Source: Nitrosarchaeum sp.
GTDB lineage: Archaea > Thermoproteota > Nitrososphaeria > Nitrososphaerales > Nitrosopumilaceae
Assembly: GCA_965223865.1 (NCBI GenBank)
Contig: OZ245020.1
Coordinates: 352,001-416,000, forward strand
Reading direction: 5' to 3'
Length of the DNA stretch: 64,000 bases
Shown: positions 1 through 64,000 of the stretch, one piece after another
Layout of the letters: the number at the start of each line of letters is the position of its first letter
How positions within the stretch are numbered: the stretch's first letter is position 1
The notes under the pieces: model-generated
Databases searched by the model: none
Told to the model about the DNA's origin: nothing
The model's input: only the letters and a program-made list of their open reading frames with translations
Program-made: the position numbers and the translations under genes

Positions 1-426
1 ATCAACATTTCAGATGTTATCATAAAAGTAATCCCACCAAAAGACATAGAGTTTAGAGGAGAGACGCTTCATAGATTCTCAACAATCGAAAAAAATACTC
101 CAGTTGGGATTACGTCAAGAATTATTACAACAAATGAAGAAGTAAATACAGAGTATAAAATACCATTTGAGATAATTGTAGAGTATACAGATGATGAGGG
201 AGAGAGAAATATGGATTCAAAAACAGTATCTTTGATTTTAAGACCTCGTACATTTATGGAGCTTACGACAGATGGAGGAATTTGGATTGGTAACTTTTTC
301 ATAGCACCATACGTCTCACTTGGCACTATCATTGGAATTCCAGCTGGGGCAATAATATCCCTAATTATAAGAAAAAAAACATCAAAACCCAAGAAGAGAA
401 AAACTAAAAGAAAATCTGGTGCCTAA
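1..426 (+). CDS. 3' part of a secreted/membrane-anchored protein (COG1361 S-layer-like), truncated by the window edge
   Basis: Frame is open from base 1 to TAA at 424-426; Ig-like segment (EYKIPFEIIVEYTD), C-terminal TM helix and Lys-rich tail. Confidence 0.55.
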   Translation: MNISDVIIKVIPPKDIEFRGETLHRFSTIEKNTPVGITSRIITTNEEVNTEYKIPFEIIVEYTDDEGERNMDSKTVSLILRPRTFMELTTDGGIWIGNFFIAPYVSLGTIIGIPAGAIISLIIRKKTSKPKKRKTKRKSGA

Positions 427-722
427 GCTTGGAGTTTTTCATGAATTGAGTTAATGTATTTTTGGCTATATTCAGTATACATTTGGATTTTGTCTTGTGC
501 TAATGCCATGGCTCCAGGTCTACTATTTACTAATTTTTCAGCAGTTTGTTGTTCTTCTAAGAGTTTTTTTAAGTTCTCTTTGCTTTGAGAATCAAGTTGT
601 AAGAGTAATGTATGAAGTTCGTTTTCAAGCAAGTTTTTAGTGTCAGGAATTGCTGGAGGATCAGCTCCAATGATTTCTTTTGTTGTAATTTTTCCAAATA
701 CTTTTTTGTCTAGTTCGGTCAA
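423..722 (-). CDS. Hypothetical helical protein
   Basis: 99-aa ORF, TTG start, plausible composition. Confidence 0.6.
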   Translation of the reverse strand: MTELDKKVFGKITTKEIIGADPPAIPDTKNLLENELHTLLLQLDSQSKENLKKLLEEQQTAEKLVNSRPGAMALAQDKIQMYTEYSQKYINSIHEKLQA

Positions 723-799
723 TAATGAAAAACTCCATATGGTGTTATAAATTCAATTTGGATTTCTAATTTTATCAAATCTTGTATTAGAATAGTTTT

Positions 800-889
800 T
801 TAAAAAATAAAGGCTAAGATTGCAATGCAATTACTTTCTCAGATTTGATATGAGTGCTCTGATTTAATTAGAATTTATAAAGAAAATTA
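800..889 (+). repeat. Left arm of perfect 90-bp inverted repeat (partner 1820-1909)
   Basis: Base-by-base reverse-complement match to 1820-1909; contains palindrome ATTGCA-A-TGCAAT at 819-831. Confidence 0.95.
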
Positions 890-895
890 GGTTTA

Positions 896-1021
896 ATGAT
901 TCAGGTAAAAAATGACTCTTTTGATATATGTCAGTGTGATGTTTGTGAAAATTGTAATTTTGACACTGAAAAGAACAAGAAATTATGTCAAGCTTGTATC
1001 AAGAATATTCATAAATTCTAG
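896..1021 (+). CDS. Cys-rich 41-aa microprotein, putative Zn-binding (not in ORF track)
   Basis: Manual translation MIQVKNDSFDICQCDVCENCNFDTEKNKKLCQACIKNIHKF*; 6 Cys plus His; TTTATAAA upstream. Confidence 0.6.
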   Translation: MIQVKNDSFDICQCDVCENCNFDTEKNKKLCQACIKNIHKF

Positions 1022-1605
1022 TAATCATGTTCGCTAAAATCTGATCCTAATGAGATTGTTGCAATGATAGTACTTTTTGTAGTTTGGAATTTAAGATTTT
1101 TGTCAGGTACAAATTGATGAAATATTTCTTTAAGTAGTTGTTCTGTAAACAATGACCAATTCATTCCTAATTCATGTTGAATAATAAAGTGGTGTAATTC
1201 TCCCTCTGTTCTATGGTCGGATTTCATTCCAGATGCTCTGATATAGTCTTCTAATGTTTCAATACAACGTTTAAGATCATACTGACCTTTCATGAAAAGA
1301 ACAGTATCTTTAATCAGAGGAAGAACTGCTTTGATTATTTCGTTAATATCTGTACCATCCATTTCTTCGCCAAGTGAATCCAAAATTCCTTTTGGAACAG
1401 GAATCATACCAATTTTATCGCCAAAGCGATCCCATTTTACATACTTTTCAAGAATTTGTTTTACCAAAACATTTTGTGAGATATTTTTATGCATTGCTTC
1501 GGTTTCAAGCTCCTCTACAACTTTTGCAGGAAGACGATAAGTAATACTACGGGTCTTTTCTTTTTTTGGCGGATGAGTTTGTCTACTTGTTGGAGCTGAT
1601 TTCAA
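1018..1605 (-). CDS. Ribbon-helix-helix regulator with C-terminal putative sensor domain
   Basis: RSITYRLP...ELETEA...ISQNVLVKQIL RHH pattern; paralogous to 12666-13187. Confidence 0.75.
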   Translation of the reverse strand: MKSAPTSRQTHPPKKEKTRSITYRLPAKVVEELETEAMHKNISQNVLVKQILEKYVKWDRFGDKIGMIPVPKGILDSLGEEMDGTDINEIIKAVLPLIKDTVLFMKGQYDLKRCIETLEDYIRASGMKSDHRTEGELHHFIIQHELGMNWSLFTEQLLKEIFHQFVPDKNLKFQTTKSTIIATISLGSDFSEHDY

Positions 1606-1819
1606 TATGCTTTATTCCAATAGTCGATATACCTAGTATTAATGTCATATTTTAGTTTAAAAGGAAAAAAGGTAAAAAAACTATTTTTTCTTAAAGAAGA
1701 ATTCGTCTTTTTCTTCTAGATCCTTGTTCTACCTCAGAAATTTACACAAATTAGAACAAATCTACAATGAAAATGAAGAAAAATTTCAAACTTGGATGAA
1801 TATATCAAGATAATAGCCG

Positions 1820-1909
1820 TAATTTTCTTTATAAATTCTAATTAAATCAGAGCACTCATATCAAATCTGAGAAAGTAATTGCATTGCAATCTTAGCCTTT
1901 ATTTTTTAA
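1820..1909 (-). repeat. Right arm of perfect 90-bp inverted repeat (partner 800-889)
   Basis: Exact reverse complement of 800-889; ends 18 bp before ATG at 1928. Confidence 0.95.
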
Positions 1910-1927
1910 TCAGAATAATATCATCCA

Positions 1928-2257
1928 ATGAATGGTAAGATTTTGGTTTTATTGACTGCTGTCGTCTTCACCATGGGTTACTATGCAGAAAATACAGTTG
2001 CATTTGCACAGTATATGGGTAACGTAGGCAGTGGAGGAGAAACCGGAGCATATACCTTAGAAGAAGCACTCGAAATTCAAAGAAGAAGAATTGATGCAGC
2101 AGAAGCAAATCCAGCATCTGGTTCAGGCACACCCTATCTTGATGCAAGTGGTGTAGTTGGTGCATCAGTTATTGCAGGTGCAGTCTTTGGTGGTATTGCA
2201 GCAGCCTTCTTCATTAGAGGAAGATCTGGAAAATACGCAGCAATGGGACGTGGTTAA
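1928..2257 (+). CDS. Small secreted, C-terminally membrane-anchored protein
   Basis: Signal peptide ending AFA, Gly-rich, C-terminal TM helix. Confidence 0.75.
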   Translation: MNGKILVLLTAVVFTMGYYAENTVAFAQYMGNVGSGGETGAYTLEEALEIQRRRIDAAEANPASGSGTPYLDASGVVGASVIAGAVFGGIAAAFFIRGRSGKYAAMGRG

Positions 2258-2320
2258 GATGAATCATTCCCAGAATTTTATAATATATTTAGAAAATGTG
2301 CAAAAAAAGGGAGGTAGAAT

Positions 2321-2530
2321 ATGACATATTGTATTGGTGAATGTAAGAAATACAAAGCAGCAAAGCCAGCTCAAATTGGTAGATATGCAGCAGGACAAAA
2401 GAGATGCAATTACTGTGAAATCTTTGTAGATTATGATGGGATTACTTGTCCATGTTGCAATAGACAATTAAGATGTCTTCCACGTAGCAGAAAAGGTAAA
2501 GAGAAGTATCTAGAACAAATAGTGCTCTAA
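2321..2530 (+). CDS. Small Cys-rich zinc-ribbon protein
   Basis: CIGEC, CNYC, CPCC motifs; GGAGGT SD-like sequence upstream. Confidence 0.75.
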   Translation: MTYCIGECKKYKAAKPAQIGRYAAGQKRCNYCEIFVDYDGITCPCCNRQLRCLPRSRKGKEKYLEQIVL

Positions 2531-2545
2531 TAAGATAAAAAGGAA

Positions 2546-3025
2546 TTATTGTACTGATACTGACTTTTTCTTTTGTGTTCTAGTTGGTTTTGCTTTAGGC
2601 AGTGTAATATCTAATACACCATCAGTAAGTTTTGCCTTTACTTTTCCTGACACCACATCTTCAGACATTGGTAATGTTCTGTAGTATGAAATATGACTTC
2701 TCTCCTTTCTGAGAAAGTTTTTTTTCTTTTCTTCAGATTCCTCTTTATGCTCAGCTGATACTTCCAAGGAATTATCAGTTACGTTTAGGTTGATCTCATT
2801 TTTCTTTACTCCAGGAACATCCATTTTTACACGGAATTGGTTGCCTTCATCTATGACATCACAAGATGTTTCTGGCATTTTTGGCATAGATAATGAGGGA
2901 AATGATGAAAATGCTTTCTCCATATCCTTTCTTAGGTTTTCAATTGATCTGTCAATATCTGTCCAGCTAGATGTCCAAAATGTAGTAGGTTTTGATTCCT
3001 TTTTTACCGGTTTTTTTGTTGCCAT
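2546..3025 (-). CDS. Hsp20/alpha-crystallin small heat-shock protein
   Basis: DVPGVKK...L.VSAE...AKLTDGVLDITLPK. Confidence 0.92.
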   Translation of the reverse strand: MATKKPVKKESKPTTFWTSSWTDIDRSIENLRKDMEKAFSSFPSLSMPKMPETSCDVIDEGNQFRVKMDVPGVKKNEINLNVTDNSLEVSAEHKEESEEKKKNFLRKERSHISYYRTLPMSEDVVSGKVKAKLTDGVLDITLPKAKPTRTQKKKSVSVQ

Positions 3026-3145
3026 GATAAAAAATTTTTAAAAAATAATTTAAAATGTTAAGATAATTCCCAAAAACTGAAATAAGCAATAATCATGCGT
3101 GAAAATAAAACGTCTATTTATAAGAAAATAATTCTAGGTAATTAT

Positions 3146-3418
3146 ATGGTAATTCCAGTAGATATCCAAGATTATGTTGAAAAACATATCAAATTAATGA
3201 TTTCTCAAACTGAAACTTATCTTCCGTTCATCAAGATGGCATATCCTTACTCCAAAAATTTAGCTGATGGAGTTTACAGTTTAATAGTTGGTAGTGCACT
3301 TTCTGTATTTGTTAATCAGTATGCAATGAGAATGAAAAACCCTACAGCAGATGATTTTTCAGAATTTGGCAAGATTACACTAAAGTATAGAGATCAAGTA
3401 GAACAGTTTTTTACCTAA
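3146..3418 (+). CDS. Conserved hypothetical protein
   Basis: ORF 3095-3418; internal ATG at 3146 is the more likely start. Confidence 0.65.
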   Translation: MVIPVDIQDYVEKHIKLMISQTETYLPFIKMAYPYSKNLADGVYSLIVGSALSVFVNQYAMRMKNPTADDFSEFGKITLKYRDQVEQFFT

Positions 3419-3814
3419 TCAATCGATTTTGATTTTTTGGCCGGAGAACTTCTTTGGTATTACAATGTTTAAACGTCCGTTTTCAAATTTTGCAGTAGTT
3501 TTGTTTTTGTTTATGTTTCCTGGAAGAGTAATTGTTTTTTTAAAATACTGAAATTTTGTTTGTACACCTAATTTTTCTTCAGAATATATTTCTCTTAGTT
3601 TTGCTTCTACACTTATTGATCTTTCATCAAAAGTTATTTTGATATCTTTTTTGTTTACTAGAGGAAGATCAAATTCTAGTAACCAATGAGTTCCAAATTC
3701 TCTTAGGCAAGAAAGTGGAGAAAGGATTTGACTATCCATATCATCACTAAATAACGAAGTCATTGAGGGCTGAATTATTCTGATTTCAAATTTATCATTA
3801 TTTATTTTGGTCAT
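3419..3814 (-). CDS. Hsp20-family protein
   Basis: DLPLVNKKDI...AKFENGRLNIVIPK. Confidence 0.85.
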   Translation of the reverse strand: MTKINNDKFEIRIIQPSMTSLFSDDMDSQILSPLSCLREFGTHWLLEFDLPLVNKKDIKITFDERSISVEAKLREIYSEEKLGVQTKFQYFKKTITLPGNINKNKTTAKFENGRLNIVIPKKFSGQKIKID

Positions 3815-3818
3815 TTAA

Positions 3819-4544
3819 TCACCGATAAATTTGAGGAGCTCTTGTAGGTTGTTTTTCCTGTTTCTGTTGTTGTAAAGCACGAATAGTTTCTTCCATTAGA
3901 TTTCTATGTTGTATTCTTAGTCGTTCCATTTTCTTTTGAATATCAGTTGTATCTACTTTGATATTCAAAACTTTGGCCAGGGTTGTTATGGCTAAAATTG
4001 ATGCTTCTGGATCTGGAAAGAAAGGATGACATTCTGCATATAAAATTAATGCAGGAATTTTTGATTTTCTAAAAACTGAAATTATTGCAGCGTCAGTACC
4101 AAAAATTGAACCTGCAAGAAATTTTGAGATTTGATTTATGTATAGAAGTTCTTCTAGTGATTTGTGTGTAACTAATCCATAGATTTTAGGTGATTTTGGA
4201 CTTTGGTTTATTGTTTCCATTCCACTTACTATAATGATTTTTTGAATATCGTTATTTTTGCAGTATTGTAAAATTGATTCAGAAAAATCATACGCACGAT
4301 ATGGATCAAATGGAAGGTCAGATATTATTACAAAAATATTATTTTTTTTGTAAATCCGAATTGGTGGTAAAATTTCTCCATCTTCTACAAATAAGGTAGG
4401 AGGTAAATCAGGATGTTCAATTTCTCCAATTTGTTTCATACCTAAGTAATGGATTAGATAGGATATTGAAAAGGTTCCAACTAGACCATTACTTGGAAAA
4501 CCTACTAACAAAATATTTTCTTTAGATAATTTACTAATTTTCAT
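3819..4544 (-). CDS. Proteasome assembly chaperone (PAC2 family)
   Basis: GFPSNGLVG N-terminus, PDPEAS motif, C-terminal IYR tail. Confidence 0.85.
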   Translation of the reverse strand: MKISKLSKENILLVGFPSNGLVGTFSISYLIHYLGMKQIGEIEHPDLPPTLFVEDGEILPPIRIYKKNNIFVIISDLPFDPYRAYDFSESILQYCKNNDIQKIIIVSGMETINQSPKSPKIYGLVTHKSLEELLYINQISKFLAGSIFGTDAAIISVFRKSKIPALILYAECHPFFPDPEASILAITTLAKVLNIKVDTTDIQKKMERLRIQHRNLMEETIRALQQQKQEKQPTRAPQIYR

Positions 4545-4546
4545 AA

Positions 4547-5713
4547 CTAGAATATTGGCAATCCAATTTTTCTAACACTGGTTTTAGAACGCCTTTTTGC
4601 ACGTTTAGATAATGTCTTTAATAGCTTCTGGCTTAGATCTTCTAAAACTTCACTGAGATCAAATCCAATTGAACTGTAAATAAGAGGGGCACGGTGAGGT
4701 GTTGTAATCATTATCGATACTTCATACTTTCCTTCTTTTTTATTTCCAGTTCTTTGTTGTTTGATTGAAACTCTAGCCTCTTGAATTTCAGAATATACCT
4801 TTTGTAATCTTTTAAGAGTATTCTCAAATTTTTTGCTAATCAAATTTGTATTTTTTTGGTCTTCTGGTAATCCAACAATGTATAATGGAATTGGAGTTTC
4901 TATTTTTGATGCGAGTAATCCAAGAATATCTCTAAAGGTAATAATTCCATGAAGATTTTCCCATAAATTAACTAAACAACAAGAAGTGTTTGTTTTAAGC
5001 ATTGAACTTACAATTTTATTAAGATCATCATTTGGCGTACATTGAGGAATTCTTGTACTTCCAATATTTCCTATTCTAGATTCTAGTTTGCGAATAGTTT
5101 TGCTTCCCATCGATTTTCGTCCTTGACTTTCTTGTGGTAATATGGATTCTAAAAGATGTGTAGACGTAAGAACTTGTTTAATTTTTCCTTGATTCATGAC
5201 AGGTAAATGATCCAATTTTTTTGAGGTCATAATCCTTCTTGCATTGCTAAGTGATTCTTCTGAAGAGATTATTATTGGATTCTGGGTGTATATCAAATTG
5301 GCTTTTATCCATTTGTTATCTTTAGTTGAAAGTAGCTTCAAAATTCGTTTAGCGGTAACTACTCCAACGATTTTATTTTTTTGAACTACAGGTACTTCAC
5401 GAATTCTATAATGAGCAATAATATTTGCAGCCTTTTGAATTGAGTTATTTGGAGTTACAAAAGGAATTGGATAAAGAAATGGTTCTACTTTCATGGTTGT
5501 AATACTTTTGGCGTTAAGTAGTGCTCTGGTGTTCGTGGAAAGTGTTGATTTTCCATTAAGACAAAAAACGTCATATGAGTTATTTTTTGAAATTTTACTA
5601 ATAACACTTGAAAGAGTATCTGTTGGTTTAATTATAGTTGCTTTAGAAATTAGAGATTTTACTTTAGTAAATTGAATATCTTGGAGATGCTCATAAATTG
5701 TATCACTAATCAT
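4547..5713 (-). CDS. Multi-CBS protein with C-terminal HPF/RaiA-like domain (candidate ribosome hibernation factor)
   Basis: Four CBS repeats, then a ~100-aa basic beta-alpha-beta-beta-beta-alpha segment (LYIVG...KKFENTLKRL...ARVSIK...YEVSIMI...DLSEVLEDLSQKL). Confidence 0.7.
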   Translation of the reverse strand: MISDTIYEHLQDIQFTKVKSLISKATIIKPTDTLSSVISKISKNNSYDVFCLNGKSTLSTNTRALLNAKSITTMKVEPFLYPIPFVTPNNSIQKAANIIAHYRIREVPVVQKNKIVGVVTAKRILKLLSTKDNKWIKANLIYTQNPIIISSEESLSNARRIMTSKKLDHLPVMNQGKIKQVLTSTHLLESILPQESQGRKSMGSKTIRKLESRIGNIGSTRIPQCTPNDDLNKIVSSMLKTNTSCCLVNLWENLHGIITFRDILGLLASKIETPIPLYIVGLPEDQKNTNLISKKFENTLKRLQKVYSEIQEARVSIKQQRTGNKKEGKYEVSIMITTPHRAPLIYSSIGFDLSEVLEDLSQKLLKTLSKRAKRRSKTSVRKIGLPIF

Positions 5714-5801
5714 TTTGTTCTATCTAATTGGATTTCTTCCTAGTTTTAAATTAAAAGAAAATGCCAGATTTTCAGAGTTGATTTTCATGGATGATATTTG
5801 A

Positions 5802-6701
5802 ATGGATATATTTAACGAATTAAATCAACATGGTGTATTGCAATTAAAAAATGCAGATCTTAATCAGATCATAATCAAGAGGACTATAACTGTAAATCCC
5901 GATACCATACTTTTGGATGCAAGAGATATCTTACTTCGACATAATTTGAAAAGATTGGTAGTTATTGACTCAAAGAATAAACCAGTTGGAATTATCACTG
6001 AAAAAGATATTGCCAAGACAATTTATGCACTTGGAGACAAACCAATCAAATCTGTGAAAGTTTCAGGGTTTATGTCAAAGAAATTAATCACAATTAAAAA
6101 GACAGATACAATTTATGATTGCGCAAAATTGATGGAAAAAAATCATATCAGTTCCATTGTAGTTCTTGGTAAAAATGGTGTTTTAGAAGGCCTAATAACA
6201 AAAACAGACCTGGCCTCAATTTTTTTAACTCATGCTATAGCACCGCTCAAAGTTTCAAAAATAATGACTAGAAAAGTGATTACAGCAATGCCTGGTGATT
6301 CTCTGCTTTATGTTGAAAGTCTGTTAATTCATAACAGGATAGCAAGAATTGTTGTTCAAAGGAACAGAATTCCTGTTGGTGTGATAACTTTTAGAGATTT
6401 TGTTCCAGCAAAGTTACCATATTGGATTACACAGTCAGCAGATCCTAAGGAAGTTCAAGAATACAAAATGAGAAGTAATTTTGATGGTTTTCGTGTAAAT
6501 CAAATGAGTCATCTGTTACATTTCAAAGCAGTAGATATAATGTCTTCAAATCCAATTACAGTAGATGCAGATGAGGATGTTGGAGTAGCTGTTTTGTTAA
6601 TGATAAGAAATAACATTAGTGGCATTCCTGTTGTAAAAAAATCAAAACTTGTTGGAATAATTACCAAAACAGACATTGTAAAAGCTATTGCAGAGGCTTA
6701 A
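5802..6701 (+). CDS. CBS-domain protein (4 CBS, with a ~40-aa insertion)
   Basis: Repeated LVV...VGIIT.KD motifs. Confidence 0.88.
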   Translation: MDIFNELNQHGVLQLKNADLNQIIIKRTITVNPDTILLDARDILLRHNLKRLVVIDSKNKPVGIITEKDIAKTIYALGDKPIKSVKVSGFMSKKLITIKKTDTIYDCAKLMEKNHISSIVVLGKNGVLEGLITKTDLASIFLTHAIAPLKVSKIMTRKVITAMPGDSLLYVESLLIHNRIARIVVQRNRIPVGVITFRDFVPAKLPYWITQSADPKEVQEYKMRSNFDGFRVNQMSHLLHFKAVDIMSSNPITVDADEDVGVAVLLMIRNNISGIPVVKKSKLVGIITKTDIVKAIAEA

Positions 6702-6703
6702 GA

Positions 6704-7114
6704 CTATTTTACAATAAGAATAGAACAAGGTGAATTGTTTGCGAGTTTATTTGAAGTGCTTCCAAGAAAGAATCGTGCTGTAGCACCAAGTCCTTTATTT
6801 CCTACAATAATCAAATTACATTGTTCTTTTTTTGCAAGTTTGATAATCTCGTTTGTAACATTTCCTTCCTTCATAACTATTTTAGAATCAACACCTCTTC
6901 GAATGGCGGTTTCTTTTGCTTTAACCAAAACTTTGTTTCCAAATTTTCTTAAAATTTCAAGATAGTCTTTTCTATCTAATAGATTAATAGGAATTGATTT
7001 TTCTACAACATACAAAATTATTAGTCTAGCCCGGTAATTTTTTGATATATCACATGCGTGTAATAGAGCTTTATCTGAATATTTTGAGCCATCAAGTGGA
7101 ACCAAAATATTCAT
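6704..7114 (-). CDS. Universal stress protein
   Basis: ILVPLDGS...IVGNKG...LGSTS...ILIVK; ATG at 7114. Confidence 0.92.
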   Translation of the reverse strand: MNILVPLDGSKYSDKALLHACDISKNYRARLIILYVVEKSIPINLLDRKDYLEILRKFGNKVLVKAKETAIRRGVDSKIVMKEGNVTNEIIKLAKKEQCNLIIVGNKGLGATARFFLGSTSNKLANNSPCSILIVK

Positions 7115-7295
7115 GTAAAATGATTTTCTCATGCAAAAATTTACAGATTATGAATATTTAACTAAACTCTTTGAAATTTATGTTATTAGACAGATATCAA
7201 TTAATTTTATAATAAAATAATGAAATTAAAAGATGATTATTATTATTGATAATCTTAATTCGGTATTAAATCGTAAAAATTGAGGCTAAAAGCAA

Positions 7296-7724
7296 ATGAT
7301 CAGAAAAAACATAAAAAAAATTCTAGTCCCACTTGATGGCTCTAAAAATTCCATGAGAGGATTAAATGAGGCAATTTATCTTGCAAGACAATGTTATGCT
7401 ACTATTACAGGATTGTATGTAATCCCAATTTATCCAAGAAATTTTGCTGATGCAATTATACCATATCAAATTCATCTTACAAAATCAGCTAAGACATTTA
7501 TGAATAATGCAAAAAATATCTGTGCAAAAAAAGGAATAATGTTTAAATCAAAAATAATTTTTGGTAGTCCAATTGTAGAAATTAATGATATGGTAAATAC
7601 CAAAAAATTTGATCTTATTGTAATAGGTTCAAGGGGTCAAAGTGGATTAAAGGAACTATTTTTGGGTAGTGTGGCAAAAGCTATAGTTCATAAATCAAAA
7701 GTTCCTGTGTTAGTAATAAAATAG
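7296..7724 (+). CDS. Universal stress protein
   Basis: ILVPLDGS...VIGSRG...LGSVA...PVLVIK. Confidence 0.93.
   Translation: MIRKNIKKILVPLDGSKNSMRGLNEAIYLARQCYATITGLYVIPIYPRNFADAIIPYQIHLTKSAKTFMNNAKNICAKKGIMFKSKIIFGSPIVEINDMVNTKKFDLIVIGSRGQSGLKELFLGSVAKAIVHKSKVPVLVIK
7308..7423 (+). repeat. Left arm of perfect 116-bp inverted repeat (partner 9255-9370), encoding the USP N-terminus
   Basis: Exact reverse-complement match checked base by base. Confidence 0.95.
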
Positions 7725-7732
7725 GTGTAAAG

Positions 7733-8200
7733 ATGTTTTCTAAAATGTTAACAAGAATTCTTGTACCATATGATGGTTCAAAATATTCTGAAAAAGCATT
7801 ATCAAGGGCAATGGAACTATCACATAATTTGGATTCTCAAGTGTTTTTGTTTTCAGTAATCAATGTAGATTACATTTCACCTCCTGGAATACTTGGACTA
7901 GCCAGAGCAAAATCTGAAAAAGAGTCCATGAAAAAATGGGAAAAAACAGTCAAAGATGATTCCGAAAAAATGCTAAAATCTGCTGCAAAGAAATGTGAAG
8001 AAAAAGGAATTGTAGTATCTTATAGTATTGGTAAAGGCAATATTGCAAATGAAATACTAAATTTTTCAAAAAAGAAAAAAATTTCATTAATAGTTATTGG
8101 AAGCCAAGGTCTTCATGGAATAAAAAAATTCAAGACTCTAGGAAGTGTAAGTAGAAGAGTTTCAGAGCATGCGATTTGTCCTGTACTTATAGTTAGATAG
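7733..8200 (+). CDS. Universal stress protein
   Basis: ILVPYDGS...VIGSQG...LGSVS...PVLIVR. Confidence 0.92.
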   Translation: MFSKMLTRILVPYDGSKYSEKALSRAMELSHNLDSQVFLFSVINVDYISPPGILGLARAKSEKESMKKWEKTVKDDSEKMLKSAAKKCEEKGIVVSYSIGKGNIANEILNFSKKKKISLIVIGSQGLHGIKKFKTLGSVSRRVSEHAICPVLIVR

Positions 8201-8202
8201 AA

Positions 8203-8433
8203 TTAAGCTAATTCGCCTAAAAAGTGTACAATACCTTGATCTACTAGAACAGTTCTATCTTTAGGAACATGAAATAGTTTTTTTGAATTATTTGTTGATT
8301 GAACAATAAGTTTTGAAAAAGGATCATTGAGGGATTTGTACAAAATTCCTTGTTCACCAATAGATTGTGACCAATGGGTGCCTTGAATAAATGAAATAGT
8401 TTGAAATTTAATTATTTGATAAGAATAAACCAT
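8203..8433 (-). CDS. Small hypothetical protein
   Basis: 76-aa ORF in operon with the upstream CBS gene. Confidence 0.65.
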   Translation of the reverse strand: MVYSYQIIKFQTISFIQGTHWSQSIGEQGILYKSLNDPFSKLIVQSTNNSKKLFHVPKDRTVLVDQGIVHFLGELA

Positions 8434-8439
8434 GGTAAA

Positions 8440-8880
8440 TCATTTGTTTTGTTTCATGCGAGTAATAATTTGATCAGAGATATTTCTCATCTCTGAATCA
8501 GAACCAAGGCTGCAAATTTTCACTAAATCTGTTGTAGTTATTATTCCAATTATTTTGTTATCTTGTTTTACAGGTAGCTTGTGAATGTTTTTGGTTTTCA
8601 TAATTTGTGCGGCTTCCCATACTGTTTGATCTGAATCAATTTCAATAAGTGGAGAAGTCATTACTTTTTCTATGGAAGAAGTTAATGATATTTCTTTGGA
8701 GGCTATTTTTTTTACAAAATCTCTTTCTGTCAAGATTCCAATAGGATGACTGTCTTTAGTTGCAATTATGCATCCAATATTTTTTTCATCCATCATCTTT
8801 GCTGCTTCACTTATTGTAGTTGATATATCTAAGGTAGCTAAATTATCGATCATGGCATCTTTTACAGATGTGTATCCCAT
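8440..8880 (-). CDS. Stand-alone CBS-pair protein
   Basis: EAAKMM...IGILTERD...KLPV...IGIITTTD. Confidence 0.9.
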   Translation of the reverse strand: MGYTSVKDAMIDNLATLDISTTISEAAKMMDEKNIGCIIATKDSHPIGILTERDFVKKIASKEISLTSSIEKVMTSPLIEIDSDQTVWEAAQIMKTKNIHKLPVKQDNKIIGIITTTDLVKICSLGSDSEMRNISDQIITRMKQNK

Positions 8881-8953
8881 ACAATTAATTTAAAATTTAT
8901 TCTAATAAAGGAGATCCTTATTTTCATGAAAAGAACTTAAATTTCTAAAATCA

Positions 8954-9373
8954 TTATTTTACTATTAAAATAGGGATTGTTGATTTGTGCAAAACATAAT
9001 TTGATGTGCTTCCAAGAAAAGTTTCTTTTATTGAACTCATTCCTCTTGAACCTATTACAATAAGATCAAATTTTTTGGTATTTGCATAATTGACAATTTT
9101 GACTCCTTCATCTCCGTAAATCACATCATCAAAAAAATCAATTCCATTTTGAGCTGAACATTTTTTTGCCTTTGACATAAATTTTGAAGCATTTTCAAGA
9201 AGATGTTTCTCTATGTAAGAGATTTGTGAGCTAGTCTTCGGTTTAGATAATGGAATTACATACAATCCTGTAATAGTAGCATAACATTGTCTTGCAAGAT
9301 AAATTGCCTCATTTAATCCTCTCATGGAATTTTTAGAGCCATCAAGTGGGACTAGAATTTTTTTTATGTTCAT
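8954..9373 (-). CDS. Universal stress protein
   Basis: USP motifs; first ~40 aa identical to 7296-7724. Confidence 0.93.
   Translation of the reverse strand: MNIKKILVPLDGSKNSMRGLNEAIYLARQCYATITGLYVIPLSKPKTSSQISYIEKHLLENASKFMSKAKKCSAQNGIDFFDDVIYGDEGVKIVNYANTKKFDLIVIGSRGMSSIKETFLGSTSNYVLHKSTIPILIVK
9255..9370 (-). repeat. Right arm of perfect 116-bp inverted repeat (partner 7308-7423)
   Basis: Exact reverse complement of 7308-7423. Confidence 0.95.
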
Positions 9374-9483
9374 AATCGGTTTGATGCTTGACCAAATTTA
9401 AGGTGTTTCTATAGCATTATCGTTTTTGATTTTCAGTAGTGAGATTATGCAAACATCATAATATATGGAAAATAGGAAGTTAA

Positions 9484-9954
9484 TTGAAAATGGTCAAGGA
9501 TGCAAAGGAAATTACAGTGGGAGACGTAATGACAAAGTCTGTTATTGCAGTTGATGCGTCAATTACAGTAAATGAGGCAGCAAAAATGATGGAGGATTCA
9601 AAAGTTGGCTCAGTTATAGTTATGGAGAACAATAAGCCTTTAGGAATAGTTACAGATAGAGATTTTGCAGTTAAAGTTGCAGCTCATGCATATCAGATCT
9701 CAACTCCAGTAAAGAGGATTATGTCAACGCCATTAATCGCAATAAATCCAGATGAGACAGTATGGATGATTTCTGATATAATGTATACAAGGGGGGTAAG
9801 AAAATTGCCTGTGATTGAGAATGATCAAGTGGTAGGAATAGTTACTGCTACAGATCTTGTAAATCAACTTGCGATATCAACTGAAGAAGATCTGCAAAAA
9901 ATGTTCCATGAATCAGTAATCAAAGTATACAAACAATATAGTCCATACAATTAG
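9484..9954 (+). CDS. Stand-alone CBS-pair protein
   Basis: VGDVMT...GIVTDRD...KLPV...VGIVTATD; ATG at 9490 is an alternative start. Confidence 0.9.
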   Translation: MKMVKDAKEITVGDVMTKSVIAVDASITVNEAAKMMEDSKVGSVIVMENNKPLGIVTDRDFAVKVAAHAYQISTPVKRIMSTPLIAINPDETVWMISDIMYTRGVRKLPVIENDQVVGIVTATDLVNQLAISTEEDLQKMFHESVIKVYKQYSPYN

Positions 9955-10335
9955 TCATCCATTAACAATAGCATTCATCAATGATTTTCCACCAATTAGG
10001 GCTCCAATAGATAATCCAATATTTGTTAAAAGATTCACTGCTAATGCAAAATAATGATGGTTATCTAAGAGATTACTTGAATCTAGAGCAAATGAAGACA
10101 TCGTAGTAAGTGAACCACAAAATCCAATTGCTGCAAACAACGAATATCGGCCATCAAGATTCCAATGTTCGGACAAGATTACAAACATTCCAAGTATAAA
10201 TGCCCCAAGAACATTAACAATCAGAACATTTAGCGGTAATGTATTGAAAATGATTGGTGTTTCTGTTATTTTATATCTTAGAAAAGCTCCAAGAACAGAT
10301 CCGCCTGCCAGAAATACAAATTCTAAACCTTTCAT
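9955..10335 (-). CDS. crcB: Fluoride efflux channel Fluc/CrcB
   Basis: GA.LRY, VNVLGAF, GFCGSLTTMSSF motifs; 4 TM. Confidence 0.93.
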   Translation of the reverse strand: MKGLEFVFLAGGSVLGAFLRYKITETPIIFNTLPLNVLIVNVLGAFILGMFVILSEHWNLDGRYSLFAAIGFCGSLTTMSSFALDSSNLLDNHHYFALAVNLLTNIGLSIGALIGGKSLMNAIVNG

Positions 10336-10361
10336 TGTCTACCTTTATTCTTTTCATTGTG

Positions 10362-10412
10362 GGTAGATATTATTAGTGTCATTTAACACGGTTCAGGCTT
10401 TCATATCAAGGC
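10362..10412 (-). ncRNA. Probable fluoride riboswitch (variant) upstream of crcB
   Basis: Minus strand reads GCCTTGATATGAAAGCCTGAACCGTGTTAAATGACACTAATAATATCTACC: AACCG, hairpin TGTTA/TGACA, CTAAT.ATATCTAC and GATAT/ATATC pseudoknot pairing. Confidence 0.65.
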
Positions 10413-10493
10413 TAATGTCATTCAACTAAGTTTCAAATTATGGTTATCCATCTAGTCATGAACATTTTTCTAAAAATATTTTATGAGAGATGC

Positions 10494-11234
10494 TTATCTG
10501 CAATCTAATACCAATTCATGTACAGATTTTTGTTCAATCTCTACTACATGTTGCTGACCAAACAAACTTAATCCATCAAATTCTAAAGTTTTGACATCAC
10601 TTGGAATAACAAATGGAATTGTCATGTAGTCACCTTTTATCATGATTTGTCCTGCTAGTCTTCCATCAAGCTCAAGATTTCCTGGAGGCATCATAATAAT
10701 TTCAGATGTGTTTGTAGCAATTTCAAGTGGCAAGTCTACAAACAGTGTGATATCCTCAAATCGTTCATCAAGATTGACTAACGGTGACAATACTGGAATA
10801 TCTTCACATCCATAGTTTGTTACAGTCAGCTCAGCAAAGACAAAAGACGAGGCAATGACTAAACCACCTATGGCAACAGCAATTGCGATTGAAGTACCTA
10901 TGACAGTGGAAGCAGGCAAGCCTACTGCAGGTAAGATAGCATTAGCTGCCTTAATCTCTAAACTTAAAATTTTAGAGGCAGCTTTTATTCCTCGGAAGGT
11001 TTTATCTGTTAAGTTGATGGAATCTTTTAATTTGAGATATACGTCTCTTGGCAAATCGTTTTTATAATTATCTAAAATTATTTCAAGATCTTTTACCTTT
11101 TCGTACCATTCTTCTGCATTTTCAATTTTATTATTGAACCTTTCAAATTTTCTTAAAAAGGATGCCATTTCTTTTCTTGCTTTTCTCTGTCTTTCTTTTT
11201 TATTTGAAAAAGGAAAAACACTAGATGACATCAC
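10494..11234 (-). CDS. Hypothetical protein with central TM helix
   Basis: 246-aa ORF: helical N-terminus, hydrophobic segment, beta-rich C-terminus. Confidence 0.65.
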   Translation of the reverse strand: MMSSSVFPFSNKKERQRKARKEMASFLRKFERFNNKIENAEEWYEKVKDLEIILDNYKNDLPRDVYLKLKDSINLTDKTFRGIKAASKILSLEIKAANAILPAVGLPASTVIGTSIAIAVAIGGLVIASSFVFAELTVTNYGCEDIPVLSPLVNLDERFEDITLFVDLPLEIATNTSEIIMMPPGNLELDGRLAGQIMIKGDYMTIPFVIPSDVKTLEFDGLSLFGQQHVVEIEQKSVHELVLDCR

Positions 11235-11390
11235 TATTATTTTCCTAGCAAATAGGATAAGATCTGGTTACCTTGAATTTGAAATAATAAGCTGATTTGT
11301 TAAATAAGAATAATTAAGGTGAGATTCTCATTTTACAAGTTTCAAATTATAGTTACCTGATCAGCCATAATTTGAGAATTAATTACTCAT

Positions 11391-11885
11391 CTAATCATCC
11401 CCTGTTATTACATGTAGGATGATTAACAGAACTAGTAGAATAACCAGACCAAACTGTCCATGTAGTAACCTGTTGAAAACTTTGGTGTTTCTGGATGAGG
11501 TATATCTCAGTAAAATTCCACTTATCATCAAAACTGTCATAGTAATTGCAAGTGATAATGAGATTGAATTTAGTTCACTTACTAGAAGTAAGCCATGAGT
11601 CATTCCTGCAAAGTATCCAATTGAATTAAGAATTATGTGAAAGTTTAGAACTGGTTTGTAAAATTGAACTGCCTGCCTTGCCATCTGGAGCGATTGACCT
11701 CCTGCACGTACAGCATATTTTCTCCATTTGTTAAACAAGATAAATGGTAAATTTGCAATAACACCTGCTCCAATTGCCACCCATCCCAAACTTTCTATTG
11801 CATCTTCTGCGTCATCATCATCTGCAAAAGCTGGTACTGGTGCTAAAAATAATAGAAAAATGATTGGAATGATCTTTGTATTCAT
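11391..11885 (-). CDS. Membrane protein with four TM histidines (cytochrome b/ferric-reductase-like)
   Basis: Signal peptide (AFA-DDDD); NFH, MTHG, LLHG and ILH in TM helices; ATG at 11885. Confidence 0.6.
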   Translation of the reverse strand: MNTKIIPIIFLLFLAPVPAFADDDDAEDAIESLGWVAIGAGVIANLPFILFNKWRKYAVRAGGQSLQMARQAVQFYKPVLNFHIILNSIGYFAGMTHGLLLVSELNSISLSLAITMTVLMISGILLRYTSSRNTKVFNRLLHGQFGLVILLVLLIILHVITGDD

Positions 11886-11889
11886 AAAA

Positions 11890-12204
11890 TCACCTTGCTG
11901 CTGGGATTTTTGGCCTTCTAGTCTTGTAGATTTTAAATCCAGTATAGGCAACAGATCCTACAATTACTGCAATTGTTCCATAAAGGATTGCATCAGAGAT
12001 TCCTCCCCCTAGTGCTAGTTCTTCGTCATCGTCATGTTCCCTTTCTCGCTCTCTTTCCATATCACCGAATCCTCTTTGTTCGTGTTCTCTTTCATCTTCG
12101 TATTCTTCCCATTCATCTTCATCTGCAAAAGCTACTTCCACACTTGAGACAGTCAAGACAAGTATTGCACCGAGAACAAGTACAAAGATTGATTTTTGTT
12201 TCAT
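11890..12204 (-). CDS. Secreted acidic (D/E/R-rich) protein with C-terminal TM anchor
   Basis: ATG 12204 MKQKSIF... signal peptide, DEDEWEEYEDERE tract, TM helix. Confidence 0.75.
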   Translation of the reverse strand: MKQKSIFVLVLGAILVLTVSSVEVAFADEDEWEEYEDEREHEQRGFGDMEREREREHDDDEELALGGGISDAILYGTIAVIVGSVAYTGFKIYKTRRPKIPAAR

Positions 12205-12236
12205 GAGTATAGTATGTGTGATTTTAGATATAATCA
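12125..12236 (-). repeat. Left arm of perfect 112-bp inverted repeat (partner 15465-15576): 5' region plus signal peptide
   Basis: Exact reverse complement of 15465-15576. Confidence 0.95.
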
Positions 12237-12248
12237 GCAAGTATACAT

Positions 12249-12311
12249 TGCAATCAGCTGCAATTAACAAATTCATGATAGAAGGTGCTTGCAAATAATT
12301 GCAGTATAAAC
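12249..12311. promoter_or_regulatory. Two TGCA-N6-TGCA operator-like sites in a divergent promoter
   Basis: TGCAATCAGCTGCA (12249-12262) and TGCAAATAATTGCA-GTATAAAC (12290-12311). Confidence 0.65.
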
Positions 12312-12355
12312 ATCTCTTTCTTATGCAATTTTCTCATATTAAATTTTGAGAATAC

Positions 12356-12655
12356 ATGAGTGCAGTACAACCAAAAAAACAAAAATCAAGCACAAAATCG
12401 CTTGTTATTGTTGGGGGTATTATTGCAGCTGTTGCAATCTCACTTCTTGTATACCTAATGTGGTATACAGCAGGTGAAGAAGTAGTTGAGGTTGTCAAAG
12501 TGGTCGCAGTAACTGGACAGGGATGTGTGGTCGAAACATTTGATGGTTATGCATTTACTATTGAGCAATGTAGTGCAGAACCAGGAGAGGTTATTTCTAC
12601 ACCTATTGATCAAAAAGTCAAAGAACGAGCTCTGTTAATGAACCCAACATCTTAA
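12356..12655 (+). CDS. Membrane-anchored small beta protein with a Cys pair
   Basis: N-terminal TM helix; GCVVET...C pattern. Confidence 0.7.
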   Translation: MSAVQPKKQKSSTKSLVIVGGIIAAVAISLLVYLMWYTAGEEVVEVVKVVAVTGQGCVVETFDGYAFTIEQCSAEPGEVISTPIDQKVKERALLMNPTS

Positions 12656-12665
12656 TTTTTTAATT

Positions 12666-13187
12666 TTAAAATTTTAGTGTAACTGAATTATCAGTTATTG
12701 TAACAGTACTATCCTTTTCTAACGAAGATTGTACAATAGCTTCTAAGAATGCTTTTAAGAATATTGAACCTTTTTTGCCAAAGTCATGATGAATACTTAC
12801 ATTACTTGTTCCATCGTCTACTTGCATGTCACACATCCCATAACCACATCGCTCAAAGTACATCTTGATAAATTCTGAAATGCTATCTGAAGTTAGCTCC
12901 TTCCATTTGAACAAAATAAAGTCTTTTGGCTCTTTGGATCCTATTGATTTTGCAAAGTTTATGATGTTTTTTTCATCAAGGGAATTTAACAGATCCTTAA
13001 AGGAGCCCTTACTCATTTCAACCATGCCAAACTTCTTCATAAACTGATCAAACTCTACATGATCACCAAAAATCTGGTTTGCCAAAGTGTTCATACTAAT
13101 GCGTTTTTCTTCAGCTTCTTTTCTTAGACCTTTTTCATATTCCTCATCAATCCTAAATGTAATCGTTGAAGTCTTTTTGGCCTTCAT
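12666..13187 (-). CDS. Ribbon-helix-helix regulator with C-terminal putative sensor domain
   Basis: STITFRID...LRKEAEEKRISMNTLANQIF; paralog of 1018-1605. Confidence 0.78.
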   Translation of the reverse strand: MKAKKTSTITFRIDEEYEKGLRKEAEEKRISMNTLANQIFGDHVEFDQFMKKFGMVEMSKGSFKDLLNSLDEKNIINFAKSIGSKEPKDFILFKWKELTSDSISEFIKMYFERCGYGMCDMQVDDGTSNVSIHHDFGKKGSIFLKAFLEAIVQSSLEKDSTVTITDNSVTLKF

Positions 13188-13201
13188 ATTCTAAAGATGA
13201 G

Positions 13202-13237
13202 TGCATCTAATTGCAGTATAAACTTCTTGATTATATC
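13202..13237 (+). promoter_or_regulatory. TGCA-N6-TGCA site plus TATA box; 13208-13237 is a 30-bp direct repeat of 15445-15474
   Basis: TGCATCTAATTGCAGTATAAACTTCTTGATTATATC. Confidence 0.7.
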
Positions 13238-13258
13238 AAATAAATCCAAATACTAGGC

Positions 13259-14659
13259 ATGAGTCAAAGTACAAAAAACTATGAAATATCAGCTAAGCAG
13301 CTAAACGAAGAATTATCACAACAAAAACCATTACTCGTTTTTGATTTAAGGCCAAAAGACCAGTTCGAAAAGGACCACATCAAAGGTTCGGTTCATGCAG
13401 TATGTGATACTCAGGCAAAAGAGAAGATCATGCCCAAAATACCAAAAAATGCCAAGATTGTGCTTATTTCTGAGCCTGAAAAAATTGCTAAAGAGACTGC
13501 ACAAATGATGAATTCATTTGGTTTGGATGCCCATTATTTGCAAGGAGGATTCCGTTCTTGGGAGGGTAAAACAGAGCAGGGTAAAACAGGAAAAATCATT
13601 ACAGCGCAGCAATTAGAGGCTCAATTAGATAGGGTATTTCTTTTAGATGTCAGAAGTGAAGACGAATTTTCAGAATATCAAATTCCTGGAAGCATAAACA
13701 TTCCCTTAGATAACCTCTTTGATGCAAAGACGCTAGAAAAGATTCCAAAAGACAAACCTGTAGTAACAATATGTCCACATGGAAACCGAGCAATGGTTGC
13801 AAGTTTTGCATTGACAAGAGGAGGAATTAATTCACATACGCTTGCAGGAGGACTAGCTGAATGGAATCAGATTCTCAAACCAATAACCGTAACACACAAA
13901 CCAAGAGTAATCCAAGTTCAAAAAGTTGGTAAAGGCTGTCTATCTCATATTGTAGAATCTGATGGAGAAGCTATTGTAATTGATCCGCTTTACCCATTTG
14001 AAAAATATATTGAAATTGCAAAAGAACTAGGATTTACAATAACTAAAGTATTTGATACACACCAGCATGCAGATCATGTATCTGCAGCTCGAAAGCTTGC
14101 AAAGGAAGCAAATACACAACTCTACCTCTCAAAATATGAAGGATATGATTATGATGCAACCTTTGTTGGAGATAATGACACTATATCTTTTGGAAAATCA
14201 ATGCTTAGAGTAATTCATACTCCAGGACATACACCAGGGAGTCTTAGCTTTGTTGTTGATGAAAAATATATTTTCACAGGAGATATATTGTTTGTAGAAT
14301 CTATTGGAAGGCCAGATCTAAGAGATAAGGCTGAAGAATTTACAGAACAGCTTTACAATACACTTCATGAAAAACTTCTTGTTCTACCTAATGAAACATT
14401 GGTGTTTCCAACTCATCATAGTGAGAATGTAGATTCGATTGATGGCGCATATTATTCCACTATAGGAAATTCAAGAAAACTTCCCTGGCTTGATATCCCA
14501 AAACAAGAATTTGTCAAAAAGGTAATAGCAATTACACTTCCAAGACCCATGAACTATCGTAAGATAATTGCTGTAAACAAGGGAGAGTTAGAATTGGTGC
14601 AGTATGAGATTCCTGATTTGGAGATTGGTCCAAACAGGTGTGCAGTAGATGTTAGTTGA
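13259..14659 (+). CDS. Rhodanese-rhodanese-MBL fusion (persulfide dioxygenase-like)
   Basis: DVRS..EF...IPGS..IP, CPHGNR active-site loop, THQHADH, HTPGHT and TGD motifs. Confidence 0.9.
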   Translation: MSQSTKNYEISAKQLNEELSQQKPLLVFDLRPKDQFEKDHIKGSVHAVCDTQAKEKIMPKIPKNAKIVLISEPEKIAKETAQMMNSFGLDAHYLQGGFRSWEGKTEQGKTGKIITAQQLEAQLDRVFLLDVRSEDEFSEYQIPGSINIPLDNLFDAKTLEKIPKDKPVVTICPHGNRAMVASFALTRGGINSHTLAGGLAEWNQILKPITVTHKPRVIQVQKVGKGCLSHIVESDGEAIVIDPLYPFEKYIEIAKELGFTITKVFDTHQHADHVSAARKLAKEANTQLYLSKYEGYDYDATFVGDNDTISFGKSMLRVIHTPGHTPGSLSFVVDEKYIFTGDILFVESIGRPDLRDKAEEFTEQLYNTLHEKLLVLPNETLVFPTHHSENVDSIDGAYYSTIGNSRKLPWLDIPKQEFVKKVIAITLPRPMNYRKIIAVNKGELELVQYEIPDLEIGPNRCAVDVS

Positions 14660-15437
14660 GGTACTAGATCCCCTCATCATTTTTCTTTCAATCATTTCAG
14701 GGACGATAGTGGGGTTTAGTCTAGGTTTGGTTGGTGGAGGTGGATCTGTTCTAGCAGTGCCTCTATTGTTGTATGTTGTAGGCGTAAAAGACACACACAT
14801 AGCCATAGGCACATCCGCGCTTGCTGTTGGAATTGTTGCTGGAATTAGTCTACTAAACTACAAAAAATTAGGAAGAATCAGAATTAGAAAAGGCCTCATG
14901 TTTGCCATACCTGGAATTGCAGGAACATTATTGGGTGCCCAGCTAGGATTATGGACTCCTGCTGAGCATCTCTTGATCTTCTTTGCTGGATTCATGATAG
15001 TAGTGGGTCTTTTGATGCTAAGGAAAAAGAGTGCAACACATGAGGTATCAAATGAAAACATGAGTTTAATTTTGCTAAAAAGAAATGTTTCCTTTTCAGG
15101 TTTCTTGGTTGGAGTACTTGCAGGATATTTTGGGATAGGTGGAGGTTTTTTGATTGTTCCAACAATAATGTATTCAGGAGGACTCAGTATCATACATGCA
15201 ATAGGTACATCACTGGTTTCTGTAAGCTCATTTGGTATTACCACTGCTGCAAGATACCTAGTTGCAGGACAAGTTGACATTCTATTGGCTGCATTGCTAA
15301 TTGTTGGAGGAATAATAGGTGGATATTTTGGATCAAAGACATCTGAAAAAATTCCAAAAGAATTCTTAGTCAAAATATTTGCAGTATTACTATTTACAGT
15401 AGCAGTTTACATAATGATTCAAACTATCATATCATAA
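14649..15437 (+). CDS. Sulfite exporter TauE/SafE family
   Basis: Two GxGGG..VP repeats, AIGTS motifs, 8 TM. Confidence 0.9.
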   Translation: MLVEVLDPLIIFLSIISGTIVGFSLGLVGGGGSVLAVPLLLYVVGVKDTHIAIGTSALAVGIVAGISLLNYKKLGRIRIRKGLMFAIPGIAGTLLGAQLGLWTPAEHLLIFFAGFMIVVGLLMLRKKSATHEVSNENMSLILLKRNVSFSGFLVGVLAGYFGIGGGFLIVPTIMYSGGLSIIHAIGTSLVSVSSFGITTAARYLVAGQVDILLAALLIVGGIIGGYFGSKTSEKIPKEFLVKIFAVLLFTVAVYIMIQTIIS

Positions 15438-15438
15438 T

Positions 15439-15474
15439 TGCAAATAATTGCAGTATAAACTTCTTGATTATATC
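15439..15474 (+). promoter_or_regulatory. TGCA-N6-TGCA site plus TATA box
   Basis: TGCAAATAATTGCAGTATAAACTTCTTGATTATATC; 23 bp identical to 12289-12311 and 30 bp identical to 13208-13237. Confidence 0.7.
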
Positions 15475-15576
15475 TAAAATCACACATACTATACTCATGA
15501 AACAAAAATCAATCTTTGTACTTGTTCTCGGTGCAATACTTGTCTTGACTGTCTCAAGTGTGGAAGTAGCTTTTGC
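15465..15576 (+). repeat. Right arm of perfect 112-bp inverted repeat (partner 12125-12236)
   Basis: Exact match. Confidence 0.95.
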
Positions 15577-15748
15577 CGATTCTAACAGTTATGATGACGA
15601 TAAAGATGATGATCATGAAAAAGAATATGATAGAAATGATGACAGAGATGATCATGATGATGATCATGATAATGATCATGATAAAGATGACAGAGATAAC
15701 GACAAAGACGATTCAAACGACAAGTCAGAAAAAGAGAGAAAAAGCTAG
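15497..15748 (+). CDS. Secreted Asp/His-rich low-complexity peptide
   Basis: Same signal peptide as 11890-12204, then DDHDDDHDNDHD repeats. Confidence 0.65.
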   Translation: MKQKSIFVLVLGAILVLTVSSVEVAFADSNSYDDDKDDDHEKEYDRNDDRDDHDDDHDNDHDKDDRDNDKDDSNDKSEKERKS

Positions 15749-15900
15749 AAATCAAATTGTCTGAAAAGACAAAATCATTTTTTATTTAATTCAACAAGAA
15801 ATTATGAATTTTTGAACTTACAGAGCCTGAAATTACATAGGGAATAACTGGTATCTCTACATATCTCAATACCAAACTAGGAAAAATTTTGATTATAGAA

Positions 15901-16446
15901 TTATGTGTTATTAGTATCAATTTGTATGATATTTTGATTTATCAGAAACTCTATAGCACCTAACAATTCCTCTTCTGATACCTTGTCTTGAGCATACCAT
16001 ACGAAGATATTTTTGATCCAATCTGGGATTTTCTTGTTTTGATTTGAATCATTTCCTACAGTAATAGAAATTGTTTCACTTTGATGTGTACAGATCTCTC
16101 GATGAACTTCCCTACATTGACTGATTATCTGTACTGCATAGTTTCCCACTTCAGCGTTCTCTGCTATTGGAATCTCTGTGGAAAATGTTCCGTCAGGATT
16201 ACTGGTTACATATTCATCAAAAATTTTTACTTCTAGAGGATTTGTTGCAATTATTCTTAATAATACATCTGATGTTGGTTCTTCATTGTAGTTTACCCAA
16301 CCTGAAATTATGACTTTCTCTCCTTGCATGTAGTTAGTCTTGTCTAGTATAATCACTGGACTTGAGACATGGGTTTGATATGATTCTAAAATTATGGTGT
16401 TAACACAAAATGAAATAGCACAAAAGATCAGGACAAGCTTAATCAT
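15901..16446 (-). CDS. Secreted Ig-like protein with thaumarchaeal IPxWIK C-terminal domain
   Basis: LDKTNY..GE.V.ISG; C-terminal IPDWIKN...W...SEEE...AIEFLI. Confidence 0.75.
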   Translation of the reverse strand: MIKLVLIFCAISFCVNTIILESYQTHVSSPVIILDKTNYMQGEKVIISGWVNYNEEPTSDVLLRIIATNPLEVKIFDEYVTSNPDGTFSTEIPIAENAEVGNYAVQIISQCREVHREICTHQSETISITVGNDSNQNKKIPDWIKNIFVWYAQDKVSEEELLGAIEFLINQNIIQIDTNNT

Positions 16447-16622
16447 GTTCTTATCTTACTGAACTACTATTTCAATAAGGATACAAAAAACATCTAGTTA
16501 TCTCCTGTCACAATATAACTCAGAATAACTAACAGAAAAATTTCTTAATAGTAGATATGAAGATTTTCTAGATAATCTGATCAACCTCAAGTTTTTTATT
16601 CTTACTTTGAGTCAACTCAGCA

Positions 16623-17003
16623 ATGAAAATAACAAAAACAATGACTTTCTCTATACTTGCAATAATAGCAGGTCTAATGACTGCAATTCCAACTGTTTCT
16701 GCAGAAACTATGGTAAGCTTACCTCCTGGTTCTGCAGTTCCAGGATGTGAAGAAACAAACGAATGCTACATCCCATACGAAGTAACAGTAGATGTTGGCA
16801 GTACTGTAACGTGGAGTAATGATGACACTGCAGCACATACAGTAACATCTGGAAGTGCATCTGATGGACCAGATGGAATTTTTGATAGTGGATTAATATC
16901 ACCTGGAGACACATACACAAATCAGTTTAATGAAGAAGGGAATTTTGATTATTACTGTATAGCTCATCCTTGGATGACTGGAAAAGTAATAGTAAGTGAA
17001 TGA
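16623..17003 (+). CDS. Plastocyanin-like blue copper protein
   Basis: Signal peptide; PGCE...CY; AHTVTS; YYCIAHPWM type-1 Cu ligands. Confidence 0.92.
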   Translation: MKITKTMTFSILAIIAGLMTAIPTVSAETMVSLPPGSAVPGCEETNECYIPYEVTVDVGSTVTWSNDDTAAHTVTSGSASDGPDGIFDSGLISPGDTYTNQFNEEGNFDYYCIAHPWMTGKVIVSE

Positions 17004-17049
17004 TTACAGAATTGAGTAAAACTAGCCACAAGATCTATGTGCTAATGTC
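16941..17049 (+). repeat. 109-bp direct repeat, copy 1 (3' end of cupredoxin gene plus downstream sequence)
   Basis: Matches 19301-19409 with one mismatch (16981 G / 19341 A). Confidence 0.95.
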
Positions 17050-17176
17050 GTAGCCTTTACTCATAATTATAGCTAAATATTTGAAATATACAAAATGGAT
17101 CATGACATTTCTGTAGAACTCAAGAGGTATCAATTATTTTAAAAAGATCAAAACAATAGTAGACTAGAGATCTAGT

Positions 17177-17317
17177 CTATACCTTATGGATATGAGGTCT
17201 GACCTTATGGACTATTTTTTGTAGATTGGATTCTATCTCATCTGACGGTTTATTATCGATCTGGTTAATCACATCTACAAAGTCATTTATGATTTCGTCT
17301 TTTGTTGATGTTTTCAT
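17177..17317 (-). CDS. 46-aa helical microprotein (not in ORF track)
   Basis: MKTSTKDEIINDFVDVINQIDNKPSDEIESNLQKIVHKVRPHIHKV*; similar to 17411-17557. Confidence 0.55.
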   Translation of the reverse strand: MKTSTKDEIINDFVDVINQIDNKPSDEIESNLQKIVHKVRPHIHKV

Positions 17318-17410
17318 CAAGCTAAAGATAGTCATTCGTGGCTAAAAATATCACTATTGAATATACTGTATACCTAGTATGAGTTATAATTTGACCTGAT
17401 TCTATATAAT

Positions 17411-17557
17411 TTAGTCATCTCTGCCAGCAGGATGTGATTTTCTTACATTTTTGATGATTTCTACTAATCTTGCATTTATCTCGTTGTAATCGCAGTTATC
17501 CATATCTAGAATAGATCTGAATTCTTGAATGAGTTTTTCTTTATCTTGAACTGTCAA
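17411..17557 (-). CDS. 48-aa helical microprotein (not in ORF track)
   Basis: TTG start, MTVQDKEKLIQEFRSILDMDNCDYNEINARLVEIIKNVRKSHPAGRDD*. Confidence 0.55.
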   Translation of the reverse strand: MTVQDKEKLIQEFRSILDMDNCDYNEINARLVEIIKNVRKSHPAGRDD

Positions 17558-17699
17558 GATGGTAATACAACAATTCATGAAATTGATAAATTTTAGTAAT
17601 TTACAAATTTACATGTATGATTGATATTTTTTGACAATACAAAAAATTGTGAAAATTATGGTGTTATCTATATAGCAGTTTACTAGAATCTAATGTTGA

Positions 17700-18176
17700 C
17701 TAAATTTCTTGTAAAGCATCAGATTCTTTAATTCTCTTATTAAAAAATAGGCAGGCAGTTAGATCTCCTGTAACATTTACCATAGTTCTTGTCATATCTA
17801 AGATTCTATCTACTCCAAGTAATAATACAACTTCAACAGCTGGAACTCCTGCTGCAATCAAAATAGTTGATAATATTATAATTCCAGTCCCTGGAGCTGA
17901 AGGTGCTCCAATGGATGCAGCAAGAGATGACAATGCAATTAGAATAATTGTAGTAAAACCCAAATCAATATTGAATAGTTGAGCTAGGAAAAATACTGCA
18001 ATTATTTGATACATAGCGGTTCCATCCATATTGATTGTGGCACCCAATGGAATAATGAACTGAGAAACTCTTGGTTTTACTTTCATCTTTTCTTCTGCTG
18101 TTTTTATAGAGAGTGGCATTACAGCAGCTGAGCTAGATGTAGAAAATGCAAGTAATTGAGATCTTTCCTTAATCAA
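17700..18176 (-). pseudogene. C-terminal fragment of a dicarboxylate/amino acid:cation symporter (GltP-like)
   Basis: STSSSAA, NMDGT and DMTRT.VN motifs present; N-terminal half missing, in-frame TAG at 18228-18230. Confidence 0.85.
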
Positions 18177-18236
18177 AAGTCTTTGAGATAAGTTTTCAGT
18201 AGAAAAAATGCAACAATTGAAATTGTTCTAAAAATA

Positions 18237-18806
18237 ATGTCAAGTATGGGATTTTTTGATACTAAACAAGGTGTTAATGAATACATAAAGCTGGCTGAAG
18301 GTTATGATGGAACAGAATTAATTAAAATATTACAAGAAGTGTTGCCTGAAAAATCTACGGTATTAGAGCTAGGAATGGGTCCTGGAAAGGATCTGGATAT
18401 TTTAAGCAAGTTCTTCAAAGTTACGGGGTCTGATTCTTCTCAAATTTTCTTGGATAGGTACAAACAAGAAAATCCAAATGTAGATTTGCTAAAACTTGAT
18501 GCAGTAACTATTTCTACTAGTAGGACCTTTGATTGTATTTATTCTAACAAAGTCTTACATCATCTAACAAGAAAAGAATTGAAAGAATCATTTCAAAGGC
18601 AAAAAGAAGTATTAAATTCTGATGGAATTGCATTTCATTCCTTTTGGAAAGGAGACAAGGATGAAAATTATGATGGGCTTTTGTTTACAAAATATCAAAT
18701 TGATGGTTTGAGAGCAATTATTGGAGATGTTTTTGATATTTTGAATATTAACGAATACACAGAAATGGAAAAGGATGATTCTATCTATGTGGTTTTGAGA
18801 AAATAA
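18237..18806 (+). CDS. Class I SAM-dependent methyltransferase
   Basis: VLELGMGPG motif I; FDCIYSNKVLHHL. Confidence 0.88.
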   Translation: MSSMGFFDTKQGVNEYIKLAEGYDGTELIKILQEVLPEKSTVLELGMGPGKDLDILSKFFKVTGSDSSQIFLDRYKQENPNVDLLKLDAVTISTSRTFDCIYSNKVLHHLTRKELKESFQRQKEVLNSDGIAFHSFWKGDKDENYDGLLFTKYQIDGLRAIIGDVFDILNINEYTEMEKDDSIYVVLRK

Positions 18807-18844
18807 ACGATTAATCAAAAATTAATGATTATTTGTGAGGATTG

Positions 18845-19027
18845 TTATGAAGACTGTTGTAATTTTCTTTCCTTAAATGGACATGATTTTCCTTCTTTGT
18901 GTTCTCCTTCGCCATCTGGTATTACCTCACCAGTAGTTTGTGCAACTGCAATGTCAAAAGGAGTTGCCAGTGCAAAGACTGCTACCAATATGATTACAAT
19001 AGTAAAAGCGGTTGTAGTCTTGTTCAT
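18845..19027 (-). CDS. Secreted EGKSCP peptide (paralog of 47731-47931)
   Basis: Signal peptide ending AVA-Q; KEGKSCPFKERK. Confidence 0.75.
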   Translation of the reverse strand: MNKTTTAFTIVIILVAVFALATPFDIAVAQTTGEVIPDGEGEHKEGKSCPFKERKLQQSS

Positions 19028-19300
19028 ATAACCTACTGATTATTCTTTTTATGATTTAATGTTTGTTCATAATTAATTAAAATGGAATTTTATTCTAGTG
19101 GAAAATCAGTTTTACAAATCACACAGCGCCCTCTAAACCCTGCATATCCTTTATTATAATATTGAATAATTTCACTATGGCAAATAAAGCAAGTTATTTT
19201 TGTTTCAGACAATATTCATAATACGTTATGATTTGTTATAAAGTGGATCATCATTTCTGGATTATCACTAGATTTGTTAAATTAAATCAAATTAGCCATA

Positions 19301-19409
19301 AATTTTGATTATTACTGTATAGCTCATCCTTGGATGACTGAAAAAGTAATAGTAAGTGAATGATTACAGAATTGAGTAAAACTAGCCACAAGATCTATGT
19401 GCTAATGTC
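19301..19409 (+). repeat. 109-bp direct repeat, copy 2
   Basis: Matches 16941-17049 at 108/109 positions. Confidence 0.95.
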
Positions 19410-19472
19410 ATACTGCTCATTATGATTTACGTACCTAGAATTTTTATAGGTTTATTATTTTTGCCAGACTAT

Positions 19473-19667
19473 ATGACCCTTAAATTACGATGTGCAGATT
19501 ACGGTTTTGAGTGTGACTTTATTCTAGAAGGAGAAAAAAATGTAGGATTACTCGAACAGTTAAGAAAACATTTTGAGGAGGAACATGGAATTGATTATGC
19601 TACTGAGGTAATAACCCAAATGATTATGAATCGTGGTTATTCTTTAGAGTCAATCAAAAAAGAATAA
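19473..19667 (+). CDS. DUF1059-like small metal-binding protein
   Basis: LRCADYGFECDF...H...EHG; ATG at 19473. Confidence 0.8.
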   Translation: MTLKLRCADYGFECDFILEGEKNVGLLEQLRKHFEEEHGIDYATEVITQMIMNRGYSLESIKKE

Positions 19668-19834
19668 TTTTTTAAAAATTTTATTTTTAACATTTAATAT
19701 AATCTAGGTTGTATGATAATTAGATAATTTTCTCATTTAACAGTAGGAATTTTTTGTTTTCCAAGTTTTGTTTTCATTACAAAATTACCTGTTACAATTT
19801 ATTTTTATTTGATAAATGAGTCTACTAATTAGTA

Positions 19835-20752
19835 GTGGTAGAAAATTATTGTAATGATTCTGATGTAAAGTGTCAACTAGATACTTGCAAAACCTACCCT
19901 GTCATAACAGATTCTGATAGAGGAGAAATGTTTTGTGGGGGATGCGGGTTAGTTCTTGTTCAAAATATAGCTGATACTTCTCATGAGAGTAGTGGTTATT
20001 CTCAGGAAGAATACATGAAATTAGCAAGAACTGGTCCAGCAACTTCTTTAACAATGCATGATAAGGGATTATCTACGGTTATTGGAACAAACAAAGATTC
20101 CGCTGGAAATGCGTTATCTAGTAAAACTAAATTTGAATTTAATAGACTTAGAACTTGGGATCAAAGAAGCAAATCAAGAAAAACATCAACTCTAAGCAAG
20201 GCATTTACAATATTACATGGAATTAAAACAAAACTTGGAGTTCCAGACAATGTGGTTGAAAATGCTGCCTACATATACAGAAAGATAGTTAATGCAAAGC
20301 TCACTAGAGGAAGAACAATGACTTCATTGGTTTCAGCTGCATTATATGCTGCATGTCGAGAAAATAATATTCCTAGAACTTTGGATGATATTGCAGATGC
20401 TGGAAATGTTGAAAGACGAATTTTATCTAGAGACTTGAGAACAATTATCAAGAAATTAGGATTAAATCTAAATCAGTATAATACAACATCATTTATCTCA
20501 AAGATTTCGAATAACATGAATTTAAAGGAAAAAACCAAAAGAGATGCATTTGACATTCTAAAAAGATGTGAAAATGAAAAGATAACTGCCGGAAAGCATC
20601 CCGTGGCTCAAGCTGCTGCATCTTTGTATATTTCATGTATTCTTAATGGAGAAAAAATTAGTCAGAAGAAATTTTCAGTTGAATCAGGAGTTAGCGACGT
20701 TACTATTAGAAATAGAGCTGTTCTTATCAAAAAGACACTAAAAATTCTTTAG
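19835..20752 (+). CDS. tfb: Transcription initiation factor IIB paralog
   Basis: Zn ribbon (GEMFCGGCG), B-reader RTGP...HDKGLST, two cyclin repeats, VSDVTIRNR. Confidence 0.95.
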   Translation: MVENYCNDSDVKCQLDTCKTYPVITDSDRGEMFCGGCGLVLVQNIADTSHESSGYSQEEYMKLARTGPATSLTMHDKGLSTVIGTNKDSAGNALSSKTKFEFNRLRTWDQRSKSRKTSTLSKAFTILHGIKTKLGVPDNVVENAAYIYRKIVNAKLTRGRTMTSLVSAALYAACRENNIPRTLDDIADAGNVERRILSRDLRTIIKKLGLNLNQYNTTSFISKISNNMNLKEKTKRDAFDILKRCENEKITAGKHPVAQAAASLYISCILNGEKISQKKFSVESGVSDVTIRNRAVLIKKTLKIL

Positions 20753-20792
20753 AAAAAATTTAGTCAAACTCATCAAATATTGTATAAAATGA

Positions 20793-21230
20793 TTAGGAAG
20801 TATAGAAATTAGTTATTGATGATGTATTTTCAAAAATCACTTCTAGTCTGTTAACTAGATCCATAATTACTTTAATTTGTTCCAAAGTAATTTCATAGAG
20901 CTTTTCAATTCGGTCTTTTAGTGTTGCAATCTCTACTTTTAGATTTGAGTTTTGTTCTTTTAATTCTGTAATTTGATCTTGAAGTTTTGAGTTTTGTTCT
21001 TTTAATTTGATATTTTCTTCAGTAAGTCTTTGAATTTTTTCAGATTCTGTTTCTCCTGGAAATGGTTCTGGGACCGGTTCAGGTTCTGGTAATTTTATTG
21101 GTTCAGGTTCTGGTGTAGGTTCTGGAATTTGTGGTGGCTCAGGTTCTTGGCTATTTTCTAGTGCAAAAATATTTTGAATACTAAATAATGATACTAGTAA
21201 AACTATAGTTAATATTGGAATTTTTTTCAT
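20793..21230 (-). CDS. Secreted Pro/Glu-rich coiled-coil protein
   Basis: Signal peptide, PEPEP tract, heptad repeats. Confidence 0.7.
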   Translation of the reverse strand: MKKIPILTIVLLVSLFSIQNIFALENSQEPEPPQIPEPTPEPEPIKLPEPEPVPEPFPGETESEKIQRLTEENIKLKEQNSKLQDQITELKEQNSNLKVEIATLKDRIEKLYEITLEQIKVIMDLVNRLEVIFENTSSITNFYTS

Positions 21231-21323
21231 TTTATGAAATTACTCCATTTATTGAATTAATTTTTTGTATATGAATATGATTACTGATTTTTAAAAATGA
21301 TTTAAACAAAATATGAAAAAGAG

Positions 21324-21542
21324 TTATTTGAAGAAATCAAACTCTTGATCTCTTTTTTGTTTGGGTAGGTCTTCCATAACTGCCTGAACTACCTCATTGT
21401 GATTATAGGTTAGATGCCTAAGGAATTTTGCAGATTCATCAGCTCTTGTTTGTGCGTCTGCAAACAACATCTCTGGACTGCTTAATGAGCTCATCATTGT
21501 ATTGCATTCACTACAAGGCTCAAAATCAAGACAGAGTTTCAT
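21324..21542 (-). CDS. Conserved small protein with CxxC
   Basis: 72-aa ORF, CSEC and HxxxxH. Confidence 0.7.
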   Translation of the reverse strand: MKLCLDFEPCSECNTMMSSLSSPEMLFADAQTRADESAKFLRHLTYNHNEVVQAVMEDLPKQKRDQEFDFFK

Positions 21543-21572
21543 AATTCATGTCATCTTTTCTTAGTATTTAGA

Positions 21573-22904
21573 CTATTTTATGGAATAAGTCATGGGTGCT
21601 TCTTTTTCTCTCGGCTTGATCTTGTCAATGGCAGTAAGAATATCTTGTTGAGTAATATTGATATCTTTGACATTCTCGGACTTTCCACTTACATATCTCT
21701 TCAAAGCAGTAACTGCAGATCTATTAGCAACAGCAGCAATTTCAGCTCCACTAAAACCACTAGTTAGTTCAACAATTTTTGAAATGTTAACATCAGTTGC
21801 AAGTGGTTTCTTTTTGGAATGAATCTTAAAGATATGTTCTCTTCCTTTTGCATCAGGTTTTGGAACTTCTATGATTCGATCAAATCTTCCTGGTCTTAAT
21901 AATGCCTCATCAACAATATCGAGTCTATTTGTTGCTCCAATTATCAAGACATTATGTAGTTCTTCTAAACCATCAATTTCTGTAAGAATCTGTGAAACCA
22001 CATTTTCTGAAACGTGTGATGATTCGCTGCCACTTCTTCTTGGCACAAGGGCATCTATTTCATCAAAGAAAATGATACACGGTGCTGCCTGGCGAGCTTT
22101 TCTAAAGATTTCTCTTACTCCTTTTTCTGATTCACCAACCCATTTTGAGAGTAACTCAGGACCTTTAATGCTGATAAAATTAGAATCAGTCATTTTTGCT
22201 AATGCTTTTGCAATCAAAGTTTTTCCAGTCCCTGGTGGGCCATGTAACAAAACGCCTTTTGGTGCTTCAACACCAATTTTTTCAAATAGTTCTGGGTGCC
22301 TCATTGGTAATTCTACCATCTCACGGATCTTTTGGACTTCATTTTTCAAACCACCTAATTCATCATATGTGATTCGTGGAACAGTTGTATCTACTGTCTT
22401 AGTCATATTGCCTAGTTTGAATACAGTTTGCTCCGTAACTATGACTGGTTTTGATGGTTTTGTGCTAGTTACAACAAATTGAACTCTTCCTCCCATTTGG
22501 GTATTAAGAGAAATAGTATCTCCAGTTGTAAATACATGATTAAGATAATTGTAAATCATATATTCTTGTAAACCTTCGGCTGCAATTTTTTCAGTTGGAG
22601 ATAAGACAATTTGTTCGGCATTTACAGCTTCGACTGATTTTACGGTAATTTTATCTCCAATACCAGCCCCAATATTTTGTCTGGTGATTCCATCTATTTT
22701 GATAATACCTGTCCCGTATTCTTCAGGTGATCCTGGCCAAAGTTTTACATGTGTCTTTTTGTTATATGTTAATTCTAAAATTTGACCAGTATTCCATTTT
22801 TCATCTTCAAGAATTTTAGGATCGACTATTGCTCTTCCTCTTCCAACATGTTGTTTGGGGATTTCATCAACTTTTAAAATAATTTCATTCATTTTTTTCA
22901 CCAT
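21573..22904 (-). CDS. cdc48: Cdc48/VAT-family AAA ATPase with only one (chimeric D1/D2) AAA domain
   Basis: CDC48 N domains; D1-type lead-in joined at Walker A to D2-type GPELLSKWVGESEK; 443 aa. Confidence 0.85.
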   Translation of the reverse strand: MVKKMNEIILKVDEIPKQHVGRGRAIVDPKILEDEKWNTGQILELTYNKKTHVKLWPGSPEEYGTGIIKIDGITRQNIGAGIGDKITVKSVEAVNAEQIVLSPTEKIAAEGLQEYMIYNYLNHVFTTGDTISLNTQMGGRVQFVVTSTKPSKPVIVTEQTVFKLGNMTKTVDTTVPRITYDELGGLKNEVQKIREMVELPMRHPELFEKIGVEAPKGVLLHGPPGTGKTLIAKALAKMTDSNFISIKGPELLSKWVGESEKGVREIFRKARQAAPCIIFFDEIDALVPRRSGSESSHVSENVVSQILTEIDGLEELHNVLIIGATNRLDIVDEALLRPGRFDRIIEVPKPDAKGREHIFKIHSKKKPLATDVNISKIVELTSGFSGAEIAAVANRSAVTALKRYVSGKSENVKDINITQQDILTAIDKIKPREKEAPMTYSIK

Positions 22905-22919
22905 AAAATTTTGTGGAGA

Positions 22920-23423
22920 TTAATCCACCTCCACCGTTTTGCCTTTTGGCTTTTCTTCTTTAACCAGTTTGAAAACTAGTTCAAGAATTCCATTTTTGTA
23001 GGAAGCTTTTGTAGAGTTCTCATCAACTTTGTATTGAACTGGAACTTTGGCATGGTATTTCTTTTCACCATGTTCTGCAGAAATGTCTACAATCTTGTTT
23101 TGTACGACAATTTTTACATCTGTTTTTTCGACTCCAGGCATTTCAGCTACAAGTTTTACTAGTTTTTCTTTTTCATCGACAATTGTATCTACAATTGGAT
23201 CTCTAACATCTGCTGTTGGAAGCAGGCCTGGTTTAACATTTCCATACTCCTTTACTACAGGTTTTCCGTCAGGACCAACAGTCATCGTATAACCATAATA
23301 AAATGGACCTGCAGATTCCTTTCCTTTGAATTCTTCAAGCATGTCATCTATATTGAAAAAAGATTGTGACATTCTCTTGAAGATTCTATCAAATTCATCA
23401 TCAAAGAACATTGTCATATTCAC
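22920..23423 (-). CDS. hsp20: Archaeal Hsp20
   Basis: YYGYTMTVGPDGKPVVKEYGN; AEMPGVEK; ASYKNGILE. Confidence 0.93.
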   Translation of the reverse strand: MNMTMFFDDEFDRIFKRMSQSFFNIDDMLEEFKGKESAGPFYYGYTMTVGPDGKPVVKEYGNVKPGLLPTADVRDPIVDTIVDEKEKLVKLVAEMPGVEKTDVKIVVQNKIVDISAEHGEKKYHAKVPVQYKVDENSTKASYKNGILELVFKLVKEEKPKGKTVEVD

Positions 23424-23430
23424 CTATGTG

Positions 23431-23448
23431 ATGTAATATATATTACAT
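23431..23448. promoter_or_regulatory. Perfect 18-bp palindrome between the TATA box and start of the hsp20-cdc48 operon
   Basis: ATGTAATATATATTACAT; TTTATATA box on minus strand at 23449-23456. Confidence 0.6.
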
Positions 23449-23550
23449 TATATAAATATTATTAAAATTAAACTAATATTTTACAAAATCCTATTATAAC
23501 TGACATTAAATAATATAGTTTAATGAGAGTTTCTAACATTTGTTCCTGAA

Positions 23551-24186
23551 GTGGTTAGAGAATTAATCACTCGAAACCGCTCGATTTATGATTGCATGAA
23601 AATGGATTTGATAAATTATACGGCATTGGCAGTAAAGATACAGCCTGAAGTTGAAAAAATTTTAGGAAATTCAGTTAATCTCAATACTATTGTAGTTGCA
23701 ATAAAGCGATATGCTGATTCTTTTGAGATTAAAGAGGAGGTAAAAGAAGAGTCTGTACTAAAAAATGCCAGACTGGCATTAACAGATGGAATTATGGATA
23801 TCAAATTTTCAGTAAAGGACTCAAATATGAACCCAATAGATATTTTGGATAAATTCTCAAAAATTACTAGTAACTATGAATTCTTTAGATTATCTGATTC
23901 TTTTAGATTTTTAACAGAAGATATTGATGATATTAGAGAAATTTTTGAAAATATTCCTAATAGAGATGAATTTTTTAGTACTGGTCTTGCAAAAATTCGA
24001 ATTTCAATTCCTCCAAATCATAATCAATCAGATGTAGTATCTTATGTTGCAGAAGTATTACATGCAAATGGAATTGAACTTGTTAATGCCTTTTTCAGTC
24101 AAGACAGTATTATCATAGTTCTTCATGGAGCAGATGCTTCAAGGGCATATGAGATACTTCATTCTGATATTACCCGAGCAAGATAA
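23551..24186 (+). CDS. ACT-domain-containing regulator
   Basis: DLINYTALA N-terminal domain; C-terminal ACT-like domain. Confidence 0.75.
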   Translation: MVRELITRNRSIYDCMKMDLINYTALAVKIQPEVEKILGNSVNLNTIVVAIKRYADSFEIKEEVKEESVLKNARLALTDGIMDIKFSVKDSNMNPIDILDKFSKITSNYEFFRLSDSFRFLTEDIDDIREIFENIPNRDEFFSTGLAKIRISIPPNHNQSDVVSYVAEVLHANGIELVNAFFSQDSIIIVLHGADASRAYEILHSDITRAR

Positions 24187-24255
24187 ACACCTTTTTTAGT
24201 ATTTTTTAAAAATGAACTCATAGGATATATTCAGTTATTTTTAGGGTACAGATAA

Positions 24256-25611
24256 TTGATAAGAAATAAGAAGAAAATCGTCATTTTGGGAGGAGGTTTT
24301 GCAGGTTTAGAATGCACTAGGAAACTAGAGGAGTATTTTAAGGATGATTCTGAAATAGAGATTGTACTTGTAAGTGAAGATAATTTCTTGTTATTTACTC
24401 CAATGTTACCACAAGTTGCATCTGGAATGATAGAAACAAGACATATTGTAATGCCAATTAGAACAATCACCAAAAAGGCCATTTTTTATGAGGGTCGAGT
24501 CAAAAATATAGATCCCTATGGAAAAATTGTAAATTTGTGGGGAAGTGGAAATAAAAGAGGAATTTCACTTCATTATGATTTTTTGATAGTTGCTTTAGGA
24601 AGTGAAACTAATTTTTTTGGAATGAGTGATCTTGAAAAGAATGCCTTTCAGATGAAGACTCTCAATGATGCAGTTATGGTAAGAAATAGGATTATTGATA
24701 TGCTTGAGCAAGCAGAAAATGAGACTAATCCAATTCTTAAAAAGAGTCTTCTAACCTTTGTGATTGTAGGAGGAGGTTTTGCAGGAATTGAGACTGCAGG
24801 AGAACTCATGGATCTTCTTTTGGATGTTAGAAAATACTATCCTAATATCAAAAGAGATGATATTCGTGTAATTGTATTAGAGGCATTACCAAACATTTTG
24901 CCTGGTTTTACTGAGAGTCTTGCAAGTTTTGCACAGGAAAAATTAACGGATCGTGGAATTGAAATTAAGTTGCAAACTGCAGTAACTAGTTTTGATGGAG
25001 ATGAAGTAATGATAAAGAAATTGAATGTTGATAAAGATAAAGTAGATAATTCAGTAATTAGTTCAATTCAGTCAAAGACTGTAATCTGGACTGCCGGAGT
25101 TACTCCAGTAAATACAATCAAAAGATCACTTTTCAAAACAGATAAGGGAAAAATCGTAGTTGATAAAAATTTGGAAGTAATAGATTTTCCAGGGGTGTTT
25201 GCTATTGGAGATTGTGCACTATTTTTTGATCCTAAAACAATGAAACCTTATGCACCAACTGCTCAGATTGCAGAAGCGCAAGCAAAAGTTGCAGCCATTA
25301 ATCTATATTCGATAATAAAAAATAAAGAGAAAACGGAATTTGTCTACGAGTCTAAGGGCCAGATGGCAATTATTGGAAAACGAACTGGAATTGCATCATT
25401 TATGGGAATGAATATTCACGGTCTTTTGGCATGGATTCTTTGGAGAAATGTGTACTTATCTAAAATTCCAACGTGGGACAAAAGATTTAGAGTCTTTCTT
25501 GATTGGGCAGCTGATACTCTGTTTGATAGGGACATATCAAGATTGAAGTTCATGAGACGTGAGCCAGAAAAAGAATACAAAGTTCTAGATGAAGTAGATG
25601 ATGTTTGGTAA
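24256..25611 (+). CDS. ndh: Type II NADH dehydrogenase-like flavoprotein
   Basis: GGGFAG twice, FTPML, WTAGV, AIGDC, AQIA motifs. Confidence 0.88.
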   Translation: MIRNKKKIVILGGGFAGLECTRKLEEYFKDDSEIEIVLVSEDNFLLFTPMLPQVASGMIETRHIVMPIRTITKKAIFYEGRVKNIDPYGKIVNLWGSGNKRGISLHYDFLIVALGSETNFFGMSDLEKNAFQMKTLNDAVMVRNRIIDMLEQAENETNPILKKSLLTFVIVGGGFAGIETAGELMDLLLDVRKYYPNIKRDDIRVIVLEALPNILPGFTESLASFAQEKLTDRGIEIKLQTAVTSFDGDEVMIKKLNVDKDKVDNSVISSIQSKTVIWTAGVTPVNTIKRSLFKTDKGKIVVDKNLEVIDFPGVFAIGDCALFFDPKTMKPYAPTAQIAEAQAKVAAINLYSIIKNKEKTEFVYESKGQMAIIGKRTGIASFMGMNIHGLLAWILWRNVYLSKIPTWDKRFRVFLDWAADTLFDRDISRLKFMRREPEKEYKVLDEVDDVW

Positions 25612-25613
25612 GA

Positions 25614-27152
25614 TTATTTTCTAATTTTATAAATAATCATAGCAGGTGCGACAAAATACATTCCAATATTCATCAAAATTATTCCAATTCCATATCCTAG
25701 CATTTCTTGTTCGGAATTAATGTCAACATGATTTAGAAGAGATAAGCTGGTTAGCATTGGAGTCAGTACAATTTTTACAGTTTCTTTGAATAAAGGATTT
25801 TGGCGTTCTATATCTGCAATTGTTGGTGAGAATGAATAGTATAGTTGATTGAATTCTGTCATAAATACAGAACCTGATTTTGTTGAAAGTATTACATTAT
25901 CTCTTAATTCTCGTAGTTGTTGAATTTGAGGAGCTAACTCAGAGCCAAATGCCGCAGTAGCTATAAGACATCCACCGCCTTCCTCTTCATTTAGTATAGT
26001 TGCAGTTTCTTCTGAGAGAATTGAAAAAGAGTTTACAGATTCTTCGAATTTAGAAATTTCATTATCAAAATTTTCAATTCCATTACTGTATGCAAACGTA
26101 TAAAATTTTTCAGGAGTTGAAATTACAACTTCTCTGAATTTTACCTCAACTGATTGGCCATTGCTTTGAAACATACCTTGTGCATTTGTTACATAGGAAT
26201 CCTTGTTATTGATTTTGATTTTTTCTTGTGAAATTATTTCGAGATTACCAGATTCAATCGCACTCTTTAAAGATTCACCTTTTTCTAAAATTAGATCATC
26301 AAGGTTTTTTCCATTTGAATCACTTACTGCTAGAGATATTACTGGATTTACTGATCCGATTTTTGGTCCTACTGCAACTACATCAGGTATATTCTCATCC
26401 GTTTTCTCAGGTTCTTGTAGTAACCATCCAGCAGGTGCCTTAAAACCAATTCCTAAAGATTCGTTTTCAAAGAATTGGCTTTCAGGAGGTGTAGAAACTA
26501 TCGATTCAGTTCTTTGAGGTTCGCCAAGTTCAAGTAAATTTGATACTTCTGAACGATTAATGACTTCAGCCTTGGTGATTCTAACTTGTTCTATATCAAC
26601 TGGAATGTCTCGGGCTTTTGTTTCAACTGAGGCAATTTTATCAAGAGTATCAAAGCTTTCTTGTGTTACAATCCTGCCAAATACGGTATATTGTTCATCA
26701 AGATTTGTCCAATCTTGCATATTTGGTTGATCTGGTTTATCTTTGTGAACTATGAAAAATTGAGAACCTGCACTGTTAGGATCTGCCGCTCTTGCCATAG
26801 AAACAATTCCGCGTTTATGCTTTATGTTGTTAAATTCAGCATTTATAGAATCTCCCGGTCCTCCAGTTCCCCATGTGCTTTCATCTCCACTTTTTGTGTT
26901 AGGATCTCCTCCCTGAATCATAAATCCAGAAATTATTCGGTGAAAAAGAGTACCATCATAAAATCCAGTATTAGCTAATTCAATAAAATTAGTGACATGA
27001 TTAGGAGATTCGTCTGGGAAAAATTCTATTGTAATATTTCCTAGGTTAGTGTGCAAGATTACAAGTTTGTCATCAGTCTGGGCAAATGACTGGTTTTCAA
27101 GTCCGATAAATAGTAAAGATAACGTAATAATTGCAAAAACTACTTTCAACAA
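25614..27152 (-). CDS. Cyclophilin-type PPIase with CFI-box C-terminal anchor
   Basis: FHRII.GFMIQGGD, AGSQFFI; GGGCLIATAAFGSE. Confidence 0.9.
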   Translation of the reverse strand: MLKVVFAIITLSLLFIGLENQSFAQTDDKLVILHTNLGNITIEFFPDESPNHVTNFIELANTGFYDGTLFHRIISGFMIQGGDPNTKSGDESTWGTGGPGDSINAEFNNIKHKRGIVSMARAADPNSAGSQFFIVHKDKPDQPNMQDWTNLDEQYTVFGRIVTQESFDTLDKIASVETKARDIPVDIEQVRITKAEVINRSEVSNLLELGEPQRTESIVSTPPESQFFENESLGIGFKAPAGWLLQEPEKTDENIPDVVAVGPKIGSVNPVISLAVSDSNGKNLDDLILEKGESLKSAIESGNLEIISQEKIKINNKDSYVTNAQGMFQSNGQSVEVKFREVVISTPEKFYTFAYSNGIENFDNEISKFEESVNSFSILSEETATILNEEEGGGCLIATAAFGSELAPQIQQLRELRDNVILSTKSGSVFMTEFNQLYYSFSPTIADIERQNPLFKETVKIVLTPMLTSLSLLNHVDINSEQEMLGYGIGIILMNIGMYFVAPAMIIYKIRK

Positions 27153-27217
27153 AAAAATCTCTTTATCCCTTACTTAAAAGCCAATTGTATTAGTTTTTAA
27201 CAAGTATTTGAAAATAG

Positions 27218-27715
27218 TTGGATATGGAACCTGATGAAAAAATTCAGGCACATTTAGTTTCTGTTTGGAGGGAATCAAAAAAGATCTTCTCAATTGGTGG
27301 AAGAGAAGGCATGTTGATTTTGACAGATAGGCATTTGATGTTTGTTCATAAAACTGAAGCAAAGATGAAGTGGTGGCAAGCAGTTACTCAAAGACAAGTT
27401 GTGAGTTTTATTAGATCAAAAAATACGATGATTATTCATGATGGATATGATGAGACTAATCTCATGAAAGATTTAGAAAATAAAAAAAATGTAGAGATTT
27501 CATTTGATGATATTACAAGTATTTCTCATGAAGAAAAACCATGGGGAAGTGTTTTAATGCTAGAATACAAAAAAGATGAAAAGAAGGAAAAATTCCAATA
27601 TTCAATAGTCCAAGATTGGGTGAAATATCCAGCTAAGGATCCAACCAAACGCATGAGAGTTGATTGGGAGCCTTTTGTTCAATATATTAAAGACAGACAG
27701 AAATTTACAAGATAA
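27218..27715 (+). CDS. Conserved hypothetical protein (PH-like)
   Basis: EGMLILTDRHLMF pattern. Confidence 0.7.
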   Translation: MDMEPDEKIQAHLVSVWRESKKIFSIGGREGMLILTDRHLMFVHKTEAKMKWWQAVTQRQVVSFIRSKNTMIIHDGYDETNLMKDLENKKNVEISFDDITSISHEEKPWGSVLMLEYKKDEKKEKFQYSIVQDWVKYPAKDPTKRMRVDWEPFVQYIKDRQKFTR

Positions 27716-27717
27716 AA

Positions 27718-28434
27718 TTGGGAAAAATTTATGCAGTAGGTGTGGGTCCAGGTTCACCAAAATTTGTAACAGAAATTGTAAGAGAAGTCATACAAAATTG
27801 TCATGTTGTAATTGGCTACAAGTATACACTAAAAACAATTGAGCATTTGTTAGAAGGAAAAGAAGTTTACGAAATTACTATGAATAATCAAGAAGAGTCT
27901 TATCAAAAAATTCTACCAGAATTAGGAGAACGAACTTTGGTAATTCCTTTTACAGGCGATGTTAATTTTTCAGAATCTGAAGTTGTTGATAGACTAATCG
28001 AGGTTTTTGGTCAAATAGAAATTATACCTGGAATAAGTTCTATTCAGGTTGCAGCTGCAAAAGCCAAGATTCCTTTAGACAAATCCAAAGTTATTACAAT
28101 GCATGTTACAACATCGATTGAGGAAAAAAAATTAGAACTACAAAAGGCGTTGATTGATGGATTCAGTGTTATTTTGATTCCAAGGCCATGGCCAAAGCAA
28201 CCTGATAAGCACTTTATGCCATCTGAAATTGCAATTTATCTTAAAAATAATGGATTTGATACTAAAAAAATGAAAGTTCATGTCTTTGAGGCATTAACTA
28301 CTGAAAAGGAAACAAGTTTCGTTGGCAATGTAAAAGATTTGGAAGGAAAAGAATTTTCAGATCTATCTGTAATGGTTTTCAATCAATCTATTTTAGATTC
28401 ATATATAAATTACAAATGGCAGTGGAAAAACTAA
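27718..28434 (+). CDS. cbiE: Cobalt-precorrin-7 C5-methyltransferase
   Basis: VGVGPGS, TGD, IPGISSIQVAAA. Confidence 0.8.
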   Translation: MGKIYAVGVGPGSPKFVTEIVREVIQNCHVVIGYKYTLKTIEHLLEGKEVYEITMNNQEESYQKILPELGERTLVIPFTGDVNFSESEVVDRLIEVFGQIEIIPGISSIQVAAAKAKIPLDKSKVITMHVTTSIEEKKLELQKALIDGFSVILIPRPWPKQPDKHFMPSEIAIYLKNNGFDTKKMKVHVFEALTTEKETSFVGNVKDLEGKEFSDLSVMVFNQSILDSYINYKWQWKN

Positions 28435-29366
28435 TTGCCCAAATTTTGACCTTGGCCTAGAATTAAACTATCTACATCTGGGAATACATATGCCACAATT
28501 TTCATCCATTGATAATCTGGATCATAAAGTCTGTAGAATCCTGCTTCATCTAATGATATTGTTATTGATTCTCCTGGGGAAATATCTCCTGTTGATATTC
28601 TGCCATCTGGAGTAAATTGATTATAGCGGTCTCCATAGTTTTCTTTACCACTTTGAATACTATGAGAAACAACATCATCATTTACAATAGTGATGGTGGT
28701 TCCTGGCTCAACTGAAATCCTATCTTGTGAAAAGTATCTTAGTCTAAATGGATCAGATGAGCTTTGAGATGTTGCTTGTTCTGTAATGGAGCTTCCTTCA
28801 ATGTAACTACTAATAATTCCCTGGGATGATGAGCCTTCAAGAATATGGATAATTATTTGATCCTCAGATACTGTTGATTCGGTTGGAATTGGCTCAATTG
28901 TTGATAAATTAGAAAGTTTTGTTGTATAGATAATTTTGTAGGAATCATCACCATTTGTAACCCTGCCAGTAAATCCATACACCGAGGCAGACTTGCTCTC
29001 TTCAACTAGTCTTCCAAATAATCCTAATGATGCCTTAATGCCTGATTCGTCTTCAATATTACCATTAATTCTAATGTACTTTCCTTCTCGTAAAAATGTG
29101 GCCTGTAATTCTGTAGCAAGAAAGTCTTGATTATCTAAGGTGATGAATCCATCTTTAACTGTTGAATTAATTGAACTTCCAATCTGTTGTTGTGAAAATA
29201 TTGCCAAGTCCATTTCAGAAATTCTAATAATTTCTTCACTAACTGCAAATCCAGCTCCCTCTAAGATGAAGGTATTATTTGGTGTGATTTCTCCAAATGC
29301 CGTTGAAAATGAGAATCCTAGTGAAATTACTAGTAATGTAAATAATCCTGTTGTTAAAATTCTCAC
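28431..29366 (-). CDS. Secreted protein with C-terminal cupredoxin-like domain lacking the Cys/His ligands
   Basis: VEPGTTITIVNDD..SHSI...YDPDYQWM. Confidence 0.7.
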   Translation of the reverse strand: MRILTTGLFTLLVISLGFSFSTAFGEITPNNTFILEGAGFAVSEEIIRISEMDLAIFSQQQIGSSINSTVKDGFITLDNQDFLATELQATFLREGKYIRINGNIEDESGIKASLGLFGRLVEESKSASVYGFTGRVTNGDDSYKIIYTTKLSNLSTIEPIPTESTVSEDQIIIHILEGSSSQGIISSYIEGSSITEQATSQSSSDPFRLRYFSQDRISVEPGTTITIVNDDVVSHSIQSGKENYGDRYNQFTPDGRISTGDISPGESITISLDEAGFYRLYDPDYQWMKIVAYVFPDVDSLILGQGQNLGN

Positions 29367-29475
29367 ATTAGATTTTTAGTGTGATTTGGTTTATAATTTG
29401 CTACTAAATAATTTTAGATGTAAGATATAGTATATCTAAACACCTTTTTCACAAAAAATTCTGTCTATTATAATA

Positions 29476-30012
29476 TTAGAAACCAGGCATCTCAAAACCT
29501 TCATCTACTGCAAGTTTAATCATATAGTCTTCCAGAAATCCTCCTGCTAATAGAAGGCCTATTACAATGCCAACTTCTATCCCCGTTGGTTTTAGGAAAG
29601 GAATCAGGTTGATTTTTTTGCTTATTGCTCTAATCAGGATGAAACTTCTCGAGGTTGCTAAAGAATAGGCTACAAGCTCCATGATTCCAAATGGAGATAG
29701 ATAGAGTATTGCCAAAGGAGGTATCTCATTTAATTGAGGATTTATAGTCATTATTGCCGAAAAAGCAAAGCCTGTAGACCAAGCAGAAAATAATCCCCAT
29801 GCAACTCCGAATCCTGGAATAAACATTGGTAGTGAGATAGTTGTGTTATGAAGAAATATTCCAATAGCGTCAATGTCCTTTACAAGTTCTTCAAATTCGG
29901 CCATGAATGCCTCTGCTTCCTCATTGGAGACCTCAGAGAACGAACCCAATTGGTATGCTGCAGAAAATAATCCCATAAAAACAAAAAAAGCAATAATCCT
30001 AATTTTGGACAC
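29476..30012 (-). CDS. SpoIIM-like membrane protein
   Basis: IFLHN, PFGIMEL, LLLAGGFLE. Confidence 0.75.
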   Translation of the reverse strand: MSKIRIIAFFVFMGLFSAAYQLGSFSEVSNEEAEAFMAEFEELVKDIDAIGIFLHNTTISLPMFIPGFGVAWGLFSAWSTGFAFSAIMTINPQLNEIPPLAILYLSPFGIMELVAYSLATSRSFILIRAISKKINLIPFLKPTGIEVGIVIGLLLAGGFLEDYMIKLAVDEGFEMPGF

Positions 30013-30089
30013 AAAAAAATTTGTTTAATACAATATTTGAGGCTTCGTAGTATAGGCGCAGATTTAATTAAACCACAAATTATTCCTCG

Positions 30090-31538
30090 ATGTTGAAAAA
30101 GGAATTAACCTTTGTTTTGAATTATGCGTTAAATAAGGGATTTCAAATTCATCCTGATGCTTTAAAGATTTTAGAAAATGTAGATTTGAAAAAATTAGAG
30201 AAAATTATCAAAGAAATTGTAAGAGAAAAGAGCAAACAGAAATTATTTCAAATTAGTCAGGATGACCTTGAGACCTACTTGGGAATCAAAGAGGATCAAA
30301 CCTTGCAAAATGAGCATAAGATTTTGTCTGATCCCACCTCAAAGATTACGACTGGTGAGGGTGTGAAAGGATACAATGCATTATTTTCTAGCCGATTCAA
30401 CAAGCTTAAGAGAATCATTTCTGATAGACCTGAGTCAAGGATGATCAAATCCATTGCGTCTGTAAAGGCGGCAAAATCTGAAGATGATATGTATATTTGT
30501 GGTTTAGTTTCAGCAAGAAATACTGAAAGAAATGTTACAAAATTAGTTTTGGAAGATCCTTCAGGAAGTTTTGAGGGTATTGTGTTTGATGGAGAATTAC
30601 AAAATGCTGCAGGTACCTTACTAATTGACCAGTTTGTTATGGTAAGAATTAGTATTGGGAAAAATGCAGGTTTTATCATTAAAGATTTGATTTTACCGGA
30701 TATTCCTGATCAGGCTACAAACAGGTCTGAGACAGAGACTTTTGCTGTATTTCTATCAGATCTTCATATTGGTAGTAAATACTTCATGGAAGAGGAGTTT
30801 ACAAATTTTGTTAATTGGATCTCAAGTCCTGATCCTGTGGCAAGAAAAATTCGATATGTGTTAATCGGAGGAGATATTGTAGATGGGGTAGGAATCTATC
30901 CCAATCAAGACAAGGAATTGGTTTGTAAGACAATAGAAGAACAACTAAAGAAATTGGAGGGTCTGCTAGATAAAATTCCAAAATATGTCAAAATAATCAT
31001 TATGCCAGGCAATCATGATCCTGGACGTAGGGCTTTACCCCAACCCGCAATTCCAAAAAAATACAATCCTAGTTTATGGGACAGAGATAATGTTTTCATG
31101 GTAGGAAATCCAGCCATGGTTTCTCTAAATGGGGTAAAAATTTTGATGTTTCACGGTCAAAGTATAGATGATATTGTAAAGACAACCCCAGGTCTGAGTT
31201 ATGATAATCCTGCAAATGTCATGAAACATCTTTTGAGAGCAAGACATCTTAGTCCAATTTATGGTAGCCAGACACCAATTGCTCCAGAAATAGAAGATCT
31301 TATGGTTATTGATGAAATTCCAGATATTTTTCATGTAGGTCATGTGCATAGAGCACAATTAGATATGTACAAGGGAATTTTATTGGTGAATTCAGGTTCA
31401 TGGCAAAAACAAACTCCATTTCAGGCAAGTGTAGGAATGACTCCGAATCCTGGAATTGCTTTAATGGTTAATTTGAAAACTTTTCAGGTATTTCATGAAA
31501 ACTATAATTCTAATTTAAACAATATCCTTCAAAGTTAG
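30090..31538 (+). CDS. polB: DNA polymerase D small subunit DP1
   Basis: OB fold LEDPSG; SDLHIGS, GDIVDG, PGNHD, HG and GHVH phosphoesterase motifs. Confidence 0.95.
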   Translation: MLKKELTFVLNYALNKGFQIHPDALKILENVDLKKLEKIIKEIVREKSKQKLFQISQDDLETYLGIKEDQTLQNEHKILSDPTSKITTGEGVKGYNALFSSRFNKLKRIISDRPESRMIKSIASVKAAKSEDDMYICGLVSARNTERNVTKLVLEDPSGSFEGIVFDGELQNAAGTLLIDQFVMVRISIGKNAGFIIKDLILPDIPDQATNRSETETFAVFLSDLHIGSKYFMEEEFTNFVNWISSPDPVARKIRYVLIGGDIVDGVGIYPNQDKELVCKTIEEQLKKLEGLLDKIPKYVKIIIMPGNHDPGRRALPQPAIPKKYNPSLWDRDNVFMVGNPAMVSLNGVKILMFHGQSIDDIVKTTPGLSYDNPANVMKHLLRARHLSPIYGSQTPIAPEIEDLMVIDEIPDIFHVGHVHRAQLDMYKGILLVNSGSWQKQTPFQASVGMTPNPGIALMVNLKTFQVFHENYNSNLNNILQS

Positions 31539-32723
31539 GTCGTCTTTGAATGTTTTTTTAACCATTTCAGAGGAAATTGTTAGTTTGTATTTTTTGGTCC
31601 TTCCATGAATTCCTTGATGGACAAGTCTTCCAGTAATAATACCAGATAATTCGATTTCGCTTAGCATTTGAGTTATTCTTCTCTGAGTAAGTTCATCTCT
31701 TCCTACAGATTTACATAGAGATTTGTATGATGAATATATTTCACCAGTAGATGAGCCAGAGGCTTTCATTATTGCAAGAATAAGTAATTTTTCATGTAGA
31801 GGGTATGATTTTAGGGATGTTTCCTCTTTATTTTCTTCAATTTTTTGGGATGCATATCTAACATGTTCCTTTGTCACTTTGTCTGATTGTTGTCTTTCTG
31901 CAAGTTCTCCTGCAACTCGGATTAGGTCAATTGCTCGTCTTGCATCACCATGCTCACCTCCTGCTAGAGCCGCACAAAGATTTAGTGCTGATTCTTCAAC
32001 TGAATTGGCCTCAAAAGCATCCTTTATTCTTTCTTCCAGAATTTTTTTAATTTGCTCAACATTGTAGTTTGTAAAAACAATCTCCTCCTCTCCTAGACTA
32101 CTAATTACTCTTGGATCCAGTTTTTCTTTGAAGGTAAGGTCATTTGAAATACCAACTAAGGTTAGTGAGCCTTGATTTAATCTCTCGTTTGCTCGGGTTA
32201 ATTGATAAAGTATGTCCTTTCCTGTTTTTGAGATTAATTCGGCTAAATAATCAATTTCATCAATTACAAAGATTACGTTAATTTTAGTTTCATTGATATT
32301 GTTTAGAATTCTCTTAAAGACCTCACTTATTGCTAGTCCAGTTGATGGAAGTTCTTTATCTAGTAGACCTAATTGACGACCAAAGCTTACTAGAAGACCA
32401 TATAGTGTTGTCTCTTCTTTAGAATTTGAATAGATTAGTTTTATAGGAAAATTGGATTTTTCAACTCTTTCTTGGATTTTTGATATTACTTTTTTTACAA
32501 CTAGGGTTTTACCAGTGCCAGGCTTGCCATACACTAGGAGATTTGATGGTCTTGATTGTTTGAGTATAGGCAATAATGATTGGGTTACCTGTTCTTGTTC
32601 TGTGGTTCTATGTTGGATGGTATTTGGGATATAGGTAAAGTGAAGAATTTCACGATTTTTAATAATTGATCTGCCGGACTCTGCTGCATCCAGTAATCTG
32701 TCTATTGGATCTGACACACTCAC
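31515..32723 (-). CDS. cdc6: Orc1/Cdc6 replication initiator
   Basis: GKPGTGKT, IDEID, GDARRA, C-terminal wH domain. Confidence 0.96.
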   Translation of the reverse strand: MSVSDPIDRLLDAAESGRSIIKNREILHFTYIPNTIQHRTTEQEQVTQSLLPILKQSRPSNLLVYGKPGTGKTLVVKKVISKIQERVEKSNFPIKLIYSNSKEETTLYGLLVSFGRQLGLLDKELPSTGLAISEVFKRILNNINETKINVIFVIDEIDYLAELISKTGKDILYQLTRANERLNQGSLTLVGISNDLTFKEKLDPRVISSLGEEEIVFTNYNVEQIKKILEERIKDAFEANSVEESALNLCAALAGGEHGDARRAIDLIRVAGELAERQQSDKVTKEHVRYASQKIEENKEETSLKSYPLHEKLLILAIMKASGSSTGEIYSSYKSLCKSVGRDELTQRRITQMLSEIELSGIITGRLVHQGIHGRTKKYKLTISSEMVKKTFKDDLTLKDIV

Positions 32724-33175
32724 ACACCTTTGTTTCTACTCAATAGTAACATAATCCTCTCTAAATTAGAAGAGTATAGAATAGAATAATAATTCTAGTT
32801 TAGTTTGTAATTAATTTATTTTAGTTAGATTTTTTCAAAAAAAAATAGAAAAAGAGAGAGTGGAAATATTGGTGTGTGGGTTTATTCTTAATTTTGACTA
32901 GTTAACAAAATGTTAATTTTATGTTAAGAAAAAACCAAAAAAGGCCATTTTTACCCCTATATTTCCATTCCAGGCGTTAAGGTCGCCGTTAACAATGTTA
33001 ATGAGAACAAAACTACCCCTTCATTTCCACTCCAGGCATAAAATTTGAAGTATTTCCTTATCTACTAATTCTAAATTGTTAATAACAAAAAATATGCTAG
33101 GCATGAGTTACGCAGTCAATGTTAACAAAGTAATTAGTTAACAAATATTCTCGGATCAGTTGAACTGTTAACACC
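32721..33175. other. Chromosomal replication origin (oriC) with ORB elements and AT-rich DUE
   Basis: ORB-like GGA(A/G)TGGAAAT..AGGGGTA on minus at 32952-32975 and 33014-33037 (21/24 identical); GAGTGGAAATATTGGTGTGTG on plus at 32858-32878; GAGTAGAAACAAAGGTGTGTG on minus at 32721-32741; AT-rich 32879-32951; adjacent to cdc6. Confidence 0.85.
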
Positions 33176-33195
33176 AGATCCTCATAGATCTAAAG

Positions 33196-33582
33196 ATGGC
33201 AAAAAAACGCATTAGAATTGATATGGAAGATTCTGATGGAGCTCGATATGATATAAAATTAGAGGGAAATGTAACAAGAGACAAAGTTCTAAAAATATTT
33301 GAAATGATGGATTTAATGAATATTGAAGAGGAGCAAGAAACTAATCATATGGACTCTATAGGAGCCAAAATATGGTATATTATAGATAAATTCTTCCCTA
33401 TGGGCAAATTTACTTCAAGTAATATTCTCGAAAAATATGAAGATGAGTATAATGAACCAGTAAAACTAAGTATAATTTCTACATATTTATCCCGATTTTC
33501 TTCAAAAGGTAAAATAGATAGAACTAGAACCGGGCGTGAATGGACATACCAAACCATAAAAATCGGCCAAAAACAAAGATAA
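33196..33582 (+). CDS. Winged-helix DNA-binding protein next to oriC
   Basis: C-terminal FTSSNI...KLSIISTYLSRF..KG.IDR.R.GREWTY wHTH pattern. Confidence 0.8.
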   Translation: MAKKRIRIDMEDSDGARYDIKLEGNVTRDKVLKIFEMMDLMNIEEEQETNHMDSIGAKIWYIIDKFFPMGKFTSSNILEKYEDEYNEPVKLSIISTYLSRFSSKGKIDRTRTGREWTYQTIKIGQKQR

Positions 33583-33586
33583 TACT

Positions 33587-33748
33587 CTAAGTAATCAAAA
33601 TTTTACGAACAATTAACCTGTCTTTTCCTAAAATAACTTTAACATATTCACCTTTTTGAATATCCATATATTTCCGAAACTGTTTAGGGATCGAAATTGT
33701 TCCTGCGGATGTAATTTTTACTAATACTTCATTTTCTGATATAGACAT
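33587..33748 (-). CDS. AbrB/MazE/SpoVT-family DNA-binding protein (53 aa, not in ORF track)
   Basis: MSISENEVLVKITSAGTISIPKQFRKYMDIQKGEYVKVILGKDRLIVRKILIT*. Confidence 0.85.
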   Translation of the reverse strand: MSISENEVLVKITSAGTISIPKQFRKYMDIQKGEYVKVILGKDRLIVRKILIT

Positions 33749-33881
33749 ATTTTGATTATAAATTAATAATATATATAATTTAATGAAATCTATATTTTAT
33801 AATTAATAATAAATTATCCATTATTTCCTCATTTTTTAAGGGAGACATTCAATAAAATAACAAAAAAATTTCTGAAACAGT

Positions 33882-34475
33882 TTATGCAATTATTGAATTG
33901 TTCTGAATCGAGGCAATTCTTTCTTGTCCTTTTTCTGTAATAGAATATGTGTATGGTTTAGTTTTGGTATTTCTGTCAACTAATCCATCTTCAAATAATT
34001 TTTTCATAAACCTAGAAGTATGTTCTCTACTGCGGTTTAGGGCCCTTTGAATATCACGTGACGTCATAGCTTTGTCTGTGACTAGTTGTAATACTTGCTC
34101 TGTGACGTCATTTGAGTCAATAGTAGGTGCTTCAACTATTTTTGATTCTTTTATTATCTTCTCAGGCTTGGATTCAATATTACTTTTAATTAACTGCTCT
34201 TTTTTTGCTAGTTTTTCCAAAAATTCTTTTAATTCCATGTTTGGATCCTCAGATTTTGTCTCAATTCCTTGTAATTCCAGGGCATCTAGACGTATTTTCA
34301 TATCAATTAATTGCCTTTCATAATATTCTAGGCGTTCTGACTGTGATGAATCATTAGTTTTAGTATTGATTAATGGACGAATTTTATAAAACGCATATAG
34401 GCCTCCTAAACCTACCAGAAATGCCAAAATCACACTTAAAATAACTTCAGGGTCTGGAATTTCTATTAACATCAC
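33882..34475 (-). CDS. Membrane-anchored coiled-coil wHTH protein
   Basis: N-terminal TM helix, coiled coil (YYERQLIDMKIRLDALE), C-terminal TSRDIQ...SREHTSR.MKKLFEDG.V.R...KPYTY.ITEKG. Confidence 0.82.
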   Translation of the reverse strand: MMLIEIPDPEVILSVILAFLVGLGGLYAFYKIRPLINTKTNDSSQSERLEYYERQLIDMKIRLDALELQGIETKSEDPNMELKEFLEKLAKKEQLIKSNIESKPEKIIKESKIVEAPTIDSNDVTEQVLQLVTDKAMTSRDIQRALNRSREHTSRFMKKLFEDGLVDRNTKTKPYTYSITEKGQERIASIQNNSIIA

Positions 34476-34599
34476 AGATTTTATTCTTATATCGTGATTT
34501 ATCGTGATTGAACAACATTATTTCACACTTTAGATTAACAAACTCACATTACCTATCACAAACTACTCGGCAAGGAAACTACACCAATAACAATCAATA

Positions 34600-34962
34600 T
34601 CACATATTACATGCCTGACGGATGACTTTATCAATCACATTAATGACCTCACCTTCTCGTTCTGGAAAAACATCACTGTTTTTTATCACACTGATCTGTT
34701 CTGAAAGTTTTGAAATCACATCAATATCATCTGGCAAAAGTATGCCTAGACCACGTAAAAGTATGATTGAATAGAATAATGCAATTAATTTATCTCTAGA
34801 TTGATTTACTTGCCTATAATACGCACCTTTTGTTATGCTAAATTTAGATTCTAGAAGATCTTTCTGATTTAAAATAATTTCAATTTGTCGCTCTGTAAAT
34901 AATGATTTTTTGATAATTTGTCGTATAATATTGTTAAAATTGGATTTTTCAATGTCCTCCAT
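34600..34962 (-). CDS. Conserved HTH-like protein
   Basis: FTERQIEII...ITKGAYYRQVNQSR helix-turn-helix-like; MEDIEK ATG near 34962 likely start. Confidence 0.65.
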   Translation of the reverse strand: MEDIEKSNFNNIIRQIIKKSLFTERQIEIILNQKDLLESKFSITKGAYYRQVNQSRDKLIALFYSIILLRGLGILLPDDIDVISKLSEQISVIKNSDVFPEREGEVINVIDKVIRQACNM

Positions 34963-35027
34963 AGCTATACAAATCTGTATACCAACATTCCAATTAAACT
35001 TTAAAGAGTCATCCACAAACCAATTTT

Positions 35028-35780
35028 ATGACTGGAAATAAAGTTGAATCGTTTCTTAAATCTGAATTAAAAAAGAAAAATGCATTATTGTTTGTTTTAA
35101 TTGATTCTGAAGTATCGAATATAGAATCTTCAAGTAAACTTGCAAAAGAAGTAGAAAAGATAGGAGCATCTGCCATTTTAGTAGGTGGCTCATCGGCTAC
35201 AGACCAAATGGAGATGGCTCAGGTCGTAAAAGGTATTAAAAAAGGAATTAAAATTCCAATCATTCTCTTTCCTGGAAATGTCACAGGAGTCGTACCTGAC
35301 GCTGATGCAATTTTATTTAGTTCCTTGATGAATTCTGAAAATCCTTACTTTATCACTCAGGCACAAGCATTAGGTGCACCAAGTGTACTAAAATTTGGTT
35401 TAGAGCCATTACCTACTGCCTATTTAGTAATAGGTGAGGGAACATCTGCATGGTTTGTAGGGTCTGCAAGAGGAATTCCATTTGACAAACCAAAAATTGC
35501 AGCAGCATATTCACTAGCAGCACAATTTCTAGGAATGAGGTTTGTTTACCTAGAAGCAGGTTCTGGCGCTAAATCAAATATCACCCCTGAAATGGTTAAA
35601 ATGGTACGAAAATTATTCAATGGATTTCTTATTGTTGGTGGCGGAATTAAGGACGTAAAGACTGCCTCTGGATTAGTAAAAGCAGGAGCTGATGCACTAG
35701 TAATTGGAACTTTCCTAGAAAAGGGAGGAAGTATAAAAAAACTAGAAGAAATAGCAAAAGCAATTCAAAGAAGCAAGTAA
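35028..35780 (+). CDS. Geranylgeranylglyceryl phosphate synthase
   Basis: ILVGGS, LFPG, YLEAGSGA, VGGGI. Confidence 0.93.
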   Translation: MTGNKVESFLKSELKKKNALLFVLIDSEVSNIESSSKLAKEVEKIGASAILVGGSSATDQMEMAQVVKGIKKGIKIPIILFPGNVTGVVPDADAILFSSLMNSENPYFITQAQALGAPSVLKFGLEPLPTAYLVIGEGTSAWFVGSARGIPFDKPKIAAAYSLAAQFLGMRFVYLEAGSGAKSNITPEMVKMVRKLFNGFLIVGGGIKDVKTASGLVKAGADALVIGTFLEKGGSIKKLEEIAKAIQRSK

Positions 35781-35792
35781 TAGGACAATATT

Positions 35793-38700
35793 ATGTCCGA
35801 AAATGACGCTATTTCACGAATTAGTGGCATTAAGATGCCAAATTATTATCAAAACTATTACTCGGAACTCTCAAATGAAACTTATACAATTTTTGAGAAA
35901 GCCGCTACTGCAAAATCTAGCCTTGTAGATTCTTCAGGAATAATAGAGCCGAAAATCGCATTTGATCTAGCGGATCGTGTAGCAAAAATGCACGAAATTG
36001 ATATTGCTGAACCACTTAGAGAATTATTAAAAATCAATGGTAAAGAACTATCAGCCTTAATTCTATCAAAAGAGATTGCCTTAGGAAAATACACACTTCC
36101 TGACTCAACTTTGGAAGAAAAACTGGATTTGGCAGTAAGAGTAGGACTTGCTATTGTAACTGAAGGAGTCACAATAGCCCCTTTACAAGGAATTAGTGAA
36201 GTAAAGATAAAGAAAAACAAGGATGAATCTGAATATCTTTCAGTTTCTATTGCAGGCCCAATGCGTTCTGCGGGTGGAACAGAATCAGCAGTAACTATGC
36301 TTTTGGCAGATCATGTAAGAAAAGCAGTAAAACTATCAAAATATCAGGCCAACTCATTTGATGATGAAACTGGCAGATTTATAGAAGAATTAAGAATCTA
36401 TGAAAGAGAAGCTAGCAGTTTTCAATTTCATATATTAGATGAGGATATTGAGACGGTGATTTCTAATCTTCCTGTTGAACTTGATGGAGTCGATACAGAT
36501 CCTTTTGAAGTTGTCAATCATAAGGGAATGACACGCATAAAAACAGACAGAGTTAGAGGTGGAGCATTAAGAGTTCTAAATGATGGACTAATTGGAAGAT
36601 CTAAAAAATTACTCAAGAGGATTGAATTATACAATTTAGATGGATGGGAATGGCTAGCTGACCTTAAGGGAGCGGTTCAAACTGGAGATAATCAGGAAGA
36701 TGCAGCAGCAAAAAGAATGCGTGAAGTAATTACTGGAAGATCAGTCTTATCTATGCCTAATAAGCTTGGAGGATTCCGTTTAAGATATGGAAGAGCCTGC
36801 AATACCGGTTTTGCCTCTGTTGGAATACATCCAATCATTGCAGAGATTTTAGATCATACAATAGCAGTTGGCACTCAAATCAAAATAGATATTCCTGGGA
36901 AAGGAGCAACCGTAGCATTTGTTGATTCTATTGAAACTCCTACAGTCCGACTAAAAAACGGCAATGTCGTCAAAATTAGAGATGTCAAACATGGAATTGA
37001 AATTAAACAAGAAATTGAAAAAATTCTCCATCTAGGAGATATTCTAATCTCTTTTGGAGACTTTTTAGAAAATAACGCACAACTGGTTCCAACTGGATAT
37101 GTTGAAGAGTATTGGATTGAAGAATTAAGAGAAAAACTAGCAAAATATGAGCCTGATGATAAATATCTAATACAATTTCTTAACAAAACTCCTTCATTAG
37201 ATGATTCCTTGAAACTATCTCTTGATTTTCAAATTCCCCTTCATCCAAAATATCTGTACTTTTGGGACCAAATTTCCACCGAGGACCTAGAAAAACTCCT
37301 TCATCCAATTAAATTAAACAAAAATTCCATCGAATACAATTTAGCAATAAAAAACATCCTTGAAAAACTTGGAGTTCCTCATATCAAAAATAATCAAATT
37401 CTAATTCTGGAAAATCAAGAGGCTGAGATTTTCTTTAATTTGCTTTTTAGAAAAGAGACAAAAATCTCAGATTTATCAGTTCCAAAAATTATCTCAGAAT
37501 CCTCTGAAATAGAAATTAGAAATAAATTCTCAACTTCCATTGGAGTTAGAATTGGAAGACCAGAGAAAGCTGCTCCAAGACTAATGAAGCCTCCAACTCA
37601 TGTTTTGTTCCCAATTAGTGATAAAGGCGGACCAACACGAGATCTTCTTAAAGCTTCAAGACACGACAATTTCTTTACAAATATTTTCAATAGAAATTGT
37701 AATGAATGTGGAGAACCATCAATTGGCATAAAATGCTCAAAATGTGGAACTAAAACCTCTGTGAATTACAGATGTAACAAATGTAAAGATACACTTGATA
37801 ATCCATATTGTGAAAAATGTAAAAGAAAAGCGTCTTCTCATTCTCACAAAGCATTTCCACTAAAAACAAGATTAGTTAACGCCCAAGAAAAGATGGGTCT
37901 TAGGGCTCAAGAGCCATTAAAAGGAGTCAAGGAATTAATCAACCAAGATAGAATTGCTGAACCATTAGAAAAAGGATTGGTACGGCAAAACTTTGGTCTG
38001 ACTGTATTCAAAGACGGAACAGTCAGATTCGATGCTACAAACTCACCTCTTACTCAATTCAAACCTTCATGGATTGGTATATCAATTGAAAAGCTAAAAA
38101 CTTTGGGATATACCCATGATATCGATGGGAATCCCATCACAGATTTGGACCAAACCATAGAACTTAGAATGCAGGATGTTATAATCCCAAATGAAAGTGG
38201 TAGGTATCTAGTTTCTGTATGTAAGTACATTGATACTCTATTAGACAAGTTTTATGGAAAATCACCATTTTACAACGTAAAAAGCACTGATGAGCTAATT
38301 GGTCACCTGATCATAGGTTTAGCTCCTCATACATCAGTTGGAATTGTAGGAAGAATTATTGGTTATACCGAAACCCATGTTTGTTTTGCAACCCCAAATT
38401 GGCATTCAGCTAAAAGGCGTGATGCTGATGGTGATGCAGATTCTATAATGCTTCTAATGGATAGTCTCTTGAATTTTTCAAGACAGTTTCTCTCTGACAG
38501 GATTGGTGGGTTAATGGATGCTCCATTGCTTGTTCAACCACTAGTCCTTCCCCACGAATCACAACCACAAGCGCACAATCTAGAGGTAGGACAAAATTTC
38601 CCTCTTGAATTTTTCGAGGATACAATAAAACAAAAAAAAGCATCAGATACAACATGTGTTGAAATCATAAAATCACGTCTAGAAACTGAAAAGCAATTTT

Positions 38701-39170
38701 ATGGATATGACTTTACCCATAACACATCATCTCTTACAACATCAAAATCAAGAAGTGCATATTCAACACTTGGCTCAATGCTTGATAAATTTGACATGCA
38801 AATAAGAAATGCTGAAATGATTGATGCTGTAAACACAACCGAGATTGTATCAAACGTAATTTCAACTCATTTAGTTCCAGATATCATGGGAAATCTAAGA
38901 GCATATGCAAGACAAAATTTTCGATGTACTGGTTGCGGAAAATCTTTCCGTCGGATGCCATTAATCCAAACATGTGTATGCGGTCACAAACTTATCCCTA
39001 CCATCACAAGGGGTTCAGTAGAAAAATATCTCAAGATTGCAAAGAGACTTGTTAACAAGTATGATGTGGGTGCATATCAGAAAGGAAGAATTCATGTACT
39101 ATCTGATGAGATTGATCTAGTTTTTGGAAAAAGTCAAGGCGATCAATCACTCCTTACAGACTATGCCTAA
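35793..39170 (+). CDS. polC: DNA polymerase D large subunit DP2
   Basis: AGPMRSAGGT, GGFRLRYGR, AKRRDADGDAD catalytic motif, Zn fingers; no intein. Confidence 0.97.
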   Translation: MSENDAISRISGIKMPNYYQNYYSELSNETYTIFEKAATAKSSLVDSSGIIEPKIAFDLADRVAKMHEIDIAEPLRELLKINGKELSALILSKEIALGKYTLPDSTLEEKLDLAVRVGLAIVTEGVTIAPLQGISEVKIKKNKDESEYLSVSIAGPMRSAGGTESAVTMLLADHVRKAVKLSKYQANSFDDETGRFIEELRIYEREASSFQFHILDEDIETVISNLPVELDGVDTDPFEVVNHKGMTRIKTDRVRGGALRVLNDGLIGRSKKLLKRIELYNLDGWEWLADLKGAVQTGDNQEDAAAKRMREVITGRSVLSMPNKLGGFRLRYGRACNTGFASVGIHPIIAEILDHTIAVGTQIKIDIPGKGATVAFVDSIETPTVRLKNGNVVKIRDVKHGIEIKQEIEKILHLGDILISFGDFLENNAQLVPTGYVEEYWIEELREKLAKYEPDDKYLIQFLNKTPSLDDSLKLSLDFQIPLHPKYLYFWDQISTEDLEKLLHPIKLNKNSIEYNLAIKNILEKLGVPHIKNNQILILENQEAEIFFNLLFRKETKISDLSVPKIISESSEIEIRNKFSTSIGVRIGRPEKAAPRLMKPPTHVLFPISDKGGPTRDLLKASRHDNFFTNIFNRNCNECGEPSIGIKCSKCGTKTSVNYRCNKCKDTLDNPYCEKCKRKASSHSHKAFPLKTRLVNAQEKMGLRAQEPLKGVKELINQDRIAEPLEKGLVRQNFGLTVFKDGTVRFDATNSPLTQFKPSWIGISIEKLKTLGYTHDIDGNPITDLDQTIELRMQDVIIPNESGRYLVSVCKYIDTLLDKFYGKSPFYNVKSTDELIGHLIIGLAPHTSVGIVGRIIGYTETHVCFATPNWHSAKRRDADGDADSIMLLMDSLLNFSRQFLSDRIGGLMDAPLLVQPLVLPHESQPQAHNLEVGQNFPLEFFEDTIKQKKASDTTCVEIIKSRLETEKQFYGYDFTHNTSSLTTSKSRSAYSTLGSMLDKFDMQIRNAEMIDAVNTTEIVSNVISTHLVPDIMGNLRAYARQNFRCTGCGKSFRRMPLIQTCVCGHKLIPTITRGSVEKYLKIAKRLVNKYDVGAYQKGRIHVLSDEIDLVFGKSQGDQSLLTDYA

Positions 39171-40493
39171 CTATCGTAATTTTACGTATTCATAAGCACC
39201 AAGACTATTATCAAAACAAAACTTGATCTTTTGATAGTTTTTTCTCATTGCCTTTACCTTTGATAGAATCTTCTTTGGATCTTTTTTCTCAATTACAACT
39301 TTTTTAATTAAATCTGCTATCTCTTTCATATCATTTTTCTTCATGCCAAGTCTTGTAATTTCTGAAACTCCTAGTCTAATTCCACCTGGATGAAAGTAAT
39401 TACGACCTGCTTTAATGTCACCTGGAATCAATTGTCTGTTAACAATTATGTTGGCTTTTTCCAAATCTGCTTCTACTTTACCACCATCAGAATAGTCTAG
39501 AACATTTACTGCAATCTGATGTGATTGTGTGAATCCTCTACTTTCACCTAAAACTTTGAAACCAACATCACTTAGAGCCTCTGCAAAAGATTTAGCATTT
39601 TTTATTACTTGACTTGCATAATCCTTTCCAAACTCTAATGCTTCTGCAAAGGTAACTGCCTTTGCTGCCATATGATGAATATGATGACTACTTGTTAATC
39701 CTGGGAAAGTTGCTTTCTTTATTGGCTCTTCATGTTCTTTAGAACCTAGAACAAGTCCTCCTTGAGGACCAAATAATGTCTTATGAGTACTCATAGTCAT
39801 AGTATCAGCACCTTCTCTTAATGGGTCTTGAAATTTTCCACCCGCAATTAGACCTGCAACATGAGCAGCATCATAGTTTATGTGCATTCCATAACTCTTT
39901 AGAAAATCAGACAATTCCTTGACAGGATGCGGAAATAAGAATAATGAACCACCAAACATCGCCATTTTTGGAAGGCGATTTTCCTTTTTTAGCTCCTTGA
40001 CTTTCATTTTTGTCTTATCAACATCAATTGTCATCTCTTGGGCATCAAATGGATAAAATTCAATTTCTAATCCATGAACCAATCCTGCTGTTCCTGAATG
40101 TTCTCTTTTACCATGAGAGATGTGTCCACCTGCGGGAATTGATGGTGCTAACATTACATCTCCTGGATTTGTAAAAGCAGAATAAACTGCAAGATTTGCT
40201 ACTACTCCTGAAATTGGTCTTACATCTGCAAATTTTGCTCGATATAGTTTCTTTGCAAGTTTCATACACTCAAACTCTACATCATCAATGAAGATACATC
40301 CTGCATACACTCTATCGCCGGGCCAACCTTCGGCATATCTATTTCCAAAATCTGAGATTATTGCTTCTCTAACTGCTGGGCTAGGAATGTTTTCACTGGC
40401 AATTAATGGAATGGAATTTTCAAACCACTTGTGATGCTCTTTTAACTTTAAGAAAATTTTATTGTAAGATTCTTTATTTGCAGATTTGGCCAT
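39171..40493 (-). CDS. glyA: Serine hydroxymethyltransferase
   Basis: LIASEN, YAEG, GGHISH, STHKT PLP lysine. Confidence 0.96.
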   Translation of the reverse strand: MAKSANKESYNKIFLKLKEHHKWFENSIPLIASENIPSPAVREAIISDFGNRYAEGWPGDRVYAGCIFIDDVEFECMKLAKKLYRAKFADVRPISGVVANLAVYSAFTNPGDVMLAPSIPAGGHISHGKREHSGTAGLVHGLEIEFYPFDAQEMTIDVDKTKMKVKELKKENRLPKMAMFGGSLFLFPHPVKELSDFLKSYGMHINYDAAHVAGLIAGGKFQDPLREGADTMTMSTHKTLFGPQGGLVLGSKEHEEPIKKATFPGLTSSHHIHHMAAKAVTFAEALEFGKDYASQVIKNAKSFAEALSDVGFKVLGESRGFTQSHQIAVNVLDYSDGGKVEADLEKANIIVNRQLIPGDIKAGRNYFHPGGIRLGVSEITRLGMKKNDMKEIADLIKKVVIEKKDPKKILSKVKAMRKNYQKIKFCFDNSLGAYEYVKLR

Positions 40494-40599
40494 AGTTTGC
40501 AGCTCGATTTTCCCAATTTAAAAACACCGATCTTAACTTTAAGATAAATCCATTTTTGATCTGCAAGGTATAAAAGGGGAATCTAGAGTTTTTCCATCT

Positions 40600-42303
40600 A
40601 TGGGTATGCAAGCAACTTCTAAAGGAAATATGCCTGTGGTTTTGCTAAAAGAAGGCGGAACTGAAACTAAAGGAAAAGAAGCTCAAAAAAACAATATCTC
40701 TGCTGCTAAAATTATTGCTGAAATTGTACATACTAGCTTAGGTCCACGAGGTATGGATAAAATGTTAGTTGACTCATTAGGAGATGTTACTATTACAAAT
40801 GATGGTGCAACCATTCTAAAAGAAATTGATGTTCAACATCCGGCAGCAAAAATGCTCGTAGAAATTTCAAAGACTACTGATAATGAAGTAGGTGATGGAA
40901 CAACTTCTGCAGTTGTATTGGCTGGCGCTCTTCTTGAAAATGCAGAATCACTTTTAGAACAAGATGTCCATCCAACCATAATTGTTGATGGTTATAGAAA
41001 GGCAGGAAAAAAAGCAAAACAATTCCTTGAAAGTATTGCTGATACTATTAACGCAAATGACAAGTCAATTTTAAATAAAATAGCAAAAACCTCGATGCAA
41101 ACAAAATTGGTTAGAAAAGACTCTGATCTCTTAGCTGATATTATTGTAAAATCGGTTCTTGCAGTAGCCGAAAAAGAGGGCGAAAAATATGATGTTGATA
41201 TTGATGATATTAAGGTAGAAAAGAAAGCAGGAGGCTCAATTAAAGACTCTGCAATTATTCAGGGAATAGTTCTTGACAAAGAGATCGTTCATGGCGGAAT
41301 GCCAAGAAAAGTTTCTGATGCAAAGATAGCTCTGATCAACACGGCACTTGAAATTAGCAAAACTGAAACTGATGCTAAAATCAACATTTCAAATCCTCAA
41401 CAACTGAAGACATTCCTTGATGAAGAAAATAGAATGCTCAAGAATATGGTAGACAAAGTAATTGGTTCTGGAGCTAATGTAGTATTGTGTCAAAAAGGAA
41501 TTGATGATATGGCTCAACATTATCTTGCAAAGTCAGGAATTATTGCAGTTAGAAGAATTAAGGAAAGTGATCTTACAAAACTAGCAAAAGCGACAGGTGC
41601 TAGAATTGTAACAAACCTTGATGATCTATTTGAGAAAGATCTTGGAAGTGCAGAATTGGTAGAAGAAAGAAAAATTGAAGAAGACAAATGGGTATTCATT
41701 GAGGGTTGCAGACATCCAAAATCTGTTACACTACTTCTTCGTGGTGGATCTCAAAGAGTTGTTGATGAGGTTGAACGTTCTGTTCATGACGCAATAATGG
41801 TAGTAAAAGATGTTATCGTTAATCCAACAATTGTTGCTGGTGGTGGTGCACCTGAAACCTTTGCTGCAACCAAATTAAGAAACTGGTCAAAATCACTTGA
41901 AGGAAGAGAGCAACTTGCTGCTGAGAAATTTGCCGATGCTCTTGAATCAATTCCATTAACTCTAGCGGAAAATGCCGGAATGGATCCAATTGATACCCTT
42001 ACCTCTTTACGTTCAAAACAACTCAAGGGAGAAAAATGGACCGGAATTGATGTAATGAAAGGAAAAATTGCAAACATGAAATCAAGTGATATTATAGAAC
42101 CTCTTGCAGTAAAGCTTCAAGTTGTATCTGCATCAGCTGAAGCTGCATGTATGATTCTTAGAATTGATGATGTAATTGCCACACAAAAATCTGCAGGTCC
42201 ACCACCAGGTGCTGAAGGTGGCATGCCAGGAATGGGTGGCATGCCAGGAATGGGTGGCATGCCAGGAATGGGTGGCATGCCTGACATGGGTGGAATGATG
42301 TAA
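40600..42303 (+). CDS. ths: Thermosome (group II chaperonin) subunit
   Basis: [17 protein letters not shown]-repeat tail. Confidence 0.97.
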
Positions 42304-42360
42304 TTCGTCTCAACAACGAATACTCTAAAATTTATTAAATTTCCAACTCCACAATTTACA

Positions 42361-42639
42361 TTGAATAAACAGTCATCTAGAATACTTGCTGGATTCAAGT
42401 ATGTTTATCTAATTGTGTTTTTTGCGTTATTAGCAGGATTTTTTTATCCAATAATTACTGACACAGGTTTTGGTATTGTAATAATTGGAGTACTTGTTTT
42501 GTTTGTTGGTTTAGCGGGCGCTGTCTTAGTCTACAAATCAACTAGCTCTGAGAACCGAAAAGGAATATTTCTTAGTGGAGGATTTGTATTAATTGCTATA
42601 TCACTATTCTATATTTTTCAGCTAACTGGAAGAGTTTAG
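42361..42639 (+). CDS. Small 3-TM membrane protein
   Basis: Hydrophobic helices. Confidence 0.7.
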   Translation: MNKQSSRILAGFKYVYLIVFFALLAGFFYPIITDTGFGIVIIGVLVLFVGLAGAVLVYKSTSSENRKGIFLSGGFVLIAISLFYIFQLTGRV

Positions 42640-44096
42640 ACATCAAAATATAGATAAAATTCATGAGGATGAGGCCTAATTGATATCTCACGTTGGTCTC
42701 TTCTCTCTAATTCTATAATTTTATCAATTACGTCATTTGTATAAATTGGATTAAGGAATTTTCTATCACTTTCTAACTCATCTAAAGCTTCACCTAGACT
42801 CTTTGGTAATACACCAATTCCTCTCTTTGCTCGATCAGATCTTGTCATCTTGAAAATATCATCTAATATTTGATCTCCAGGATCCATCTTCTTCTTGATT
42901 CCATCAAGACCTGCTGCTGTAACTGCTGCAAATACCAAATATGGATTAGATGAAGGATCAGGAGCTCTAAACTCTAATCTCTTAAGATATGAATAATTTT
43001 TTCCTTTGAGATGTTTTGGTACCCTAACTATTGCTGATCTGTTTCCTGAACTCCATGCAATATAGGCAGGTGCTTCATATCCTGGAACAAGTCTGTGATA
43101 GGAGTTTGTTGTAGGATTACAAATAGCAGACAAGGCTTTTGCGTGATTAATTATTCCTCCACAAAAGTATCTTGCAGTTTGACTCAACTCATCACCATCA
43201 TCAGGATCATAGAAGGCATTCTCTTTTCCTTTCCATAAACTAACATTAACGTGCATACCAGAACCTGAATCCATTGCAATTGGTTTTGGCATCATAGTTG
43301 CAACCTTTCCATATTTTTCAGCAACATTTCTAATTACATATTTGTAAGACTGCGCAGCATCTGCAGCATTTGTCATGTAATCATATTTGATATCAATCTC
43401 ACACTGACCAGCAGTTGCTACCTCATGGTGATGATTATCACATAATACTCCGAAATTAGTATTCAAAATATTGACACATTCATTTCTAAATGGTGTTAAG
43501 GTATCTGATGGTGTACTTGGATAATACCCTTCTTGAAGACCCATTGGATAACCTGAGCCCTCTTGACTCCATGGTGCTTCTTTTGATTCAATTGAATATG
43601 ATTGACCTTTGTATGGAGTCAATACATCCCAGTGAATCTTGTCAAAAACAAAAAATTCTACTTCAGGACCCCAAGCACTATAATCAAATCCCTGAGTCTT
43701 GATGTATTCTTCGGCTTTTTGTGAAATTCCTCTGGGATCCCTTGATAATCTTCCTCGGCCTTCTCCCCAATAAACATCACAAAGTAATCTTGCAGTTTTG
43801 TTCTCAGTCATCCATGGAATAATAGCAAAGGTATTTGGATCTGGCTTTAAAAGAAGATCTGAATCTGCAATGCTAGTAAACCCAATAATAGACGAACCAT
43901 CTAGCTTTGGAAGTCCATCTCTCATTTGTTCAGGAGTAAAAGTATTAGCTGATATTGTGGTGTGATGAAAACGACCGGTAAGTCCTGTAAATTGTAAATC
44001 TATAAACTGAATACCCTCATGCTGAATTCTAGAAAATACTTCATCAGGGGAATAGGTTACTTGGATAGCTTTACCATGACTAACTTTATAGGGCAA
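42636..44096 (-). CDS. glnA: Glutamine synthetase type I
   Basis: DGSSI, GPEVEFF, HHEVA, GSGMH, RLVPGYEAP, RLEFR; likely TTG start at 44096 (ORF extends to 44129). Confidence 0.96.
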   Translation of the reverse strand: MPYKVSHGKAIQVTYSPDEVFSRIQHEGIQFIDLQFTGLTGRFHHTTISANTFTPEQMRDGLPKLDGSSIIGFTSIADSDLLLKPDPNTFAIIPWMTENKTARLLCDVYWGEGRGRLSRDPRGISQKAEEYIKTQGFDYSAWGPEVEFFVFDKIHWDVLTPYKGQSYSIESKEAPWSQEGSGYPMGLQEGYYPSTPSDTLTPFRNECVNILNTNFGVLCDNHHHEVATAGQCEIDIKYDYMTNAADAAQSYKYVIRNVAEKYGKVATMMPKPIAMDSGSGMHVNVSLWKGKENAFYDPDDGDELSQTARYFCGGIINHAKALSAICNPTTNSYHRLVPGYEAPAYIAWSSGNRSAIVRVPKHLKGKNYSYLKRLEFRAPDPSSNPYLVFAAVTAAGLDGIKKKMDPGDQILDDIFKMTRSDRAKRGIGVLPKSLGEALDELESDRKFLNPIYTNDVIDKIIELERRDQREISIRPHPHEFYLYFDV

Positions 44097-44147
44097 TTTT
44101 GTACAATCAAACAGAAATACACCCACCATTTAAGGATTAGGTAAGAA

Positions 44148-44705
44148 ATGTCAGAATCAAAACAATTTGATATAAGCGAACTACATCATATTGTTCTCCT
44201 AGAAACAGAGAATGATTCAATTCAAGAGATTGATCCAAACTTTTATCGTCAACTATCAGATTTTATTGGAAATCTAAAAAAACAAGAATTTGATGGTGTA
44301 GAAAGCAAAATCAAAGAAAGGCTAATCCAAATGGCAGCAGAACTTACATCACTTTTAATAAATGTCAGATTAGATAAAATTTCAAAATTAGATAAAATTG
44401 AATTTGAAAATTTATTAGATGAAGAAAAATTTATCCTTGATTCTGAAGAAGAACAACGTGAAAGAACAGAAATGATTCTTTCTGCTACCATTAACGGAAA
44501 ATCAAAATTTCTTGAATCTCTCTCACAAAGCCATAAAACCAAAACAGTTGTCATAAGATTTCTTCAGGAAGTAGATGAAATTGTAGGAGCTGATCTTGAA
44601 AAATATGGGCCATTTAAGACTGAAGATATTGCTACAATCCCATATGAAAACGCTCAGGCATTAATTTCTAAAAATATTGCAACTAAAGTTAGGTGGGAAG
44701 ATTAG
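44148..44705 (+). CDS. GINS subunit (Gins51-like)
   Basis: Helical A domain; C-terminal B domain VGADLEKYGPF..EDIATIP..NA..LI. Confidence 0.85.
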   Translation: MSESKQFDISELHHIVLLETENDSIQEIDPNFYRQLSDFIGNLKKQEFDGVESKIKERLIQMAAELTSLLINVRLDKISKLDKIEFENLLDEEKFILDSEEEQRERTEMILSATINGKSKFLESLSQSHKTKTVVIRFLQEVDEIVGADLEKYGPFKTEDIATIPYENAQALISKNIATKVRWED

Positions 44706-44736
44706 ATAGAAATTATACCTAAAATAATTTCATTTA

Positions 44737-45021
44737 ATGACACACACTGGCGTTGATGTGATTGATTTTCTATTTTATACAATTTACCCAGTAATCGGCA
44801 TATTTGCAATTGAGGCAATAAGCAGGGCAATCAAGGCCCCCAAATGGCTAAAGCTCTGGATACAGGCTGTCGTTGCAATTGGATTTGGAATTTACTATTG
44901 GTTTGTGTTGCCAGAACCAAAAAATTTTCCCTTAACTGCTTTGGTATTATTTGCACTTGCAGTTGCCTTAATTTATCAAGGAAGAAGGGCAAAAATCTCT
45001 CCAGAGAAAAGCCCATACTAG
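44737..45021 (+). CDS. Small 3-TM membrane protein
   Basis: Hydrophobic helices. Confidence 0.7.
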   Translation: MTHTGVDVIDFLFYTIYPVIGIFAIEAISRAIKAPKWLKLWIQAVVAIGFGIYYWFVLPEPKNFPLTALVLFALAVALIYQGRRAKISPEKSPY

Positions 45022-45024
45022 TTT

Positions 45025-45249
45025 CTACTTGAATCTTCCAAACATTCTTTTGAATACATTTGGCTTGTTTGGTCCGCCATCTCTAATTACTTTTCTTTCT
45101 CCAAATCTTTTGGCCCTAATTTGAGATAATTTTACACATCTATGTTCTTCTGGAAGTCTGTGTTCTGAACAAAAAGGATCCTTGCAATAATTGCACTGAA
45201 ACGGCATATCAGTCATATCTCCGCAGTATGCACATTTTTCAGGCTTCAT
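45025..45249 (-). CDS. AN1-type zinc finger protein
   Basis: CAYC...CNYC...FCSEHRLPEEHRC. Confidence 0.9.
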   Translation of the reverse strand: MKPEKCAYCGDMTDMPFQCNYCKDPFCSEHRLPEEHRCVKLSQIRAKRFGERKVIRDGGPNKPNVFKRMFGRFK

Positions 45250-45368
45250 AGCTCTACTAGTATTTTTTCTTCTATTAAACTTGCTACAAATTTACATAGA
45301 TCTGTTTGTAAAGAATTCAAGTAAACATTTTTACCATGAAGAAATAAAAACGAAACAAGTGAAACTCA

Positions 45369-46109
45369 ATGATTAAAGATAAGGTAGCAATAGTAACTGG
45401 TGCGAGTAGCGGAATTGGTTTTGCAACCGCATTAGCCCTATCAAAAGCAGGCGCTAAAGTTGCAATTGGCGCAAGAAGGACCGATAAACTTGCAGAGTTG
45501 GAAAATAAAATTAAAGAAAACGGAGGTGAAGTACTCTCTCAAAAACTTGATGTTACAAAAAAAGAAGAATGTAAGTCATTTGTAGAATCTGTTTTATCAA
45601 AATGGGGCTCTGTAGATATTCTAGTAAATAATGCTGGATTAATGCCTCTAAGTTTTGTAAAAAATTTGAAGATTGACGAATGGGATCAAATGGTCGACGT
45701 CAATATCAAGGGAGTTTTGTATTGTACTGGCGCAGTAGTTTCACATATGCTTGAAAAAAAGTCAGGTCATATTGTAAATATATCATCAGTTGCAGGAAGA
45801 ATCGTTTTTCCAGCAGGTAGTGTCTATTGTGCCACAAAACATGCCATTACTGCATTTAGTGAGGGATTACGAGAAGAACTCAGCGTTAGAAAAAACATTC
45901 GTGTTACATGCATTGAGCCAGGTGTGGTTGCAACCGAATTGACAAATACCATTACTGATGAGTCTTTGCAGGCATTTGTTGAAAATGCAAAGAAAATGGA
46001 ATCTCTACAGGCAGACGATATAGCAAATGCCATTCTTTATGCTGTAGAATCACCAAGCCATGTCAATGTTAATGAAATTTTGATTAGACCTACTACTCAA
46101 GAACGATAA
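45369..46109 (+). CDS. SDR-family oxidoreductase
   Basis: TGASSGIG, NNAG, YCATK. Confidence 0.93.
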   Translation: MIKDKVAIVTGASSGIGFATALALSKAGAKVAIGARRTDKLAELENKIKENGGEVLSQKLDVTKKEECKSFVESVLSKWGSVDILVNNAGLMPLSFVKNLKIDEWDQMVDVNIKGVLYCTGAVVSHMLEKKSGHIVNISSVAGRIVFPAGSVYCATKHAITAFSEGLREELSVRKNIRVTCIEPGVVATELTNTITDESLQAFVENAKKMESLQADDIANAILYAVESPSHVNVNEILIRPTTQER

Positions 46110-46110
46110 A

Positions 46111-47262
46111 TTGACTGAAAATATTCCACACGTGTTAGTACTTGGTGGAGGGTTTGGAGGACTGTCTGCAGCAAATGAAATTCGAAATTCTCTTTCATCA
46201 TCACAAGTTAGAATTACAATAATTGATAAAAAAGACTGGTTTATGGTTGGTTTTGCAAAACTTTGGATTATGAACGGATCACGAACCTTTGAAGAATCTA
46301 TTGGTTCTTTAAAAGAACTTGAAAAAAAAGAAATCAATTTTCTCAATGAAGAAATTTTGCAAATCGACTTGCCAAATAAAAATGTGAAAACAACTACAAA
46401 GAATCTGTCATTTGATTTTCTAATAATAGCAATGGGAGCAGTTTTAGCTCCTGAAAAAATTCCAGGATTGATAGAAAATGGAATGAATCTATATGATCAT
46501 AATCAGCTCTTAGAAATTAATGATAAACTTAACAAAATAAAATCTGGCAAAATTGCAATTGCAATTATGGGCATGCCATACAAATGCCCACCTGCACCAT
46601 TTGAGGCAGCTTTACTTATTGATTCTATGTTAAGAAATTTTGGAAATCGTAAATCAGTTCAAATCCATTTTTACAGTCCTGCTCCAATAACATTACCTGC
46701 AGCAGGCTCCAACGTAAGTCAGCAAATCCTTGAATTGATAAATTCTGAAAATATTATTTTTCATAACTCTTGCAAAACTCTGTCAGTTGAAAAAAATAAA
46801 CTGCTTTTTGAGAATGCTCAAGCTGAATTTGATTTACTTTTGGCTATTCCACCACACATTGCTCCTAAGGTAATTTATGAATCAGGTTTGGCAAAACAAG
46901 GGGGTTTTATCCAAATCGCTAGGGATTGTAAAACTCCCCATGATAATGTCTATGCAGTTGGAGATGTTACTAGCTTACCAGTTGGAGAAAAAATGGCAGT
47001 TCCAAAGGCAGGTGTTTTTGCAGAAGGCGAAGGACTAGTAGTTGCAAAAAATATTGTATCTAAAATTCAATCTAAAGATGACTCTGAATTGTACGATGGT
47101 AAGGGGGGATGCTTTATTGAATCTGGAAGAGACACTGCATCTTTAATTGAAGTAGATATGTTTTCAGAATCAAAACCCACCACAAACCTAACAGAGTCAA
47201 CAAAAGAACATCTAATAGAAAAGATACAATTTGAAAAAGAGAGAATTACAAAATGGCTTTAA
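46111..47262 (+). CDS. Sulfide:quinone oxidoreductase/FCSD-like flavoprotein
   Basis: GGGFGG, YKCPPAPFE, AVGD, PKAG.FA, GGCFIE. Confidence 0.75.
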   Translation: MTENIPHVLVLGGGFGGLSAANEIRNSLSSSQVRITIIDKKDWFMVGFAKLWIMNGSRTFEESIGSLKELEKKEINFLNEEILQIDLPNKNVKTTTKNLSFDFLIIAMGAVLAPEKIPGLIENGMNLYDHNQLLEINDKLNKIKSGKIAIAIMGMPYKCPPAPFEAALLIDSMLRNFGNRKSVQIHFYSPAPITLPAAGSNVSQQILELINSENIIFHNSCKTLSVEKNKLLFENAQAEFDLLLAIPPHIAPKVIYESGLAKQGGFIQIARDCKTPHDNVYAVGDVTSLPVGEKMAVPKAGVFAEGEGLVVAKNIVSKIQSKDDSELYDGKGGCFIESGRDTASLIEVDMFSESKPTTNLTESTKEHLIEKIQFEKERITKWL

Positions 47263-47465
47263 TCTTTATCTTTTTCTTTAGACAAATGTTCTAGAATAGC
47301 TCTTACTTCAACACCTAAATCTTCTGGATTTTTTGCTAAACCAATCTTCTCTGGAATTTTATTTTTGAGATCCTCATCTTCAAGCTCTACTCTTCTTTTT
47401 TGAATACAATCAAGATGATCTTGCCCAGTAGCTGAAATCCTATGACAAATACTACAAATCTTCAA
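47259..47465 (-). CDS. Small CxxC/HxxC protein
   Basis: CSIC...HLDC. Confidence 0.6.
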   Translation of the reverse strand: MKICSICHRISATGQDHLDCIQKRRVELEDEDLKNKIPEKIGLAKNPEDLGVEVRAILEHLSKEKDKD

Positions 47466-47521
47466 TAATTACTAGTAACAATCCGACGATTTAATAATTT
47501 CATTTTGTGCCTGTCCATCAT

Positions 47522-47595
47522 GGGATCGTCGTCTAGCTTGGTATGATACTAGTCTGGGGGGCTAGTGGTCGCAGGTTCAAATCCTGCCGATCCCA
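47522..47595 (+). tRNA. tRNA-Pro(GGG)
   Basis: Acceptor GGGATCG/CGATCCC, anticodon stem CTAGT/GCTAG with loop CTGGGGG, T-arm GCAGG-TTCAAAT-CCTGC; CCA not encoded. Confidence 0.95.
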
Positions 47596-47730
47596 TTTTA
47601 GTACTCTGAATAATGTTACACTTCAATCATTAAAGCCCCAATCAAAACTCATTTTTACTGATTACACAAATAAAATCAATAATTGTTAAGTTCATTAAAG
47701 AAATTAGTGGTTTGAATTTTTAATTATGGT

Positions 47731-47931
47731 TTATGACGATTGTTCTTGGGATTTTCTTTCCTTACTAGGACAGGATTTTCCTTCTTTATTCTCTCCATCC
47801 TTGTAACTACCTTCACCATGAGGCATTACATCAGAAGAGGTCTGGGCAACTGCCACATCTACGGGTGATGCAATAGCAAACACTGCTGCCAAAGCAATTA
47901 CCATAGCAAAGGCCATTGTAGTTTTGTTCAT
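47731..47931 (-). CDS. Secreted EGKSCP peptide (paralog of 18845-19027)
   Basis: Signal peptide; KEGKSCPSKERK. Confidence 0.78.
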   Translation of the reverse strand: MNKTTMAFAMVIALAAVFAIASPVDVAVAQTSSDVMPHGEGSYKDGENKEGKSCPSKERKSQEQSS

Positions 47932-48023
47932 CGTTATAATAGTAGATTGTCTTAAAATTTAAGGATTGTTCATAATTAATTAAAATGTATTTTATTGTGT
48001 GAGATTTCACTTCATATTGGTAA

Positions 48024-48440
48024 ATGGCAGAAACTGTAATTCGACAAACAATACTTCACGATGTTGCACATTTTGGAGTGCGCATAACTATAGGGATGAT
48101 ATTCATCATGCATTCTCTTGGTAAGTTTGAACCAGGGTTTGCAGAAAATCTCCCAAACATGGGATTGCCACCTGAAATGCAGTTTCCAATTGCATTGGCA
48201 GAATTTGTACCTGGAATACTACTGATCATAGGTGGATTGACTAGAATTTCAGCATCGTTGTTGTCAATTGTAATGCTGGGTGCAATCTTTCTAGTAAAAG
48301 GAGCTCAAAATTTTACTGGACGGGGTGGAACTGAACTTGACATACTTCTTTTAGCTGGATGTCTAGTCATAATAGTGATAGGTCCTGGAAGAATATCTGT
48401 CTCACATATACTCAGGAAGGTTCCAAGATTTTTGCAGTAA
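48024..48440 (+). CDS. DoxX-family membrane protein
   Basis: R...G.IFI.HSLGK, AEF..G, GLTR, GPG.IS. Confidence 0.9.
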   Translation: MAETVIRQTILHDVAHFGVRITIGMIFIMHSLGKFEPGFAENLPNMGLPPEMQFPIALAEFVPGILLIIGGLTRISASLLSIVMLGAIFLVKGAQNFTGRGGTELDILLLAGCLVIIVIGPGRISVSHILRKVPRFLQ

Positions 48441-48580
48441 ATTCTCTTTTTTATTCTATAAACAATAAATCAAATACGAGATTGATTTTTCATTCCAAAA
48501 AAGTTTCAAATTTTTATCCATATAGTCAAAAAATCAAAGTCTGTAATTAAAATTCTAAAAGTATCAATTTTTAGAGTTAA

Positions 48581-48706
48581 TTGAACAATAGAGAAAAGGA
48601 ACTGCAAAAAGACATTGAAGATGCATTAACTCATGAAGAGTACATAAGCAAGGACCAAAATGAAGATCCCATAACTTTCGTAAATGAAACAAAAAATGAG
48701 AAATAG
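48581..48706 (+). CDS. Possible 41-aa acidic microprotein (not in ORF track)
   Basis: TTG start, MNNREKELQKDIEDALTHEEYISKDQNEDPITFVNETKNEK*. Confidence 0.35.
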   Translation: MNNREKELQKDIEDALTHEEYISKDQNEDPITFVNETKNEK

Positions 48707-48858
48707 ATCATAAAATTTGACTACATACTGATATCATAACCATAACATAGGTACCAAGATAATCACTAAAACTCTCTTAATCCTGCCAGTCCCATACACT
48801 CTAGTTGCTGTAGATGAAAAATATTTTGAAATTATTTTAAAAAAAAGTGAGTAAAAAC

Positions 48859-49437
48859 TCACCGGGTTTCACTATGAGAGGGTTTAATGGAATGTTCTCT
48901 TTCTACTAATGCTGAGATGTAAAACAGCTCATATTCATCTCCATCTTCATTGGTTGCTGTACCTGTAACATAGTACAGATTTCCATTCTGCAAAGCAGAG
49001 ATTTTTTCTCCTTCCATCTTTACATCATAGGTTTTACCCTCTTTGTTTTCAACAGTTCCAGATGCCTCAAAATTTTCCTTATCAGCTCTTACTTCAATTT
49101 CCCAACTCTCTGGTATTACAGAGTAAAACTGACGATTATCGTGTTTTCCAATTACAAATACGCCTCGTTTTACAGAAAGTTCTGTATCTGAATTAGAACC
49201 ACTGGTTTGAGGTTCTGAAACAACTCCCATCCTAAAATGAGAGCGCCATCCTTGATCATCTTCACCTACAACAGCACCAGCACCAGCTAAAACGGTTCTT
49301 GGATGAACTGGTCTATCAACCACTTCAAGATCTGATTGTTGTGCAAATGCCGGGCTGTATATGACTGATAATGATAGCATTGCTGACATCACTATCAATC
49401 CTGCCAAGATTTTCTTGTTTAATTTTGTCATTGACAA
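48859..49437 (-). CDS. Secreted beta-rich hypothetical protein
   Basis: Signal peptide ending PAFA-Q. Confidence 0.75.
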   Translation of the reverse strand: MSMTKLNKKILAGLIVMSAMLSLSVIYSPAFAQQSDLEVVDRPVHPRTVLAGAGAVVGEDDQGWRSHFRMGVVSEPQTSGSNSDTELSVKRGVFVIGKHDNRQFYSVIPESWEIEVRADKENFEASGTVENKEGKTYDVKMEGEKISALQNGNLYYVTGTATNEDGDEYELFYISALVEREHSIKPSHSETR

Positions 49438-49561
49438 GAAAAGAGAATTTTGGATAAAAGGGATTGTTAAGCATTGTTAGCTAACAAAGTTACTGGAGCT
49501 TTATTGGCAATTGTTAAAATCAACAAGAAAGAGTGTGAATTAGTTCAAGGAATGATAAAAA

Positions 49562-49855
49562 CTGGCACAGGGATATAGGGATCGTACTTACATTAGAAAA
49601 GACATTATTTTGATCTTATCTGAATACGGCGAGATTAACCAAACCAAACTTCTAAGCTATTGTGGATTAAACATTGCCAAACACAAGGAAATTCTTGATG
49701 ACATGGAGCAAAAAGGCCTAATCAAGAGAAATGAAGAGCCTTGGGGAAAGAAAACAATAATCAAATACAAAGTTAGCCCAAAGGGACACGAATTTTGTAA
49801 ATTGATTTTAGAGCCATATGAGGAGATGTTCCCAAGGCGGGAGGAAGGTGAGTAA
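49562..49855 (+). CDS. Winged-helix regulator (HTH_45-like), probable CTG start
   Basis: Frame open back to CTG 49562 giving (M)AQGYRDRTYIRKDII...; TKL...GLN...Y.VSPKG..F. Confidence 0.78.
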   Translation: MAQGYRDRTYIRKDIILILSEYGEINQTKLLSYCGLNIAKHKEILDDMEQKGLIKRNEEPWGKKTIIKYKVSPKGHEFCKLILEPYEEMFPRREEGE

Positions 49856-49900
49856 CAATGTTATCTAAAGGTTTTAAGACAAAATTGGAGGTTTTACATT

Positions 49901-50359
49901 ATGAGTAGATCAAACAAAGATCATAACAGTATCTTTGAGATCATGGATGGTCTAATGTTTCAACTAAGTAAAACAAAAAAGATGTTCATGATTATGATAT
50001 TGACTACTTTAATCATTCCACCTATTGCGTTGTTAGTAATTACAAGTGCATATGATTCTCCATTCAATGACAGATTTGAAAAAAGACTTGATGACCGTTT
50101 AAATGAACAACTACGGCGTGGTCAAATAACCCTAGATCAAGCTAACAAAATAAAAGACCAAATCATAGACAGAAACAGAGACCAAGTATTACTTCAGCCG
50201 GCGCAACTAGTGATTTTTACAATATCTTTAGTTTGGCTAGGAATAGGAATTAAGCAGTGGCTATCTATTTCAAAATGGGACAAAAAATACCAAAGATTCA
50301 AGGAAAGACAACAACAAGTAGACAAAAAACTAGATGATTATTTTGAGGATGAAAAATAG
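49901..50359 (+). CDS. Two-TM membrane protein
   Basis: Two hydrophobic helices, C-terminal KWDKKY. Confidence 0.75.
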   Translation: MSRSNKDHNSIFEIMDGLMFQLSKTKKMFMIMILTTLIIPPIALLVITSAYDSPFNDRFEKRLDDRLNEQLRRGQITLDQANKIKDQIIDRNRDQVLLQPAQLVIFTISLVWLGIGIKQWLSISKWDKKYQRFKERQQQVDKKLDDYFEDEK

Positions 50360-50475
50360 CAGTCAATCTAAATGTACTAACTTGAATCAATTTTTCTAAT
50401 TCTTAATCTATAGAATTAGAACAAGCCTCTAAAATGAGTCTCATCTTAAAATAATCTCAAATTAGAAACACTGAG

Positions 50476-51369
50476 ATGACTAAAACAGTAACAGTTCTTT
50501 TGACAATTGTTGTTCTGGGAAGCATTCCATTGGCTTTTGCTGATTCAAATAGAAACGACAAATTTGAGTTTGCAGGAACATTAGAAGAAACACTAGGACA
50601 CCTTTGGGCATTGGAATTGAATCTGGATGAAAAAAATTCAAAGCTAGCACTTGTTCATGCTGCTCATCCTATAGCTGAGCTATATGATACAATGAGCACG
50701 CATCTTGAAGATAATCCAAGTTTTAATGAAAAACTTCAAACCACACTAATAGATTTACAAGACAAAACAAATACTAATGTAAGCAGATCTCAGGCCCAAT
50801 CAGCAATTGATGAAGCAAAAGAAATCATCCAAGAAGCGAGAAACCTTGTTGTAGGAGATGAATTAAGCCAGGATCCAGACTTTAAAATGCAGTTAATTAA
50901 TGGATTATTGGAAACTGCCAAAGTAGAATATGAAGAAGCTGTAGTTGATGGTAATATTGAAGAAATGGCAGAATTTCAAGACGGTTCTGCCTTTGTGTGG
51001 CGTTCACAACAAATCTATCAAGAGATAGAAGATGATTTTGATCCAATTGATTCTTCAAGACTAGATGATTACTATGAACAGGTTTGGAACAGTTTTGACA
51101 AACGAGCAGATCCTGAAGATGTAGAGAATTGGATTGATGCAGTAATTTATGAATTTGAAGAATTATCTGGCATTCAATCAGATCCTTCAGAACATGAAGA
51201 AGTACTTATTGTAGATTTGCCACCTCTAAAGCAACTTCAAGAAGGTGTTGATCCACACAATGTATCGTGTAAATCCTCTCATTCACTTGTGTTCAAACCA
51301 TCAGGAGAACCAGCTTGTGTTAAGATATCCAGTGTACAAAAATTGGTTAATATGGGTTGGACCCAATAA
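50476..51369 (+). CDS. Secreted helical putative metal-binding protein with thaumarchaeal PLKQ C-terminal domain
   Basis: E..GH, HAAHP, EYEE, EFQD; PPLKQ...C...PACVK...GW. Confidence 0.7.
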   Translation: MTKTVTVLLTIVVLGSIPLAFADSNRNDKFEFAGTLEETLGHLWALELNLDEKNSKLALVHAAHPIAELYDTMSTHLEDNPSFNEKLQTTLIDLQDKTNTNVSRSQAQSAIDEAKEIIQEARNLVVGDELSQDPDFKMQLINGLLETAKVEYEEAVVDGNIEEMAEFQDGSAFVWRSQQIYQEIEDDFDPIDSSRLDDYYEQVWNSFDKRADPEDVENWIDAVIYEFEELSGIQSDPSEHEEVLIVDLPPLKQLQEGVDPHNVSCKSSHSLVFKPSGEPACVKISSVQKLVNMGWTQ

Positions 51370-51613
51370 TCCTTTTTCTTTGTTTTTTAATTAAAAACTG
51401 AAATCATCAATGTTTTCAAAACTGATTTTTAAAAACGGAGTTAATTAGGAAGAAAGATGGTTTTACTTATGAAAGTTGTTTAATTTGAATATAATTGCAG
51501 TTTCTTTTTTTGTAGGAATGATTTTTCTTTTTTCTCTGGAATTTGATTCCATTCATGATGGGCAACAAGATAATTTTTTTAACAATTCAAACTATGCAAT
51601 CATCTAAAAAACT

Positions 51614-52426
51614 TTATAATTTTAGGTTTTGAATTTTATCGATACCCATTTTTGATTTGGGAAATTGTAATTTCATCTCTTCCATGGTTTTGGTAATGAT
51701 TTTTGCTACAATCAAATTCCGATACCACTTTTTATCAGAAGGAATGACATACCATGGTGCCCAAGGAGTACTACATTTCTCGAGAACATCCTCATATGCC
51801 TTCATGTATTTATCCCAGAATTTTCTTTCTGCAAAGTCAGCCTCATCAATTTTCCAATGTTTAGTAGGATTAACAATTCTTTGTTCTAATCTTTTTTGCT
51901 GCTCTTCTTTACTAATATGCAAATAAAATTTCAAAATTTTTATTCCTTCATCACTTAGCATTTTTTCAAAATCATTAACGTGATCATACCTTTTTGACCA
52001 AATTTTCTTTGGCACCAAATTATGTATCCTTACAACTAAAACATCACCATAATGGGATCTATTAAAAATACCAATTTCGCCTTTAGCAGGAATTTTTTTG
52101 TGAACACGCCACAAGAAATCATGATCTATCTCTTCTCCCTGAGGAGCTCTAAATGATGTCACTTTACACCCTTGAGGATTAAATCCATGCATTACATCCC
52201 TTATTGTTCCGTCTTTTCCTCCTGCATCCATTGCTTGCAGTATTATCAGCAATGCCTGTTTTTTTTCTGCGTGGAGTTTGTACTGAAGTTTAGACATTTT
52301 TAGATGTAATTCATCTAAATCAATTTTGGATTGCTCTTTTTGTAAATTACCATTGTAATCAGTACTAGTTTTTTTGAGGTTTATTTTGGTCCCAGGATTA
52401 ATTAGAAATTCCGATAATTGATTCAT
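51614..52426 (-). CDS. ppk2: Polyphosphate kinase 2 (polyP:nucleotide phosphotransferase)
   Basis: QAMDAGGKDG, FNRSHY, APWYVIP.D.KWYRN. Confidence 0.92.
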   Translation of the reverse strand: MNQLSEFLINPGTKINLKKTSTDYNGNLQKEQSKIDLDELHLKMSKLQYKLHAEKKQALLIILQAMDAGGKDGTIRDVMHGFNPQGCKVTSFRAPQGEEIDHDFLWRVHKKIPAKGEIGIFNRSHYGDVLVVRIHNLVPKKIWSKRYDHVNDFEKMLSDEGIKILKFYLHISKEEQQKRLEQRIVNPTKHWKIDEADFAERKFWDKYMKAYEDVLEKCSTPWAPWYVIPSDKKWYRNLIVAKIITKTMEEMKLQFPKSKMGIDKIQNLKL

Positions 52427-52537
52427 TAGGAACTGTAGTTTTTCGTAATAAAATATTCTTTTTCTTATTTATTCTAATCTTACTAAGTTGGCAATCCAAT
52501 AATCATCAAAAAACCTTCTAATCTTACGGTTTCATCA

Positions 52538-53299
52538 TTACAACTTTAAATTTGCTAAAAGTTCATCAAAACTTTCTCTTGATTGCTCTTGTTTGTATTT
52601 TCTTAGATTTTCAATAATTGCATCTCTTGATGGAATCTTGTAGATTTTCTGAACTTTTTTAGCAATACCTGAACCAATAAAAATTGCCTGTGTAGCCGAT
52701 GTTACATTTGAAACTCTTCTTTTGGTACTAGAACTTTCAAAATCTATCAAAGTTGACTTTGACTTTCCAACTATCACATGTTTTGAAATGCTACTTAACT
52801 CTCCATGATCGAATCCAATTTTATCTAATCTATAACAATCTTCTAAAACAGATCTGATTGTAAACTTTAATTTCTTTACACTTCCTTTTCCACTAAGATT
52901 TTTTATCCAATCAGCAATTTTTTCTCCCTCTAGGAATTCCATGACTAGAAAATTTTTACTTACATCATATAGTTTGGGTCCAACATTTACCGAATTCACA
53001 GTTTTGAGCAGTTTTGCTTCATTTCTCATTTCTTTTCTTTGAGAATCTAATCTTCTAATTTTTACTGCAATATTTTTTGTACCTTTTTTTGCTAGCACAA
53101 CAACCCCGACATATCCTTTACCTAGAATTGCAAATTTACCAATTGTAGTTGGCCCTGTAAGAGAAATTGACTTAATTTTTAATTTTTCCAATTCAGAAAT
53201 TCTAGTTTTAATCTGATTTTTAGTGGCTTTAGGATATCCAAGAATTTTTGAATATGGCTCTTCTGAAAATTTTTTAATTGAAATAAAAGATTTTTCCAT
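52538..53299 (-). CDS. RIO/Bud32-like Ser/Thr kinase
   Basis: LGKG..G.V, AVK, HGEL, IDFE. Confidence 0.82.
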   Translation of the reverse strand: MEKSFISIKKFSEEPYSKILGYPKATKNQIKTRISELEKLKIKSISLTGPTTIGKFAILGKGYVGVVVLAKKGTKNIAVKIRRLDSQRKEMRNEAKLLKTVNSVNVGPKLYDVSKNFLVMEFLEGEKIADWIKNLSGKGSVKKLKFTIRSVLEDCYRLDKIGFDHGELSSISKHVIVGKSKSTLIDFESSSTKRRVSNVTSATQAIFIGSGIAKKVQKIYKIPSRDAIIENLRKYKQEQSRESFDELLANLKL

Positions 53300-54602
53300 C
53301 AGTTGAAATTAGATCCAAAACAGCCTCTTTAATTGATTTTCTCAAGGTTTTACTGCCAAGGGAAACTTTGAATCCCTTTTTAAAATCATTTTGTAATCCT
53401 TTTGGAATACTAACCTGAAGATTATTTTTCAAAAATTCATTTACATATTTTACCACATTATCATGTTTTCTCTTTTCTAGGGAAACAACTCTCAAATCAT
53501 TATCAATCCACATTAGTTCTGTTTTTGAAAGATTTTTTCCAATAAAGCTCTTACAGTCCTTTTCCCTAAAAAATTCAGGTCCTTTTTTTAGATATTTTTT
53601 TGGAATAATAGTTGATTCTAGCAAAAAGAAAAGATATGCTTCTTTGTTCTCATCAGTGTAAGACATACTGCGTAATACAGTAAAACCTCCTATTTCCAGC
53701 TGAGTTGCAAGAGCTGATGACGCTCTCTTTATCTGTCCCCATATTATGTCAGAACTCCTTTTGGTATGGCTAAATTTTACCACAAGAACATTTTCCCAAC
53801 TAGTAGATTTTTTCTTCTTTGAGGTCTTGAAAAAAAGATTTGATGGATTATCTTGAAATGCCCTACACGAAAGTACAAATTTTCCTATGTTCTGGTCTGA
53901 TATTGCTGCAGCCAGATTTCTATTACTATCGATAGGATCTATTATAACAATTCTAGTATCAAATTTCTTTGATGTCTTCCCTATCACTTCATTTTCTTTT
54001 ATTTTAGAAATTGACTTTATTACATTTTCAAATGAACCATAATTTAAAATCAAAACTTCAGACACATACCCACTGAATCCTTGTTTTGCAATTTCAGCCC
54101 CATAAATCCCAACAGATTTTAGAAATTTCTTTAAAAGTCTAACCTCATCTTTCATTTTGGAATTTAGTGCTTTTTGCATATGTTTTGTATGAAATGGTGA
54201 TCTATCTGCAGCACTTTTCCAATTTGATGGTTTTACATCATAACATGGAACTACATTGATCTTTGTTTTTTTAATTACAGCTTCAACATATGGATGTTCA
54301 GAATATCTAACATATGGTTTGAAATTTTTCATTGATGCAAAACCAATTTCTTTAGTAATATTTTCAAATTCTTTTTCTGAAGTTGATTTTTTGAATTTTA
54401 TAAAAATATCAATATCAGCTTCTCTATCTAACCAAGTTCCTTTTGCGTATGAACCACCAAATTCTAATTCTACTATCTCCGAAAATTTTTCTATTTCATT
54501 TTTAACAAGGTTAAATGCTAAACCTGCGATTTGTTTTTTTGAATTGACTATAGACTTCGATGGAATTATTGATTTTTTAGCAACTAAAATTACCTTTTTC
54601 AT
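53274..54602 (-). CDS. cca: Archaeal CCA-adding enzyme
   Basis: GGSYAKGTWL..DIDIF, EHPY, SAADRSPFH, GFSGY. Confidence 0.95.
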   Translation of the reverse strand: MKKVILVAKKSIIPSKSIVNSKKQIAGLAFNLVKNEIEKFSEIVELEFGGSYAKGTWLDREADIDIFIKFKKSTSEKEFENITKEIGFASMKNFKPYVRYSEHPYVEAVIKKTKINVVPCYDVKPSNWKSAADRSPFHTKHMQKALNSKMKDEVRLLKKFLKSVGIYGAEIAKQGFSGYVSEVLILNYGSFENVIKSISKIKENEVIGKTSKKFDTRIVIIDPIDSNRNLAAAISDQNIGKFVLSCRAFQDNPSNLFFKTSKKKKSTSWENVLVVKFSHTKRSSDIIWGQIKRASSALATQLEIGGFTVLRSMSYTDENKEAYLFFLLESTIIPKKYLKKGPEFFREKDCKSFIGKNLSKTELMWIDNDLRVVSLEKRKHDNVVKYVNEFLKNNLQVSIPKGLQNDFKKGFKVSLGSKTLRKSIKEAVLDLISTDGKIFYFN

Positions 54603-55138
54603 TTTCCATGTACCTCAGCTAAATCAGAATAAATTGGACCATTTGGTGTCAGAACACTTTGTTTAAACTTGAAATTTGTAATTTCTTCAGATCCAAAATC
54701 AAATAATTCAAACTTTTGCATTTCCTTTGTAATATCTCCAATCTTATTTTTAATTCTAAATACTGTGATATGAGGTTTGAATGGCTTGTCATTTGTAAAA
54801 CCTAGAGGAGTTAGAATATTTTCTACTTTTTTTGCTAAATCTATTAACGCCTCTCCTCCAACTTTATCTGTCCCTATCCAAATTACTCGAGGAAATTTTA
54901 GTTTAGGAAAGGCACCTATTCCTCTAAAATTTAACCAGAACTTTGAAAACTCTATCTTTTGTAGTTCCTCTTTTACTTGTCCCGCCTGCTGCTCAGAAAT
55001 TTCCCCTAAAAATTGAAGCGTAAAATGAAGATTTTGTGATTTCACTGGTTTTGCCTTAATATTTACCTCTGATTGAAATTTAGAAATTGCATTGATTACT
55101 TGTCTACTTGAAATTTCTACTGCTACAAATGTTCGCAA
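54599..55138 (-). CDS. thpR: RNA 2',3'-cyclic phosphodiesterase
   Basis: Two HxT motifs (HFTL, HITV). Confidence 0.92.
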   Translation of the reverse strand: MRTFVAVEISSRQVINAISKFQSEVNIKAKPVKSQNLHFTLQFLGEISEQQAGQVKEELQKIEFSKFWLNFRGIGAFPKLKFPRVIWIGTDKVGGEALIDLAKKVENILTPLGFTNDKPFKPHITVFRIKNKIGDITKEMQKFELFDFGSEEITNFKFKQSVLTPNGPIYSDLAEVHGK

Positions 55139-55204
55139 TACAACATCCTTTCTAGCATCTCTATAATAATTTCCGGTACCTTCATAGAACAGCCATTTTT
55201 TGTT

Positions 55205-55759
55205 TTGGTATTGACAAAACTAATTGTTTGTTTAACTGGTATGCCCGGAGCTGGAAAATCTACAATAGCTGAAGGTCTAAAATCAAAAGGCTTTGATACT
55301 ATCAATATGGGTAATGCAGTAAGAACAGAGGCTAAGAAAAATAATTTAGATCCAACCGGACCAAACCTTGGAAAGCTCATGCTTGAGCTTCGTGAAAAAA
55401 ATGGACCTGGTGCGATAGCCAAATTAGTTATTCCAGAAATACAAAACTCAAAGTCAAATGTAATAATAATTGATGGAATAAGATCAAATGCAGAAATTAA
55501 TGTTTTAAGGCAGCATGGTATTGTAAAATTACTTGCAATACATGCATCAACTGATAAAAGATTTGGATTCTTACAGCAACGAGGCAGATCCGATGATCCT
55601 AAAACAAAGGAAAATTTTGAAGAAAGAGATAATCGAGAATTAGGAGTTGGAATCAGTAATTCAATCGCATTGTCTGATGATGCAATAACAAACAACAATA
55701 AAACAAAAGAGGAATTAATTGAAGCCTCCTTTAAAAAAATTCAAGGTTGGATTAAATGA
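55205..55759 (+). CDS. Nucleotide kinase-like P-loop protein (dephospho-CoA kinase-like)
   Basis: GMPGAGKST, IDGIR, RGRSDD. Confidence 0.8.
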   Translation: MVLTKLIVCLTGMPGAGKSTIAEGLKSKGFDTINMGNAVRTEAKKNNLDPTGPNLGKLMLELREKNGPGAIAKLVIPEIQNSKSNVIIIDGIRSNAEINVLRQHGIVKLLAIHASTDKRFGFLQQRGRSDDPKTKENFEERDNRELGVGISNSIALSDDAITNNNKTKEELIEASFKKIQGWIK

Positions 55760-56154
55760 AATTTCCAGATATTGATTGCAAAATACAAGTATTTTCTTCC
55801 ATAAATCCTTCTGAAGACTCTGAGAAAGTTAAACAAGCAATTTTAAACATTTTACCTTGCAATAATTTAAAGAGTGAAGAATTCTCGATAACTGGAGATA
55901 CGGATCATTTTCAATCAATGGAAAAAATCTATGAATCTATCCATTCTGCTCAATCACAAAGAGTCCTTAAACGTCAACTTGAAAAACATATGGACAGAAA
56001 CACAACTTGGTTTTATCTAAATAAGCAGGCAGCATTTGTTGAAAGAGTTGTTCTTTGTGAAGAAACCGATGAATCCCCATTAGGACCCTTAAAGGTTGTT
56101 CTTACATCTCACAATATTGAAAGAATAGCTGATATCCTTGTTCTTGGGGACTAG
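55756..56154 (+). CDS. DUF54-family RNA-binding protein
   Basis: PSED..KV, LNKQAA, ESPLGP. Confidence 0.82.
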   Translation: MKFPDIDCKIQVFSSINPSEDSEKVKQAILNILPCNNLKSEEFSITGDTDHFQSMEKIYESIHSAQSQRVLKRQLEKHMDRNTTWFYLNKQAAFVERVVLCEETDESPLGPLKVVLTSHNIERIADILVLGD

Positions 56155-56235
56155 TAAATTAGCTAAGAAATTTCAATCATAATTTGTTATTTTTTTTAGT
56201 TTGAATTTAAAAGATAATTTTGAAATTAATCATCA

Positions 56236-56568
56236 ATGTTTCTCAAATTAGGCATAGCAGGCATCTTGTTAATTCTTGGTGGAATAGTTTTCTCATCAGA
56301 GATTAGCGGATTATTCTCTAATACTTCAGCTTCAGTAACTGAATCACTAAAGCATGATGTTAATAATATTAGTCAAAAGGCAACCGAATCTATAGAAAAT
56401 AAGATTGAATCATCTCTTGATAATATTATGGATAATACTAGTGAAAAAATTAATGACGGAATAAATGATGCTAAAGAATCTTCAACGAATTTCCTATCAG
56501 ATGAACTAAGCAAAATTAATCCCTTTGAATCAATAGGAAATATGTTCAAAAATACTTCCTCTGAATAG
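56236..56568 (+). CDS. Membrane-anchored helical hypothetical protein
   Basis: N-terminal hydrophobic helix, apolipoprotein-like helices. Confidence 0.65.
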   Translation: MFLKLGIAGILLILGGIVFSSEISGLFSNTSASVTESLKHDVNNISQKATESIENKIESSLDNIMDNTSEKINDGINDAKESSTNFLSDELSKINPFESIGNMFKNTSSE

Positions 56569-56610
56569 ATTCTAGATGATCCTTAAATGGAAATTAGATC
56601 AAACCAATAA

Positions 56611-57330
56611 TTATTTTTTAAAAATTGAAACAAATTCTGGTAAAGATATCGCACCAGAACTTCTTATTGAGTAATCCATATCTGAAGACATTATGGTCTC
56701 TTCAGGATTTATCTCAATTAATAATGCATTATTCTGTTTTGCATAAATTGGTAAAGTGTTTGCAGGAGAAACTACCAATGACGTTCCTACAATTACCATT
56801 GCATCACATTGATTTGAATAAATCATTGCTTTCTGCCAAACATCTTGTGGGAGAGCTTCTCCAAACCAAACTACATCAGGTCTTAGTATATTACCACATT
56901 GACAAATAGGAGGAATTTTTTCAAATTCAGTTATTATTTCATCTCTAAAATCACAAACAGTACATTTTATTTTGATAATGCTACCGTGTAATTCAAGTAC
57001 TTTTGAGCTTCCTGCTCTTTGATGAAGACCATCAATATTTTGAGTTAAAATAACCACATCTACATACTTTTCAAGTTCTACTATAGCCTTATGCCCAGGA
57101 TTAGGTTCAGCTGAAAAAATATTGCTCCTTCTTTCATTATACCACTCCCATACAAGTTGTGGATTTTCATAAAATGCCTCAATAGTTGCTAGTTTCATGG
57201 CGTCATACTTTCTCCAAAATCCATCTTTTCCCCTAAAAGTTGGAATTCCACTTTCTTGAGATATCCCAGCACCAGTAACAAAAACAATTTTTTTAAAATT
57301 ACTTATTTTTTCTGCAATTTCTTCGAGAAT
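56611..57330 (-). CDS. cobB: NAD-dependent deacylase (Sir2/CobB), probable non-canonical ATT start
   Basis: TGAGISQESGIPTFRG lies in frame upstream of the first ATG (57198); TQNIDGLH, HGS, GTS. Confidence 0.9.
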   Translation of the reverse strand: MLEEIAEKISNFKKIVFVTGAGISQESGIPTFRGKDGFWRKYDAMKLATIEAFYENPQLVWEWYNERRSNIFSAEPNPGHKAIVELEKYVDVVILTQNIDGLHQRAGSSKVLELHGSIIKIKCTVCDFRDEIITEFEKIPPICQCGNILRPDVVWFGEALPQDVWQKAMIYSNQCDAMVIVGTSLVVSPANTLPIYAKQNNALLIEINPEETIMSSDMDYSIRSSGAISLPEFVSIFKK

Positions 57331-57335
57331 TTCTA

Positions 57336-58235
57336 TTATTTTATTTCTACCTCCAAAAGATCCTTTGCTGTAATTACTGAATCATGAATTTTTTCTGCTT
57401 CTTCCAGATGTTTAGTCTCATCTGTATATCTAGCTGAGAAATGAGTCAAAATTAGATTTTTTACATTAGCATTTTTAGCCAACACTGCTGCTTGCTTTGC
57501 AGTAGAGTGACATGTGTCTTGTGCCTTTTCTTTTATTTCATCTAAAAAAGTAGAATCAAAAACTAGATAATCACAATTTGCAAAAAATTTCTCTAAATCT
57601 TTTGTTGGCATTGTATCTCCAGAAATACCAATTTTTTTCCCAGGCCGTTTTTCTCCTAATATTTGGTTTGGGGTAATAATTTTTCCATCAACTTCAATAT
57701 TATTTCCATTTTGTAATTTTTTCCATAAATTGCCTTCTGGAATTCCAAACTCTTTTGCTTTTTCAAGATTAAACCTACCTGGTTTATTTTTTTCTTCAAA
57801 GACAAAAGAGTATGCAGTGATAGAATGATTTGCCCTACATGCAGAAATTGAATATGTTTTAGAATCAAAAACAATCCCTTCCTTTACTGTTGAAATCATT
57901 ACAGGAAATGTTAATCCAAAGTTCAATACTTTGATGTTTGCACTAATAAATTCCTCTATTCCATTTGGTCCATAAATCTCAAGAGGTTCTGTTCTATGTT
58001 GCATTGCCATTGTTTGAAGCAGACCTAAAATCCCAATACAATGATCACCATGCAGATGTGTGACAAAAATTTTCATTTTTTTATTCCATCCTAAGCTTGA
58101 CTTTAGATAGGCTATTTGTGCCGCTTCACCTGCATCAAACATCAAGATTTCACCTTCCCGTTCTAGGCAAATACATGATAGTCCTCTAAATTCTGTCGGT
58201 TGAGCTGCTGATGTTCCCAAAAATACAAGTTTCAT
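57336..58235 (-). CDS. rnz: Ribonuclease Z
   Basis: LGT, DAGE, THLHGDH, SGDT, THFSARY. Confidence 0.95.
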
Positions 58236-59179
58236 TTTACCAAAATTATCCTTGTTAAGCTTTTATGCCTATAGATTTCGTATTTTCTCAGTGGATTTAT
58301 TTTCAACTTTTTCTCAAATCCTTTCTTACACATTATAGCAATTCTTTTTTTTCTTGGTAGTATAGAAACAAATTTTCTTAAAATTTCCTCAGGATTTTCA
58401 GAAGCCTTTGAAGCTCTTCCATAAGGAAGATCTGTGACAATCCCATCAAATTCTCCTACAAATTTCTCCAATTCTGAAAAATCACTTTTAATCAATTTGG
58501 ATTTGAAACCATTAACATCCAAGTTTTTTCTAGACATCTGATACATTTTTTCATCAAAATCTACACCAATAGCATGAATACCCATTGATTCAGCCTCTAA
58601 CAAAGTAGTTCCAGTTCCACAAAATGGATCACAAACTGTTTCACCTTCTTGTAGTCCAGTTAAATTTATCATGGCTCTTGTTAGTTTCCAGTCTAATTCA
58701 TGTGGATGTTTTTTTACTTTTTTAGGTCTAATAGGCCGTTCAATTTTTTTTGAGAAACCAAAAAAGTTTTCATTATTAGTAAAAATTAGGTAAACTGTAA
58801 TATCAGGATTTTCGAGTGATACTTTGGCTCGAGAAAATTTTGAAATCATGTCTCCCATAGAACTTTCTAGTTCTGGAATGTTAAACTGATTTGATGATAG
58901 ATTGATTATTCTACAAACAAATGTTTTTGTATTTTGTAAGACTTCAGTATTTCCTTCATCTAAAAACAATCCTGACATTTTTCGTAAAATTTGACCTGAA
59001 ATTTTGACGAATGCTGCCCGCTTAGCAAGTTTTTCCCAATTTGTTTTAGATTGTACAATAACAAGATTTGATATAATATTAATTTTTGAAAATCGATCAT
59101 ATGTCTTAGCTATCGAGATTATCTCATCAATTGCAATTTCTGGATAATCTTTGGATACAATAAAAAAACTTTCAGGCAT
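58232..59179 (-). CDS. THUMP-domain tRNA methyltransferase (Trm11/TrmG10-like)
   Basis: [19 protein letters not shown]. Confidence 0.85.
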
Positions 59180-60063
59180 TACTTTATTGCTTTTGCAATA
59201 GTATTTGAAACATCCACTATTGAGGTTTTACTTGGAATTGTATTGGTACTAACAATTTTTGTAACCCCAGATTCCTTGATTTTTCTTTCAGCATCATTAA
59301 TAAGAAGAGCATGCGTACATGCGACAAAAACACGTCTACATTTTTGTTTTTTTAGAAATTCAGTGGCTTTCTTGATACTTCCACCCGTGCTTATCATATC
59401 ATCTACTAAAATCAAATCTCTATCCTTGACTTGATCAAATTTTGCCGTTTTTATCTGGACTTTGCCTGTTTTACGGTCACGAAGTTTGTTCAATGCAATA
59501 TATTCAGCTCCAAAATGTGACGCAAATTGCTTTGCTCTGTCTTTTCCACCCTGATCTGGTGAAACAATTAGAGGATTTTTCAATTTTATTTTTTTAAAGT
59601 AATCTACAAGGTCTGATATGGCAGAAACATTTTCTGTTTTAATCTTAAAGTGTTTTAATCCTAGCATACTATGTATGTCTACTACAATTATTTTGTAGGC
59701 TCCTACTCCCTTGAATAATCTACCTAGGACCTTCATGGTAACAATTTCTCCAGGCAAAAACTCTCTATCTTGTCTAGCATATCCCATGTAAGGAATTACT
59801 GCAGTTACGTTATCTGTTGATTCTTTTGCTTTTGATATAAGCGAAAGGGCCTGAATTAGGTTTGTATCTACAGGTGGGTAAATTGATTGTACTACCACCA
59901 AAGCATTATTTTTTGGTAGCTTACCATCAAGGGTGATTTTGTTTTCACCATCAGGAAATATTCTTACTTCAGATCTTACTAATTTTGCCTTTAATTTACC
60001 TGATAATCTTATAGCTAAATCTTCTGATGACTTGCCTGCAATTACTGTAAATTTACTCAACAA
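59179..60063 (-). CDS. prs: Ribose-phosphate pyrophosphokinase
   Basis: FPDGE, PYMGYARQDR, VDDMISTGGS. Confidence 0.95.
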   Translation of the reverse strand: MLSKFTVIAGKSSEDLAIRLSGKLKAKLVRSEVRIFPDGENKITLDGKLPKNNALVVVQSIYPPVDTNLIQALSLISKAKESTDNVTAVIPYMGYARQDREFLPGEIVTMKVLGRLFKGVGAYKIIVVDIHSMLGLKHFKIKTENVSAISDLVDYFKKIKLKNPLIVSPDQGGKDRAKQFASHFGAEYIALNKLRDRKTGKVQIKTAKFDQVKDRDLILVDDMISTGGSIKKATEFLKKQKCRRVFVACTHALLINDAERKIKESGVTKIVSTNTIPSKTSIVDVSNTIAKAIK

Positions 60064-60107
60064 AAAAATGTGAATTAATGGGATTCTTAAGTTTTGAGAA
60101 AGTTAGA

Positions 60108-61847
60108 CTAATCTTCTCCTTCACCACGTCCAATATCACCAAGTCCATATTCATCAATTACTTTATTTCTGCTTGGATCTAGTTGGCTTATCTCTTCAAA
60201 TTCTCTCTTTTCATCTCCCTGATAGACAGTCCTGATAGGCCATGGGATTCTAATATCATATTTCTTAAACTCTTCATACATTATCATTCTCAAATCAGTT
60301 TTTGTTTTGAATTGAGCTCCATAATCCCTGACATAAACCCACATTGAAAAATCAAGTGATGAATCATTAAATTCATTAAATCTTACTACTGGCTGTGTAA
60401 GATCTACATGTAGTTCTTTATCACAACCACAACTTGGTTTATTTTCATTAAGATATGGACAACGTTTCTGTCTAACCAAATGCCGTCCCTTAATATCAAC
60501 AATTTCTTTCATCCCACGTTTGCCTACTTTAACTAAAATTGATGCCACTTGACGTGGATTATTCAAATATGAAACTCCAACTTTTACTAATGCTGGAACA
60601 AGTTTGTTTTCTTTGGTATAGTTTACAATTTGAGCATTGACTAGCTGCCTTGTAGGAATAACTGCAATTGATTCATGTAATGCATCTCTGATATAGGTAA
60701 CTCTAGGCGTGATTTTATGCACATATCCATTATACCCAGTTTCAAGCTGTACTCTGTCTCCCTCAATGAAGATTTTGTCTTTTCTTATCATTATATAGGC
60801 AAAATAGTTCTGCATAGTCTCTTGTAATGCCAAACCCAAACCAATTGAGAATCCACCAGTAGCTGTAGCAAGAACAATCAAATCAACTCCCCACCATGCA
60901 ACAACACCCAAAATTGTTGCAATGAAAATTCCTAGTGGAAGAATTTGTTTTGCAGATTTTGGAAGACCTTCTCTTTTCTTTTTTGCATATCCTGGAGGAC
61001 GAGAACTTGGAATTATTGGTTCATACCCATGTATTCTTTTTTCTTCTCTCCATACATCAATTGGGTATATCTCATCTGGCTTTGCACCTGGCCGTAACTT
61101 TCTTCCAGATTGATTATTTCCTGATATACAATTCTGATAATATTTCTCATATTTTTCACGTTCAGATTTTTTCCATTTCTCAAATGGCTTTTCAATTAAC
61201 TTTTCATATCCACCAATAGGATTACCTTTTGTTGTGCGGAATTGCTCCAAATATTGCATTCCTTCCTTTGTTTTGAGCATTTCTTTGAATTCATTTTCCT
61301 CAATATCTTCTGGAGTAATTTTTGGTGGAACCCATTTGTACAATTTATGAAAGAGATCACCTTTATCATCAACAAATCCTCTCTCTTCAAACCAAGCATC
61401 AAAGTCTTCTCTCTCTAAGATGGATTTTTCATGTTTAGTAAGAGCAATTGGAATGAGATGTGAAATAGTATAACCAATTACCAAAATATTAAAAGTATTG
61501 AGAATTTTTGCAAATGTTTCTTGAGCAGATAATTCTTCATCACCAATTAATGATTCTTCACCTAACAAATCACCTGTCTGTATGTGAACGTTAATGATAG
61601 TGATTAAAGCAATTGCAAAAAATGGCAGAATAGCTCTTCGTAAAAATCTTGAAAAATGTGGTCGTTTATAATAGAATTTTTGCGAACCAACCCAAAATGA
61701 AAATTTTCTATAACCAACTACTATTGCTATGATTCCTATAATCATGATAAAAAACGCCAGTTGAAGTGACTCGGATGATGCTAACAACTGTGAAACATTT
61801 TCAAATTCTCCTACAGAAATTTGCGATAAATCATCTTCAGCCACCAT
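60108..61847 (-). CDS. mscS: MscS-family mechanosensitive channel with a large soluble insertion
   Basis: GLGLALQ.T..N, GDRV, IP...L....IVNYT, IRIPWP. Confidence 0.87.
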   Translation of the reverse strand: MVAEDDLSQISVGEFENVSQLLASSESLQLAFFIMIIGIIAIVVGYRKFSFWVGSQKFYYKRPHFSRFLRRAILPFFAIALITIINVHIQTGDLLGEESLIGDEELSAQETFAKILNTFNILVIGYTISHLIPIALTKHEKSILEREDFDAWFEERGFVDDKGDLFHKLYKWVPPKITPEDIEENEFKEMLKTKEGMQYLEQFRTTKGNPIGGYEKLIEKPFEKWKKSEREKYEKYYQNCISGNNQSGRKLRPGAKPDEIYPIDVWREEKRIHGYEPIIPSSRPPGYAKKKREGLPKSAKQILPLGIFIATILGVVAWWGVDLIVLATATGGFSIGLGLALQETMQNYFAYIMIRKDKIFIEGDRVQLETGYNGYVHKITPRVTYIRDALHESIAVIPTRQLVNAQIVNYTKENKLVPALVKVGVSYLNNPRQVASILVKVGKRGMKEIVDIKGRHLVRQKRCPYLNENKPSCGCDKELHVDLTQPVVRFNEFNDSSLDFSMWVYVRDYGAQFKTKTDLRMIMYEEFKKYDIRIPWPIRTVYQGDEKREFEEISQLDPSRNKVIDEYGLGDIGRGEGED

Positions 61848-62016
61848 TAATCACCATTCTAATCAAATTCATGTTCTAGAATACAAACGTTAAGACATAT
61901 TATCATAAATTATTGAAATCGTTATCAAATTTTTTGCAAAAATACAGTCAAACTAGGAAATTTCTAATAAATATCTGAATGTAACCTTTAACAAGGGTGA
62001 GCATGCTAATAATAAG

Positions 62017-63375
62017 ATGACTCATCAGCAATCAGCTTGGGATGAATCACCCTCACTAAAATCGTATACTCTAACTAATTTCCGTGATCTACCACAGATT
62101 CAAAATCTTTCAGATCAACAACAATTTGAAATGGAAGTTGTAGGAAATGTTTTACCATTTAAAGCAAATAACTATGTAGTTGAACAATTAATTGATTGGA
62201 ATAACATTCCAAACGATCCAATGTTTGTTTTGACATTCCCTCAGAGAGGAATGTTATTGCCTGAGCATTTTAACAAAATGTCAAATGCACTAAAAAATAA
62301 TCTTGAAAAAAAAGAAATCACTAATTTAGCAAATGAAATTCGTTTACAATTAAACCCTCATCCTGCTGGACAAATGGAATTAAATGTTCCAACTTTAAAA
62401 GATGGTACAAAATTATATGGCATGCAACATAAATATCACGAAACCTGTCTTTTCTTTCCAAGTCAGAGCCAGACATGTCATGCATATTGCAGTTTTTGTT
62501 TTAGATGGCCACAATTTGTAGGAATGGATGAAATGAAATTTGCAATGCAGGAAGGGGAACAATTAGTTCAATACGTTTCTGAACATCCTGAAATATCTGA
62601 TATTCTTTTTACAGGAGGTGATCCAATGATAATGAAAGCAAAAATATTTTCAAAATATATTGACAGTTTAATTGAAGCAAAACTTCCAAATCTTAAAACA
62701 ATTAGAATTGGAACAAAAGCTCTTTCATATTGGCCTTACAAATTTGTGACAGATCCTGATTCTCAAGAAATGCTACAAGTTTTTCAAAAGATTTCTGAAA
62801 ATGGCATACATCTAGCTTTTATGGCTCACTTTAATCATTTAACTGAATTATCTACAGATATTGTAAAAAGAGCAATCAAAGAAGTAAGAGCAACAGGTGC
62901 TCAGATAAGAACTCAATCTCCTCTTCTAGCTCATATCAATGATGACTCCAAAATGTGGGCAAAAATGTGGACTAAACAGGTTCAACTTGGCTGTATTCCA
63001 TATTACATGTTTGTTGTACGTGATACTGGTGCTCAGCACTACTTTGGTGTCCCTCTAGTTAGAGCACATAATATCTTCAGAGAAGCTTACTCTTCTGTAA
63101 GTGGTCTGGCAAGAACTGTTAGAGGGCCAAGTATGTCTGCAACTCCCGGTAAGGTTCACGTACTTGGCGTTACTACCATAAATGATCAAAAATTCATTGT
63201 TTTGAGTTTCTTGCAGGGAAGAAATCCTGACTGGGTACAAAGACCATTTTTTGCAAAATACGATGAGAATGCAATTTGGTTAGATGACCTAAAACCAGCC
63301 TTTACTGAACAATTTTTCTTTGAGGAAGAAATGAAAATGTTGAAAAATAAAATTTCAACCAATCCTGAAGCCTAA
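62017..63375 (+). CDS. KamA-family radical SAM amino-acid 2,3-aminomutase-like protein
   Basis: HKY, CHAYCSFCFR, TGGDP, RIGT, HFNH, IND, PYY, PGK. Confidence 0.85.
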   Translation: MTHQQSAWDESPSLKSYTLTNFRDLPQIQNLSDQQQFEMEVVGNVLPFKANNYVVEQLIDWNNIPNDPMFVLTFPQRGMLLPEHFNKMSNALKNNLEKKEITNLANEIRLQLNPHPAGQMELNVPTLKDGTKLYGMQHKYHETCLFFPSQSQTCHAYCSFCFRWPQFVGMDEMKFAMQEGEQLVQYVSEHPEISDILFTGGDPMIMKAKIFSKYIDSLIEAKLPNLKTIRIGTKALSYWPYKFVTDPDSQEMLQVFQKISENGIHLAFMAHFNHLTELSTDIVKRAIKEVRATGAQIRTQSPLLAHINDDSKMWAKMWTKQVQLGCIPYYMFVVRDTGAQHYFGVPLVRAHNIFREAYSSVSGLARTVRGPSMSATPGKVHVLGVTTINDQKFIVLSFLQGRNPDWVQRPFFAKYDENAIWLDDLKPAFTEQFFFEEEMKMLKNKISTNPEA

Positions 63376-63442
63376 AAATTTAACCTGACTATATACCAAA
63401 TCTGACTTACTAACATTAGTAAAATGATATTATAGCTAATCA

Positions 63443-64000
63443 ATGGATACAGATACTGTATTAGCAAAAATCCAAGAAGAAAATATTACATTTGTAAATC
63501 TATGGTTTGTAGACATTTTTGGTGAATTACATCGCCTTGGTATGCCAAGTTATGCTATTGATAAAAATAGTTTTGAGCATGGCTTAGAAAAATTAGATGC
63601 AAGTTCTATTGTTGGTTTTAAATCTGTAAATAATTCAGATATGATTTTAAAACCAGATCCTAAATCATTTAGGATTTTACCAAATGATTATGATCAAGGA
63701 AATAGAAAAAATGCAATTTTGTTTTGTGATTTGTATGAAGGAAATACAGTAAATGAAGTTAGATACAATCGTGACTCAAGAGGAATAGCACACAAAGCTT
63801 CAAAAAAACTTGGGGAATTTGGTTTAACTCATACCAATTGGGGACCTGAAATAGAATTTTTTGTTTTTGATACTATCAATGTTTACCCATCACCATATGC
63901 CGCTACTCATTCTTACGGAGGTTCTGGTTATTCGATTGAATCAAAAGAATCACCATGGGCAAAAGGTAATGTAAGTACTGCAATTGATATCAAAGAAGGA
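63443..64000 (+). CDS. Second glutamine-synthetase-family protein (5' part, runs off the window)
   Basis: Manual translation: F.DIFG.LH, KLDASSI.GF, DM.LKPD, RDSRGIA, WGPEIEFFVFD, GYSIESKESPW. Confidence 0.9.
   Translation, partial: MDTDTVLAKIQEENITFVNLWFVDIFGELHRLGMPSYAIDKNSFEHGLEKLDASSIVGFKSVNNSDMILKPDPKSFRILPNDYDQGNRKNAILFCDLYEGNTVNEVRYNRDSRGIAHKASKKLGEFGLTHTNWGPEIEFFVFDTINVYPSPYAATHSYGGSGYSIESKESPWAKGNVSTAIDIKEG

Follow-up and report, generated by a model that had tools for sequence, protein, structure and literature searches.

An ATCAC repeat array conserved at the junction of two genes for putative DNA-binding proteins near an archaeal replication origin

Genes and repeats beside the origin

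The window analyzed here is a 64,000-nucleotide stretch of the genome of an ammonia-oxidizing archaeon, Nitrosarchaeum sp. It contains an oriC spacer (32724..33195) flanked by orc1/cdc6 (31515-32723, minus strand) and by a gene for a 128-aa wHTH-like protein (33196-33582, plus strand). ORB-like 29-mers (TACCCCT..ATTTCCAyTCCAGGC) at 32952 and 33014, accompanied by inverted partners, lie in this spacer and are, judged by the ORB consensus, candidate Orc1/Cdc6 sites; the spacer also holds a separate GTTAA(C) array. At a distance of 1.2-2.0 kb from the spacer lies a cluster of the word ATCAC, which is not part of the ORB-like 29-mers. The cluster spans the junction of two minus-strand genes, hth120 and tm197, and this pair is placed between cdc6/oriC and two PolD genes. 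A 53-aa neighbor is AbrB/MazE-like. Pfam and NCBIfam scans assigned no protein of the locus to an RHH family, all being wHTH, AbrB/MazE or without a family, and no ParA/SegA-type Walker NTPase was found among the ORFs of 30000-39000. Genome-wide, a single AAA_31 match exceeds the cut-off; it is at C1:939593, about 550 kb from the array.

tm197 (33882..34472, minus strand; one codon earlier, at GTG 34475, in the ORF list) encodes a 196-aa predicted membrane-anchored wHTH protein. Its AF2 model (pLDDT 76) shows a TM helix (about residues 8-35, pLDDT above 90), helices at 41-71 and 77-91, a disordered linker at 92-119, a wHTH domain at 121-178, and a C-terminal helix. The wHTH elements (H121-133, H138-145, H149-162, E165-168, and E175-178) are modeled with pLDDT 84-94. 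Residues 127-183 match Pfam HTH_27 (33.4 bits, cut-off 22.2) and TrmB (27.4 bits, cut-off 25.6), and Foldseek aligns the domain with MarR/ArsR/PadR chains, five of them at E <= 1e-3; on these profile and fold matches the C-terminal domain is classed as a MarR/TrmB-type wHTH. The short N terminus is acidic and Lys/Arg residues follow the TM helix. In the predicted topology, the TM helix at the N terminus leads into a helical stalk in the cytoplasm, then into the linker and the C-terminal wHTH. At most about 9 residues would lie outside the cell, and the protein therefore appears to have no sensor domain. tm197 is present in a single copy in the genome and has 4174 homologues, all with generic names only.

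hth120 (34600..34962, minus strand) encodes a 120-aa helical HTH-like protein. It starts at Met19 of a 138-aa ORF, and this start is consistent across 24 orthologues. The AF2 model consists of five helices (pLDDT 84). No Pfam family was matched, a PDB profile search returned nothing, and Foldseek gave no match at E <= 1e-3. VIA-align places residues 16-66 near EsrB, DosR, DesR, and ECF sigma region 4 with Z of at most 5.3, which is below the secure level of the tool. For a stored homologue, the ESM Atlas lists only "hypothetical protein" clusters; in one of them (score 0.81), 14% of the members carry Sigma70_r4. The 2314 homologues of hth120 are all unnamed or "hypothetical." The initial annotation had described a TM, coiled-coil, and wHTH gene next to an HTH-like gene, and both descriptions proved right once the length of the latter is set at 120 aa. 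No homologue of either protein was found on 72,556 plasmids. A literature search did not find a published account of the array or the gene pair, although a prior mention in the origin mapping of Pelve et al. 2013 is possible.

The array itself (34429..34719) comprises 10 exact ATCAC/GTGAT copies, at 34429, 34471, 34494, 34504, 34555, 34599, 34634, 34672, 34685, and 34715. Eight of the 10 read ATCAC on the plus strand, and the other two form an inverted pair, 34494 and 34504, 10 bp apart. Seven copies are co-oriented ATCACA, the consensus in the window is [not G]ATCAC[A], and variants occur at 34523 and 34544 (TCACA) and at 34649 (TCAC). From the 3' end of hth120 the array runs across a 124-nt spacer into the 5' end of tm197, just as the initial annotation had placed it. 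The spacer between the genes (34473..34599) holds the 10-bp-spaced GTGAT pair, TTCACA, CTCACA, and ATCACA; if tm197 has a promoter of its own, it must sit here. Palindromes also lie inside tm197: an ATCAC/GTGA(C) site at 34053..34062 within the wHTH-coding part, with TCACGTGA at 34054-34061, and TGACGTCA at 34059-34066 and 34103-34110. The ATCAC/GTGAT copies, the TCAC variants, and the palindromes reported in the initial annotation were all located in the window. The repeats are scattered 10-44 bp apart. The earlier remark that several spacings approach multiples of a helical turn is not supported in this genome, where a Rayleigh scan over 9.5-11.5 bp gave p of about 0.10.

A genome-wide count of ATCAC had been named beforehand as a check, and a sliding count identifies the array, with 10 copies, as the densest 300-bp window of the 2.01-Mb genome. 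The genome-wide density of 1.94 per kb predicts 0.59 copies per 300 bp, in agreement with the earlier estimate of fewer than one. The next-densest windows have 7 and 6 copies (C1:1333208 and C1:244656); these lie within a CBS-domain gene and a His-rich ORF, were classed as artefacts of coding sequence, and so were rejected as analogous arrays. For the array window, with a pentamer chosen post hoc, the Poisson p is 7.8e-10. The best ATCAC cluster ranks 110 among the best clusters of 512 pentamers, where higher ranks are mostly tandem repeats, and a scan statistic that takes into account every hit and each of the 512 pentamers puts p at about 0.026. In one genome alone the significance of the array is thus only borderline after pentamer correction, and the array is judged decisive because it is conserved across relatives. 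Elsewhere in the genome, ATCAC pairs at 7, 10, and 11 bp number 2, 3, and 5 versus 3.8 expected, which is the chance level, and a regulon signal is therefore absent. Replichore skew of ATCAC(A) is at most about 55:45, which is not KOPS-like.

Conservation and codon-level constraint

Orthologous loci carry the array at the same junction. All 22 family-level loci have 8-13 ATCAC copies within about 300 bp, with a median density of 30 per kb at the junction versus 3 per kb in the flanks. The offsets of the copies are conserved among these loci, as are both inverted copies, and the spacer between the genes measures 102-132 nt in 21 of 22. Within the spacer, motif columns are 0.91 conserved versus 0.61 for other columns, so that the words appear as islands of identity. 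Some lineages have shifted or extra copies while copy number is maintained, indicating turnover. At order level, 18 of 20 loci of 20 kb have their densest ATCAC window at the junction, across GC contents of 31-62%. When the first 20 distant loci were scanned downstream of hth for all 512 pentamers without bias, ATCAC or TCACA came out on top in 9. The array thus keeps its place at the HTH/TM-wHTH junction throughout the family and the order and in several further families of the phylum; the "thaumarchaeal" scope first given to the system was too narrow.

Coding sequence under the array is constrained at the level of codons. Five copies fall in the last 40 codons of hth120, as GTG-ATN (Val-Ile), AGT-GAT (Ser-Asp), and an ATG-TGA stop context. 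The use of GTG in Val-Ile pairs had been noted from the window; in orthologues, 59 of the 62 Val codons that fall within motif copies are GTG (20/20, 20/20, and 19/22), although GTG accounts for 10.6% of all Val codons in the genome and 14.5% of those in Val-Ile. A conserved Val outside the array, taken as a control, is encoded by GTA 12 times, GTT 5 times, and GTG and GTC once each. The Ser codon within the motif is AGT in 17 of 17 orthologues. At the internal palindrome of tm197, all 22 orthologues encode Ser138 by TCA and Arg139 by CGT, whereas other conserved Arg and Ser codons of the gene are variable. Selection on the array acts at the DNA level and is strong enough to fix rare codons. 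These data support the array as a genuine feature that has no counterpart elsewhere in the genome and is selected at the nucleotide level.

The orientation and spacing of copies vary with lineage. In distant relatives the two orientations are about equally frequent and 7-bp doublets (ATCACacATCACa) are common; adjacent co-oriented spacings in 10 distant loci are 7 bp in 17 of 56 and 10-12 bp in 18 of 56 cases. The presence of both orientations together with 7 and 10-12 bp spacings fits recognition of duplex DNA. In some distant relatives another array lies upstream of hth, so that sites flank both genes.

Occurrence of the array follows the type of gene next to hth. In 60 distant loci scored for at least 7 copies per 750 bp, an array accompanies 18 of 21 long TM-helix-wHTH neighbors, 2 of 14 short TM-wHTH neighbors (reaching 7-8 copies), none of 6 TM-less wHTH genes 600-700 bp away, and none of 19 hth genes without a wHTH neighbor. 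The three long TM-wHTH loci below 7 copies have 2 (L105), 4 (L114), and 6 (L122). However, this co-occurrence is not phylogenetically independent and could instead reflect shared ancestry. The hth tree offers at most 4 independent contrasts, one of them well supported (sign test p = 1), which is too few for any co-evolution test.

The initial annotation had listed synteny with cdc6 as a check. At order level, the gene pair is linked to cdc6/oriC in 18 of 20 loci; of the first 20 distant loci examined, 10 bear the array, and all 10 show the linkage. In one relative, G024, cdc6 is 60 kb away from the gene pair and its array. In G012 a 7-kb insert separates the gene pair from cdc6.

Candidate binders and competing explanations

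The ATCAC(A) cluster may be viewed as about 13 candidate protein-binding sites on double-stranded DNA that have been kept by selection for a very long time. They would cover the promoter region and 5' end of tm197 and the 3' end of hth120, with an extra palindromic site inside tm197. The most likely candidate binder is the membrane-anchored wHTH protein of the locus itself, tm197, possibly together with hth120. Many copies of tm197, joined through their juxtamembrane helices, could occupy the array with two consequences: autoregulation of the gene pair, as with repeats that serve as operator and centromere, and a physical link between an origin-proximal stretch of chromosome and the cell membrane. 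The membrane link is proposed because tm197 has a TM helix and no sensor domain. The array is probably a spot where a protein grips the chromosome and perhaps one where the chromosome is fixed to the membrane. We assign a probability of roughly one half to the reading that the array is a multi-site platform for a locus-encoded protein, likely tm197, that acts as both operator and origin-proximal membrane attachment.

MarR/TrmB-type wHTH proteins usually bind palindromes as dimers rather than scattered words of 5-6 bp. Judging from known wHTH-DNA structures, pairs 5-7 bp apart in distant relatives would be too close for two wHTH domains. Sigma-70 region 4/LuxR-like HTH domains can read words of about 6 bp as monomers. 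The binder could also be hth120, the 128-aa wHTH protein by oriC, or an unlinked factor. Covariation does not separate the candidates because the recognition helices of tm197 and hth120 are both near-invariant.

If such a soluble factor merely controlled tm197 and/or hth120, the TM anchor would be irrelevant and neither tethering nor segregation would be involved. An autoregulatory operator explains much of the locus anatomy. Several features favor plain regulation: the array covers the start codon of tm197 along with the entire upstream spacer, second arrays upstream of hth bracket both genes in some distant relatives, hth120 gives a hint of a sigma-70 region 4/LuxR-like fold, and a ParA partner is absent nearby. 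However, a usual operator is far smaller than a set of at least 13 sites that occupies 300-670 bp and extends, with synonymous codons constrained, 140 bp into the coding region of one gene and 420 bp into that of another. In addition, regulon-like paired sites were not found elsewhere in the genome, and hth120 lacks an array in all 19 distant loci without a wHTH neighbor, subject to the same phylogenetic dependence noted above. Regulation alone is considered unlikely. Less probable still is a replication-control element, in which the cluster would titrate or load a factor, as a datA-like sink or an accessory initiator site, and duplication of the array after initiation would reset a cell-cycle regulator. 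There is one array per genome, and across the phylum it is still found with cdc6/oriC on one side and the two PolD genes on the other. Yet the array follows the gene pair and not cdc6 where the two are separated, as in G024 and G012, and the oriC spacer is itself occupied by ORB-like repeats and the different GTTAA(C) array.

At the RNA level, the hth120-tm197 transcript would display UGUGAU words to an RNA-binding protein, or the spacer might encode a small RNA; the co-orientation of 8 of 10 copies in this genome and the conserved spacer length would suit either. The two inverted copies are nevertheless conserved and orientation evens out in distant relatives. RNAalifold on 16 spacers gives a consensus energy of -0.09 kcal/mol with a compensatory change in 1 of 5 pairs, indicating no conserved structure, and an Rfam scan of 32500-35200 at permissive E returned only a sub-threshold snoR35 (20.5 bits versus 40, E 0.29). 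An RNA-level role is very improbable. A by-product of chance, composition, or a Val-Ile-rich coding tail might be suspected from the corrected single-genome significance of only about 0.03 and from the five copies that fall in Val-Ile or Ser-Asp codons. This explanation is close to negligible, given a GTG fixed at motif Val codons against a usage of 11-15%, motif islands that stand out in the non-coding spacer, and the enrichment of this word at the junction in distant families and over a GC range of 31-62%.

The suggestion made at the outset, a membrane-tethered wHTH protein bound to a centromere-like array, stands in part. Supported are the array, its nucleotide-level selection, its position at the junction, the predicted TM-wHTH architecture, and the cdc6 linkage. 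The lack of a nearby ParA/SegA NTPase, the G024 arrangement, and the non-significant helical phasing count against it.

A 2016 review (PMC5120986) calls archaeal DNA segregation a black box, and its passages on Nitrosopumilus deal with cell-cycle timing only. The locus described here supplies a specific cis-site and two candidate proteins, next to the origin of nitrifiers that are abundant worldwide; the word of the array is defined, the array occurs once per genome, and selection on it is strong enough to fix rare codons. If tm197 does bind the array, the locus would provide the first tether in archaea between DNA at an origin and the membrane, as well as a case in which an overlapping set of binding sites has shaped coding sequence. 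If the array is an operator only, it would be an unusually large and old one, governing two uncharacterized, widespread archaeal putative DNA-binding proteins.

Relation to partition and tethering systems

The closest parallel for the repeat word comes from plasmid pSM19035 of Streptococcus pyogenes. As described in PMC9499535, the parS of its ribbon-helix-helix ParB protein, Omega, consists of 7-10 consecutive 7-bp repeats of 5'-WATCACW-3' in direct and inverted orientation, and overlaps the promoters of the omega gene and its partners, thereby serving as operator and centromere at once. The array shares with the parS of that account the repeat word, both orientations, and an overlap with the start of a DNA-binding protein gene, and the 7-bp doublets of its distant relatives match the heptad spacing. 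More generally it resembles a type Ib/omega partition locus, with short direct and inverted repeats over the promoter of the candidate binder's gene. In contrast to the contiguous heptads described there, the repeats in the window are scattered. The locus also differs in encoding wHTH/HTH candidates and no RHH protein, in lacking an adjacent ParA (delta) partner, and in residing on an archaeal chromosome rather than a Firmicute plasmid. The shared word is most simply explained by convergence.

The most far-reaching form of the proposal is an ancient origin-proximal "centromere": a single ATCAC array held at the membrane by a TM-stalk-wHTH protein and a small HTH partner, conserved with cdc6 and PolD from marine ammonia oxidizers to other families of the phylum, that would position or segregate the new origin without a ParA motor and would be convergent on the omega/parS WATCACW word of Firmicute plasmids. 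We regard this version as rather unlikely.

Bacterial tethers offer an architectural parallel. As expected of a tether of the RacA, RocS, RicO, and Noc kind, tm197 is predicted to combine a DNA-binding domain, the wHTH at 121-178, and a membrane element, the TM helix, in one protein. When set against RicO/ricS of Staphylococcus aureus, RocS of Streptococcus pneumoniae, and RacA/ram and Noc/NBS of Bacillus subtilis, the Pfam and NCBIfam hits of tm197 are to generic wHTH families only. Its anchor is a predicted integral N-terminal TM helix, whereas the bacterial proteins use an amphipathic helix or a DivIVA partner. The bacterial sites are dispersed, whereas tm197 has a single dense array at its own gene.

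Membrane-integral winged-helix proteins of the ToxR/CadC type, according to the account in PMC10629549, bind multiple tandem and inverted sites near a promoter and hold the DNA at the membrane. tm197 is predicted to be a protein of this general kind, and multiple tandem and inverted sites likewise lie near its promoter region. Its topology is reversed, however, with the TM helix N-terminal and the wHTH C-terminal, the wHTH is MarR/TrmB-type rather than OmpR-type, and there is no extracytoplasmic sensor domain. A regulon is not evident elsewhere in the genome.

Among archaeal proteins that act in DNA segregation, AspA of pNOB8 and SegB of SegAB bind sites beside their own genes, as tm197 is a candidate to do. 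Both work with ParA-type ATPases encoded alongside. The tm197 locus has no such ATPase, and AspA and SegB have no TM anchor. The AspA-DNA complex (5k5q) appears among the fold matches of the tm197 wHTH at rank 14 (E 1.9e-3, TM 0.69 on target), a resemblance at the level of the generic wHTH fold, with MarR/ArsR regulators scoring better.

Architecture of the replication island and its protein pair

The window belongs to an archaeal genome of 2.01 Mb and 34% GC whose proteins have their closest named homologues in Nitrosopumilus and Nitrosarchaeum. At 30090-39170, the two PolD subunit genes bracket a “replication island” of cdc6, oriC, three to four genes for small DNA-binding proteins, and the GGGP synthase gene. 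The PolD small subunit gene (30090-31538, + strand) is followed by orc1/cdc6 (31515-32723, −), a 472-bp oriC spacer (32724-33195) carrying ORB-like 29-mers in direct and inverted orientation, a gene for a 128-aa wHTH-like protein (33196-33582, +), a 53-aa AbrB/MazE-like gene (33587-33748, −), the TM-wHTH gene (33882-34472, −), a 124-nt spacer, and the HTH-like gene (34600-34962, −). The GGGP synthase and PolD large subunit genes lie beyond, both on the + strand. Genomes throughout the order share this arrangement, and at ∼40% identity it is also kept in further families of the phylum.

The TM-wHTH protein is encoded by a single copy in the genome. In its AF2 model (pLDDT 76), a confident helix covers the hydrophobic segment (residues 8-35), and two more helices span 41-71 and 77-91; a disordered part (92-119) leads to the wHTH (121-178), which is followed by a C-terminal helix. 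The nine-residue stretch before the hydrophobic helix is acidic and Lys/Arg residues follow it, charges compatible with a predicted N-out, C-in anchor lacking an external domain. Conservation is concentrated in two helices, the juxtamembrane one (ERLEYYERQLIDMKIRLDAL) and the recognition helix (S/T-REH-T-A/S-R-L-M-K-K-L). By fold the protein matches MarR/ArsR/PadR regulators, and the matches include the archaeal centromere protein AspA on DNA, a likeness at the fold level only. The membrane-anchored wHTH protein of the initial annotation agrees with model and sequence as a prediction, and its role as an origin tether is hypothetical. For the 120-aa HTH protein, a Pfam scan found no family, and all 2314 homologues are unnamed or hypothetical. 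Its AF2 model (five helices, pLDDT 84) bears a weak likeness over residues 16-66 to LuxR/FixJ and sigma-70 region 4 HTH domains (Z ≤ 5.3; an Atlas lead); DNA binding by this protein is plausible.

A conserved ATCAC array under selection at the DNA level

All ten ATCAC/GTGAT copies listed in the initial annotation are found in the window, and seven are co-oriented as ATCACA on the + strand. The annotation's expectation of fewer than one copy per span also holds: the genome density of 1.94 per kb predicts 0.59 per 300 bp. The array, with 10 copies, is the densest 300-bp ATCAC window of the genome. The two next densest clusters have 7 and 6 and, lying within a CBS-domain gene and a His-rich ORF, were rejected as coding by-products. 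The motif was picked after the sequence had been viewed and was hence compared against all 512 pentamers. Its best cluster ranks 110/512 among the pentamers' best clusters, the higher ranks being mostly tandem repeats, and correction by a scan statistic for every hit and all 512 pentamers yields ∼0.026. Because of this rank and corrected value, the window genome taken alone makes the array suggestive, not proven.

Conservation across relatives settles the array's reality. The TM-wHTH protein is matched in 39/41 related genomes, and the HTH gene adjoins its gene in 28/30 fetched loci. The equivalent 293-392 bp contain 8-13 copies in 22/22 family-level loci, at a median of 30 per kb versus 3 per kb in the remainder of the same 3.5-kb loci. 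Copies recur at conserved offsets from the wHTH start (−46, −34, −4, 19(−), 29(−), 80, 124, 159, 197, 210, and 240), together with lineage-specific additional or shifted copies, and form islands in the alignment, with spacer conservation of 0.91 in motif columns versus 0.61 in other columns. When 20 genomes of the order (GC 31-62%) were each sampled over 20 kb, 18 had their densest ATCAC window at the gene junction; the exceptions are one tie (7 versus 7) and one GC-rich genome with 3 copies only. The dense array first noticed from sequence is therefore far more strongly supported by its retention at orthologous loci. Two relatives (L017 and L018, from G024 and G017) have 7-8 further copies within the wHTH-coding part, −310 to −440 from the TM-wHTH start, where the window genome has the palindrome TCACGTGA only.

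Selection works on the DNA as well as on the protein. Within the final 40 codons of the HTH gene, the motif is spelled as GTG-ATN (Val-Ile), AGT-GAT (Ser-Asp), and an ATG-TGA stop context. Among 22 orthologues, GTG is used at the three motif Val positions in 20/20, 20/20, and 19/22, and AGT at the motif Ser in 17/17, whereas a control conserved Val outside the array is GTA in 12, GTT in 5, GTG in 1, and GTC in 1. Conserved Leu, Arg, Gly, and Ala codons elsewhere mostly vary freely. The GTG codons of the initial annotation are retained against a genome-wide share of 10.6% among Val codons (14.5% where Ile follows); 14.5% of Ser-Asp pairs are written AGTGAT. In the wHTH-coding part, Ser138-Arg139 is TCA-CGT in 22/22, which fixes the annotated palindrome TCACGTGA at 34054-34061. 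An Ile-Thr pair is written ATC-ACA in most relatives (20/20 and 20/22); in the window genome a Val stands at this place and the copy is missing.

The 120-aa protein extends much further afield, its profile having matches in 106/201 sampled genomes of the phylum. Sixty loci, all carrying the HTH gene, were taken from families outside the order. In 9 of the first 20, ATCAC or the overlapping TCACA tops all 512 pentamers 3′ of the HTH gene. The whole neighborhood (PolD-small, cdc6, 128-aa wHTH, TM-wHTH, HTH, GGGPS, PolD-large) can still be made out at ∼40% protein identity. These distant arrays are more regular: runs of three to four GTGAT copies spaced at 10-11 bp lie just 5′ of or over the TM-wHTH start, doublets of the form ATCACacATCACa have a 7-bp spacing, and palindromes occur, for example GTGATATCAC and TGTGAYGTCACA. 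Adjacent co-oriented copies in 10 such loci give 56 spacings, among them 17 of 7 bp and 18 of 10-12 bp. Four distant loci (L083, L085, L087, and L097) have a second array 5′ of the HTH gene, absent from the window, with 6-13 copies in ∼140-260 bp about 500-900 bp upstream of the HTH start, so that arrays bracket both genes.

Candidate binder and possible roles

Co-occurrence points to the membrane protein over the small HTH protein as the candidate binder. With an array called at 7 or more copies per 750 bp, arrays occur in 18/21 distant loci with an adjoining long TM-helix-wHTH gene, 2/14 with a short TM-wHTH, 0/6 with a TM-less wHTH 600-700 bp away, and 0/19 with the HTH gene but no wHTH neighbor. 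This association is inseparable from shared descent, because the long-form trait changes only four times on the HTH-protein tree and one contrast alone is well supported. Recognition-helix covariation was uninformative for both proteins, as the helices are too constant.

Synteny with the origin extends well beyond the window. The gene pair lies at most 9 kb from cdc6 in 18/20 order-level loci, usually 1.5-2.2 kb, and cdc6 is within about 1-5 kb in 10/10 array-bearing loci of the first distant set. One relative has a 7-kb insertion, and in another cdc6 lies 60 kb away with a 10-copy array intact; where the linkage breaks, the array follows the gene pair.

The array is a unique, ancient set of copies of a 5-6-bp word in both orientations, constrained at the DNA level, that overlaps the start and upstream region of the predicted anchored wHTH gene and the end of the HTH gene next to the origin. 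It may be a multi-site platform for a protein encoded at the locus, most likely the anchored wHTH, which would form oligomers via its stalk. Binding across the array would repress or tune the gene pair, as at operator or centromere repeats, and, because the protein is anchored and lacks a sensor, would also keep this DNA near the origin at the membrane. This combined reading has a probability of roughly 0.5. True origin positioning or segregation, as the initial annotation proposed, is doubtful; the array, its conservation, the predicted anchored wHTH, and the cdc6 linkage speak for a tether, which is best treated as a well-posed, testable hypothesis.

The main rival, a little less probable still, is that a soluble factor uses the array as an ordinary, if oversized, operator. 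A replication-coupled titration site would suit the proximity to cdc6 and is improbable, the array having followed the gene pair where that proximity was lost. An RNA signal is very unlikely, as there is no structure and orientations are mixed, and chance is scarcely credible given the conservation across relatives.

In anatomy and, strikingly, in sequence word, the nearest known system is omega/parS of pSM19035, whose parS sites are 7-10 contiguous 5′-WATCACW-3′ heptads, direct and inverted, over partition-gene promoters (PMC9499535). The archaeal locus has neither an RHH binder nor an adjacent ParA, both of them defining features, and is therefore no member of that system; convergence is the best account of the shared word. 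No ParA-type ATPase was found near the locus, the sole clear match in the genome being ∼550 kb away, and a search of known plasmids found no homologues of either protein. In proposed function, the closest parallels are RicO and other bacterial origin-membrane tethers, together with ToxR and other membrane-bound wHTH regulators; from both, the archaeal locus differs in domain order, anchor type, and site distribution. A literature search found no description of the array or gene pair, although the original N. maritimus origin-mapping study could mention repeats there.

Other elements around the origin

Direct ORB-like copies in the oriC spacer (TACCCCTATATTTCCATTCCAGGCGTTAA at 32952 and TACCCCTTCATTTCCACTCCAGGCATAAA at 33014) have inverted partners at 32858-32881 and 32718-32741 and, lying beside cdc6, fit candidate Orc1/Cdc6 boxes. 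A separate array in the spacer (32901-33172) holds 15 copies of GTTAA/GTTAAC in 270 bp, 5 of them the palindrome GTTAAC, and is within the genome's top 25 pentamer clusters. GTTAA is the top-enriched pentamer of the cdc6-wHTH spacer in 15/17 related loci examined (8-16 copies versus ∼1 expected) and is not top-enriched in most distant families. These copies may be where the neighboring 128-aa wHTH or a different origin factor binds. The 128-aa protein, with weak wHTH hints (Penicillinase_R, E 0.007; CopY, E 0.0035), is an uncharacterized origin-adjacent protein in its own right: its gene directly adjoins the oriC spacer from the window genome to distant families at ∼35% identity, also in lineages that lack the ATCAC array.

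A 22-nt element, TATTTCCGAAACTGTTTAGGGA, occurs three times at 73-77% identity (33669-33690, 33822-33843, and 33867-33888), around the AbrB-like gene and immediately 3′ of the TM-wHTH stop; the copies flank a very AT-rich stretch (33749-33881) and may be chance or mini-ORB-like. Several relatives (L094, L081, L041, and L050) have a small zinc-ribbon gene, absent from the window, between the HTH and GGGP synthase genes; its product begins MGRRRRK...CPKC... and resembles the archaeal Elf1-type transcription elongation factor.
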